A stretch of DNA of 47,694 nt, taken from positions 1 through 47,694 of IMG/VR virus record IMGVR_UViG_3300027804_000088; one strand, written 5' to 3'. The notes under the pieces were generated by a model, which was not told the DNA's origin, did no database searches, and saw only the letters and a program-made list of their open reading frames with translations. This document shows, one piece after another, positions 1 through 47,694 of this stretch. The translations under genes and the position numbers were made by a program. This stretch comes from a virus (lineage: Duplodnaviria > Caudoviricetes). The first letter of the stretch is position 1, and each line of letters starts with the position of its first letter.

Positions 1-1032
1 TATAACATACAACGTCAAAGGAGATTTATATGTCAAATCCAACAAGATTTTCAAATGGTGTATCTACAAATGATGCACAGTATTTAATGGGTGATTATCC
101 ATTACCAAGTCCATTTACTTCAAGTGGTTCACGTTTAACAGGTGTTGCTCAGTATGCAAATGATTTTACAGAAACAGTTGCAGAGTATACTGTAACAGGT
201 ACTTCTTCAACATTTGCTTTAACAGATGGTAATGGTGGTATTGCAGTTCTAACACCAGGTGGTACAACAACAGCATCAGCTGCTTACAAAACAGCATCTA
301 ATGTTGCTTTTGTTGCAGGTAATGCTGTATGGTTCTCAACAAGAATTAAAGCTTCAGCAGTATCAGGTGCAAAAGCATTCTATGTAGGTTTAAGAAATGG
401 TTCTGCTACAACAAACGGTTTATGGTTTGCTAAAGCTGCTTCATCAACATCAGTTAACTTAGTTTCTACAGTAGGCTCAACAGCAACTACATTAGTAACA
501 GGTGTTGCAACAGCAGTAGCTGATACATACCTTGAACTAGGTTTTTATTTTGATGGTGTAGATCTTTATGTTTATAATAATAATCTACTTGTAGCTAGAG
601 TAGCAGCACCAACAATTGGTACTTCAGGTACAACTTTAACTAGTGTTGCTTTAGGCCCAGTAATGCAAGTTACTCCTACAGCTACAGATACATTAACTGT
701 TGATTACATCCTAGCATCTACTGAAATTACAAGATAATAGGAGAATAACATGGCTAATTCAGTTCAGATTCAAACGTTAGTTGATAGTGAACGTAATTTA
801 GTTGTTAAGTTAGTAGGACTTTTAGATACAAGTAACGTAAGTTTAGCAACCTTAATTGACCCAGCACTTCTTGCTTCAGTTAATTCTACAGGTCTAAACT
901 CACAAAAACCTACTAAAGTAGCAATTAAAAAAGTAACTTATGACGTAGAAGATGGCTTAGCTGTTAACCTTTATTGGGATGCTACAGCAGATGTACCTAT
1001 CTGGAGATTTGTAGGTAGGGGATTTGTAATGG
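1..1032. repeat. Left copy of 1032-bp terminal overlap (circular or permuted assembly), imperfect match to 46663-47694
   Basis: Same sequence at offset 46662 (ORF 30..737 vs 46692..47399), with scattered substitutions. Confidence 0.95.
30..737 (+). CDS. Putative virion structural/decoration protein (Thr/Ala/Gly-rich, beta-rich)
   Basis: 235 aa, AAGGAG RBS, follows the capsid gene on the circular map. Confidence 0.55.
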   Translation: MSNPTRFSNGVSTNDAQYLMGDYPLPSPFTSSGSRLTGVAQYANDFTETVAEYTVTGTSSTFALTDGNGGIAVLTPGGTTTASAAYKTASNVAFVAGNAVWFSTRIKASAVSGAKAFYVGLRNGSATTNGLWFAKAASSTSVNLVSTVGSTATTLVTGVATAVADTYLELGFYFDGVDLYVYNNNLLVARVAAPTIGTSGTTLTSVALGPVMQVTPTATDTLTVDYILASTEITR

Positions 1033-1166
1033 GAGAACAAGTAGGTTTCTTACAAAACAATGCTGGTGCAGGTGTAAATGGCAAAGTTTTATATGATACA
1101 GACGGTTATTCATCAGGCTCATTATCATTCAGTTTACTAATTGAATGTATTAAGCAATGGAGTTAA
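750..1166 (+). CDS. Putative structural protein
   Basis: 138 aa, AGGAG RBS, in the structural operon. Confidence 0.5.
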   Translation: MANSVQIQTLVDSERNLVVKLVGLLDTSNVSLATLIDPALLASVNSTGLNSQKPTKVAIKKVTYDVEDGLAVNLYWDATADVPIWRFVGRGFVMGEQVGFLQNNAGAGVNGKVLYDTDGYSSGSLSFSLLIECIKQWS

Positions 1167-1167
1167 T

Positions 1168-1518
1168 ATGGAAGAGATCATAGGATTATTGTTCCATGCA
1201 CGTAATGTTACCCACAAGGAACATTTAAAAACTAAAAGTTATGCAGCGCATAAAGCTCTTGGTAATTTTTATGAAGAAGTTATTGAACTAGCCGATGATC
1301 TTGCAGAAGCTTATCAAGGGGATGAAGGCATTATGGCAGACATCCCTTTGTTTGCTACTACACCAACAGAGCCTATTGATGACTTTTTAGTTAAGCAAGT
1401 AAACATGATTGAGAAATTACGTCACTCTGCTTCTTCTAGATCAGCTATTCAAAATATCATTGATTCAATCCTTGCTTTATATTTAAGTACTATTTATAAA
1501 CTAAAGAACTTATCATGA
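1168..1518 (+). CDS. Ferritin/Dps-like four-helix protein (DUF5856-like)
   Basis: H..HL...SYAAHKALGNFYE.....ADDLAEAYQG resembles the Dps/ferritin-like metal ligand pattern. ATG at 1168 follows GGAG. Confidence 0.6.
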   Translation: MEEIIGLLFHARNVTHKEHLKTKSYAAHKALGNFYEEVIELADDLAEAYQGDEGIMADIPLFATTPTEPIDDFLVKQVNMIEKLRHSASSRSAIQNIIDSILALYLSTIYKLKNLS

Positions 1519-1670
1519 TCACTTCTGAAGCTAAAGTAAAACAAATGGAAATATCTGCTCGTATTGTTCGGGCAGATGGTTCTATTGAAGAACTTGGAAC
1601 AATTCAATATTGGCACAAGAATCCACTTAAACGATTATTATGGAGAATTAAAAAATGGCTACATTATTAG
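1515..1670 (+). CDS. Small hypothetical protein (51 aa, MITSEAKVKQ...WLHY), not in ORF track
   Basis: ATGA overlap with the upstream stop, fills the gap between genes. Confidence 0.7.
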   Translation: MITSEAKVKQMEISARIVRADGSIEELGTIQYWHKNPLKRLLWRIKKWLHY

Positions 1671-2023
1671 TCAATACTGGTAAGGCAATTGTAACAAATT
1701 ACCTTGCTGGTGGTGCTGCTACACAACCTAAGTATGTTGCTTGGGGTACAGGTGCTGGTACTACTGCTGCTACTGATACTACTTTGTTTTCAGAAACAGG
1801 TTCACGTACAACTGGTACAGCAACACAACAAACAACATCTACAACTAATGACACATATCAAGTTATTGGTACATTAACTGCTTCAGGTACTGTAACTATT
1901 ACTAATGCAGGTTTGTTTGATGCTAATACATCTGGTAACTTATTTGTTAAAGGTGACTTTACAGGTATTGGTTTAACATCAGGTGACAGCATTCAGTTCA
2001 CTTTTAAAACTCAATTTAGTTAA
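1655..2023 (+). CDS. Tail/fibre-associated structural protein
   Basis: YVAWGTG...DTTL..E and ITNAGLFDA..SGNL motifs typical of phage tail-fibre N-terminal-like domains. Confidence 0.6.
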   Translation: MATLLVNTGKAIVTNYLAGGAATQPKYVAWGTGAGTTAATDTTLFSETGSRTTGTATQQTTSTTNDTYQVIGTLTASGTVTITNAGLFDANTSGNLFVKGDFTGIGLTSGDSIQFTFKTQFS

Positions 2024-2029
2024 TATGAT

Positions 2030-2917
2030 ATGGCTCTTAATCAAAGGGCAGTTAACGAAGAGGTCGTAAATGGTGGGCCAGTACAACGAAATGTAATTCT
2101 CGTTGCGTACATTTACGTCAATCAAGTTTATAGTTATGTTAGTGGGGCTATTAATAGTTTTTTCTTAAATGCAAATCCTATTAATAGTGCTTCCACTCAA
2201 GATACTTATTTAAATGCAAGTATTACTAAACAGTTTAATAAAACATTATTAACTAGTTTAGCTAACGTAGTAACAATAGTAGCAGCGTTTGCTTATGGTA
2301 GATTACTATCTGTAGTATCTACTTCAACCTCAGCTATTACTAAAGCTATAAGTACTACAAAAACTGTTATAAGTACAGTTACAACTACTTTATCTAAACT
2401 TATTAGTAAATTTATTACTGATATACAAGTAGTAACTGCTACTATACTTACAGCTACTAATAGGTTAATTACTTTATTAGCTTATTCATCATCTTCAGTT
2501 AGTCTTACTAAAAGTATAGATAAAATTATACCTTTAGTAACATCTTCTGTAATAGCCTCTATTTCTTTTATAAAGAGCTTTTTAAAAGATATTACAGCTT
2601 CAGTTAGTTCAACAGTTATTTTATTATCAGGTAGGTTCTATTATAGACTTTTATCTGTAGTTTCAAGTGTAACTGCTATATTACAAAATACTATACCAAA
2701 AACCTTGACAATTTCTGTAAATTGTGTTATTATATTAAGTAAGCTTATTAATAAATATATTAATGCTACTTCTACAGCAATTGCAAGTTTACTTGCTAAT
2801 GCAGTATCTTTTATTAACTACCCAGTAGATAGACTTATCTATGCTGCTGATAAAATTAGAGAAGTTACTGTAATCAAATTCAGAACAATATTTATTGATA
2901 AGGATACTCGTGTATGA
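2030..2917 (+). CDS. Repetitive Ser/Thr/Ile-rich structural protein
   Basis: 295 aa with roughly 22-residue quasi-repeats (ITKQFNKTL, ITKAISTTK, LSKLISKFI, LTKSIDKII, LSKLINKYI). Confidence 0.5.
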   Translation: MALNQRAVNEEVVNGGPVQRNVILVAYIYVNQVYSYVSGAINSFFLNANPINSASTQDTYLNASITKQFNKTLLTSLANVVTIVAAFAYGRLLSVVSTSTSAITKAISTTKTVISTVTTTLSKLISKFITDIQVVTATILTATNRLITLLAYSSSSVSLTKSIDKIIPLVTSSVIASISFIKSFLKDITASVSSTVILLSGRFYYRLLSVVSSVTAILQNTIPKTLTISVNCVIILSKLINKYINATSTAIASLLANAVSFINYPVDRLIYAADKIREVTVIKFRTIFIDKDTRV

Positions 2918-3225
2918 GTGCTGCTTTTTCGTACAAAATAACTACAGAAAATGAACAGTTTACGTTTGACTTCTCACCTATAATGGCTTCAAGTGAGACT
3001 ATAAGTTCTGCTACTTGTACAGTTGAAGTTGTATCAGGCACTGATTCTAGCCCTAATTCTATTAAAGTAGGTAGTCCTACTATTAGTGGGCAACAGGTAG
3101 CTCAAAGAATTACAGGTGGTTTAGATGGTGTTATTTACCGTCTTGAAATGACAGCTACTACATCTTTAACTAATGTATATACTATTGTAGCAGACCTTCC
3201 AGTATTAGCTCCTCTTAACGTTTAG
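2914..3225 (+). CDS. Small beta-sandwich tail/fibre adaptor protein
   Basis: F.FDFS...ETISSAT...I.GG.DG..Y pattern, in the structural operon. Confidence 0.5.
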   Translation: MSAAFSYKITTENEQFTFDFSPIMASSETISSATCTVEVVSGTDSSPNSIKVGSPTISGQQVAQRITGGLDGVIYRLEMTATTSLTNVYTIVADLPVLAPLNV

Positions 3226-3234
3226 GAGAATCTC

Positions 3235-3588
3235 TTGAGTTATACCTCTAGATATGACAAAGGAGACTGGATAGCAGACTGTGATGTCTGTGGTCGTAAG
3301 TACAAAGCTAGTGCATTAAGCGAACGTTGGGATGGTTTAATGTGTTGTGATGATGACTGGGAGATCCGTCAACCACAAGACTTTGTAAGAGGTGTTCCTG
3401 ATACTCAGATAGCTCCTTGGTTACGACCAGAGCCTCCTGATCAGTTTATAACCTTTGCATTTACATTCCCAGCAGTACTTATTCCAGTAACCGAGACAGT
3501 AACTCTTAGTACCTTAGTATCACCAAATCCACTTAAATCAACCACAGCTATTAATGGCTCAGCTTTAAACACTATTACTTTAGGATAA
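3235..3588 (+). CDS. Conserved phage protein with Cys motif (CDVCG...L...WDGLMCC...E.RQPQ)
   Basis: TTG start after AGGAG. The motif is common in podovirus head-tail regions. Confidence 0.6.
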   Translation: MSYTSRYDKGDWIADCDVCGRKYKASALSERWDGLMCCDDDWEIRQPQDFVRGVPDTQIAPWLRPEPPDQFITFAFTFPAVLIPVTETVTLSTLVSPNPLKSTTAINGSALNTITLG

Positions 3589-3592
3589 TATT

Positions 3593-4471
3593 ATGGCAGG
3601 ATTAAATTTATTTACCAATAATGCAGCAACCACACTAGCTTCTAGTATTCTAGTAGGTGCTACTTCATTAACAGTAACAGCAGGGCAAGGAGCTTTATTT
3701 CCTACTTTAGCTGGATCAGCATATTTTTACTGTACTCTTTCTAATACTGCAGGTACTACAATTGAAATTGTTAAAGTAACTGCTAGATCAACAGATACAT
3801 TCACAATTGTAAGAGCTCAAGATAATACAACTGCATCAGCATTTAGTGCAGGTGATAAAGTTGAACTTCGTTTAACTGCTATTGATTTACAAAACTTTCC
3901 TCAATTAGATTCTACTAATACCTTTGCATTAGCTCAAACATTTAGTACACCAATTGCAGTAGGTTCTGGTGGTACTGGTGCTTCTACATTAGCAGGTGCA
4001 AATATTCCTGTTACAAGTGCAAATAATACATTTACAGGTACTCAAACATTTACAGGTTCAACAACAGCTATCGCTGCAGTATTCCAAGATGCAGCAGAAG
4101 TCGCAACAGTATCAGCTACAGCAGCTACAGGTACTATCAACTATGATGCAACTTCACAGTCTGTGCTATACTATACAACAAACGCAAGTGCTAACTGGAC
4201 AGTAAACTTTAGAGCTTCAAGCGGTACATCTTTAGATACTCTTATGTCAACAGGTCAAGCTATTACATTAGTATTCCTAGTGTCACAAGGTGCAACAGCT
4301 TACTATAACAATGCAATCACTATTGACGGTACTTCAGTTACACCTAAATATCAAGGTGGCACAGCATGGACAAGTGGTAATGCTTCAGGTATAGATGCTT
4401 ACTCATATACCATTGTTAAAACAGGTTCAGCAGCATTTACAGTATTTGCAGCACAAACACAATTCAAATAG
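3593..4471 (+). CDS. Tail fibre-like protein
   Basis: N-terminal NNAATTLA...EIVKVTARSTDTFTIVRAQDNT domain, GGTGA repeat and C-terminal fibre-tip-like domain. Confidence 0.7.
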   Translation: MAGLNLFTNNAATTLASSILVGATSLTVTAGQGALFPTLAGSAYFYCTLSNTAGTTIEIVKVTARSTDTFTIVRAQDNTTASAFSAGDKVELRLTAIDLQNFPQLDSTNTFALAQTFSTPIAVGSGGTGASTLAGANIPVTSANNTFTGTQTFTGSTTAIAAVFQDAAEVATVSATAATGTINYDATSQSVLYYTTNASANWTVNFRASSGTSLDTLMSTGQAITLVFLVSQGATAYYNNAITIDGTSVTPKYQGGTAWTSGNASGIDAYSYTIVKTGSAAFTVFAAQTQFK

Positions 4472-4481
4472 GAATTAGTTA

Positions 4482-7400
4482 ATGTCATTATTGTCACGCC
4501 TAGCAGTTCAAGCAGCCAGAGCATATGGTATTCTATCTGCTCGTAGTACAAACATATCTGCATCTTATCTCGTTGTAGCTGGTGGTGGGTCAGGTGGTGG
4601 CTCATGGTCTGCTGGTGGTGGCGGTGCAGGTGGTATGCTTGCATCAACAACTTCTTTATCTACTCTTAATACATATTCTATTACAGTAGGTGCAGGAGGA
4701 GCTTCTACATCTGGTGCTAATGGAACACAAGGAAATAACTCTGTAATATCTGGCACAGGATTATCTACTATCACATCTACTGGCGGTGGTTATGGAGCTG
4801 TAATTGGTGGCAATGGTGGTAACGGAGGTTCAGGTGGTGGTGCTGGTAGTAATGCAACAACATCAGGAGGAACTGCTACAGCAGGTCAAGGTAATAATGG
4901 TGGTTCTAACATTTATGCAGCTTCACCTTATCCGTCAGCTGGTGGTGGTGGCGCAGGTGCTGTGGGTGCTAATAGTACATCTACTACTTCAGGTGCAGGC
5001 GGTAACGGCTTATCATCTAGCATTTCAGGTTCAAGTGTGACCTATGCAGGTGGTGGAGGAGGTGGCGCTAATCAACTATATGGAGGAACTGCAGGAGCTG
5101 GTGGCACAGGAGGCGGGGGTGCTGGTGGATCACCAGGGTCAAATGGAACTCCAGGAACAACTAATACAGGCGGTGGCGGTGGAGGATGTGGAGCTACATC
5201 AGGCATAGGTGGACAAGGCGGTTCAGGCATAGTCATCATATCTTACGCATCTGCTACACCTAAATTCGTAGGTGGAACTCTTACTACTTCAGGTGGTAAC
5301 CAAATACATACATTTACATCTTCAGGCACATTAAGCCCTCTTACACCTGTAACAGCTAGTTATTTAGTCGTAGCTGGTGGTGGTGGTGGCGGTAGACAAT
5401 ATGGTGGTCAAGGAGCAGCGGGAGGTGGAGGTGCTGGTGGTCTTTTAACATCATCTACTACACTTTATTCAGGTGCAACCTATGTAGTTACTGTGGGTGC
5501 TGGTGGCGCTGGAGGTTCTAGTGCTGGTGCAGCTCCTAATGGTAGCGACTCAGTAATATCAGGAACAGGATTAACTACTTTAACTGCAACAGGCGGTGGT
5601 GGTGGAGCTGGTTCAAGTGGTTCAGGTGCATCAGGCGGTTCAGGCGGTGGTGGTCAAGGCGAAACTGCACCCAAAACAGGTGGTTCAGGAACTTCAGGAC
5701 AAGGTAATGCTGGTGGTGCAGGTGTAAATGCTGGTGGTGGTGGCGGAGGAGCGTCTGCTGCAGGTACAAGTGCTGTATTACAAGTTCCAGGTGTTGGTGG
5801 TGCAGGTACTGCATCTAGCATTTCAGGTTCTTCTGTAACTTATGCAGGTGGTGGTGGAGGTGGTGGTTACGGAACTAATACTGGTGGTGTAGGTGGAGCA
5901 GGTGGCGGAGGTCAAGGTCAAACAGGTAGTAGCACAACTCCAGCAGTTTCTGGTACAACCAATTTAGGTGGTGGTGGTGGCGGTGCAGGTTATGTTGCAA
6001 CAGGCAATTATAATGGTGGTGCAGGCGGTAGTGGAACAGTTATCATCTCATACGCTGGTTCACAAGTATTTAACGGTGGTCTAGTTACATCATCAGGTGG
6101 TAATACTATCCACACATTTACAGCTACAGGTGCTTTAACACCACTTACTAATAACCTAAACAATTCTTTAAGGTTTAGAGGAAGTAACTCTGCATACTTA
6201 AATAGAACACCAAGTGTTGCATCTAATAGAAAAACATGGACATGGTCTGCTTGGATAAAACTAGGCACTATTTCTGTAAATATGGGAACATTATTTGGCG
6301 CACAAGGACAAACTGCAATTTATCTTAATGATGGAACTAATTATAGCTTTCGTATAAATGGTGCTGCTGGTTCTGATTTAATTACAAATTTAATGCCACG
6401 AGACCCTGCTGCTTGGTATCATTTAGTAGTGGCTTGTGATACAACACAAGCAACAGAAGCAAATAGATTAAAGATATATGTAAATGGCAATCAACAAACT
6501 TCATTTCAAGCAGGTTCTGCATATCCAACATTAAATGGAGATACATATTTTAACAGCACAGCATTACATACAATAGGTAGAAGAAGCTGGAATAGCGACC
6601 AACAATTTGACGGTTACATGACTGACATTAACTTCATTGACGGTCAAGCACTAGAACCATATTACTTTGGTAACAATGACGCATACGGTAATTGGAAACC
6701 AATTAAATATACAGGTATGTATGGCACTAACGGTTTCTACCTAACATTTGGTAACACAACATCTACCACAACATTAGGCTACGATAGTTCACCTAACGGT
6801 AATAATTGGACTTGTAACAACATTAGCTTAACAGCAGGCACAACCTATGATGCTATGCTAGATGTTCCTACTAATACAAGTGCGACTGTAGGTAATTTCC
6901 CTGTATATGACCAATTAACGCCTTCAAGTATTTCAGGTTCAGCAGTAAGATCAATATCAGCAGGTAATTTATATGTAACTAATTCTGGTCCTAACGGTTG
7001 GTCAGCAATAGGCACAACTATGGTAATGACTTCAGGTTCAGGTAAATGGTATTGGGAAGTAACTTGTTCAGGAACTACATCTAACGGAACTATGATAGGT
7101 ATTCATAGACCATTTACATCAACATCTACATTCCCAAGTGCAATTCTTGGTTATACAGGTGATGCAGATGGATATGGTTATTATATGGGCGGTAATAAAT
7201 ATAATAATTCAGGTGCAGGTGTAGCTTATGGTGCATCTTATACTGCTGGTGATGTAATAGGTGTTGCATTAGATATGTCTACTGCTGGAAGTGCGTCTAT
7301 TACTTTCTATAAAAACAATACAAGCCAAGGTGTAGCATTTAGTTCACTTACAGGTGATTTCTTTGCAGCAGTTTCACAAGCACAATCAAATGGACTAGAC

Positions 7401-8507
7401 ATTAACTTTGGACAACGACCATTCTCATACACACCACCATCAGGCTTTGTAGCACTAAACACATTTAACCTGCCTACCCCTACCATATTACAGGGTAATA
7501 AGTATATGGATGCAACTGTTTATAGTGGAAGTAGCACAAGTGGAAGACTAATTACCAATGCAGCATTATTTCAACCTGACTTTGTATGGGTTAAAAATAG
7601 AACATTAGCTGGTCGTAATCATCAATTATTTGACTCTGTTCGTGGAGCTAATAAAGGACTATTTTCTAATTTAACAAATGCTGAAAGCACAACTACTCAA
7701 GATATTACAGCATTTAATTCTAATGGTTTTACTGTTGGAAATGATAATAATGTTAATAGCACAGGTGATAATTTTGTAGGTTGGCAATGGCAAGCTGGTC
7801 AAGGTTCAACATCATCTAACACGAGTGGTTCTATCACGAGTACTGTATCCGTAAACACAACTGCTGGGTTTAGTATTGTGACTTACACAGGAACAGGTGC
7901 TAATGCTACAGTAGGACATGGTTTAGGTGTTGCACCTAAAATGGTGATTGTAAAATGCAGAAGTGCAGCTTCTAGTGATTGGATGGTTTATCATGCGTCA
8001 GCAAATGCTAGTCCTGCTACAGGTGTATTGCAATTAAATACTACAATTGCTTTTACTGCAACATCTACTACTTGGAATAATACAGCTCCTACATCATCAG
8101 TATTTAGTGTTGGAACAAATAATCCAGTAAATCAATCTTCTCAAACATTTGTAGCCTATTGCTGGGCAGAAATAGCAGGGTTTAGTAAGTTTGGAAGCTA
8201 TGTCGGTAATGGTTCTACAGATGGAACTTTTGTATTTACAGGATTTAGACCAAAATATGTATTACTTAAATCTACAGGCGTAGAAAATTGGTTTGTGTTT
8301 GATAGCTCAAGAAATACTTATAATGTAACAACTGCTAGATTATACCCTGCGTTATCAAATGCAGAAGATACAAACTTAAACACATTGGATTTATTGTCTA
8401 ACGGATTTAAATTTAGAGATACAAATGCTGCGTGGAATAGTTCAGGACAAACTTATATATATGCCTGCTTTGCAGAAAACCCCTTTAAGAATAGTAACGC
8501 AAGATAA
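4482..8507 (+). CDS. Large glycine-rich tail fibre/adhesin with ConA/laminin-G-like and SPRY-like domains
   Basis: Two YLVVAGGG...SG.VIISY Gly-rich units, then WTWSAWIK/WYHLVVA (LamG-like) and GKWYWEV/GDVIGVALD (SPRY-like). Confidence 0.8.
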   Translation: MSLLSRLAVQAARAYGILSARSTNISASYLVVAGGGSGGGSWSAGGGGAGGMLASTTSLSTLNTYSITVGAGGASTSGANGTQGNNSVISGTGLSTITSTGGGYGAVIGGNGGNGGSGGGAGSNATTSGGTATAGQGNNGGSNIYAASPYPSAGGGGAGAVGANSTSTTSGAGGNGLSSSISGSSVTYAGGGGGGANQLYGGTAGAGGTGGGGAGGSPGSNGTPGTTNTGGGGGGCGATSGIGGQGGSGIVIISYASATPKFVGGTLTTSGGNQIHTFTSSGTLSPLTPVTASYLVVAGGGGGGRQYGGQGAAGGGGAGGLLTSSTTLYSGATYVVTVGAGGAGGSSAGAAPNGSDSVISGTGLTTLTATGGGGGAGSSGSGASGGSGGGGQGETAPKTGGSGTSGQGNAGGAGVNAGGGGGGASAAGTSAVLQVPGVGGAGTASSISGSSVTYAGGGGGGGYGTNTGGVGGAGGGGQGQTGSSTTPAVSGTTNLGGGGGGAGYVATGNYNGGAGGSGTVIISYAGSQVFNGGLVTSSGGNTIHTFTATGALTPLTNNLNNSLRFRGSNSAYLNRTPSVASNRKTWTWSAWIKLGTISVNMGTLFGAQGQTAIYLNDGTNYSFRINGAAGSDLITNLMPRDPAAWYHLVVACDTTQATEANRLKIYVNGNQQTSFQAGSAYPTLNGDTYFNSTALHTIGRRSWNSDQQFDGYMTDINFIDGQALEPYYFGNNDAYGNWKPIKYTGMYGTNGFYLTFGNTTSTTTLGYDSSPNGNNWTCNNISLTAGTTYDAMLDVPTNTSATVGNFPVYDQLTPSSISGSAVRSISAGNLYVTNSGPNGWSAIGTTMVMTSGSGKWYWEVTCSGTTSNGTMIGIHRPFTSTSTFPSAILGYTGDADGYGYYMGGNKYNNSGAGVAYGASYTAGDVIGVALDMSTAGSASITFYKNNTSQGVAFSSLTGDFFAAVSQAQSNGLDINFGQRPFSYTPPSGFVALNTFNLPTPTILQGNKYMDATVYSGSSTSGRLITNAALFQPDFVWVKNRTLAGRNHQLFDSVRGANKGLFSNLTNAESTTTQDITAFNSNGFTVGNDNNVNSTGDNFVGWQWQAGQGSTSSNTSGSITSTVSVNTTAGFSIVTYTGTGANATVGHGLGVAPKMVIVKCRSAASSDWMVYHASANASPATGVLQLNTTIAFTATSTTWNNTAPTSSVFSVGTNNPVNQSSQTFVAYCWAEIAGFSKFGSYVGNGSTDGTFVFTGFRPKYVLLKSTGVENWFVFDSSRNTYNVTTARLYPALSNAEDTNLNTLDLLSNGFKFRDTNAAWNSSGQTYIYACFAENPFKNSNAR
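4554..6146 (+). repeat. Tandem internal duplication of a Gly-rich domain (about 4554-5345 and 5349-6146)
   Basis: Both units start ASYLVVAGGG and end SGGN.IHTFT..G.L.PL, with shared DNA such as catctagcatttcaggttc. Confidence 0.8.
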
Positions 8508-8518
8508 CAGGAGAAAAC

Positions 8519-8887
8519 ATGGCACATTTTGCACAATTAAACGAAGAAAACCTAGTAACACAAGTCATCGTAGTTGCTAACCAAGACACAGCCGATCAAG
8601 ACGGTGTAGAGAACGAAGCTATTGGCATTGAATTCTGCACTAACTTACTTGGTGGCACTTGGAAACAAACATCTTACAATGGTAACATCCGTAAGAACTA
8701 TGCAGGTATTGGTTACAAGTATGATGCAACACTAGATGCATTCATACCACCACAACCCTATGCTTCATGGACATTAAATGAAACAACAGCACAGTGGGAA
8801 GCACCAACACCATATCCTACAGATGACAAACGTTATACATGGGATGAAGCAACAACATCTTGGGTTGAAGTAATACCTACTGAATAA
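8519..8887 (+). CDS. Fibre-associated conserved protein
   Basis: MAHFAQL...WKQTSYN..IRKNYAGIGY..D...DAFIPPQPY.SW pattern, commonly next to Gly-rich fibres. Confidence 0.65.
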   Translation: MAHFAQLNEENLVTQVIVVANQDTADQDGVENEAIGIEFCTNLLGGTWKQTSYNGNIRKNYAGIGYKYDATLDAFIPPQPYASWTLNETTAQWEAPTPYPTDDKRYTWDEATTSWVEVIPTE

Positions 8888-9252
8888 TGGATCCAATAAC
8901 AATCTTATCAGCTTTTGCTCCTGTAGTAATGGACTTAGGTAAGTCCCTTATTAATAAGTTTGTAGCACCAGATCAATTTAAACCTGCAACTATCGAGCAG
9001 TATGCTCAGATGAAACAGATTGACCTAGAGTTCTTTAAGGTCATGAATGATGCAGGATCTGGTACACCTAGCTATCCTTGGGTAGAAGCTGTTACAAGAT
9101 TAATGAGACCTATGATTGGTCTTATTGTATTAGCTACTTGGGCATATATGCATCTTAATGGTATTGCTACAGTAGAAGTAGATAACTTTGCTAGTGCTGT
9201 TGGTTTCTATTTGTTTGGTGAACGTAGCTTATTCTATATTAAAAAGAAATGA
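8887..9252 (+). CDS. Putative holin (membrane protein)
   Basis: Hydrophobic segments, ..RP.. and GFYLFGERS motif, basic C-terminus, directly upstream of the endolysin. Confidence 0.6.
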   Translation: MDPITILSAFAPVVMDLGKSLINKFVAPDQFKPATIEQYAQMKQIDLEFFKVMNDAGSGTPSYPWVEAVTRLMRPMIGLIVLATWAYMHLNGIATVEVDNFASAVGFYLFGERSLFYIKKK

Positions 9253-9680
9253 AACTTACACCTAACTTTAGTTTAGAAGAATTAACACACAGTGAAACTG
9301 CTGAACGATTAGGTTTAGACAACACTCCTAATGCAGATGTTAAAGCTAACTTAACAAGATTAGCTAGATTTCTTGAAGAAGTTCGTCGAGTGTTAGGCCG
9401 ACCTATAATGGTTAACTCTGCTTATAGATCTCAAGAAGTAAATAAATCTATAGGTAGTAAACCTACAAGTCAGCATTGTATTGGTTGTGCTGCTGATATT
9501 AAAGTACCAGGTTTAACACCTGACAATATTGTTAAAGAGATACTTAAAACAAACCTTGAGTATGACCAACTTATCCGAGAGTTTGATTCATGGGTACACA
9601 TATCCATTCCTAATAAGTTTGCAGATAAACCACGTAAACAAGTTCTAATTATAGATAAAGCCGGCACGCGTCCATATTGA
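9249..9680 (+). CDS. Endolysin, peptidase M15A family
   Basis: LTPNFSLEE, NSAYRS, SQH..GCAADI and WVHIS zinc-peptidase motifs. Confidence 0.9.
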   Translation: MKLTPNFSLEELTHSETAERLGLDNTPNADVKANLTRLARFLEEVRRVLGRPIMVNSAYRSQEVNKSIGSKPTSQHCIGCAADIKVPGLTPDNIVKEILKTNLEYDQLIREFDSWVHISIPNKFADKPRKQVLIIDKAGTRPY

Positions 9681-9684
9681 TTCT

Positions 9685-10023
9685 ATGAACTTAATTACAG
9701 TTGACACGTGTAAAGCAGTTTATAGAATGTTAAGTAATCTGCCACCTTTCAACAAGTATAAGTTACCAAGACCTTCCGAGATAGATTTTGTGGTTGTAGA
9801 TGATTCTGAAATATATGGACAATATACTCCTGAACCACATTGTATAATAATTAGTACCGCTAAACAAAGTCATTTACAAACTTTTGAGAGAACTATGGCA
9901 CATGAGATGGTGCATCTTATCATGTACCTTCAAGGTAAAAGATACGAACTTCATAACAAAACTTTCTATAAACTAATATATCAAATAGCCGATATCTACG
10001 GCTGGGAACCCAAGGACTTATAA
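9685..10023 (+). CDS. SprT-like HExxH metallopeptidase
   Basis: TMAHEMVHL...H...F motif. Confidence 0.65.
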   Translation: MNLITVDTCKAVYRMLSNLPPFNKYKLPRPSEIDFVVVDDSEIYGQYTPEPHCIIISTAKQSHLQTFERTMAHEMVHLIMYLQGKRYELHNKTFYKLIYQIADIYGWEPKDL

Positions 10024-10208
10024 TGCCTAACGAACATTTAACAGATGCTACTAAACATATTATTGATGGTGTATCTATTGCTACTGCTGTAGGAACTATG
10101 ATGCAAGTACTACCTGCTATTGCAGCTTTATTTACAATTGTTTGGACTTTAATTCGTATCTACGAAACAAAGACAGTACAAAAACTATTAGGTAAACATA
10201 AAGGATAA
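10023..10208 (+). CDS. Small membrane protein (holin-like)
   Basis: 61 aa, hydrophobic core, basic C-terminus (RIYET.TVQKL). Confidence 0.55.
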   Translation: MPNEHLTDATKHIIDGVSIATAVGTMMQVLPAIAALFTIVWTLIRIYETKTVQKLLGKHKG

Positions 10209-10210
10209 GT

Positions 10211-11206
10211 ATGGCTACTTCAGGTACAACAACATTTAGCGTAACTCGTAATGACATTATACAGTCATCTTTACGTTTATTAGGTGTGCTTGAAGAAGGT
10301 GCACAACCTACGGCTAGTGCTATTGAGAATGCAAGTATGGTTCTTAATATGATGCTTAAAGATTGGATGACAGATGGCATTAAACTATGGACAGTTACTG
10401 AGTTAACTATTCCTTTAAAGTCTAACCAAACATCTTATACTATTGGACCATCTAGTACATATGATTTAAATACTAATAAACCTTTAAGACTTATTCAATC
10501 TTTCTTAAGAAATATATCTAATACTACTAATCAAGTTGCAGAGGTATCTTTACTTTCAGGTGGATCAGGTTATACAGTACAAGCTACTAATCCAGTATCA
10601 TGTACTGGAGGATCTGGTACAGGTGCACAATTTAATTTAACTTATACTGGAGGTGTTGTTACTAAAGCTCTTCTTGCTAATAGTGGTGGTAACAATTATG
10701 CAGTAGGTGATGTTTTAACAATGTCTGGTGGTACCTTTACAACACCAGCAACTGTTACTGTAGACTCTCTTTTAAATACGTATATTGACTTACCTATGTC
10801 TATTCTTTCACAACAAGAATATAACATTCTAGGTTCTAAGTATAACACAGGTACAATAAACTCTGTGTACTATTGGCCTTATGCAACATATGGAGAACTT
10901 AAAGTATTCTTAACTCCTAATGCAAGTACATCAACTACTTATGAATTACATATTACTGTTCAACGTCCTATTGAGGATATTACTACAGCTAATCAAACAT
11001 TTGACTTTCCATCTGAATGGTATCAATGTTTACGTTGGGGTCTAGCTTCAGAATTAGCTGCTGACTATGGTCTTCCTACAGAAAGACTTGCAGGTGTTAT
11101 TCAAAGAGCTGAAAACTATAAACAAAGATTAATGGCGTGGGATACAGAGTATGCTTCTACATTCTTCCAACCAGATATTAGAGCTCAAGTATTAAGGTTT
11201 AGATAA
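10211..11206 (+). CDS. Head-tail adaptor (P22 gp4-like) with inserted Gly-rich beta domain
   Basis: MATSGT..F....DII..LRLLGV...LN.ML..W and DFP.EW...L.WGLA..LA.DYG motifs. Confidence 0.7.
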   Translation: MATSGTTTFSVTRNDIIQSSLRLLGVLEEGAQPTASAIENASMVLNMMLKDWMTDGIKLWTVTELTIPLKSNQTSYTIGPSSTYDLNTNKPLRLIQSFLRNISNTTNQVAEVSLLSGGSGYTVQATNPVSCTGGSGTGAQFNLTYTGGVVTKALLANSGGNNYAVGDVLTMSGGTFTTPATVTVDSLLNTYIDLPMSILSQQEYNILGSKYNTGTINSVYYWPYATYGELKVFLTPNASTSTTYELHITVQRPIEDITTANQTFDFPSEWYQCLRWGLASELAADYGLPTERLAGVIQRAENYKQRLMAWDTEYASTFFQPDIRAQVLRFR

Positions 11207-12969
11207 TGTCCGAAACCTTACGATTACCAATGAACTATGGGGTAGAGTTTCGTAATGATACCACAGACAAAGGTTCTAAGATGGTTAACTGTTTTGCAGA
11301 AGACTATAATGGAACTATGTATGCAAAGAAAAGACCTGGATATACATCTTCAGGTGTAGATTTTGGTACAGGTACAGCACAAGGTTTATATACTTATGCT
11401 AGCAAAATATATGCAGTATTAAATAATACTCTTTATAATACTGACTTAACTACTACAACTACAGTAGGAACATTAACAGGAACTACAACTCCTTGCTATT
11501 TTACTAATACCCTTAATGATGGATATTTGTTCTTTCAAAAGGGTGATAAAGGTTATACCTATAATGGAACCACTCTAGCTCAAGTTAGAAGTGATGGTGT
11601 AGCTTTTATTAATATTACTGTAGGTGGTACAGGATATGCATCTCCACCTGCTGTAACATTTGGTCCTGAGTGGCAAGCTACTACAGCTTATAATCTTAAT
11701 GATCAAGTAGCTTATGGAGCTAACTTATATACAGTAACAGTAGCCGGTACTACAGCATCTACTGCACCTACATTTACTAGTGGATCACAAGTAGATGGTA
11801 CTGCTACATTAACTTATGCAGGAAATAGAGCTACAGGAAGTTCTTCTATATCAGGTGGTATTGTAACAGATATTGTTATTACTAATGCAGGTACAGGTTA
11901 CTTAAATGCTCCTACAATTACTATAGCAGCACCTGGTGGTTCAGGTACACAAGCTTATGCTACTTGTACTTTAAATGGATTTCCATCAGGTAACATAGTA
12001 CCAGGTACAGCTTACTTTGATACTTACGTTTTTGTAATGACAGATGATGGTAAGATCTGGAATAGTGAGCCTAATGATCCTACTAAATGGGATGCATTAA
12101 ACTACATTACTGCTGAAGCAGAACCAGATAAAGGTGTAGCCTTAGCTAAACATTTTAACTATTTACTAGCTTTTGGTCAATGGTCTACAGAGTTCTTCTA
12201 TGATGCAGCTCAACCAATAGGATCGCCATTATTACCTAACCCTACATTCCGTATTGAGTTTGGATGTGCTAATGGTAACTCAGTAGTAGAAATGCAACAA
12301 ACAGTTGTATGGGTAGCTGTAGGACGTAATACTGGTAGAACAGTTCTTATGTTAGATGGTACAAGACCTGTACAAATTTCAGATGTATCAGTAGAAAGAA
12401 TACTAAACCAATCTAGTTTACAAAATGTAAGATCATACTCTTTAAAAGTATCTGGTCATTACTTTTATGTACTTAACTTATTAGATGATGATTTAACTCT
12501 TGTTTGTGATATTAAATCTAAACAATGGTCTATTTGGACATCTTATGTTAATGGGCAAGAAACTATATTAGACGGAGTATTTTTTACTTCTTATAATAAT
12601 GAAGCATATGCACTTGACAATGACAACGGAGTATTGTATAATATTAGTGAGCATACTTATACTGATTTAGTTGGTCCTATCCAATTTAGAATCAGAACTC
12701 CTCTTATAGATGCTAACTCTACTAAACGTAAGTTTATTGGTAGACTAGAAATAGTAGGTGATAAGATTGGTGCTACCCTCCGAGTACGACATACAGATGA
12801 TGATTATCAAAACTGGTCTCAATACCGTAATGTTGACCTAAACGCAATGAGAAGTGTCCTTTATCAAAATGGTAACTTTAGACGAAGAGCATATGAATAT
12901 TTTTGCACAGACAACCAGCCAATTAGACTGCAAGCTTGTGAGATGGACCTCGATCCCGGTGCGACATAA
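11206..12969 (+). CDS. Tail hub/nozzle (P22 gp10-like packaged DNA stabilization protein) with inserted domains
   Basis: W..L....AE..PD, FG..S.EF, GC....S, GH.FYVL and R..DD...WS pattern, plus position after the adaptor. Confidence 0.75.
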   Translation: MSETLRLPMNYGVEFRNDTTDKGSKMVNCFAEDYNGTMYAKKRPGYTSSGVDFGTGTAQGLYTYASKIYAVLNNTLYNTDLTTTTTVGTLTGTTTPCYFTNTLNDGYLFFQKGDKGYTYNGTTLAQVRSDGVAFINITVGGTGYASPPAVTFGPEWQATTAYNLNDQVAYGANLYTVTVAGTTASTAPTFTSGSQVDGTATLTYAGNRATGSSSISGGIVTDIVITNAGTGYLNAPTITIAAPGGSGTQAYATCTLNGFPSGNIVPGTAYFDTYVFVMTDDGKIWNSEPNDPTKWDALNYITAEAEPDKGVALAKHFNYLLAFGQWSTEFFYDAAQPIGSPLLPNPTFRIEFGCANGNSVVEMQQTVVWVAVGRNTGRTVLMLDGTRPVQISDVSVERILNQSSLQNVRSYSLKVSGHYFYVLNLLDDDLTLVCDIKSKQWSIWTSYVNGQETILDGVFFTSYNNEAYALDNDNGVLYNISEHTYTDLVGPIQFRIRTPLIDANSTKRKFIGRLEIVGDKIGATLRVRHTDDDYQNWSQYRNVDLNAMRSVLYQNGNFRRRAYEYFCTDNQPIRLQACEMDLDPGAT

Positions 12970-13324
12970 AGCATTATTAAAAGCCTATGAAGGCTATAAA
13001 GATTCAAGAGAGTGTTCTTTTGAAGAGTTTTGTGAAAGAGTTAGAAATTTTAGTATTATTCCTGTAGAGAATAAAAATGGTATTGTTGGAGCTATTATGA
13101 TTCGTAAGAATGAATTCCACATATCAGTTACTGAACCTTTTAATATGCGTAAATATATTAGAACAGTATTTAATCCTCTATTTAAAAACTATTTAGAAGT
13201 AGTTACAACTGTTATAAAAAGTAATACTAAAGGACTACAATTTGTTAAACGTATTGGTTTTGAAGAAGTTAATCGTAAAGATAACATTATTTATTTAAGG
13301 ATGGATCATGGGTGGAGTTGTTGA
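12959..13324 (+). CDS. GNAT-like protein of the podovirus tail/ejection module
   Basis: N.KGLQFVKRIGFEEV motif. The start is uncertain, and GTG at 12959 was chosen to avoid a long overlap. Confidence 0.55.
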   Translation: MRHKALLKAYEGYKDSRECSFEEFCERVRNFSIIPVENKNGIVGAIMIRKNEFHISVTEPFNMRKYIRTVFNPLFKNYLEVVTTVIKSNTKGLQFVKRIGFEEVNRKDNIIYLRMDHGWSC

Positions 13325-14261
13325 TTTTGTAGGAGACGTAGTTGGAGGAGCAGCCGACATCGTAGGTGATGTTGTTGGTGATGTTGTTGGTGAAGTATTT
13401 GACAACCCTATATTAGGTCTTGCTGCAGGTGTTGCTCTAGGGCCAGCTGGTTTTGGACTTTATGGAACAGGGGCAGGAGCTTTAGGTGGGGCAGCCGCAG
13501 GTGCGGGTGTTAGTGCATCTAGTATGGGTCTTATTGGACCTACTCTTATGGGAGCCGCTGGTGCTACTCCTGCCGCTTTAGCTGGTTATGCTGCTGCTAC
13601 TGGAGCAGGTGCTGGTATTCTAGGTAGTGCTGCCGCAGGTGGATTAACACTTGGTGGACTTACTAGTGCCGCTACACAAGCTTTAGGTTATATTCCTTCT
13701 TCAATTGCCTCAGGACTTGCTGCTGGTGAGGTTGGTGGTATCCCTGCATCAAAAGGTATCTTTGGACAACTTAAACAAGTAGCTGACGTAGCTAAGTCAG
13801 GTTATGATATTTATAGTGCATTAACAGCTTCTAGAGGTATTTCTCCTGATGTAGCTAAATTACAAACTGATCCTTACTCTCCATTTAGAGCATCTGCTGC
13901 TCAAGATTTAGCTGATCTTATGAAAGATCCTAATAGAGTCTATGGTATGCCTGGTTATAAATTTGCTCAAGAAGAAGGAGCTAAACAATTACTACGTAAT
14001 AGAGCTGCTTTAGGTGGTTCACAATCTGGTGCAACACTAGCATCTCTACAAAAATATGGTGCTGAGACTGCACAAAATTGGTTTAATAATTATTATAACC
14101 AATTAACTCAATTATCAGGTGCAGGACAATCTCCAGTAGCTGGTGCTAATGCTTATAGAACTGCTGCTTACGATCAGTCTCTAGCAGAGAAAAATAGACA
14201 AGAACAATTGTTACAAGGTGTTATTGGCCTTGGTACATCAATTGGTAGCTTTTTTGGATAA
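13308..14261 (+). CDS. DNA ejection/pilot protein (P22 gp7-like)
   Basis: Gly/Ala-rich N-terminus, then PGYKF...EG......AA.GG..SGATL..LQKYG motif. Confidence 0.7.
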   Translation: MGGVVDFVGDVVGGAADIVGDVVGDVVGEVFDNPILGLAAGVALGPAGFGLYGTGAGALGGAAAGAGVSASSMGLIGPTLMGAAGATPAALAGYAAATGAGAGILGSAAAGGLTLGGLTSAATQALGYIPSSIASGLAAGEVGGIPASKGIFGQLKQVADVAKSGYDIYSALTASRGISPDVAKLQTDPYSPFRASAAQDLADLMKDPNRVYGMPGYKFAQEEGAKQLLRNRAALGGSQSGATLASLQKYGAETAQNWFNNYYNQLTQLSGAGQSPVAGANAYRTAAYDQSLAEKNRQEQLLQGVIGLGTSIGSFFG

Positions 14262-14271
14262 AGGATAAAAT

Positions 14272-15771
14272 ATGGCTAGTATTCCAATGTATCATGGTAT
14301 TCCTAGTTTTAGCGAAATTCAAGCTAAAATGGCTAGGGAAAAAATGGATGTTCTTAAAACAGAAGAAGCTCAAATTGAATTAGATGAACTTAAAACTGCT
14401 AAAGACATTATTAAAAGTCAAGCTATTGCTGACCTAACTAAAACAAAAACAAGTCAAGTACCTCCTGCTATGCCTGGTGGTTATACTATGGGTACAGGAT
14501 TTGATGGTCGTCCAGCAGTAATGCCTGAAGGTGCTATATCACTACAAGGTACTAAAGCTGCTGATGGTACACCTATGCCATCATTTATGACAGGAGCAGC
14601 AACAGAAGAACGTGCTAAAGAACCTGTAATAGATGAAACTAAACCTGTTACTATGGAAAGTTATCCAGGTAAAACAGAAGAACCTACTGTTGAAACACAA
14701 CCAGTTGTTAAGACACCTATTCAACAAGCTAAAGCAGCTACTCAAGACTTTATTAAAGTTAATGATCAAGTTAATGCTGCTTATAAGACAGCTGAACTAT
14801 TTAAACAAAATGGTCTTTTACTTCAATATCAAAAACAACTTAAGGTTGCACAAGATTTAGAGAGTACTCGTACAATGGCACAAGAACGTCGTATAGATTC
14901 TGCTAAGAAGATTCTTGAAGTTACTGGTCAGATTGCACAAGGATACCTTGATGCTGATCCTAAAGATAAAGATGCGGCTTGGGGTACTGCTCTTATGCAG
15001 TTAAACAATGCAGGTATTCCTGTTGATAATTTAATGAGAGTTCCTCCAGAGTTAAGGGAACAAGTAGCTCAACAATTTGCTGATTCTGCTATCTCTGGTG
15101 CTAATAAACTTAAACTAGAACTTGAATATCTAAAAGAATCAGGACGTAATAGACGTGCTGAAGAGTCTAATAGAATTAGAGAAGATCTAGGTAATAAACG
15201 TTTACAAGCACAAGCACGTAGTCAAGAGGCTGTACAATTACGTTTTGATAAGAGTATGGAACTTAGAGAGTTCAATGCTATGAAAGGTAAACTTTCTACT
15301 ATTGTTACCCAGGCTCAAAGAGACCGAGCAGACCTTGAAGCTAAAGCTGATGACATTAACTTTAGAATTAATGGTTTAAGAGGTGGTACTATCTTTACAG
15401 ACAAGTATGGTAACAAGCTAACTAAAGAAGCTCGTATAGCTGAAGTTACTGCATTACAGGAGGACTTAAATGCACTTGATGGTCAACGTAAAAAGATTGA
15501 TGAAGAAATCAAAGGTTATGAAGCTAAACTTAAAGAAATGCCAGTCCCTAAAGGTGGCTCTAAAGAAGAAGCTTCTACTACTTCAAAAGAAGTTAAAGAA
15601 GATACCGTTAGTAAACCAAGTCAGCAAGACATTAATTTAGCTGTACAAGCAATTAACCAACGTCCTGAAGCTCTAGAACAGATTAAAGCTAACTGGTCTA
15701 AACTTCATCCAGATGCTAAGTTTGAAGATTATATTAAGTTAAATCCGAATAAAGCTAGCACTAAAAAATAA
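14272..15771 (+). CDS. Putative internal virion/ejection protein (coiled-coil)
   Basis: 499 aa, helical and charged, between the pilot and the large internal protein. Confidence 0.55.
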   Translation: MASIPMYHGIPSFSEIQAKMAREKMDVLKTEEAQIELDELKTAKDIIKSQAIADLTKTKTSQVPPAMPGGYTMGTGFDGRPAVMPEGAISLQGTKAADGTPMPSFMTGAATEERAKEPVIDETKPVTMESYPGKTEEPTVETQPVVKTPIQQAKAATQDFIKVNDQVNAAYKTAELFKQNGLLLQYQKQLKVAQDLESTRTMAQERRIDSAKKILEVTGQIAQGYLDADPKDKDAAWGTALMQLNNAGIPVDNLMRVPPELREQVAQQFADSAISGANKLKLELEYLKESGRNRRAEESNRIREDLGNKRLQAQARSQEAVQLRFDKSMELREFNAMKGKLSTIVTQAQRDRADLEAKADDINFRINGLRGGTIFTDKYGNKLTKEARIAEVTALQEDLNALDGQRKKIDEEIKGYEAKLKEMPVPKGGSKEEASTTSKEVKEDTVSKPSQQDINLAVQAINQRPEALEQIKANWSKLHPDAKFEDYIKLNPNKASTKK

Positions 15772-15783
15772 TAAGGAGTAACG

Positions 15784-18700
15784 ATGGATTCTAATCCTTA
15801 CCTTAGTGGTATAGAAAGTTATTCGCCTTCAAAACCTTCTTCTTATAGTAGAACTCAAGAAGATGCTAATATTCAAGGGTACCTTTCCAATTTAAGTAAA
15901 GCTGAACAAGCTGACTATAATACTATTGTAGGTGGTAGTACTTTTAACGACTATAGTAAACATCCTGGTGTAATAGGAGTAACTACTAAAGAAGGTCCTA
16001 GTACTGCTGCTGGTCGTTATCAGATTACTAAAACAACATATGACAGATATGCCAAGAAACTTGGTATTACTGACTTTTCTCCTGAGTCTCAAGACAAGAT
16101 TGCTTTAGAACTTATTAAAGACAATAATGCTCTTGAAGATGTCAAACAAGGAAACTATCAAGCCGCTAACGCAAAGTTAGGTGGTATATGGGCAAGTCTA
16201 CCTTCTAGTAAGTACAATCAACCTAAACGTTCTAGTGCTTGGGTAGAAGAAAACTTTGATACTGCTCCTTCTAAAAACCCTTATCTTGATGGTTCATTCA
16301 AAGCTACTGATGTTAAAGCACCAGAGTCTGAGCCTGAGAATCCTTACTTGAAAGGGTTAGCCAGGCCTAGTTCCAATCCATATCTTAGTGACGTTTCTAC
16401 TGACTCTGAAAGCGATATTAGCAAAACTCGTTCCTTTCTTAAAAGTGCTGGGGGTTCTGCTGCTATTGGCATTGGTGCTACTCCAACAATGGTCGCTGGC
16501 GCTGAAATTGGTGCCGCGGGTGGGGCTGCTATAGCTCCATTCTTAGGGCCTGCTGCTCCTGCTGGTCCAATTGTAGGGGGAATCGTAGGAGGTGTAGCTG
16601 GTTTCTTAGGTGGTGCTAAAGCTCTTGAATATGCTTTTGATAAACTTCCTGATTCTATGAAAGAAGTCATAGGATATGATCCACAAACAAGACAAAAAGA
16701 AATAGAAGCTAATCCTGAATCTTCTTTTGCAGGTCAATTATCTGGTAATTTAGTTCTTTTCAGACCTGGATCTTTAAAAGATATAGTATTAGAAGGTGGT
16801 AAGAAAATTACTCCTGCAATACAACGTACGGGTATGGGCGTTGCAGGTGGTTTATTTGAAGCTGGTAATGAGAAGTTAGCTGGCGAAGACCTTAATGCAC
16901 AACATATTATAGAAGCTGCTGGCTTTTCAGCCATAGCTGCTAAACCTACTGCATATACTAGAAAAGTAAATGAAGTAGTAGGTAATACGGTTGGTAACAT
17001 TGTTCCTAGATTTAATAGATCATTAGATGAATTTGCTAAGACTCGTCAGTCTACAGAAGAAGTAGGTGCTAATGAATGGACATCTAAATGGGCTGTACCT
17101 GAAACAACAGAGACTGGTGTACCTATTAAAGTAGCTAAGATTGTAGATGCTGAAGGCAATCAAGCTGTACAGAAAGATGGTAAACCTGTTATAGCTCGTC
17201 ACTATCGTAATGAAGATGGTTCATCTAAAGAAATTATTATGGACTTAGATGAAGCCCTTAATCGCTTTGAAGATAAGCCATGGGTTAAAGCTGGTTTAGA
17301 TGAGAATGCATTTAAGACTCCTTATGAATATGCACAGTTCATTCTTAAACATGAAGATGAACATACTCGTCTATCATTTGAAGAGTGGAAACAAATGCAA
17401 GATCCACAAGGTGATCTATTTGCACAGGATAAATCAGGTGTGTTTACAGAAGAACAACTTCGTAAAGACTATGAACATTATATTAATAGACAAGCTTATC
17501 ATGCTGTTAAAGAAGATCCTTATGTTTCACAACCAGATGTAGAAGTTCCTAGAATACCTAAAAATGCTGCTGAGAATGAAACATGGCTAGCAGATGCTTT
17601 CTTTGCTTTAGATAAAAGTGGAGAAAGAGATATGATTATAGGTAGAGCAAGACATGAAGCTGCTACTAAAGCTGGTGTTGATACTGCTATGAGACAAAGA
17701 TGGAGAGCTTATGCTGAAGGTAGAGCTGAACTTGATCCTAATGAATTAGAATTGTTTAAGAAGTATGCTAATCAAGAATTAATGGAACGTAAACGTTTAA
17801 TTAAATATGCTCAACAAAAAGGATGGACAATACCTACTGATTTAGAATCTACTGTAACAGGTGAAAATGTCCCACGTATCTTTATCCCTAAACAAGGAGA
17901 TAAATTTGAAAAAGCTTTAAATATAATTAGTGGTGGTGAATTTGGTGGGTTTAATCCTAATATAGCTAGGAAACCTGGAGCTGCTATGGCTCGTTCTGTA
18001 TTTGCTGGTGAACTTCCTAATGGTAAACGTATCATTTTACAACAAGGTTCTGATGGTTCTGTATACCAATGGGTAAATGGTAAAGCTGTACCTTTTGCTA
18101 AAATGAGTGAGGTAGGTGTATTTAGGCCTGGTGAAACAGTTAAAAATGCTTTTATAAAAGAAGCTTATGAACCTGAAATTGAACTTAATACTCCTTTTAC
18201 TTATGAAAAAGATTTCCAAGGAGTAGTATATCAACGTTTAACAGAATTACGTAACTTTATTAGAGCTAATAAATTCTTAGAAGATATTAAAGATTCTTCT
18301 TGGTTTAAAGAAAATGCATTTAAAACAGAAGGTAAATCTATACCTGAAGGATTTAGACGTCCTAAATATTTAGATAGAGTTCCTCAATTTGATGGTTATG
18401 TTTTTAAAGATGACATTGCATCTATTATAGAAGACTTTGCTAAAGTAAATGATATGAATGCACTTACTTATTTAAGTGGTGCTTTAATTAAGAACATGAT
18501 GCTTAACCCATTACCCCACATGATGAATGAGGGTTGGCATTTATTTAATGCTCGTGGTCTATCAGGATGGGTAACTCCTGCAGGTATTTATAGATTTGCT
18601 AAAACAGGTATGCCTGCTCTTAAATCTGTTATTACTCAAGATGCTGAGTTTAGAGAAACTTTAAAACTTGGTGGTTCATTACTATCTGCTAGAGTAAGAA

Positions 18701-19644
18701 ACAATGCATTTGCTGAAGAAATGTTTGCTAAAGCTAATAGAGAGTTTTCACAAACTCCAGAGTTCCAAAGCTTAGCTAAACGTATTGGTATGAAACCTAT
18801 TCAGCTATATGAAGCTATATCTAAAAAGTCTAACATAGCTATGTGGACAGTTCGTGACATGATGTATATGCAACTGATCAATGAAAAGATGATGTATGAA
18901 GGATTAACTAGAGCAGAAGCTATTAAAAGTGTAGAACGACATATGCCTAGTTATCGTATACCTCATAAAGTTATGGGTTCTAGAGCTTTATCTGAAGTCT
19001 TACAAAACCCTAATGTAACAGTATTTAGTAGATATCACTATGGTTTAGTTAATTCATTAAAAAATACTGCAGCAGATATTGCAGCTATTAGACATGGACA
19101 AGCAGGTTTAAAAGACTTTTTACATGGTTTGGATACAGCTGCTGCTATTGCTGTAGCTATTGCCGCACTCTATCCATTACAAGATATGATTGCTCAATAC
19201 TTAACAGGTAATGAAGATGCTACTGTGAGACGTGCAGGCCCTTACCATATATTCCATGCATTACATGGTATAGCAAGTTTAGAAAAAGATCCTATGGCTG
19301 TTGTTTCTTCATTTTTAACCTTTAACCCTGCTTTACTTGCTGGAGCTCAACTCATAGCAAATCGTAAACTTTATAATGGTCAACCTATATATAACCCAGA
19401 GGATAGTGGTGAAAAGATTACAAGTGATATTACAGACTATACTATAGGTCAAGTACCTCAAGTAAGTCAAGCTATTAAAGCTGGTAAAGAAGAAGATGAA
19501 GGATTTAAGAATTGGTTAGCTCGTCAGATTGATATTGAATCACCTACTATGGAAACTGTTATGAAACGTGAAAAAATAGTTCGTAGAAAAGAAAAAGCTG
19601 GTCCTAGAAGAACAATGAAGTGGGAAGTTGAACAGGAAGACTAA
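15784..19644 (+). CDS. Large internal virion protein with N-terminal lambda-lysozyme-like muramidase domain
   Basis: E..DYN.IVGG..F.DYS.HP...STAAGRYQI...T...DFSPESQD...WASLP, the lambda R-type transglycosylase signature. Confidence 0.8.
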   Translation: MDSNPYLSGIESYSPSKPSSYSRTQEDANIQGYLSNLSKAEQADYNTIVGGSTFNDYSKHPGVIGVTTKEGPSTAAGRYQITKTTYDRYAKKLGITDFSPESQDKIALELIKDNNALEDVKQGNYQAANAKLGGIWASLPSSKYNQPKRSSAWVEENFDTAPSKNPYLDGSFKATDVKAPESEPENPYLKGLARPSSNPYLSDVSTDSESDISKTRSFLKSAGGSAAIGIGATPTMVAGAEIGAAGGAAIAPFLGPAAPAGPIVGGIVGGVAGFLGGAKALEYAFDKLPDSMKEVIGYDPQTRQKEIEANPESSFAGQLSGNLVLFRPGSLKDIVLEGGKKITPAIQRTGMGVAGGLFEAGNEKLAGEDLNAQHIIEAAGFSAIAAKPTAYTRKVNEVVGNTVGNIVPRFNRSLDEFAKTRQSTEEVGANEWTSKWAVPETTETGVPIKVAKIVDAEGNQAVQKDGKPVIARHYRNEDGSSKEIIMDLDEALNRFEDKPWVKAGLDENAFKTPYEYAQFILKHEDEHTRLSFEEWKQMQDPQGDLFAQDKSGVFTEEQLRKDYEHYINRQAYHAVKEDPYVSQPDVEVPRIPKNAAENETWLADAFFALDKSGERDMIIGRARHEAATKAGVDTAMRQRWRAYAEGRAELDPNELELFKKYANQELMERKRLIKYAQQKGWTIPTDLESTVTGENVPRIFIPKQGDKFEKALNIISGGEFGGFNPNIARKPGAAMARSVFAGELPNGKRIILQQGSDGSVYQWVNGKAVPFAKMSEVGVFRPGETVKNAFIKEAYEPEIELNTPFTYEKDFQGVVYQRLTELRNFIRANKFLEDIKDSSWFKENAFKTEGKSIPEGFRRPKYLDRVPQFDGYVFKDDIASIIEDFAKVNDMNALTYLSGALIKNMMLNPLPHMMNEGWHLFNARGLSGWVTPAGIYRFAKTGMPALKSVITQDAEFRETLKLGGSLLSARVRNNAFAEEMFAKANREFSQTPEFQSLAKRIGMKPIQLYEAISKKSNIAMWTVRDMMYMQLINEKMMYEGLTRAEAIKSVERHMPSYRIPHKVMGSRALSEVLQNPNVTVFSRYHYGLVNSLKNTAADIAAIRHGQAGLKDFLHGLDTAAAIAVAIAALYPLQDMIAQYLTGNEDATVRRAGPYHIFHALHGIASLEKDPMAVVSSFLTFNPALLAGAQLIANRKLYNGQPIYNPEDSGEKITSDITDYTIGQVPQVSQAIKAGKEEDEGFKNWLARQIDIESPTMETVMKREKIVRRKEKAGPRRTMKWEVEQED

Positions 19645-20501
19645 TGGCAATCCAATTACCTCCAATACCGAACAATCCAATTACTGACGTATTCGTATGG
19701 CGTGATTGGTTCTATAAAGTATCACAAGCTCTTGTACAACAAGCTTCTATTGCTTGGAGTTCTATTGACTTTACTGGTTCTAACTTACAAGATATTCAGA
19801 CTAGACAGCATAATGCTCTACAGAATATACAGGGTGGTATTGCGTCACAATACTACCATCTAAGTTTAGCTCAGTATAACTCTCTTAGTGCATTAACTAG
19901 CTTACCTGTAACAGTACCTAATGGTGGTACTGGAGCTACAACCTTAACAGGATATGTATATGGTAATGGTACTAGTGCTTTTACAGCTAGTCCTACAATA
20001 CCTTGGAGTGTAATTACTGGAGCTCCTTCTATAACAGCCCCTAGCTATGGAGCTTTTCAAAATGATGTAGATCAAACATATGCTGCTGCTAATACAGCTT
20101 ATATTATTACTTTAGGTACTGTAGACTATTCTAATAATGTTACATTAACAAGTAATAGAATGACAACATCTGTTGCTGGAATATACAACTTAGAGTTTAG
20201 TTTTCAGTTAGCTAGTTCTGATACTTCTATTCATGAATTTGATGTATGGTTAAAAAAGAATGGTACTGATGTATCAGGCACTTCTAGTATTTGTTCTGTT
20301 CCTAATCGTCACGGTGGTATAGATGGCTATATTATTATGGCTGCTAACTTTTATATTCAACTAGCCGCAGGAGATTATGTAGAGTTATGGAGTGCTGTGA
20401 ATAGTACTAATATAAGAATTGATGCTATAGCTGCACAAACATCTCCATATGCTAGACCATTAACCCCCTCTTCTGTAGTTACATTAACTCAAGTAGCTTA
20501 A
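19644..20501 (+). CDS. Tail-associated/fibre protein with C-terminal jelly-roll (BclA/C1q-like) domain
   Basis: H..LQ.IQGG...YYHL, VPNGGTGA and AGIYNL.FS.Q...L.AGDYVEL motifs. Confidence 0.6.
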   Translation: MAIQLPPIPNNPITDVFVWRDWFYKVSQALVQQASIAWSSIDFTGSNLQDIQTRQHNALQNIQGGIASQYYHLSLAQYNSLSALTSLPVTVPNGGTGATTLTGYVYGNGTSAFTASPTIPWSVITGAPSITAPSYGAFQNDVDQTYAAANTAYIITLGTVDYSNNVTLTSNRMTTSVAGIYNLEFSFQLASSDTSIHEFDVWLKKNGTDVSGTSSICSVPNRHGGIDGYIIMAANFYIQLAAGDYVELWSAVNSTNIRIDAIAAQTSPYARPLTPSSVVTLTQVA

Positions 20502-20517
20502 ACTCATGGTTTTACTG

Positions 20518-20546
20518 ATGAATGTTTTCATTCATTATGGTATAAT
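20518..20546 (+). promoter_or_regulatory. Extended -10 promoter (TGgTATAAT) for pqqA, with palindrome ATGAATG-TTTT-CATTCAT over the -35 region
   Basis: TATAAT at 20541-20546 preceded by TG, and a perfect 7-bp inverted repeat at 20518-20535. Confidence 0.6.
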
Positions 20547-20592
20547 TATAGGGTAGAGTGAAAACTTTACATTAACTTTTAAGGAGATTACT

Positions 20593-20664
20593 ATGTGGAC
20601 AACACCAGCAGCTACTGAAATGCGTTTTGGTTTCGAAGTTACAATGTATGTAATGAATAAGTAA
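20593..20664 (+). CDS. pqqA: PQQ precursor peptide PqqA (MWTTPAATEMRFGFEVTMYVMNK)
   Basis: 23 aa with MW..P....R.GFEVT.Y and the ExxxY motif, AAGGAG RBS at 20581-20586. Confidence 0.95.
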   Translation: MWTTPAATEMRFGFEVTMYVMNK

Positions 20665-20762
20665 GTTTGTTAAACTACCTTCAAAGGATGTAGTAAGTTG
20701 GTATTTTTGTAGTTTTCCTGCCAACATGTAATAAGCTACCAAATTTGAAACTTGCTTGTAAT

Positions 20763-20794
20763 AAAAAAGGGGCTTTCGGGCCCCTTATTTATTT
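20763..20794. terminator. Bidirectional intrinsic terminator between the convergent arms
   Basis: AAGGGGC...GCCCCTT stem flanked by an A-run on the left and a T-rich tract on the right. Confidence 0.85.
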
Positions 20795-20960
20795 AATTTG
20801 CTGCTACAGCTGCTTTAGGTTTTAAGAAATCAATTACTTCGTCAAAAGTCTTAAAGACCATATTGTTTTGCTCTGGTCTTTGCTCACCAAATATTTGCTT
20901 GGTTGTTGTTACCAGAAAACCATTATCAACTTTATTAATTTGCACTGTTGTGTATTGCAT
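20793..20960 (-). CDS. Small hypothetical protein (55 aa, MQYTTVQINKVDNGFLV...)
   Basis: AAGGAG RBS, clean ORF ending at the terminator. Confidence 0.75.
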   Translation of the reverse strand: MQYTTVQINKVDNGFLVTTTKQIFGEQRPEQNNMVFKTFDEVIDFLKPKAAVAAN

Positions 20961-20970
20961 ATTTTCTCCT

Positions 20971-21105
20971 TTAAATATTTACTATTGCTCTAACTAAAAA
21001 TAAATCTACTACAAGAAACCAATCATTACTATTTCCATCTACTACAGATCCATCAACTAGTTCTATTCCAACGGTACAACCCTGTATCAAATGAAAAGTA
21101 ATCAT
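20971..21105 (-). CDS. Small hypothetical protein (44 aa, MITFHLIQG...)
   Basis: ATGA overlap with the RNR stop. Confidence 0.6.
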   Translation of the reverse strand: MITFHLIQGCTVGIELVDGSVVDGNSNDWFLVVDLFLVRAIVNI

Positions 21106-22991
21106 GTTTGTACTCCTACAATCTCACAAGCACCCGCAGTACAACTAAGTTCTTGAGTGCCTGTGGTTGTATCTTCTTCCTCTTTTAAGTTACCCCAATC
21201 AATCAATGGGAAACTTGCTACAAAAGAATCATATTCTTCCTTTGTAATTTCTTGATATGGGGCTTGTTTATACACGTGATCTGAGTGTGGGAGTAGAGAC
21301 ACACCTGAAACATCACTAAAGTTGTTATAAATCCAAGCTCCAATATTCAAGAATTCATCATCTTTATAGTATACAGTAATAGAAGGATTGTGTTCTGTCC
21401 AATGCTTTTGGTATACACTATAAAGCTTTAACTGTTCAATTGCATTTGTTTCATTACGAGTAACACCTGATTCAGTTCCTTTTTGAGGGAAACTAAATAT
21501 AGTAATGTCACTAGGTTTAGTTACGTCTGGTTCGTTTGGGACTCCTGCTGACTTGAAGAACACTGTGAGCGGATCTTTGTTGTCCATACGTACTGTTCGT
21601 ATATAATACTGGCTGTAAGCAGGATGTATACCGCTAGAGCAACCCACCAATTGGGAAACAGTACCACTAGGTTTAACAGTAGTAATAGCAGCAGATTGAG
21701 GAATACCAAGCTTTTCAGCCCATAACTTGTTAGTCTCGATAGCATATTCACGTAGCTCCTTTAACCAATTAATACATTCTTCAGTAGGTTTACTAAGCAC
21801 AGGATGATCCATAATACCTGTCATACTAACACCAAGTAAACGTTCTTCTTCTTGATTACGTCTCCAATCAGACCTTAGGTATCTAAAGTTTGTAAGGGTG
21901 GATTGAAATGTCCCGATAATGGTTGCGATTCTGACTTTCTCTTTAAGACTAGCAAGGGTATCTTCCTCTCGGATGACAACTTCACTGAGATTGCAAAGTC
22001 CTTTAGATCGCAAGATAATTTCTCCGCAAGGGTTTGTACCGTACTCAAAGCCGTCAACATCTCTTCTTCCGTTAGAGCTGGCTTTCTTTGTAGCTGCAAC
22101 TCTATTAAATATACCTCTTTCCCCACTTTTCGAGTCATACAATGTTCCCCATTCTTTTAAAAAGATACCTACATCAGGTTTCTCAGTATAGGCTACAGAG
22201 TTATTGGCAAGAGCACGTTGCACATCAGATTCCCACCAGGCTCCGTTCTTTGCATTTCGCATCCTATCGTCGGTGAGGTTTGACAAGCTGATAAGAGCTG
22301 ACCTACGCACACCGCCAACAATAACAATATCAGCAACTTTACATACGATGTCATGGCATTCTAAGCTGTTAAGCTTTCTCCCTGCTGCTTTTTTAAAAGT
22401 ATGAACCGTAAATTGGAACAAGTCCTCGAGAGGCTTAGGGCCAGATGCTCTGCCTCCAAAAGTCTTAAGCCTAGCTCCTGCAGGTCTGATTCCTGAAGTG
22501 TCCCATTTTGGCACTCGTCCTGAATAGAGTAAGCTAATGAGTTCGCGGTACGCACTAGCCCAGCCAATTCTTGAGTCTTTGACTCTAATTGTTGTATCAG
22601 TTTCATGAAATTCCTCCGCAATAGTAGGTAGGTTGTTAGTAAACTGACGTTCTACACTAAAGCCTACACCAGTTCCACACATTAAAACATACATTACTTC
22701 ATCAAATGCTTTAGGTGAATCAATAGCTACAAAGCTACAGTTATAACCTGCTATCTCATCACGTTCTAAAGCTGGTCCTGCTGCCATAAGGCAACGCATA
22801 CTAGGCATTACATCTAGGTTATGTATTGCTTTATTTACATCTTCTGTTGGAAAGGTATCTGGAAATCTATTCTTAAAGAATCCAGTATATCTATCTACAG
22901 TTTCTTTCCATGTTTCTCTACGGTATTCTTCAGGTAGCCATCTTGCATATCGGCTTGCATGAATGAATCGTTGATAGTCTGTTAGTTGCAT
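21102..22991 (-). CDS. nrdJ: Class II (adenosylcobalamin-dependent) ribonucleotide reductase
   Basis: MPSMR, YNCSF, GGVRRSA, TNPCGEI, TTVKPSGTVS and C-terminal CTAGAC. No nrdB small subunit is present. Confidence 0.9.
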   Translation of the reverse strand: MQLTDYQRFIHASRYARWLPEEYRRETWKETVDRYTGFFKNRFPDTFPTEDVNKAIHNLDVMPSMRCLMAAGPALERDEIAGYNCSFVAIDSPKAFDEVMYVLMCGTGVGFSVERQFTNNLPTIAEEFHETDTTIRVKDSRIGWASAYRELISLLYSGRVPKWDTSGIRPAGARLKTFGGRASGPKPLEDLFQFTVHTFKKAAGRKLNSLECHDIVCKVADIVIVGGVRRSALISLSNLTDDRMRNAKNGAWWESDVQRALANNSVAYTEKPDVGIFLKEWGTLYDSKSGERGIFNRVAATKKASSNGRRDVDGFEYGTNPCGEIILRSKGLCNLSEVVIREEDTLASLKEKVRIATIIGTFQSTLTNFRYLRSDWRRNQEEERLLGVSMTGIMDHPVLSKPTEECINWLKELREYAIETNKLWAEKLGIPQSAAITTVKPSGTVSQLVGCSSGIHPAYSQYYIRTVRMDNKDPLTVFFKSAGVPNEPDVTKPSDITIFSFPQKGTESGVTRNETNAIEQLKLYSVYQKHWTEHNPSITVYYKDDEFLNIGAWIYNNFSDVSGVSLLPHSDHVYKQAPYQEITKEEYDSFVASFPLIDWGNLKEEEDTTTGTQELSCTAGACEIVGVQT

Positions 22992-23167
22992 TAGTCTGTA
23001 TCCCCGTTCATTGATAATTGTTTGTTAAAGTATTCATAACGTTCTTCAATACGTTCAAAGAAAGCATCTACTAAGTCATATGAGTTAATGTTTAAAACCT
23101 CAAGAAGAGTAATCTCATCATACTCTTCAGCAAGCTTCTCTTTGATCTCTTGTAACGTTAATGTCAT
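22991..23167 (-). CDS. Small conserved phage protein (58 aa, MTLTLQEIKEKL...)
   Basis: Coupled to both neighbours, DEITLLEVL.I.S.DLV..F pattern. Confidence 0.7.
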   Translation of the reverse strand: MTLTLQEIKEKLAEEYDEITLLEVLNINSYDLVDAFFERIEERYEYFNKQLSMNGDTD

Positions 23168-23168
23168 T

Positions 23169-23393
23169 TTATGTTTTAAGTTCTTTCAATAGTTCTACAT
23201 AGTGGATAATTTTATCTAAGTCCTCTACACCACCTTTGTCTTTCCATCGACAGATATATTTAATAATATTACCTTCAATATAAGGGATATTATTTTTAGT
23301 AATAAACTCAACAGGTTGGATTACATACTTCTTGTAATGTGTACCTGCTACTTGAGTTTGTATTGCTTTTTTTAGTTCTGGAAATTTAGCCAT
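23169..23393 (-). CDS. DUF3310/SaV-like protein (related to T7 gp1.7 nucleotide kinase)
   Basis: QV.G.HY....IQP.EFI......EGNIIKY..R...KGG.EDL.K. Confidence 0.8.
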   Translation of the reverse strand: MAKFPELKKAIQTQVAGTHYKKYVIQPVEFITKNNIPYIEGNIIKYICRWKDKGGVEDLDKIIHYVELLKELKT

Positions 23394-23399
23394 ACTATT

Positions 23400-23428
23400 A
23401 TTATACCATCCTTTTTAAATATTGACAA
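23400..23428 (-). promoter_or_regulatory. Sigma70-type promoter TTGTCA-17-TATAAT with extended -10
   Basis: The minus strand reads ttgtca-atatttaaaaaggatgg-tataat, 6 nt before the ATG at 23393. Confidence 0.6.
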
Positions 23429-24161
23429 GCTTTTGTGAGCCTTTTGGCTTAAGATTTGTACCATCTCTGAACCAATTACCACAAGTTCTACATTGGTATC
23501 TTTGGTATTTGCTTGTAGTTGTTATGTTAAATCCACGTTTTTGTATGTTTTTAGATTGGCATGTAGGACATGCATCCATAGTACCATTAATCACATTGTT
23601 ATTAAGGTGATTTTTAATCCAAGGTTTAAAACGTTCATAAACTTTTTCTAGAAGAATAACATCGTTCTTGTTATACTCTTCCATAGTTTTCCATGCTTTA
23701 GGGATACCTGCCATACACTGTACCCATAACTCATGACCACTATGTTCAGTCTTTTTACCTAAACCTAAAGACTGTGCTACATAGTCTAGTTTGTTAGATA
23801 CAAATCTAAACCTACCTTTAGCTACTGTAAGTAGATCAATTTCTTTAAATGGTGCAGGAGGAAACATGCCATGTAATAAAAACTCTTTATTAAGGCTAGG
23901 TATATCAAACCGTTTACCATTGTAATGGATAACAGCATCAGCTTCGTCAAGAAGCTTATGAATACCTTCTAACATTTTCTTGTCACCTGATTTTTTAACA
24001 GAATCAAACATCATCTTTTTATCACCCAACCATTTTGCTGCATAGCACATAACGTAAGATGACTCTTGTAATTGATTAATACCAATGTTTTGGTCCCATA
24101 TACCCCAGACGTGAGCTACGTTGGGAGCCATCTCAATGTCAAGCAATAAAATTTTACTCAT
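23415..24161 (-). CDS. DEDD/RNase H-like 3'-5' exonuclease with C-terminal Zn ribbon
   Basis: LLDIE, HYNGKRFDIP, YNKNDV and CPTC...CRTC motifs. Confidence 0.8.
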   Translation of the reverse strand: MSKILLLDIEMAPNVAHVWGIWDQNIGINQLQESSYVMCYAAKWLGDKKMMFDSVKKSGDKKMLEGIHKLLDEADAVIHYNGKRFDIPSLNKEFLLHGMFPPAPFKEIDLLTVAKGRFRFVSNKLDYVAQSLGLGKKTEHSGHELWVQCMAGIPKAWKTMEEYNKNDVILLEKVYERFKPWIKNHLNNNVINGTMDACPTCQSKNIQKRGFNITTTSKYQRYQCRTCGNWFRDGTNLKPKGSQKLVNI

Positions 24162-24217
24162 AAATTACTCCGAAAAGAATGATGATAGTAGTACTATAGC
24201 TGCCATAATTATTAAGA

Positions 24218-24418
24218 TCATTTATATACCTGTCTTTCATCAAGCATTAAATCAGCAAGTCTATAAGCTTCTTTAGGAATATCATCACGTTTAACATGAT
24301 CAGCTTCAAGTAACCCATTCATAGCTTCTAATGCAAAGTAATCTCTTAAGTTCATACCTGTATAGATTTGTTTATTATTATCTTGACAGGGAAAAGCAGG
24401 TGAGTTTCCTTTACTCAT
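24218..24418 (-). CDS. Conserved small phage protein
   Basis: PAFP...GMNLRDYFA..AM.G...AY..AD.ML.ER motif widespread in phages. Confidence 0.75.
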   Translation of the reverse strand: MSKGNSPAFPCQDNNKQIYTGMNLRDYFALEAMNGLLEADHVKRDDIPKEAYRLADLMLDERQVYK

Positions 24419-24609
24419 GATACCATACCTCCATCTTCTTTAAATAAATCTAGCTCTTGTTGAGCCACATCTGTTGCAATACTAAATACACCACGTCTAA
24501 CCAACTCTTTAATAGCCAAGTCCATTAGGAATGAAGCTTCATTAGGATCTACATGGAAATCAAAGTCCAGAGAACCATCAGGGTTTTGCACACAATTGTT
24601 TATAATCAT
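24415..24609 (-). CDS. Hypothetical protein
   Basis: 64-aa ORF coupled within the operon. Confidence 0.6.
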   Translation of the reverse strand: MIINNCVQNPDGSLDFDFHVDPNEASFLMDLAIKELVRRGVFSIATDVAQQELDLFKEDGGMVS

Positions 24610-24964
24610 TTAACCAATCCTTTCTAAAATCTAACCAAAGGAATCCATTGTCTTCAGCCCATTTGGAATAGGTAGTCTTACTACGTTTGTTAAGTTTATT
24701 GTTAGGATTCATAAACAAGAAGATAACTGTAACTCCAGGATTTGAATCCCTGAACCACAGCATCTTTTGTCTTGTATCTAAATCTAACTTACCTTTTGCT
24801 TCTAAATAAATATTTCTACGCCCAGTTTTAAAGTCAGGAATGTAAGTCCGTTCTTTCTCAGGTTGTATGTATTTAAACTTATCTGGTTCATACTTAACTG
24901 AAGGGTATTCCTTCTTCAGTATTGCCCAGACTTGTTCCTCCAACTTGCTCTTGAACGAGGGCAT
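24578..24964 (-). CDS. T7 endonuclease I-like Holliday junction resolvase
   Basis: FKSKLE, YE...Y, TYIPDF, EAKG and TTYSKWA...GF. Start reassigned to MPSFKS. Confidence 0.85.
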   Translation of the reverse strand: MPSFKSKLEEQVWAILKKEYPSVKYEPDKFKYIQPEKERTYIPDFKTGRRNIYLEAKGKLDLDTRQKMLWFRDSNPGVTVIFLFMNPNNKLNKRSKTTYSKWAEDNGFLWLDFRKDWLNDYKQLCAKP

Positions 24965-25619
24965 TAAATCTATCCTTCCAGTCTTCATTGTCTTTACGTC
25001 TAATCCACAGGACTCGACCATTCATTATAAACTCTTCATCATTGCTATAAGCTTCTCTTACAGCATTGAATAACTCTTGTTCTGTTACACAACCTTCTAA
25101 TATCTTTTCAGCTTTCTTGGGCCCTATCTTTTCAATGCCCTTGATATTATCAGATCTATCACCAGTTAAACACTGCATATAAAAGTTCTTAATAGCTTGA
25201 GCTTCATCTACTTCTTGAAACTCATCTTTAACAAAGTTATAATGCTTGCCAGGAATCATAAGTAAATCTTTATCAATAGAACAAATGATTGTGTCCCCAG
25301 TTTGGTTGATCCCCATAGCATCATCAGCTTCTTGCCCATCAATAACCTCAGCATTAAAGGTAGCTATTAAATACTGCCTACAAGCTTCTAACCAAAAAGG
25401 TTTCTCTTTAGGTCTGTGAGCTTTATATTCAGGATAAACAGTATATCTAAAGTTATCTTTACCTGTTAGGAAGAGACGATACTCTTCAGCCTCAGTATTA
25501 ACTAGGATAGAATCTATTAGATCCTCTGCCCTGGCAAATACAAAGTCTTGAGCATCGTCTTCTTGACACGTACAGGCAACCCTGTAAGCTACAATATCAG
25601 CATCAATTAATGCTTTCAT
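24894..25619 (-). CDS. 5'-3' exonuclease (T7 gp6/flap endonuclease-like)
   Basis: IDAD, NFR, YKAHR, EADD, SIDKDL and GDRSDNIKGI..IG.KKA. Confidence 0.9.
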   Translation of the reverse strand: MKALIDADIVAYRVACTCQEDDAQDFVFARAEDLIDSILVNTEAEEYRLFLTGKDNFRYTVYPEYKAHRPKEKPFWLEACRQYLIATFNAEVIDGQEADDAMGINQTGDTIICSIDKDLLMIPGKHYNFVKDEFQEVDEAQAIKNFYMQCLTGDRSDNIKGIEKIGPKKAEKILEGCVTEQELFNAVREAYSNDEEFIMNGRVLWIRRKDNEDWKDRFNALVQEQVGGTSLGNTEEGIPFS

Positions 25620-26134
25620 TATACGGGAATGTCATCCTCTAAGTCATCAAAGTTAACTTCTTTAGTAGGGTTAGCTTCTGAACCAAAGACATAAGCTTCA
25701 AACTGTTTAGCTGTTGCAATAACATCTGCTACAGATTTACCAGTACCTAGTAGTTCTACTGCACTAGATAAAGAAGATTGACGAACAATAAGAATTTGTC
25801 TTGCTGCACGTTCTTCTTTAGTTTCATAATTACTACCTGTTACTCGACCACCTGTTGCTGGTTTAGATTCTGGTGTAGCCACTGATCCATCTCCTCCAAT
25901 ACCTGTCCATTGCCAATAACCATTAGCATCTTTAGTTGTTGTTACATTTACTTGTGTACCTTTTGTTAACTCTTTAATATAATTAAAGACAGAAGGATTA
26001 CTAAAAGACATTAGCTTTTTATTAGCTACTTGTCCTTGTTCATTTTTGTATGTAACTTCAATAGATTGATATGATCTACCATTCTTTGCTGCATGTGTAT
26101 TTGGTGCACCTACGTCTACAATATTAATTAACAT
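25619..26134 (-). CDS. Putative single-stranded DNA-binding protein
   Basis: OB-fold-like N-terminus, acidic tail DDLEDDIPV, next to the polymerase. Confidence 0.6.
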   Translation of the reverse strand: MLINIVDVGAPNTHAAKNGRSYQSIEVTYKNEQGQVANKKLMSFSNPSVFNYIKELTKGTQVNVTTTKDANGYWQWTGIGGDGSVATPESKPATGGRVTGSNYETKEERAARQILIVRQSSLSSAVELLGTGKSVADVIATAKQFEAYVFGSEANPTKEVNFDDLEDDIPV

Positions 26135-26846
26135 TTACTATCTCCATGTTACCCCATGTTGGCCCTACTTGACACTCGACCCGCATAGGAAGGTTAAATT
26201 CTACTCCAAACAATTTCTTAAAGTTTGCTGGAATATCCGTAAAACATTGATCAACAATCTTTACTATACTAATATTATCGCATACTTTAGAATCAAAGTC
26301 AATAATAATAGAATCATGTACAGTGTTGATTAACTTTACATTTTTCATATCCTTAAGTCTATTACTTAAAGATACTCTTGCTATAGCCATCAGGTCTGCA
26401 CCTAGTCCTTGAACTGGGTAGTTAAGGATTTTGGTGCGAGGCCATTTGACTTTGCCATACTTTACTTCTGGCTCATAGTTATAAACTCTACCTGTCGGCA
26501 TCGTTATCTTTCTGTCTTTCATGGCTGTTGCCACAATCTTTTTATGCCATTCACCAAGTCCCGTATACTTGCTATAAAACTCATCAATAACATTTTGCCA
26601 GAATGATTCCGAATTAGATACATCAGTAAAGTTAGTATCGTTAGCGTAACTATAGGCGGAACCTCCATAAATAAGCCGAAACACAAAAGTTTTAGCGATA
26701 AGACGAGAAGGTAAACCAAAACGATTCTGATTGTCAGTGTGTTGATCGACATTGTTCCATATCTCGTCATACGCTACTTTATCTTGACTTAAATAAGAAG
26801 CACATACCCACTCAAGAGCTTTGGCATCTGCCTGTAATAGCATCAC
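26124..26846 (-). CDS. polA: Family A DNA polymerase, C-terminal part (motifs A, B, C)
   Basis: ADAKALE, AKTFVFRLIYGG, NYPVQG and VHDS. Confidence 0.9.
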   Translation of the reverse strand: MMLLQADAKALEWVCASYLSQDKVAYDEIWNNVDQHTDNQNRFGLPSRLIAKTFVFRLIYGGSAYSYANDTNFTDVSNSESFWQNVIDEFYSKYTGLGEWHKKIVATAMKDRKITMPTGRVYNYEPEVKYGKVKWPRTKILNYPVQGLGADLMAIARVSLSNRLKDMKNVKLINTVHDSIIIDFDSKVCDNISIVKIVDQCFTDIPANFKKLFGVEFNLPMRVECQVGPTWGNMEIVNVN

Positions 26847-26934
26847 ATTCCTTTTGTTTTTCTGCTACTTTGATTTGTTCAAATGCTTGTTCAGCACCTT
26901 GTTCGTTAAACTCTTGTACATAATCTTTACTCAT
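26812..26934 (-). CDS. Putative 40-aa ORF bridging the two polymerase halves (MSKDYVQEF...)
   Basis: ATG preceded by GGGAG, overlaps both polymerase ORFs in the third frame. Confidence 0.4.
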   Translation of the reverse strand: MSKDYVQEFNEQGAEQAFEQIKVAEKQKECDAITGRCQSS

Positions 26935-28087
26935 ATCTACTCCCGAATAATGTTTTAATTTCGCCATCAAAGTTTTGTAGGTTTGGTTTACTTGAACTAA
27001 GTCTACCTGTTCTAGCCACACATTGATTAAGCTGTCCGTGTAATCTTCCTTCATGCCAGTTCATCTCCTTTCTTAAATCTACCAGTCCTTTGTAGTAAGC
27101 TGTTAAACGTTTCTCTAGTGTAGCACGTTTTAATAATACTTCAACTAGATCTTTAGCATACTTACTTCTAGTCTTTAAAGACTTTAAGGTCTGATCATCT
27201 GTTGAGAAGAAACCTTCTTTAGTTAACTCCGATCCTTTAATCGGGTTAATAAGTCTAGGGAATGTTATTTCATGTTCGACCCACCTTTCTTTTGTTTGTC
27301 CTTTTCTTTCTCCCGTTTTAAACACACCAATAGCTTCTCTCCTCCTGACTTTAATAATGCCGCCATAGAGAAGACTAGATACATGCTCCGTGCTATTAGG
27401 ATTAAACTCCACAAGGTCATGATATTCCATAAGGATTTTATCAATGACTGCAATTTGATCTTCAAGTTCTGTAGCCAAAATAGTACTGCTATTCTCATCA
27501 AATAAAAGTCCATTAAATTCCATCTCCTGTAATATAACTAAGTCTTGGTTATGCAAACTAATAAGTCTTTGCATGTTCTTTGCGGATGACGCAAATTCTT
27601 CCATCTGTTTCTCATATACTTTTTGCGTTAAAAGCAAATCTTGTTTAAGATAATCTTCAAGTAAGTCTCTTGGTATCTTGTCAGTATCTACCCCATTCTT
27701 CCAATACTCAGTAGCAATAACGTCAAGTTTACTACCCAGATCATAATAAGCAGCGACACTATTGAGACTTGGATAGGGATGTTGTTGGCCCGTAAGTATA
27801 AAATGTACCAGCTGACAATCCCAAACACGTTTACCCATAAAATTAATTCCATACTTCCGTATCCAATGCAAATCAAATTTGATATTAAAGCCAACCAATA
27901 CATCTGCCCCATTAACTTTGGCTTGTACTTCTTCCAAACGAGTTCGATAAGGTTGATCATCATACTCGATGCTATATACACTAGCATCAGTATTAAGCAA
28001 ACCAATATAACAAAGCTTATTAGTTTCGTCAAAAGGATTCCCTTTGTTACTAATAGTTGTCTCAACATCTAGTATTAAGCTGCGCAA
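26927..28087 (-). CDS. polA: Family A DNA polymerase, N-terminal part (3'-5' exonuclease and thumb)
   Basis: LDVET, GFNIKFDL, YLKQD, FNPNS and TGRLSSSKPNLQN. Confidence 0.9.
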   Translation of the reverse strand: MRSLILDVETTISNKGNPFDETNKLCYIGLLNTDASVYSIEYDDQPYRTRLEEVQAKVNGADVLVGFNIKFDLHWIRKYGINFMGKRVWDCQLVHFILTGQQHPYPSLNSVAAYYDLGSKLDVIATEYWKNGVDTDKIPRDLLEDYLKQDLLLTQKVYEKQMEEFASSAKNMQRLISLHNQDLVILQEMEFNGLLFDENSSTILATELEDQIAVIDKILMEYHDLVEFNPNSTEHVSSLLYGGIIKVRRREAIGVFKTGERKGQTKERWVEHEITFPRLINPIKGSELTKEGFFSTDDQTLKSLKTRSKYAKDLVEVLLKRATLEKRLTAYYKGLVDLRKEMNWHEGRLHGQLNQCVARTGRLSSSKPNLQNFDGEIKTLFGSRYE

Positions 28088-28227
28088 TCACCAGTTCCTT
28101 GGTTAAGTGGATAGAATTTATTTACTGCTTCTAGTAGGTCTTCATCTTCACCTACAAAGTCTAGTATATCACCTATATCTTCTGCTGTCAAATCTGATCT
28201 TACTAATAACACTGTTTGTATACTCAA
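28075..28227 (-). CDS. Small acidic hypothetical protein (50 aa)
   Basis: TTG start after GAGGAG, overlaps both neighbours. Confidence 0.5.
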   Translation of the reverse strand: MSIQTVLLVRSDLTAEDIGDILDFVGEDEDLLEAVNKFYPLNQGTGDCAA

Positions 28228-28367
28228 AATAAACACTCCTCTAATTTAGTTAAGTCAATCTTAGGTTCTTTGTACAACACAGTACCACTAGCGGGATAGT
28301 CAAACCATCTTATGATCGTACCATCCCAATCTAGTAATACCCATCTAGTCCACTTAGATGTCTTCAT
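28224..28367 (-). CDS. Small hypothetical protein (47 aa, MKTSKWTRWVLLDWDG...)
   Basis: Clean ORF filling the gap after the helicase. Confidence 0.55.
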   Translation of the reverse strand: MKTSKWTRWVLLDWDGTIIRWFDYPASGTVLYKEPKIDLTKLEECLF

Positions 28368-29595
28368 ACCTTGCAATCTCTGGTTTAATTAATACTTGTG
28401 TAGAACCATGACGTAAGTCTGGCATAGTATCTTGATCACCAATAAGTTTATTTTTACTGATGTTAAAATATCTAGTACGACTTGTATTGTCTTGTTCTTT
28501 ACCTATTCCCAAGATCCAGTCAGCTTCGCCTTGTTTGGCCGTCTTCGAACCATCGACCATATCCATTGTAAGAAAGAGTTTACCTTCTGCTTCACCACTT
28601 GCTTGCGACACCGCAATAACTGGAGCATACGTTTTGGCAATTTCTCTTGCCCATTGGTAAATTGCTTTAAGTTCAAGGTCATTACGTTCTCCTTTGAATC
28701 CACGTATCTTATCTATCTGGTCAAAGATAATAAGAGCAGGGTTATAATGTTTAAGCACAGCTTCTATTTTATGTTTGCTATTAGAATCTTCAAAGTCTAG
28801 AATCTTAATTCTGTCTTGTGTGAATTCATCGTATCTAGCTTGTTTAACTTCATCGTTAGTGAAGAGATCATTAATGTTGAGTCCAAGAGCTGCTTGGAAC
28901 ACTCTGATCGCAACCTTATTCCCTTGCTCCTCATTGTTAAACCAAAGGATATCACCGTCAGTTTGGCTGACCATGTTAGTAATTTCTGACGCAAGAAACG
29001 TAGTCTTGCCTGTTTCGGGACGAGCAAAGATAAACCCAAAGTCACCCTTGCGAAGAGATCCAAGACTTTTATTAAGCCAGTCAACACGCCAACGTAGACC
29101 AGGTGTTTGTATTTGCGTTTCATATAGCTCCTTTAAGTTCATTCTAACTGGTGTAATTTCTGATACTTCAACTTCTTGATGTTCAAACTCGTTGAACAAG
29201 TCAAGCAATTGTTCCGTTGTTTTCTTACCTGCTTCTACATCTAAAGCCATTAGTGCTACTTGCCCTGCAAGAGAACGTCTGCGGTGTTCTTCTAACAGTC
29301 CTACAAGTAATTCCCTATTAGATACATCTTGTAAGAATACGTCTTCTAACAAAGAAGACAATTCTTTTCTTTCATTATCTTTTAATAAGTAATTACTATT
29401 ATAAAATATATCTAATTCATTTATATTTATAGTAATAGTATTTATATATTTACTATAATATAAATCTATTATATTAAATAGTTTATATAATTCATTATAA
29501 TTAATCTTAATATAATTAATGTTAACATACTTGTAATACTTTGTAAAGAGTTCTTTATCTTCACAGAATAATTTTATTATTTGTTTCTCAACCAT
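28354..29595 (-). CDS. DnaB-like (SF4) replicative helicase
   Basis: ARPETGKTT Walker A, NNEE, IIFDQ, VSQAS and GEADWILGIG. Confidence 0.9.
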   Translation of the reverse strand: MVEKQIIKLFCEDKELFTKYYKYVNINYIKINYNELYKLFNIIDLYYSKYINTITININELDIFYNSNYLLKDNERKELSSLLEDVFLQDVSNRELLVGLLEEHRRRSLAGQVALMALDVEAGKKTTEQLLDLFNEFEHQEVEVSEITPVRMNLKELYETQIQTPGLRWRVDWLNKSLGSLRKGDFGFIFARPETGKTTFLASEITNMVSQTDGDILWFNNEEQGNKVAIRVFQAALGLNINDLFTNDEVKQARYDEFTQDRIKILDFEDSNSKHKIEAVLKHYNPALIIFDQIDKIRGFKGERNDLELKAIYQWAREIAKTYAPVIAVSQASGEAEGKLFLTMDMVDGSKTAKQGEADWILGIGKEQDNTSRTRYFNISKNKLIGDQDTMPDLRHGSTQVLIKPEIARYEDI

Positions 29596-30266
29596 TCAGT
29601 TATTTCTCCTGTGTTATATTCTTTAGGATCTTTTGGTGTGATAATAACATCAGCATTGATTCCTTTTTGTTTTAAATTCCTAGCCATTTTAACAGCTTCT
29701 ATTGCTTTATCCCTATCCAACCATATCTTTACATTTTTAAAGCGTTCTAGGATAGTTTCTGTAAGTTTTAGAGGCATAGTAGAACCTAACAGAGGTGTGG
29801 CACATACACCTCCATTAGATTTTACCACCTTAATTGAAGACAGTACGTCTTCCACACAAACTAGTGTATCACCTAACCCATAGAATAGTAAAGGTTTTTT
29901 ACCTTTTGATTTATACTTTGCCCCATATCCACTGAAGTTTCTACCCTGATAATAATCAGGTGTGTTTACTAAGACTAACATTTGTTCAGTATTATTCCAA
30001 CCAATTTTATAAGTTTCAGCATCGTGTTTAGTTACCCCATATTGTAAAAGCCATTGCATAGCTTCTTTAGGTATGTTATAATCAACATCCAGTTCGGATG
30101 AGGAAGAGCTCTCACCTGCTGATGAGCTCAGACGAAGACGAATGGATGCCAAGTCATTATTCTTTTTGGTATAACCACAACCAAAACAATATGACCCATC
30201 AGTATACTCTGCTAAGTTATCTTTACTGCCACAATTAGGGCAGTTAGTATGTCTTATAAATGACAC
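29577..30266 (-). CDS. DNA primase (Zn ribbon plus TOPRIM)
   Basis: CPNCGS.DN...YCFGC, VCVED, WLDRD and KDPKE. Confidence 0.85.
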   Translation of the reverse strand: MSFIRHTNCPNCGSKDNLAEYTDGSYCFGCGYTKKNNDLASIRLRLSSSAGESSSSSELDVDYNIPKEAMQWLLQYGVTKHDAETYKIGWNNTEQMLVLVNTPDYYQGRNFSGYGAKYKSKGKKPLLFYGLGDTLVCVEDVLSSIKVVKSNGGVCATPLLGSTMPLKLTETILERFKNVKIWLDRDKAIEAVKMARNLKQKGINADVIITPKDPKEYNTGEITEWLRNK

Positions 30267-30274
30267 AGTTCCTC

Positions 30275-30318
30275 CACAGATTGCCGACTACTGCCCACGG
30301 CATTCGCGGACAATCGTG
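30275..30318. repeat. Hairpin element copy 1 (AGATTGCCGACT...GCGGACAATCGT)
   Basis: Intergenic. Shares both 12-nt arms with the copy at 34805-34860. Confidence 0.75.
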
Positions 30319-30323
30319 TGTCG

Positions 30324-30554
30324 TCAATGTCCACAGAAAGCATCAGTAAGTTTTTTAGAATCATATTTATTTTCTTTGTTATAAACTTGTTTATGAGTCA
30401 AGTCTTTATACAAAGGAGTTAACTCTACATGATGAACATCTTTAAGCTTCATCGTTTGTTTTAAATCAGAAGGTAAGAATGTCCAGATATGGTGAACCCT
30501 TAGGTTCCCATTGGAATCATACTCTTCATATATCCAAGCATCAGGTGTCTTCAT
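30324..30554 (-). CDS. Hypothetical protein
   Basis: 76-aa ORF in the operon. Confidence 0.65.
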   Translation of the reverse strand: MKTPDAWIYEEYDSNGNLRVHHIWTFLPSDLKQTMKLKDVHHVELTPLYKDLTHKQVYNKENKYDSKKLTDAFCGH

Positions 30555-30738
30555 GTTTTTTTACAACCTCTCCAGTAGATTTGTCAAGTTCATATTCAGC
30601 TAATTTAGTTTTTTCTTTTTTACCAAAGATACGATCAAAGTTCTCATCGAATTGTTTAGAGTGTGGTTTGGATTTAATCCAGTCTCCAGTTATATCATTC
30701 TTGGAAGTCATTTGTAAATATTTCTCCTTGTAAGTCAT
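30541..30738 (-). CDS. Small conserved phage protein (NDITGD.I.SK...FDENFDRIFGKK)
   Basis: Recognisable phage motif. The true start is probably the internal MTSK. Confidence 0.65.
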   Translation of the reverse strand: MTYKEKYLQMTSKNDITGDWIKSKPHSKQFDENFDRIFGKKEKTKLAEYELDKSTGEVVKKHEDT

Positions 30739-30919
30739 CGAGTTCTATAGCATCTTCAAAAGAATCTTCATCTCTGAGATCTTCTCTAACGATAGCTTCT
30801 ACATCACGTTCTACTGGTTGAAAACAATGATTACAAAGATCAATGTATTCCCCAGTTATTGCAGATTTTCTTGTTGCTTCAAAATCATTTAGGATCTTGT
30901 TGCAAGCTAAGCATCTCAT
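30695..30919 (-). CDS. Small Zn-finger protein with acidic tail
   Basis: MRCLACN..L...E......DLC..C. Confidence 0.7.
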   Translation of the reverse strand: MRCLACNKILNDFEATRKSAITGEYIDLCNHCFQPVERDVEAIVREDLRDEDSFEDAIELDDLQGEIFTNDFQE

Positions 30920-30962
30920 TTTATTTTACCTTCTTTCATAACAGTTTGTAATGTGTAGTTAT

Positions 30963-30994
30963 ATAGTACCCATTTTTTGTTACGTTTGTCAATA
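30963..30994 (-). promoter_or_regulatory. Sigma70-type promoter TTGACA-18-TACTAT
   Basis: The minus strand reads tattgacaaacgtaacaaaaaatgggtactat, intergenic and upstream of the replication genes. Confidence 0.65.
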
Positions 30995-31038
30995 CGCATT
31001 TCAAACTCTTGATTTTTCCACCAAAAAATAGTAACCAT

Positions 31039-31368
31039 TTATACTCCTTGAAATTTAAAACTAGAGTCAGAGTTATTATGCTTACGATATAGTTGTTTTA
31101 CTTTATTACAAATTGCAACATGTTTATTATTTGTAGATTGAAAATGTTCCGTAAGGCTTTGTTTAGTATGAATTAAATACTCATTAATATCTACAGGTAT
31201 TTTTCTACCTTGTGATAGATTTTGTACAATAATAGTATCATCATCATTTAATATTTCTAAAATTTCATAATAACTAACATCATCTTCAACATAACTTTTC
31301 CAATCATTCACATAATCCCAAGTTTCATCAAGATTAAAGAATGCTACTTTATCACCTATATTAAACAT
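31039..31368 (-). CDS. Hypothetical protein
   Basis: 109-aa ORF with AGGAG RBS. Confidence 0.6.
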   Translation of the reverse strand: MFNIGDKVAFFNLDETWDYVNDWKSYVEDDVSYYEILEILNDDDTIIVQNLSQGRKIPVDINEYLIHTKQSLTEHFQSTNNKHVAICNKVKQLYRKHNNSDSSFKFQGV

Positions 31369-31370
31369 AA

Positions 31371-32120
31371 TTACAGACTCCTATAATAATTGTATATTGC
31401 TTTCGCATATTTGTCAAGCGTTGTTCCTTCTAAACCTGGTGCAGTATTAACTTCAAACACAAAAAACTTATTATCAATTAGTCGGTGCCCAATATCAACG
31501 GCACCGAAATCAAGGCCCAATAATTTAACAGCCCTACGGGCTGATGATAGTAGTTCTTCGGACGGAGCAATCTCTGCTCTTGCGTAGACCCATCCATTAC
31601 TGTGGTTCCTAATGCCAGAACCACCAACAGAACCTAATCGCTTTTTCTTTTGTTGAACATCAAGTATGTGATCACGGAATACGTGAACACGATACTCATG
31701 TTTATGTTTAGTATGTTGTGTATATAATGGTGCTGACACAATAGTATCATCATCATTACATACAACAATACCATTACCACTATGACTAGACAAAAGTTTA
31801 CGACAATAAACTTTATAGCCCAAGTTTACCCAATGTTGAGCTTCTTCTGGATTAGTAGTCCATTGAGGTATATCAGTAAAAGAGTTGCTACGAAACTCTC
31901 TAAAAGTTTCTAGTTTATTAGATGCCAATGCAATAGCATGAGGTTTATTTAAATCTTGCTCCATCCACCTGAAATGAGGTGGAGTGGAGTTGCCCCAGTT
32001 TATAATGACATCTTTACGTCTAGCGTCATAGGATGGCAAAACCCTTAGAATACCAAGGGTTCTGGCTAGTCGCTTTGCCGACAAGCTATTAATCTTATAA
32101 GGAAAAAGTTTTAAACTCAT
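31371..32120 (-). CDS. ATP-grasp peptide ligase (RimK-like, phage type)
   Basis: IINWG, NKL, G.GIV, EYRVHV, IRNH.NG, GLDFGAVD and FEVNTAPGL. Confidence 0.9.
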   Translation of the reverse strand: MSLKLFPYKINSLSAKRLARTLGILRVLPSYDARRKDVIINWGNSTPPHFRWMEQDLNKPHAIALASNKLETFREFRSNSFTDIPQWTTNPEEAQHWVNLGYKVYCRKLLSSHSGNGIVVCNDDDTIVSAPLYTQHTKHKHEYRVHVFRDHILDVQQKKKRLGSVGGSGIRNHSNGWVYARAEIAPSEELLSSARRAVKLLGLDFGAVDIGHRLIDNKFFVFEVNTAPGLEGTTLDKYAKAIYNYYRSL

Positions 32121-33043
32121 TTAGTTTTTCTTTTCAATAGATATGGTGATGCATAGCTATGATATGCAGGTACACCTACAGGATCTATAGAGTCATCTTC
32201 AAACTCATCTACAAAAGATAAAGAATGATAAGGAACATTATAAAGAAAAGATACTTCACTTCCATATCCTTCATGCATTAAGTCACAAGTAAAGTCTTTG
32301 TTAACTGCAACAATTTCACATAGTTCACCAGTTTCATATACTTTAAGAGTAGCAGGGTCAGCTACATCTTCTAGTAATTCTACCATTGCACCTATTGCAA
32401 TTACTTTAGGTTTAGGTATTGTTACTTTAGTTTTATATGTAGCTACTGGTTTACGCCAGTTACCATAACTGTAATCAGTATCTTTCCAAGTAGTTACAGG
32501 TGCAACATAAGGTTTGTAACTTGTATTGGAATACCAAACTTCATCATCCCACACACCCTTGTGTTCATTAAAGATATTGTGATTTCCATGACGATCAAGG
32601 AAGATAAGCTTACTATAACCAATACGAGCTTCAATAAGATCTTTTAGTGGATCTTGGAAGATAGCCAAGTTACCCCACTTGTTGACAAGCGGTTGAAGAA
32701 CGTTGTTATTAAATCCAATGGTATCGCTGTGATCAGTATCACCGAAACCATTGATAATGCCATTATGGACAAAGCCAACCGCATTGTTAATTGCAAAGGG
32801 ATGACAGTTTGTTTTATCAATTTTACCATGAGTTTTTATCCTAAAATGTAAGACAGCTTTCTTGTCTTGATGTTTAACATATTCTTTATAGAAATCTTTT
32901 AATGAAAAGAAACCTTTCTGAATATGTAGTTGTTTATCTTCTGCATACATGAAGCCTGCCCCATCGGGGTTGGAGTCATAACATTCTTTAAGTGTGTTAT
33001 AAGGAATAATTTTTCCTTCAGGTTTATAAATTGCAATGCACAT
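32117..33043 (-). CDS. Class II (Ntn) glutamine amidotransferase
   Basis: N-terminal MC, NPDGAG, HFRIKTHG, NCHPF, HNGII and SDT. Confidence 0.9.
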   Translation of the reverse strand: MCIAIYKPEGKIIPYNTLKECYDSNPDGAGFMYAEDKQLHIQKGFFSLKDFYKEYVKHQDKKAVLHFRIKTHGKIDKTNCHPFAINNAVGFVHNGIINGFGDTDHSDTIGFNNNVLQPLVNKWGNLAIFQDPLKDLIEARIGYSKLIFLDRHGNHNIFNEHKGVWDDEVWYSNTSYKPYVAPVTTWKDTDYSYGNWRKPVATYKTKVTIPKPKVIAIGAMVELLEDVADPATLKVYETGELCEIVAVNKDFTCDLMHEGYGSEVSFLYNVPYHSLSFVDEFEDDSIDPVGVPAYHSYASPYLLKRKTK

Positions 33044-34599
33044 TATTGATATCCTTTTAAATGATTACTAAGTTCTGGAAACATACGTTTGCGATTTGAT
33101 AACCACGCAACGAATGCTTCGTGATGTGTTTGTTTCTTTAACGCTTCGTTAGATTGAGCAGGCATACAATAGTCTACTAAAGCTTGAACAAATTGTAAAC
33201 GCATTGCAAACTCTTTGTAATTCATTGGAGTTGCAAACAGTCTGATTTCTACTGTGTTTTGATTGTTAAGATTTAATGCATTGTATCTGTCACCACCATT
33301 TTTGTAACGCCAAGGGAATGTGATGGTACGTTCATCACTCATACGAGCATATTGATTATCTATACGACCTGCAATATGATGAATGAATTGTTTGTTATCT
33401 AAACGATTAAGAAATTCAGTCATCTTGCCAAGAGTCAACTGGCTCAAGGGTTTCCGACTGACATGAACATGCATACCAACATTCTTTTCTGTTTTAAGAT
33501 CAGGTGGAATGTTGTCATAGAATTTCTTGAATACATCAAGATGAATATCTAATGTTGCAGGACATGTTACAATTTCAAAACCATTACGAATTGAACCATC
33601 AGATTTCATAAGAGCATGACCATGCATTAGTTTACCTACTGCAAGTTGTGCTCGATCTCTGTTGTTAGTTTCATACTCAAGTTCACAACCAAGATAGACA
33701 GTATTAGGTCTGACCTTTGTTGCTTTGAACTTAAGCATACCTTCAACGCGTGTTGAATAGTTATGAATTTTAAAGCTTGCATCTAAACATTTGTTACATA
33801 CACCATCAATAGTTAGATCAGATATAGATTCGTTTCCACATTGTGTACATTCTACAATGTCTACTTCGTTACGATTCCATACTTGATTGCTGTGATAAAA
33901 CTGTTCATCTGTTAACCAGATGTCATAGTTATCATTGAATCTGTAACCAAAATTATGTGGATCAGTATTTCTGTGTATCTGAACCCACTGTGTACTACCT
34001 AGTCTTACACGTCTTTGCAAACCATCAACATGATAATCATTTGTCAATGCATCTTTGTAATAAGACCATGAAGGTATATCTTGTACTGTAAGATAGTCTT
34101 CAGTAGATACATCATCATTAAGACAACTAAGATGCACAGCTTTACTAAGCATAAGTTGAGTAACCCAACTAGGTCTAAGTATATTAGAACGAAGTCTTTT
34201 ACGCAACGCACCAAAAAAACCTTTCTTAAGACTTCCGTCTTTGTTGTGAAAGTTAGGTGGGTTAGCTTTGTAATATAATGCATCAATGATTGTTGTTGCA
34301 TTAATTCTGTAACTAGGATTTGTTACAAGACCTGTTTCATAAGCAGCATCACGATAAAAATTATAACAAGTTAATCGCCTGTTACCATTTGTTTCATCAT
34401 TGGTATAGAATTGCAAGACACGCTGATCTTTATACCAAAGAGTTGATAGTGTAAAGGTTTTATTAACAGTTGCTTGCTGTTCATAGTCCCATCCTCTATC
34501 TTCTTTTGTCCAATATGTTTGACGAATGTCAGGATGTGGCCATCCAAACATATTGAAACGTTTGTTAAAATCTACAAAACTATACGGTTTCATCGACAT
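33043..34599 (-). CDS. Putative amidoligase (COOH-NH2 ligase family) with long N-terminal extension
   Basis: GCELE, DGSI..GFEIVT, GMHVHVS, RY.ALN and TVEIRLF, plus a CxxC...CxxC motif before the domain. Confidence 0.85.
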   Translation of the reverse strand: MSMKPYSFVDFNKRFNMFGWPHPDIRQTYWTKEDRGWDYEQQATVNKTFTLSTLWYKDQRVLQFYTNDETNGNRRLTCYNFYRDAAYETGLVTNPSYRINATTIIDALYYKANPPNFHNKDGSLKKGFFGALRKRLRSNILRPSWVTQLMLSKAVHLSCLNDDVSTEDYLTVQDIPSWSYYKDALTNDYHVDGLQRRVRLGSTQWVQIHRNTDPHNFGYRFNDNYDIWLTDEQFYHSNQVWNRNEVDIVECTQCGNESISDLTIDGVCNKCLDASFKIHNYSTRVEGMLKFKATKVRPNTVYLGCELEYETNNRDRAQLAVGKLMHGHALMKSDGSIRNGFEIVTCPATLDIHLDVFKKFYDNIPPDLKTEKNVGMHVHVSRKPLSQLTLGKMTEFLNRLDNKQFIHHIAGRIDNQYARMSDERTITFPWRYKNGGDRYNALNLNNQNTVEIRLFATPMNYKEFAMRLQFVQALVDYCMPAQSNEALKKQTHHEAFVAWLSNRKRMFPELSNHLKGYQ

Positions 34600-34765
34600 C
34601 TCCTTTCATAGTTTCTATGAGATCCTTTGGTGGTTTCTTGTATGCACGGACAACAATGAATTCTTTTTTGTCCTTGCCCCATTTTACACGGGCACAATTA
34701 TCCCAACCATTTCCCCAGAATACATCGAAAAGATTTCGAGTGATATATTTGTATTGTAATATCAT
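34580..34765 (-). CDS. Small conserved phage protein (FDVFWGNGWDNCARV)
   Basis: 61-aa ORF with GGAG RBS. Confidence 0.65.
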   Translation of the reverse strand: MILQYKYITRNLFDVFWGNGWDNCARVKWGKDKKEFIVVRAYKKPPKDLIETMKGDVDETV

Positions 34766-34804
34766 ACATGACTCCAGTGATTACGGGCAAAATTACCCAC
34801 ATAC

Positions 34805-34860
34805 CACACTCGTAGATTGCCGACTCGGCCTGTAGCCGTGCGGACAATCGTACGAATGTG
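34805..34860. repeat. Hairpin element copy 2 (AGATTGCCGACT...GCGGACAATCGT)
   Basis: Same arms as 30275-30318, with different but still paired inner and outer stems. Confidence 0.75.
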
Positions 34861-35022
34861 TTATAAGTGTATTACTTGCACAAGTATAAATATTGTGGAT
34901 TGACAAGACCAATCACCATATATATTACACAAAGTATTATAATTGCAAACACAGATACTAAAACAAAGTTATCAAACCAAGTTAACTTTGCTTTATGTTT
35001 AGGTACAATTATATAATCATGT

Positions 35023-35220
35023 TTATAATCGTTCATTTAATTTATCCTTTAATAATTTAACTGCATCAGAATTGAGTTCAGCTAACACAAATGCTGCCCC
35101 ATGTTTTTCTATTAGGTTTTCAAACTCACGAAGTGTCCAATAGAAGTGAGCTTCTTCTTGATCATGATGACCATCACCATCAGTGATGTCATAATGATTA
35201 TCAAAATCATCTGCATTCAT
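35023..35220 (-). CDS. Hypothetical early protein (65 aa from MNADD)
   Basis: AAGGA RBS before the ATG at 35220. Confidence 0.6.
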   Translation of the reverse strand: MNADDFDNHYDITDGDGHHDQEEAHFYWTLREFENLIEKHGAAFVLAELNSDAVKLLKDKLNERL

Positions 35221-35395
35221 TACAGTTCCTTTCTTCTTTACCTTTAGCATAGCCAACACGATAAGCAATCCATGATCCATATATTACTAGAACAAGAGAT
35301 TGAATAAACAAGTAAGTTTCTATAGACATTTTGATTCCTTAAGTTTTAAATATTGTCTTGCATTTTTAAGAGATTGCAAGTTAACTCTGAATGTA

Positions 35396-35572
35396 TTATT
35401 CACCATTTGATGCAGCCTTGTATTGTAACACTTTGATCTTATTAATCAATAGGTTACGCTTAAGATTGCGTTCATGTTTGGGGAAGGTTTTGTATATCTT
35501 CCAGAATGCATGAGCATAGATTTCTTGCAATGCATCAGTGTTATACTTTTCAAGTTTAATTTCTGTAGTCAT
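35396..35572 (-). CDS. Small early protein (58 aa, MTTEIKLEKY...)
   Basis: AAGGA RBS, not in the ORF track. Confidence 0.6.
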   Translation of the reverse strand: MTTEIKLEKYNTDALQEIYAHAFWKIYKTFPKHERNLKRNLLINKIKVLQYKAASNGE

Positions 35573-35678
35573 GATGATTTCCTTTAGGATCTAATTGTTC
35601 AAGACGAACGCACAAGTCATGTGCGAGTAATTCGATTGTTGCTTTACAGATTAAATATGAGTTCATAATCATTTCCTT

Positions 35679-35707
35679 ATTATAAAAGTTTTGCCCCATG
35701 TCTGCAA
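35679..35707 (-). promoter_or_regulatory. Putative early promoter TTGCAG-17-TATAAT
   Basis: Lies just downstream of the terminator at 35734-35762 and upstream of the small early ORFs. Confidence 0.5.
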
Positions 35708-35733
35708 GGGTTGTTGGCTCTTGCGAATGAGAC

Positions 35734-35762
35734 AAAAAAAAAGCCCTGAATTAACAGGGCTT
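35734..35762 (-). terminator. Intrinsic terminator after the 120-aa gene
   Basis: AAGCCCTG-6nt-CAGGGCTT stem followed by a T-run on the minus strand. Confidence 0.9.
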
Positions 35763-35781
35763 AAACTATGGAGAATATATA

Positions 35782-36775
35782 ACTTAGTTGGTGATTGCTA
35801 GTGCAATGTCACCTTCAACATTTGTACGATCAACTTTTACTTTGGGAGTTGATGGATTGTCTGTTGAATCTGTTGTTGCTGATTGATGTTGCATACTTTC
35901 TAAGTTATCGATTGACTCAGTGTTACCTGAGTTTTCTCGTTTAGCGATGATTTGCTGATTGCGTTTTCTTAAATCAGCTAACTCATCAACGAGGTCAACC
36001 AATTCTTTCGCAAGAGGTGAACGGAAGCGACGCATAACTCGCTCAACTTCTTCTAAGTTTTGCAAAGCAAGGAACAAGCGAAGACCTGAGTTAGCAGACT
36101 TCATAAGTTCGTTGTATTTGTTAAAATCAAATTTGGACTGTGCCATAATAATGCTCCTAATTAAGGTTATAAATAATTATCTCTTTCGAGACAATTACTG
36201 TGCAATCACTGATTATTTGAGCATGTTACATAGCAGGCTGCTTGTGATTAGCGCTCCCGCAGGGGCGATAAGCACATTGCAGATGCTTCTGTAATAGGAT
36301 CAAATGATTTGTGATTCACTTTGTAATTGCCGAAAGAGGATTATTTATTAATCCTTAATTCGCTTAGGAGTATTATGGTACAGACAAATGAAACTGATTT
36401 TAATAAATGCAATGACTTAATCGAAGGATGCTGGCTCTGGGATTCACATATTGTTTCGTTTTGCACAAACTCCAAGGTTTGTTGTTGAGCGTGGGCGGAG
36501 ATGACGGACACATCGTAAGCGATGGTATTTGAATTGGTTAAGTTGATGAGTTTATCCTTATGTTGATTAAGAAAACCAGTCTGTAAAGATGAGCTAAAGG
36601 ATAATAATTAAGGTGAGCTAAGTTATTGATAGATTAGAGTGTAGATATACACAATAGAATTACTTGAACTATGGTGATAGATTAGGAATGATTGTTAATA
36701 TATTGTGTGTATATTGATTGATTATATATTACATGTAATAACATTGTGTGTTAATGTTAGGTTACATTGTTGAGT
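35782..36775 (+). repeat. About 1 kb imperfect inverted repeat (fold-back) centred at 36260
   Basis: Colinear paired blocks, e.g. 36181-36188/36331-36338, 36112-36129/36395-36412, 35980-35990/36542-36552 and 35964-35978/36562-36575. The outer limits are approximate. Confidence 0.85.
35784..36146 (-). CDS. Hypothetical helical early protein (120 aa)
   Basis: AGGAG RBS and its own terminator. It forms the left arm of the giant inverted repeat. Confidence 0.75.
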   Translation of the reverse strand: MAQSKFDFNKYNELMKSANSGLRLFLALQNLEEVERVMRRFRSPLAKELVDLVDELADLRKRNQQIIAKRENSGNTESIDNLESMQHQSATTDSTDNPSTPKVKVDRTNVEGDIALAITN

Positions 36776-37001
36776 GTAGGATGATGGGTAATCTAGGTGT
36801 ATACCCAGGGGGGGAAATAAATTAATTATATATTATTTTACTACCCAGTAAACTAGATTTTATAAGAAATTATCAATTAGGTCTAGTACAGGTTTAGAAT
36901 ATGGGCACCACTAACGTGGGCTATTGAACTATGGTCCTCGTCTTAACTAAGTTCGTATTCTTAGACTTCGGACTTACGTCCTCAGTCAACTAGGTACCCT
37001 C

Positions 37002-37103
37002 TATTATATTATTATAATATTATTATATTACTATTATTATATTATATTATAAATATATAAATATAATTATAATATAATTATTATTATATAATTATAATTA
37101 TTA
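37002..37103. other. Almost pure A/T tract (possible origin or unwinding element)
   Basis: 102 bp containing a single C (37031) and no G. Confidence 0.6.
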
Positions 37104-37104
37104 G

Positions 37105-37133
37105 ATTTTAACAGAACTTTAATCACTTGTCAA
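37105..37133 (-). promoter_or_regulatory. Leftward sigma70 promoter TTGACA-17-TAAAAT with extended -10
   Basis: TGTCAA at 37128-37133 and ATTTTA at 37105-37110 on the + strand. Confidence 0.7.
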
Positions 37134-37170
37134 GAAAAATATAAAATATTACGGACAAGGGCTTAATAGC

Positions 37171-37201
37171 TATTGACAAACGTTAAAAGTTATGGTATAC
37201 T
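37171..37201 (+). promoter_or_regulatory. Rightward sigma70 promoter TTGACA-17-TATACT with extended -10
   Basis: TTGACA at 37173-37178 and TATACT at 37196-37201, upstream of the packaging genes. Confidence 0.8.
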
Positions 37202-37227
37202 ATTACCATACGAGTGAAAGTTTATTT

Positions 37228-37887
37228 ATGATTCGAGAAAACCTCCCAGAAGATACCAATCCAGACAAGCTCTCTGGCTATAAGCTAGATGACAAAGAGA
37301 TTATCTTAAGCAAGAAACGTGGTCCTGGTTTTAAATTTAATAACCCTAGTTACTTTAACCTTGAACAGAAGACAGACGCTTGCGCTCTGTATTGTGTTTA
37401 TGGTGATGTAGACCAAGTCAGTGAAATGACTGGTATAGATCCCAAGTTCTTACGTCAGTGGAAAGACGAACCTTGGTGGTCTGAAATCCAAAAGAAGGTG
37501 TTTGTAGAACAAAATGAGAAACTGGCTTCTAGAATTTCTGGTGTCCTTGACCGTAGTCTTGATCATCTTGTCGATAGACTCGATAACGGAGATTATCTTT
37601 GGGATGTTAGGAAATCTAAACTAGTCCGCAAGCCTGTAGACACAAAAGTTCTTTCAAACTTGTTTAACAATTTAATCACACGTAGGCAATTGATACGTGG
37701 AGAACCAACAAGCATTACAACACAGGTAGCAGTAGATGATCGTCTTAAACTACTGGCTGCTCAATTTCAAAAGTTCGCACTAGCGAAAGAAATCGAAGGG
37801 GAAACTTATAATGAAGAAATCAGCACCAATGAAGAAACCAATGAAAAAGATGCCAATGAAAAAGGGCAAATGCTAAATGAGTCATAA
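37228..37887 (+). CDS. Putative terminase small subunit (HTH)
   Basis: HTH-like VDQVSEMTGIDPKFLRQWK..WW and first gene of the late arm. Start moved downstream of the promoter. Confidence 0.6.
   Translation: MIRENLPEDTNPDKLSGYKLDDKEIILSKKRGPGFKFNNPSYFNLEQKTDACALYCVYGDVDQVSEMTGIDPKFLRQWKDEPWWSEIQKKVFVEQNEKLASRISGVLDRSLDHLVDRLDNGDYLWDVRKSKLVRKPVDTKVLSNLFNNLITRRQLIRGEPTSITTQVAVDDRLKLLAAQFQKFALAKEIEGETYNEEISTNEETNEKDANEKGQMLNES
37811..37876 (+). CDS. Putative 21-aa basic micropeptide MKKSAPMKKPMKKMPMKKGKC
   Basis: Overlaps the terS tail in another frame. Its stop abuts the next ATG at 37877. Confidence 0.5.
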   Translation: MKKSAPMKKPMKKMPMKKGKC

Positions 37888-38029
37888 ACCTGGACTTTAT
37901 GCCAACATCCATTCTAAAAAAGCAAGGATCAAGGCTGGCTCTGGTGAAAAGATGCGTAAGGTAGGGGCTAAAGGTGCTCCTACTGCAAAAGATTTTAAAC
38001 AAAGTGCTAAGACTGCTAAAAGGAAATAA
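37877..38029 (+). CDS. Small basic protein (50 aa, GLYANIH.K..RI.AGSGEKMRK.G.KGAPT)
   Basis: Recognisable Lys-rich phage family motif, not in the ORF track. Confidence 0.75.
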   Translation: MSHKPGLYANIHSKKARIKAGSGEKMRKVGAKGAPTAKDFKQSAKTAKRK

Positions 38030-38034
38030 CAAAC

Positions 38035-38217
38035 ATGGCAACTAAATCTAAAAATTGGATTGCTGATGCAATCAAAAAGCCTGGAGCACTTAAAAAGTCT
38101 ATGGGTGTTAAGAAGGGTGAGAAGATTCCTGCAGGTAAATTGGCAGCTGCTGCTAAAAAACCTGGTAAAATGGGTCAACGTGCTCGTCTTGCACAGACTT
38201 TAAAAGGTTTTAAATAA
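38035..38217 (+). CDS. Small basic protein (WI..AIKKPGAL...RARLA.TL)
   Basis: 60 aa, Lys-rich. Confidence 0.75.
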   Translation: MATKSKNWIADAIKKPGALKKSMGVKKGEKIPAGKLAAAAKKPGKMGQRARLAQTLKGFK

Positions 38218-38218
38218 A

Positions 38219-38482
38219 ATGGCTACCAAAAAGAAGGGCGTAAGCCTCTCTATTGGTCGTGGTGAGAAGCTTCCTGTATCAAAAGGTGCTGGACTTACGG
38301 CTAAAGGCCGTGCTAAGTACAATGCTGCTACAGGATCTAACCTAAAAGCCCCACAACCAGGGGGTGGTCCACGTAAAAGATCATTCTGTGCACGTATGTC
38401 TGGTATGCCAGGACCAATGAAAGACAGTAAAGGAAGACCTACTAGGAAAGCTGCTGCACTTGCTCGTTGGAAATGCAAGTAA
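38219..38482 (+). CDS. Small basic protein (GL..KGR..YN...GSNLKAP...R..SFCARM)
   Basis: 87 aa, Lys/Arg-rich. Confidence 0.75.
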   Translation: MATKKKGVSLSIGRGEKLPVSKGAGLTAKGRAKYNAATGSNLKAPQPGGGPRKRSFCARMSGMPGPMKDSKGRPTRKAAALARWKCK

Positions 38483-39250
38483 ATGGACAAGGACTATGTA
38501 GAGTTCTATCCTTCACAGGAATACATAGACAAAAACTGGGCACCTGTTAAGGTTCCCATTAATTCTTTTACTTCTCTAGCTAAGTCACAGGCTATTGCAG
38601 AGAAAAAAGGAATACTAGCACCAGAAACTACAAAGTACTACCTACCTTCCGCTTTAACAGAGGGAAGATGGGGTGATTACGGTGTAAATGAAGTAGCAGT
38701 CAATTATGGAACTGCTATGACTAAAGAGGCTAAGAGTACTTTAGATACTGCAGAAGATTATAAACGTCAACTTATGACTTTATTCCATAATCAAAATCAA
38801 ATCCCAAAAGGAGTTGATATAAGTAAGACAGTTGCTGCTATTAAAAAACAAAAACAACTGTATGAAGATTCATCTACAGATGATCAGTTATGGCAAGGTA
38901 ATGAAAGACAACAAAGACTAAGATCTGTTGCAGATTCACTAGGTATTGCTCATTTAACTAGACCTACAATTATGTTAGATGCTAAGTATGACATGTATAG
39001 ACCTGAAGAAGCTTCAACTATGTATGACAGAGCAGCACTTAAAACATTAGCTCTTGCTAACAAGTACCATGAGTCTGGTGGTAAAGCCTCTGGTCTTAAG
39101 CTTTGGGAAATGTATAACGGAGCAGGCCCTAAGGCCCGTGAGTATGTAAAGAAAATTAAACATACTGACGAGATGATGAGTCATCCTGCTAACAAAGATA
39201 TGTACAATGCATATCTAAAACTTGTAGAAGAACATAGAAAAGCTAAATAA
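38483..39250 (+). CDS. Hypothetical protein, possibly lysozyme-like fold
   Basis: 255 aa. ALTEGRWG and MYNGAG...EYVKKI resemble lytic transglycosylase motifs. Confidence 0.4.
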   Translation: MDKDYVEFYPSQEYIDKNWAPVKVPINSFTSLAKSQAIAEKKGILAPETTKYYLPSALTEGRWGDYGVNEVAVNYGTAMTKEAKSTLDTAEDYKRQLMTLFHNQNQIPKGVDISKTVAAIKKQKQLYEDSSTDDQLWQGNERQQRLRSVADSLGIAHLTRPTIMLDAKYDMYRPEEASTMYDRAALKTLALANKYHESGGKASGLKLWEMYNGAGPKAREYVKKIKHTDEMMSHPANKDMYNAYLKLVEEHRKAK

Positions 39251-39510
39251 TGCCAAGTTCACCAAATTATAAAAGAAACTACAAGGATGAATATAAAAAA
39301 CATCACGCTAGTTCTCAAGATAAGACCGATAGAGCTGCACGAAATAAAGCATCAAGGGCTAAGGGTCAACCAGGTAAAGATGTAGACCATAAGGTCCCTT
39401 TACGCAAAGGTGGAAGTAAGTCTTTAAGTAATACTAGAATTAAAAGTGTATCATCTAACAGATCAGCTAATGGTCATAAACCAGGCGAGAAACAGATTAA
39501 ACGTAAATGA
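39250..39510 (+). CDS. HNH endonuclease-like packaging-associated protein
   Basis: RAARN..R...GKDVDH..PL.KGG...SN.......NRS, directly upstream of terL. Confidence 0.75.
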   Translation: MPSSPNYKRNYKDEYKKHHASSQDKTDRAARNKASRAKGQPGKDVDHKVPLRKGGSKSLSNTRIKSVSSNRSANGHKPGEKQIKRK

Positions 39511-41018
39511 AATTAACCCCAGAGCTTATCCATGGATTTGCTGGGGCTTGTTTAGCAAAGAGATACGACGGTTCAACCCCTACTCCGCAATGCCATCTGG
39601 AGTGGTGGGATCTCTGTTGCAGCGACAATCCTCTTGTAGCAATCGCAGCCCCGCGGGCACACGGTAAATCAACTGCGATCACTCATGCCTACTTGCTCGC
39701 TGCTCTTTTATTTAGAGATAGAAAATTTGCTTTAATTGTATCAGATACTGAAAGTCAGGCAACTAACTTCCTCAGTGATCTTAAAGATGAGATGGTTAAC
39801 AATGAAGACTTGATTAACCTATTTGGTATTAAAGGTCTTGTTAAAGATTCACAGACTGACATCATTGTAGAGTTTACAGACGGTGAACAGTTTAGAGTTT
39901 TAGTACGTGGTGCAGAACAAAGGGTACGGGGACTCAAGTGGGATCAACGTCGACCTGATTTAATTATATGTGATGATCTTGAAGGCGATGAACAAGTACA
40001 ATCAAAAGACAGACGTGAAAAATTCAGAAGGTGGTTTTATGCTGCACTTCTTCCTTGTCGGTCTCAGCATGGTATTGTACGTGTTGTGGGAACTGTGTTA
40101 CATCTCGATTCCTTACTCAATCGTGTTATGCCTCCCGATTATGATGGCGATCATATTAAAGTTGAGCCATTAAAAACTTATTCAACACGTAAACGTGTAG
40201 AGTGGAGATCTGTAAGATACAGAGCTCACTCAGAAGATTACCAGCACATACTATGGGCTGACAGATATAATGCAGAGTTCTTTCAAACTAAGAAAGAAGA
40301 TTATACTAAACAGGGTATCCCTGAAGTATATGCACAAGAGTTTTTAAACTATCCAATTGATGAGTCAACAGCTTACTTTAAACGTACTGAGTTTATTGAG
40401 ATACCAAAGTTTACACTAGATGCAATCAAACACAAAGAAAAAAAACTTACTTACTACGCTGCAGTTGATTTTGCTATATCAACTAGAGAACGTAGCGATT
40501 ATACTGTCATTGCTATTGGCGGTATTGATTCCGATGGTATTATGAACATAATAGACATTCGAAGAGGAAGATGGGATTCCTTAGAGATTGTCGAAGAAAT
40601 GTTTGCAGTACAAAAGAAGTTTCAACCTCAATACTTTGTAACAGAAAGAGGAGCTATTGAAAAAGCTCTAGGTCCTATTCTAAGAAGAGAGCAGTTAGCT
40701 AGACAAGAATACATGAGTCTGTTTCCAATGACTCCTACAAAAGATAAACAAACTAGAGCACGATCATTCCAAGCTAGATTTAAAGCAGGAGGTGTTAAGT
40801 TTGATAAAAGTGCTCCTTGGTATCCAGATCTAGAAGAAGAGATGATTCGCTTTCCTAAAGCTAGAAATGATGACCAGGTAGATGCATTAAGTTGGTTAGG
40901 TCTTATTGTTGACCAAGTACAAGATGCTAATTCTCCTGAAGAAGAGGAAGAGTATGAATATCAAATGGCTAAGCGTGCTTCAACAAATGATGGACGTTCA
41001 CAAATAACAGGATACTAA
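39507..41018 (+). CDS. terL: Terminase large subunit
   Basis: APRAHGKST Walker A, ICDDLE Walker B, VGT, AVDFA, DYTVI and DDQVDAL. Confidence 0.95.
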   Translation: MKLTPELIHGFAGACLAKRYDGSTPTPQCHLEWWDLCCSDNPLVAIAAPRAHGKSTAITHAYLLAALLFRDRKFALIVSDTESQATNFLSDLKDEMVNNEDLINLFGIKGLVKDSQTDIIVEFTDGEQFRVLVRGAEQRVRGLKWDQRRPDLIICDDLEGDEQVQSKDRREKFRRWFYAALLPCRSQHGIVRVVGTVLHLDSLLNRVMPPDYDGDHIKVEPLKTYSTRKRVEWRSVRYRAHSEDYQHILWADRYNAEFFQTKKEDYTKQGIPEVYAQEFLNYPIDESTAYFKRTEFIEIPKFTLDAIKHKEKKLTYYAAVDFAISTRERSDYTVIAIGGIDSDGIMNIIDIRRGRWDSLEIVEEMFAVQKKFQPQYFVTERGAIEKALGPILRREQLARQEYMSLFPMTPTKDKQTRARSFQARFKAGGVKFDKSAPWYPDLEEEMIRFPKARNDDQVDALSWLGLIVDQVQDANSPEEEEEYEYQMAKRASTNDGRSQITGY

Positions 41019-43097
41019 ATGGAACTAGACGTAAAATTAAATATTAATAAGATTATTAATTCACCTAACATTGCTGATATGTTAGATGATAGAGACCTAA
41101 TTACTATTGGGTTTCGTGTAATTAATGAGTTTAATTTAGATAAAGAATCACGTAGTCAATGGGAAAAACGTGTAGAAAATGCTATGAAGCTAGCTCTTCA
41201 AGTAGCAGAAGCTAAATCATTCCCATGGACTAATGCATCTAATATTAAATTTCCATTAGTAACTATTGCAGCATTACAGTTTCATAGCAGAGCTTATCCT
41301 GCTTTAATTCCTAGTCAAGATCTAGTTAAAGTTGATTGTGATTATTCGTCTAGTTTAGATGAAAATCAAGTCAAACAATATGAAGATAAAAATAAACGTG
41401 TAGAAAAACACATGAGTTACCAATTACTCAAACAAGATGAGAATTGGGAAAGTGAAATGGATAAGGTTCTTATTACAGTACCTATCGTAGGTTGTGCATT
41501 TAAGAAAACTTACTGGGACTTTAATGAAGATCATCCTATTTCAGAAAACGTTTTAGCTAAAGACTTTGTTGTTTCATATTGGACAAAGAATTTAAAAGAT
41601 TGTAATCGTCAATCACATATTCTTTACTTATCAGCTAATGATGTTTTATCTAGACAACGTCGTGGTATTTGGTGTGAAGACTTTAAACTTAGACCTCAAC
41701 AAACTATTCAAGAGGATGATCTAAGTCAAGCTCAAGACCTTGCTCAAGGAGTTAACCAGCCTCAATCAGATCCTGGTACACCTTTTGAGTTTATTGAACA
41801 ACATCGTTGGGAAGATTTAGATGGTGATGGTTTTAAAGAGCCATACATCATTACAGTACATAAAGATACTCGTAAAGTAGTTCGTATTGTTGCAAACTAC
41901 TTTGAAACATCTATTAAACGTAATGGCAAAGGTGAGATCATAAATATCAGACCTGAGTCATACTTTACTAAATATTCATTTATTCCATCACCAGATGGTG
42001 GTTTCTATGATATTGGATTTGGTATTCTATTAGGACCTCTTAATGAATCTATCAATACAATTATTAACCAACTTGTTGATGCTGGCACTATGGCTAACAC
42101 TGCTGGCGGATTCCTCTCAAGGGGAATTAAAATTAGGGGAGGCAATTATAATTTTGCTCCTATGGAGTGGAAGCATGTTGATTCAACTGGTGAAGATTTA
42201 GCTAAAGGTATTTACCCATTACCTGTTCGTGAACCTTCACAAGTTCTTTACACATTATTAACAACACTTGTTAACTATGGTGAAAGAATTGTAGGCTCTA
42301 CAGACATTATGGTAGGTGAAAATGTAGGTCAAAATACTCCTGCAGAAACATCACGTACTATGGCAGAACAAGGTATGAAAGTATTTGCAGGTATCTTTAA
42401 ACGTATTTACAGATCTCTTAATGAAGAGTTACGTAAAGTATACCGTTTAAATCAACTTTACTTACCTGAAGAATTTAAATTTGGTGGTAATGCAGTTTTA
42501 CAAACAGACTATGATGGTTCATCTATTGATCTAAGACCATCTGCTGATCCACATATTGTATCTGACGTACAACGTATTATGCAAGCTGAGACATTAAAAC
42601 AAACAGCTCTTACAGTACCAGGATTTAATACATATAAAGTTATGCGTAGATATCTTGAAGCACTCAAGATACCTAACATTGAAGATGTTTTACCTGATCC
42701 TCAAGGTCCTAACGCTATCCAAAGCGGTCCAGATGTTAAGGTTCAAGTTGAGCAAATTAAAGCCCAAGAACGTAAACTTTCACTTGAAACTAAGTTTAAA
42801 CTTGGTGTCATGAAGTTACAACAAGAGGCTGAACTAAACAAGGCTAAGATTCTTAAGATGGAAGCTGACGCAGCCAAAGCTCTAGAAGAAGCTGGAGGTG
42901 TTAAAGCAGGTCATGACATCGCTATGCTACAAACTAAGTTAGGTGCTGCTAAAGCTCATCAAGAAGGTATCATGAAGTCTATTGAGTTAATGATGAAAGC
43001 AACCGAGGGAGCAGTAGAGTATGACAATAACGCAACAGGAATTCTTGGAATGGGTGGACAACCCAGTAACCAAGGCTCTGAAGAAAGCCCTACATAA
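41019..43097 (+). CDS. Portal protein
   Basis: 692 aa directly after terL, with G.AF.K.YWD and G...L.P....IN..INQ.VD motifs and a C-terminal coiled-coil barrel. Confidence 0.85.
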   Translation: MELDVKLNINKIINSPNIADMLDDRDLITIGFRVINEFNLDKESRSQWEKRVENAMKLALQVAEAKSFPWTNASNIKFPLVTIAALQFHSRAYPALIPSQDLVKVDCDYSSSLDENQVKQYEDKNKRVEKHMSYQLLKQDENWESEMDKVLITVPIVGCAFKKTYWDFNEDHPISENVLAKDFVVSYWTKNLKDCNRQSHILYLSANDVLSRQRRGIWCEDFKLRPQQTIQEDDLSQAQDLAQGVNQPQSDPGTPFEFIEQHRWEDLDGDGFKEPYIITVHKDTRKVVRIVANYFETSIKRNGKGEIINIRPESYFTKYSFIPSPDGGFYDIGFGILLGPLNESINTIINQLVDAGTMANTAGGFLSRGIKIRGGNYNFAPMEWKHVDSTGEDLAKGIYPLPVREPSQVLYTLLTTLVNYGERIVGSTDIMVGENVGQNTPAETSRTMAEQGMKVFAGIFKRIYRSLNEELRKVYRLNQLYLPEEFKFGGNAVLQTDYDGSSIDLRPSADPHIVSDVQRIMQAETLKQTALTVPGFNTYKVMRRYLEALKIPNIEDVLPDPQGPNAIQSGPDVKVQVEQIKAQERKLSLETKFKLGVMKLQQEAELNKAKILKMEADAAKALEEAGGVKAGHDIAMLQTKLGAAKAHQEGIMKSIELMMKATEGAVEYDNNATGILGMGGQPSNQGSEESPT

Positions 43098-43245
43098 CGA
43101 TAGGGAATACATGAAAGAGCAACTTATCAGAGGTTTGAGTTCTGATGAGAATGAAATAAGAGGTAGATGTAATGCAATATTAAATATCCTTAGTGTAACT
43201 TATGAGGATTTAGTAGAAGGAGCAAGAGAAGATGCAAAATACTAG
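43021..43245 (+). CDS. Small conserved head-region protein
   Basis: 74 aa, F.EW..NPVT pattern, between portal and GroES. Confidence 0.65.
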   Translation: MTITQQEFLEWVDNPVTKALKKALHNDREYMKEQLIRGLSSDENEIRGRCNAILNILSVTYEDLVEGAREDAKY

Positions 43246-43540
43246 TGGAATTCACCCAAAGGGTCACAGAGTTTTAATACTCCCAGATCCAGTGGAAGAA
43301 GTAACACAAAGCGGTATTATTTTGTCAGTCGGTGAAAACAGAGATAGGGAAAGACTAGCACAGCTAAAAGGTACTATTGTTGAAGTTGGCGATAGTGCAT
43401 GGTTAGACCAACCAAGCCCTTGGGCAAAAGAAGGTGACCATGTAATCTTTGGTAAGTACTCAGGCTTAATCTATGATGGAGCTGACGAAAAAGAATACCG
43501 AATCATAAACGATTTAGATGTTGTAGCAATAGTCGATTAA
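43232..43540 (+). CDS. groES: Co-chaperonin GroES (Cpn10)
   Basis: P.GHRVLI...EEVTQSGIIL, G.IVEVG, GD.V.FGKYSG and YRIIND.DVVA. Confidence 0.9.
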   Translation: MQNTSGIHPKGHRVLILPDPVEEVTQSGIILSVGENRDRERLAQLKGTIVEVGDSAWLDQPSPWAKEGDHVIFGKYSGLIYDGADEKEYRIINDLDVVAIVD

Positions 43541-43550
43541 AGGAAAATAA

Positions 43551-44417
43551 ATGTCAGAAGAAAAACAAGTAGAGCAACAAGAAGCAAGTACGCAGCAAGA
43601 AGTTCAACAGATAGATCCACAAACTGAAAAAGAAGCCCGTTTATTTGGTTGGGTTCCTAAAGAAGAGTTTAGAGGATCAGAGTCTGATTGGGTAGATGCA
43701 GAAGTATTTGTAAAACGTGGTAAAGAAATTAATCCTATTCTTCGTAAGAACAATGAACTCTTAATGAAAAAATTGGATGAAAAAGCCAAAGAAATTGACA
43801 GCATTAAAGAATCCGTTGAAGAGTTTAAGAAGTTCCAAAAAGAATCTTTTGAACGTAAGTCAGCTGAGTATGAAGTTCAAATAGCTCAGTTAAAGACTAA
43901 AAAACGGGAAGCAATTGCAGCAGGGGATGGCGATACGGTAGTTGATATTGACGACCAAATCGATTCATTAAAAGAAGCTCAGAAAGAGGCTAAAGCGGAA
44001 GCGGCTAAAAAGCCAGAACCAACACCTAAAACTGAAGCTCAAGCAAGTGTACCTGATGATCCAGATTTACAAAGTTGGTTAGGCAGAAATCAGTGGTTTG
44101 GTCAAGATACTGAAATGACTGATATGGCTAATGGACTAGGAGCATCCGTACGTAAGCAATTCCCTCACCTTACTGGTCGTGCTTTTTTAGATAAGCTTGA
44201 CGAAAAGATTGTGGAGTATTTTCCTCACAAAGCTTTAGGCAATAAAGCCAAAGGCAGCGCAGTAGATTCTACTGGTAGTGTTAGAGGAGGTGCATCATCT
44301 GGTAAAAAGTCTTATGATAACTTACCTGATGACGCAAAACAAGCATGTGATCGATTCATTAAAAATGGATGGATTAAATCTAAACAAGAATACGTAGATA
44401 GTTACGACTGGAATTAA
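43551..44417 (+). CDS. Putative capsid scaffolding protein
   Basis: Acidic coiled-coil, GWVPKEEF.G...WVDA and W...N.WFG.D motifs, upstream of the capsid gene. Confidence 0.65.
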   Translation: MSEEKQVEQQEASTQQEVQQIDPQTEKEARLFGWVPKEEFRGSESDWVDAEVFVKRGKEINPILRKNNELLMKKLDEKAKEIDSIKESVEEFKKFQKESFERKSAEYEVQIAQLKTKKREAIAAGDGDTVVDIDDQIDSLKEAQKEAKAEAAKKPEPTPKTEAQASVPDDPDLQSWLGRNQWFGQDTEMTDMANGLGASVRKQFPHLTGRAFLDKLDEKIVEYFPHKALGNKAKGSAVDSTGSVRGGASSGKKSYDNLPDDAKQACDRFIKNGWIKSKQEYVDSYDWN

Positions 44418-44428
44418 GGAGAACAATT

Positions 44429-44920
44429 ATGGCAAAAGCATTAACAATTGAAGAGAAAAAAGAACAGGCACTTACTAGAACTACTACAGAACGCCCTACA
44501 CGTGAACGTGTTAGAAATGTTTTTAATGGCACTCAAGCTAAGTTAACTGTTAATCATCAAATCCCTGGATATGTACTACACATCTTTAATGATGAACCTG
44601 GTCGTATCCAAACCGCAATAGATGGAGGATGGGAGTTTGTAACTCCTGACGAAGTTGGCGGAGTAAAGGATAGTGTTACATCTGGTAATACAGATTTAGG
44701 AGAAAAGGTAAGATACCTCGTCGGTACAAGTGAGAAAGGTGATGGTCTTTACGGCTACTTGTTAAAAATGAAACAAGAATGGTGGGAAGAAGATCAAAGA
44801 GAGTTACAAAAACGAAATGATCGCGTAGACGATGCAATCCGTGGTGGTGTAAACGTTAAGGACGGTACAAGTTCTGATGGTTTTTATACTCCTAAGGGTG
44901 GTATTAACTACAAAACATAA
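44429..44920 (+). CDS. Conserved head-region protein
   Basis: 163 aa, R....GWEFV motif, AGGAG RBS. Confidence 0.6.
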   Translation: MAKALTIEEKKEQALTRTTTERPTRERVRNVFNGTQAKLTVNHQIPGYVLHIFNDEPGRIQTAIDGGWEFVTPDEVGGVKDSVTSGNTDLGEKVRYLVGTSEKGDGLYGYLLKMKQEWWEEDQRELQKRNDRVDDAIRGGVNVKDGTSSDGFYTPKGGINYKT

Positions 44921-44945
44921 ACTTAATTTCTAAAAGGAAATAAAA

Positions 44946-45569
44946 ATGGCTAACGCAAATACCCCTCGTGGACTTAGCCCAGTAGGAACAATTACTGGTG
45001 CTGCGTACAACGAACAGGGTCGCCTTTATGCTATCGCTAACGACGGTACTAACACTTACGCTATTGGCGACGTTGTTAAAGTTGCAGGTTCTAGCGATGC
45101 AAATGGTGTCCCTTACGCAACAAAAGCGCTTACTACTGATACACCAGTTGGTGTTATCGTAGGTATCCGCGTATCAGATCCAGGTGTATCTCTTGTAGGT
45201 ACTACATTGGCTCTTAATACAATCTACTTGCCTCTTAATTCTGGCACTCGCTACGTTTACGTAGTGGATGATCCAGCAGTTATTTTCCAAGTAACAGGTG
45301 ATGCTACAGGTGTAGCTGCTGCTGACGTATTCAAGAATGCTGGTTTAACTATTACAGCTAACCAAACAACTCTTGCTCAATCAGCTCCGCTATCAAACAC
45401 AGTATTGAATGCTTCTTCATTCTTAGCTATTGCGTCTTCTGGCTCATTAGCTTTACCATTACAAATCATTGGCCTAGTTCAAGCAGTTAATAATGAACCT
45501 GGTGCCTATGCTCAAGCTTTGGTAAAATGGAACAAGCATCAATTCCTCAACCCAGTTGGCACGGCTTAA
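44946..45569 (+). CDS. Putative capsid decoration/minor head protein
   Basis: MAN...PRGL.PV, I.GD.V and V.DDP...F motifs, immediately before the major capsid gene. Confidence 0.6.
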   Translation: MANANTPRGLSPVGTITGAAYNEQGRLYAIANDGTNTYAIGDVVKVAGSSDANGVPYATKALTTDTPVGVIVGIRVSDPGVSLVGTTLALNTIYLPLNSGTRYVYVVDDPAVIFQVTGDATGVAAADVFKNAGLTITANQTTLAQSAPLSNTVLNASSFLAIASSGSLALPLQIIGLVQAVNNEPGAYAQALVKWNKHQFLNPVGTA

Positions 45570-45584
45570 TAAGGAGAATATAAC

Positions 45585-46499
45585 ATGGCTGGTATTATAA
45601 CAACCGCTTCACATCCAAAGGCTCTATGGCCAGGGATCAAAGCATGGTGGGGTCAAGTCTATGACGAACATAAAGAAGAATATTCTCAATTGTTTGACAG
45701 TGACACATCCTCAATGAACTATGAAGAAGATGTTCAACTTACAGGTTTCGGTTTAGCTCCAGTTAAATCCGAAGGTTCTGGCGTTGCATACGATTCAGAA
45801 ATTCAAGGTTTCACAACACGTTATACACACATTGCTTACGCTTTGGGTTATATCGTAACAAAAGAAGAATTAGATGACAACTTGTATGAACAAGTATCAC
45901 GTCGTAGATCTGCTGCATTAGCAATGTCTTTCCGTCAAACGAAAGAAAACGTTGGTGCTAACATCTACAACCGTGCATTTAATTCTACATACAAAGGTGG
46001 TGACGGTGTTGAATTATGTTCTACAGCACACCCTAACACATCTGGTGGTACATTTGCTAACGCTCCTACAGTTGCTGCTGATTTGTCAGAAGCTTCTTTA
46101 GAAGATGCTTTAACAGCAATCATGGGTTTCCAAAATGACCGTGGTCTTTTGATCAATGTTATGCCAAGAAGCTTAATCGTTGCTCGTCAAAACTTCTGGA
46201 ATGCTCATCGTATTCTTAAGTCAGCATATACACCATCAACAGCAAACAATGCAGTGAACGTTTTAGTAGCGACAAATGCTTTACCAGAAGGTATCGTAAT
46301 GAACCACTACTTAACATCACCAAATGCATGGTTTGTTAGAACTAACATCCAAAACGGTCTTAAGTACTATAGCCGCGTTGGTATTCAATTTGATCAAGAC
46401 AATGATTTTGATACAATGAATGCTAAGGCTAAGGGTTACGAAAGATATAGCTTTGGTTGGACAGATCCTAGAGCAATCTATGGTGTTAACGGTCCTTAA
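45585..46499 (+). CDS. Major capsid protein (Mu gpT-like family)
   Basis: L.PG.., GFG.AP.K.EG..V.YD, GGDG..L.S.AHP, NHYLT...AWF and ERYSFGW.DPR. Confidence 0.85.
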   Translation: MAGIITTASHPKALWPGIKAWWGQVYDEHKEEYSQLFDSDTSSMNYEEDVQLTGFGLAPVKSEGSGVAYDSEIQGFTTRYTHIAYALGYIVTKEELDDNLYEQVSRRRSAALAMSFRQTKENVGANIYNRAFNSTYKGGDGVELCSTAHPNTSGGTFANAPTVAADLSEASLEDALTAIMGFQNDRGLLINVMPRSLIVARQNFWNAHRILKSAYTPSTANNAVNVLVATNALPEGIVMNHYLTSPNAWFVRTNIQNGLKYYSRVGIQFDQDNDFDTMNAKAKGYERYSFGWTDPRAIYGVNGP

Positions 46500-46519
46500 T
46501 TAGGACTTAATTAAAGGCG

Positions 46520-46550
46520 GGAGGGGCTTAAAATGCTCCTCCAATCTTTA
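46520..46550 (+). terminator. Possible attenuating hairpin after the capsid gene
   Basis: GGAGGGGC...GCTCCTCC stem with a weak T tail. Confidence 0.45.
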
Positions 46551-46564
46551 TCTAAGGAGTTTAT

Positions 46565-46624
46565 ATGTCATACCCAATTCAAGAAAAAAAAGGTAAACGC
46601 CCACCTGTCAAAAAGGGTAAATAA
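46565..46624 (+). CDS. Putative 19-aa basic micropeptide MSYPIQEKKGKRPPVKKGK
   Basis: Strong TAAGGAG RBS 6 nt upstream. Confidence 0.5.
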   Translation: MSYPIQEKKGKRPPVKKGK

Positions 46625-46691
46625 TTTATTGTTCTCTGATGACGCTTAGAGATAAGCGTTGTTATAACATACAACGTCAAAGGAGATTTAT

Positions 46692-47399
46692 ATGTCAAAT
46701 CCAACAAGATTTTCAAATGGTGTATCTACAAATGATGCACAGTATTTAATGGGTGATTATCCATTACCAAGTCCATTTACTTCAAGTGGCTCACGTTTAA
46801 CAGGTGTTGCTCAGTATGCAAATGATTTTACAGAATCAGTTGCAGAATATACTGTAACAGGTACTAGCTCAGCTATTGCTCTTGCAGATGGTAATGGTGG
46901 TATTGCAGTTTTAACACCAGGTGGTACAACTACAGCTACAGCTGCTTATAAAACAGCATCTAATTTAGCTTTTGTAGCTGGTAATGCTGTATGGTTCTCA
47001 ACAAGAATTAAAGCTTCAGCAGTATCAGGTACTAAAGCTTTTTATGTAGGTTTAAGAAATGGTTCAGCAACAACTAATGGTTTATGGTTTGCTAAAGCAG
47101 CATCTTCAACTTCAGTTAACTTAGTTTCTACAGTAGGCTCAACAGCAACTACATTAGTAACAGGTGTTGCAACAGCAGCAGCTGATACATACCTTGAACT
47201 AGGTTTTTATTTTAATGGTGTAGATTTATTAGTTTATAATAATAATGTTTTAGTAGCTAGAGTTGATGCTCCAACAATTGGTACTTCAGGTACAACTTTA
47301 ACTAGTGTTGCTTTAGGCCCAGTAATGCAAATTACTCCTACAGCTACAGATACATTAACTGTTGATTACATCCTAGCATCTACTGAAGTTACAAGATAA
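46692..47399 (+). CDS. Variant copy of the 235-aa structural protein
   Basis: Same length as 30..737, with about 14 amino-acid differences. Confidence 0.6.
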   Translation: MSNPTRFSNGVSTNDAQYLMGDYPLPSPFTSSGSRLTGVAQYANDFTESVAEYTVTGTSSAIALADGNGGIAVLTPGGTTTATAAYKTASNLAFVAGNAVWFSTRIKASAVSGTKAFYVGLRNGSATTNGLWFAKAASSTSVNLVSTVGSTATTLVTGVATAAADTYLELGFYFNGVDLLVYNNNVLVARVDAPTIGTSGTTLTSVALGPVMQITPTATDTLTVDYILASTEVTR

Positions 47400-47411
47400 T
47401 AGGAGAATAAC

Positions 47412-47694
47412 ATGGCTAATTCAGTTCAGATTCAAACGTTAGTTGATAGTGAACGTAATTTAGTTGTTAAGTTAGTAGGACTTTTAGATACAAGTAACGT
47501 AAGTTTAGCTACATTAATTGACCCAGCACTTCTTGCTTCAGTTAATTCTACAGGCCTAAACTCACAAAAACCTACTAAAGTAGCAATTAAAAAAGTTACT
47601 TATGACGTAGAAGATGGCTTAGCTGTTAACCTTTATTGGGATGCCACAACAGATGTACCTATCTGGAGATTTGTAGGTAGGGGATTTGTAATGG
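47412..47694 (+). CDS. Partial copy of the 138-aa protein (truncated by the window end)
   Basis: Equivalent of 750 plus offset 46662. Confidence 0.7.
   Translation, partial: MANSVQIQTLVDSERNLVVKLVGLLDTSNVSLATLIDPALLASVNSTGLNSQKPTKVAIKKVTYDVEDGLAVNLYWDATTDVPIWRFVGRGFVM

Follow-up and report, generated by a model that had tools for sequence, protein, structure and literature searches.

Frpo1, Frpo2 and ssi are single-stranded DNA promoters in the leading regions of F and IncI1 plasmids, at which one strand folds to rebuild the -35 and -10 boxes and conversion to duplex switches the promoter off (PMC9849209; PMC12672017). In these two papers, single-strand promoters used by host RNA polymerase are described for conjugative plasmids, whose DNA enters the cell as one strand (PMC9849209; PMC12672017). 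Mini-hairpin sites are found in the promoters of the N4 virion RNA polymerase and in the priming sites of phage G4 and ssiA (PMC13037366). Among phages, podoviruses with two arms and direct terminal repeats are represented by cobaviruses (PMC6775973), LUZ24 and VpV262.

Here we describe a real, selected and strand-specific fold, probably of single-stranded DNA, in which phages of two groups carry a mirror of their first early gene. Other kinds of fold-back have to be considered beside it. In the T4 e, soc and 49 hairpins and in the hok fold-back, the ribosome-binding site (RBS) and start codon pair with upstream sequence in a read-through transcript. Obelisks and hepatitis delta-like agents are circular RNA replicons that form kilobase-scale imperfect rods, with an open reading frame (ORF) on one arm and ribozymes. 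Quasi-palindromes under template-switch correction drift to perfect complementarity without strand asymmetry.

The stretch of DNA analysed, hereafter the window (47,694 nucleotides; IMG/VR record IMGVR_UViG_3300027804_000088), is a phage genome that assembled as a circle of about 46.7 kb and is divided into two arms. The virion arm lies on the + strand and extends from 37192 past the contig end and round to 20501; the replication or early arm lies on the - strand, from 36146 down to 21102. Terminase, portal, capsid and ejection genes are present, and the early arm encodes a split DNA polymerase A (PolA), a primase, a helicase, an exonuclease, a ribonucleotide reductase and a block of amidoligase, amidotransferase and ATP-grasp genes. 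PolA is made of two ORFs at 26124-28087, with a separate exonuclease-like ORF at 23415-24161, and is also split in MW202796 and Alcaligenes phage QDWS535, the annotated records whose large terminases come closest (75% and 43.5%, respectively). No conjugation family was detected among the 57 ORFs scanned in the window, and none of its ORFs, the largest of 1341 and 1286 amino acids (aa), matched an RNA polymerase family. The contig ends overlap (1-1032 and 46663-47694); because the copies are just 94% identical over their first 300 nt, this overlap may join two strains or reflect a duplicated 235-aa gene.

The fold, hereafter the rod, lies where the early arm begins. It is flanked on one side by a terminator-like site (35762-35741) and on the other by a divergent pair of near-consensus sigma-70 promoters at 37105-37201 (- strand, 37133-37105; + strand, 37173-37201), which confirms the placement given in a preliminary description of this DNA, between divergent promoters and the first early genes. 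The intrinsic terminator-like site, on the - strand, closes the first gene. The remaining early genes have a sigma-70-like promoter on the same strand, TTGCAG-17-TATAAT at 35679-35707 (10.9 bits); its position is kept in the window's subclade, where a spacer motif, ATGGGGCA, is conserved as well. Many relatives also carry, at about 37000-37110 in the window, an almost pure A/T self-complementary tract between the conserved module described below and the divergent promoters, a candidate unwinding element of an origin.

The preliminary description reported complementary, colinear blocks on both sides of 36260, in arms of about 500 nt. All six blocks (36181-88/36331-38, 36110-29/36395-414, 36040-47/36484-91, 35997-36005/36531-39, 35980-90/36542-52 and 35963-78/36562-76) lie within helices of one colinear rod, most with a pair probability of 0.9-1.0. 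Folded as RNA, the + strand of 35770-36769 reaches -362 kcal/mol (z -18.2; 0 of 20 shuffles as good) and the - strand -263.6 kcal/mol (z -9.5); folded as DNA, 35880-36660 gives z -12.6 on the + strand and -9.9 on the - strand. With a score of 218 against 91.5 for the runner-up, the rod is the top fold-back of the window. Its arms are shorter than first described, with 364 nt (35894-36257) and 382 nt (36262-36643) supported: each of three inner segments is better than 500 of 500 shuffles, whereas the outer segment (35770-35893 with 36644-36790) is equalled by 85 of 500 and is unsupported. Pairing therefore ends near codon 84, just beyond the conserved helical core of the protein (residues 8-72), and the rod is 750 nt long, with the leader, the RBS and codons 1-84 of the 120-codon gene. 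The proposal that the left arm covers the RBS and coding sequence and fades at the stop codon holds for the RBS and gene start and fails for the stop codon; likewise, pairing of the entire gene, which had been claimed for the window, is absent there and present in one clade of relatives (L016-L026), in which the rod spans a 78-codon gene and a hairpin beyond its stop codon.

The gene-side arm (35894-36257, + strand), delimited by fold and segment tests, is the template strand of leader, RBS and codons 1-84. The mirror arm (36262-36643, + strand) is a non-coding, gapped copy of leader, RBS and gene start with about 67% identity, and would act as a surrogate non-template strand; in the window it retains AGGAG plus an ATG opening a 37-codon frame. 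Between them, sequence inspection and motif scans identify the apex CCC-GCA-GGG (36256-36264, + strand), able to form a C(GCA)G DNA mini-hairpin triloop if one T is bulged; ViennaRNA, which gives no bonus for such triloops, draws a 4-nt loop instead. Apex triloops of relatives include GAA, GCA and GTA, and in L006, L008 and L017 a common GGGTT motif replaces the GNA triloop. An assembly artefact was considered and all but excluded, the arms being 67% identical and the same fold present in independent contigs.

The first early gene (35784-36146, - strand) encodes a 120-aa protein with a three-helix core (residues 8-72) and a disordered tail. Its RBS, AGGAG (36154-36158, - strand), is conserved in relatives. 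Just before it, a small sense-strand hairpin with a GAAA loop (36175-36196, - strand) presumably marks the 5' end of the mRNA; in relatives its stems covary and its loops are GAAA, GTAA, GAGA, TTCG or others. Searches with the protein gave 51 close homologs and, at the 50% level, 105 representatives, none of known function. Pfam gave nothing above cut-off, PHROG and the ESM Atlas gave no match, a fold search of the PDB gave none at E<=0.001, and the best match of a VIA fold search (Z 7.5) was among generic helical hairpins; BFVD matches were uncharacterised phage proteins only. No homolog was present in the annotated phages or GTDB genome contigs searched, and hence no host or cultured carrier was found. 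A single-protein scan of IMG/VR returned nothing, and relatives were recovered by alignment-based searches. Rfam gave 0 matches at gathering score in the whole window and nine weak, sub-threshold matches in 35400-37200, mostly at the terminator. About one third of the sampled words of 35500-37200 are present in two freshwater metatranscriptome runs (X1 and X2), a count that gives neither part nor strand and carries no weight for or against expression.

Alignment of close homologs yielded 46 loci, including the window's own contig (L027) and five that duplicate other loci over the element (L013, L014, L025, L045 and L048). The rod is found at the same place, beside the presumed genome end, in 42 of the 44 close loci with enough upstream DNA, at a gene-versus-upstream complementarity score of at least 70 (null means 32-58). 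The weakest passing loci (L041, L007 and L015) are merely 2.5-3.7 standard deviations over the null, and complementarity in L010 and L039 is at null level. The rod of L016-L026, whose proteins share 42-46% identity, is 79-85% complementary over about 425 columns. Three distant-homolog alignments added 61 loci, which belong to a second group of phages whose early genes include AAA/vWA genes, and in this far clade 18 of 52 distinct loci exceed the rod threshold, the other 34 being weak or negative. The rod thus persists among related phages of two groups, and the gene can exist without a long mirror, as in L010, L039 and the 34 far loci below threshold. In every locus with sufficient flanking sequence, the gene is the first or almost the first of the early arm and lies opposite the terminase block; some loci have extra ORFs upstream of it, and L009 and L012 keep the rod despite such ORFs. 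A very acidic ORF of 100-150 aa, a possible DNA mimic, lies upstream of the gene (about -815 to -360) in L063, L074, L078, L079 and L084 of the far clade. The rod apex of L049-L094 bears a branched template-strand structure, placed roughly between -200 and -45 relative to the ATG. It contains as many as seven GNA mini-hairpins, is closed by a G-rich/C-rich stem, and may be an inserted element of its own.

MW202796 and QDWS535 are without the gene and have no rod at that place. A scan of cultured and annotated phages, covering parts of most genomes, found no rod in the stretches of LUZ24 (1-5 kb), ICBM1 (1-5 kb), phiEco32 (last 5 kb), VpV262, OK172329 and CRP-901 (scores 40-51), and gave 68-81 on gappy 58-65% alignments in HTVC023P, HTVC027P, DSL-LC04 and MW202785. 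Higher scores in RW (164.5) and MW202796 (130.5) fall within coding genes and look repeat-driven. The self-complementary stretch of MW202796 (L001 28587-29547, score 130), inside a structural-region gene, is probably of this kind; its counterpart in the window, near 2750, scores 91.

Mirror and gene have changed together. In L016-L026, 97.5% of cells pair and 49 of 332 pairs changed on both sides, compared with 25.6 +/- 2.8 in shuffles (0 of 500), a result that is not a probability because the sequences are related; slid registers give 2-6 double changes. The changes often fall within coding sequence and are followed by the mirror. With 24 of 87 apical pairs covarying in the window's clade, the covariation that the preliminary description sought in relatives is present in both. 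Certain mismatches and a 6-nt bulge are invariant in all nine L016-L026 sequences. The earlier view that neutral decay of an inverted duplication does not account for the rod is supported. The mirrored start codon has been lost by different routes in eight of these nine sequences, as if the mirror were kept untranslatable. Because gene conversion could also give double changes, the tests of strand weigh more than covariation.

The mismatch spectrum indicates that the selected fold is that of the + strand, antisense to the gene and its template. Isolated mismatches were counted in an alignment scored without preference for transitions. The count covers 35 of 37 loci, the window included and the rod-less L010 and L039 dropped. 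On the template strand, G.T outnumbers A.C by 116 to 8 (composition predicts 58.5%), and by 69 to 4 in 16 clade representatives (p 4e-12). The excess of G.T on the + strand noted earlier is therefore significant against arm composition once relatives are added; in the window itself it is seen over all transition mismatches of a wide alignment (38:9) and falls short for isolated ones (7:1, p 0.11). G.A (127) exceeds C.T (20) and G.G (41) exceeds C.C (4) in the 35 loci, and deamination was ruled out as the cause of the G.T excess since these classes are skewed too. T.T (84) is also more frequent than A.A (30), which DNA energy tables do not predict. In nearest-neighbour tables G.A is favoured over C.T by 1.25 kcal/mol in DNA and 0.01 in RNA; the G.A excess, predicted by DNA energies only, therefore argues for DNA rather than RNA. 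The far clade shows the same bias for G.T (76:4) and G.G (18:2) and a weaker one for G.A over C.T (23:12), and reverses that of T.T over A.A (13:34). Computed from DNA energies, the fold is more stable on the template strand than on the sense strand in 29 of the 29 near-clade loci examined, compared with 7 of 27 control stretches.

Loops provide a further criterion. Of all 64 triloops, GNA alone gives a very stable DNA mini-hairpin, and an equivalent RNA hairpin has a much lower melting point (PMC13037366, section 2.3). Over the 220 nt upstream of the gene, 87 loci contain 138 x-C(GNA)G-x triloops on the template strand and 11 on the sense strand, with a density of 7.2 C(GNA)G triloops per kb versus 0.56 in the flanks. 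At least one GNA triloop, with varying N, occurs in 56 of the 87 loci (15 of 36 near, 41 of 51 far), leaving 21 near-clade loci without any. A conserved promoter for an antisense RNA is absent, 3 of 29 near-clade loci reaching 10 bits. It is thus quite likely that the folding molecule is single-stranded DNA of the template strand. The preliminary description left a choice between antisense-strand RNA and single-stranded DNA; mismatch classes, DNA energies and triloops favour the latter, and the former lacks a conserved promoter. Its suggestions of a dsRNA decoy, an RNase III substrate or the silencing of a toxic gene lose ground accordingly, because each requires an RNA fold.

A tract of seven G residues (36808-36814, + strand) is followed by a conserved module with TTTTATAA, TAGGnCTAG and GTCCTC (36858-36983); the two together form a candidate terminal-repeat or packaging region, separate from the rod. 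A G tract lies upstream in 61 of 80 loci, and the module is also present in the rod-less MW202796 and OK172329. The G tract, TTTTATAA, TAGGnCTAG, GTCCTC and CTCGGAC are common to window 36808-36983, L001 18340-18640 and L002 48050-48330, and the module is shared by MW202796 and QDWS535, both rod-less. In LUZ24 and ICBM1, C-rich repeats stand at the left end, 0.9-1.0 kb before the first gene. By analogy, the genome end would lie close to this G tract, some 170 nt outside the mirror arm. At a terminus, both 5'-to-3' resection and incomplete lagging-strand synthesis expose the strand whose 3' end is there. If the left end is near the G tract, the folding strand therefore has its 3' end there and would be the strand left exposed by resection. 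Cobavirus repeats have G+C-rich 5' ends and are proposed to form concatemers via 3' single strands (PMC6775973). At 300-1300 nt, 17 contig ends lie upstream and 12 downstream, with no clear enrichment; five of the 17 are within about 90 nt beyond a G tract. Matches to the tf/LUZ24 nick motif are at chance level (43 versus 44.7 expected).

From its sequence, the first early gene looks like a transcription unit of its own. A terminator-like T-run follows the stop codon in 20 of 29 loci of the near clade and 40 of 50 of the far clade, and later genes have their own promoter in 11 of 29 near loci. In keeping with a rod that spans a single transcription unit, it ends at +283 to +293, beyond the stop, for 78-codon genes and at +259 to +284 in L051, L091, L093 and L124, which are among the best-scoring far loci; in the window and several close relatives the mirror ends before the stop codon. 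Within 235 nt upstream of the start, none of the 29 near loci has a duplex promoter of at least 10 bits, scored with general sigma-70 weights. Farther out, at about -810 to -1000, most near loci share a promoter. A sense transcript that includes both arms pairs the Shine-Dalgarno sequence (SD) and AUG with a probability of 0.82, versus 0.62-0.63 in a short one, in which the SD stays inside a local hairpin.

Folding of the template strand rebuilds a promoter in 10 of 84 loci (L006, L007, L008, L038, L041, L011, L012, L042, L044 and L046), with 10.1-14.5 bits folded versus 4.3-8.9 unfolded. The -35 box, TTGACA or TTGGCA, comes from the gene side and the -10 box, TATAGT, TACAGT, TACGGT or TTCAAT, from the mirror arm; the boxes are exactly 17 nt apart once a template bulge, mostly of 3-4 nt, is looped out, and always lie at -42 to -50. 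The window has CTCAAA-17-TGTAAT in the same register, with 6.4 bits versus 7.4-8.9 for ordinary readings, the hybrid promoter of L016-L026 reaches 6-7 bits, and the hybrid-promoter scan gave no sigma-70 signal in the far clade, with its branched, mini-hairpin-rich apex. The reverse combination also attains 11 bits in L040 and L098, and the preference of the -10 box for the mirror arm is modest (55 versus 29 non-independent loci). A folded promoter is thus supported in some subclades and, given the low score of the window's register and the silence of the far clade, is extended to the window by inference.

The data establish that there is a mirror, that it has co-evolved with the gene, which strand is selected, and that mismatches and loops are of DNA type; beyond this we infer a mechanism. 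By keeping a non-coding mirror beside its first early gene, the phage would enable the template strand, when probably left single-stranded at the genome end, to fold back into a 360-bp imperfect DNA duplex. The 3' end of this strand would lie near the G tract and be exposed by 5'-to-3' resection or incomplete end replication. The apical stem would then serve as a single-strand promoter, with the -35 box from the gene side and the -10 box from the mirror arm, the rest of the mirror acting as non-template strand and allowing release of the transcript up to the terminator. Frequent mismatches would stop the double-stranded form from extruding or recombining. Exposure of the genome end as a single strand would thus be what turns the gene on. 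We give a probability of about 45% to this main reading, in which a single-stranded tail folds into a self-made duplex that host RNA polymerase transcribes, much as it does at the Frpo promoters of plasmids.

The main rival, the replication or entry signal of the preliminary description, accounts for the same DNA-fold evidence by a priming site, a landing pad free of single-strand-binding protein (SSB) or a nuclease shield on a 3' tail left at the left end by T7-type concatemer formation, the gene being mirrored merely as adjacent sequence. We regard this as possible, if somewhat doubtful. The phage encodes a primase, helicase, PolA and exonuclease; arms measure about 370-420 nt in the best-preserved rods regardless of gene length; and the branched far-clade apices are rich in GNA mini-hairpins and carry no sigma-70 signal. 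Mini-hairpins of this kind are present at the priming sites of phage G4 and ssiA, where they withstand 3' exonuclease and have little affinity for SSB (PMC13037366), and Frpo also makes primers, to judge from the title of Masai and Arai 1997 (cited in PMC9849209). A priming or shielding hairpin, however, need not follow coding changes across a whole gene and the hairpin beyond it, and to mirror coding DNA is costlier than to mirror spacer DNA. In addition, the promoter geometry of ten loci works only when folded, and MW202796 and OK172329, which lack the gene, keep the terminal module with no rod there, so that the rod goes with the gene.

That the fold acts as RNA, either as a + strand antisense rod (a decoy or RNase III substrate) or in a read-through mRNA from 37133 that hides the RBS, appears unlikely, even though both strands fold far better than shuffles as RNA, G.U bias by itself fits RNA, and T.T over A.A is slightly better explained by RNA energies. 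The stronger SD-AUG pairing in the sense transcript with both arms (0.82 versus 0.62) and the upstream promoter conserved in most near loci suit masking, but masking predicts G.U on the sense strand and the bias is on the other one, 116:8. The antisense version lacks a conserved promoter, and no terminator-like site was found on the + strand after the mirror arm; the G.A excess and GNA triloops are DNA signatures, and Rfam gave no match at curated thresholds. It is improbable, too, that an old inverted duplication without function is merely kept alike by template switching or gene conversion, as in quasi-palindrome correction. Conversion alone yields 'compensatory' changes, block-wise mosaic co-changes in both arms of L017, L021 and L022 resemble conversion tracts, and the mirror is decayed or missing in many relatives; yet conversion predicts no strand asymmetry and erases mismatches, whereas four mismatch classes are skewed here, including transversions beyond the reach of deamination, some mismatches and bulges are invariant, and the roughly 13-fold enrichment of triloops on one strand needs selection. 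Conversion may nevertheless be the way in which pairing is restored. Finally, a rod of about 1 kb that bears an ORF on one arm and encodes a small helical protein is similar in outline to Obelisk- or HDV-like replicons, but an integrated DNA form of such an agent is highly improbable, since every phage locus with long enough flanks has the rod in the same place and orientation, no ribozyme was found at curated thresholds and the signatures are those of DNA; the same holds for an assembly chimera, with arms 67% identical and found in independent assemblies.

A conserved, DNA-tuned fold that runs for several hundred base pairs across a gene would imply an unrecognised single-stranded stage at the genome end of tailed dsDNA phages, and a means of coupling gene expression (or priming) to that stage. 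More speculatively, a widespread group of such phages would have a programmed single-stranded stage at the leading end and a complete 'self-duplexing' gene, with promoter, RBS, frame and terminator rebuilt as duplex DNA by the co-evolving mirror, so that the first protein would be made only on resection or delivery, for example as a sensor-triggered counter to host nucleases. Natural contrasts are offered by the near-perfect rod of L022, the strong hybrid promoters of L044 and L046 and the rod-less L010 and L039. Tests of mismatch spectrum and triloops are a general way to separate selected single-stranded DNA folds from RNA folds in genomes.

Compared with known systems, the rod falls outside the Frpo/ssi, N4-promoter, mRNA fold-back and Obelisk families, each of which fails a defining test. 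Like the T4 and hok hairpins, it would pair RBS and start with upstream sequence in a read-through transcript, but those act in mRNA; here the opposite strand is selected, with DNA signatures and on a roughly tenfold larger scale. It shares with Obelisks and hepatitis delta-like agents a kilobase-scale imperfect rod with an ORF on one arm; in contrast to them, it is a fixed part of a DNA genome with no detected ribozyme, and Pfam, PHROG and fold searches with the 120-aa protein gave no match to Oblin or delta antigen, in libraries that may not include Oblin profiles. Quasi-palindromes differ from the phage arms, which are 58-85% identical with skewed and partly invariant mismatches. Two-arm podoviruses have divergent early and late arms, a gene-free stretch of about 0.7-1 kb before the first early gene and a G+C-rich repeat end, as here, but no comparable fold-back in the stretches scanned (best 40-51). 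C(GNA)G triloops on the strand that acts as single-stranded DNA are common to mini-hairpin sites and the rod, and the window's apex has one. The known sites, however, are short and read by a virion polymerase or primase, whereas here they sit at the tip of a 360-bp rod or on a branched apex, in a phage that shows no RNA polymerase gene and has largest ORFs of 1341 and 1286 aa, compared with approximately 3,500 aa for an N4-type virion RNA polymerase.

With Frpo/ssi the rod has in common a long imperfect stem-loop on the strand that is the template of the controlled gene, and -35 and -10 boxes rebuilt by folding (here in 10 of 84 loci); it would likewise drive first genes and be off in duplex DNA. 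Differences are that it belongs to a tailed dsDNA phage with no known single-stranded transfer and no conjugation family among the 57 ORFs scanned, that its stem runs through RBS and coding sequence whereas the Frpo stem stops upstream, and that the promoter geometry is unclear in the window itself and in the far clade. No description of a gene-mirroring fold-back in phages was encountered in the literature searched, as judged by titles and abstract openings and with most subscription journals outside the search. Novelty rests on the architecture. In its manner of working the rod, by analogy, most likely resembles the Frpo/ssi promoters, and confirmation of the promoter reading would also allow it to be classed as a distant variant of Frpo.
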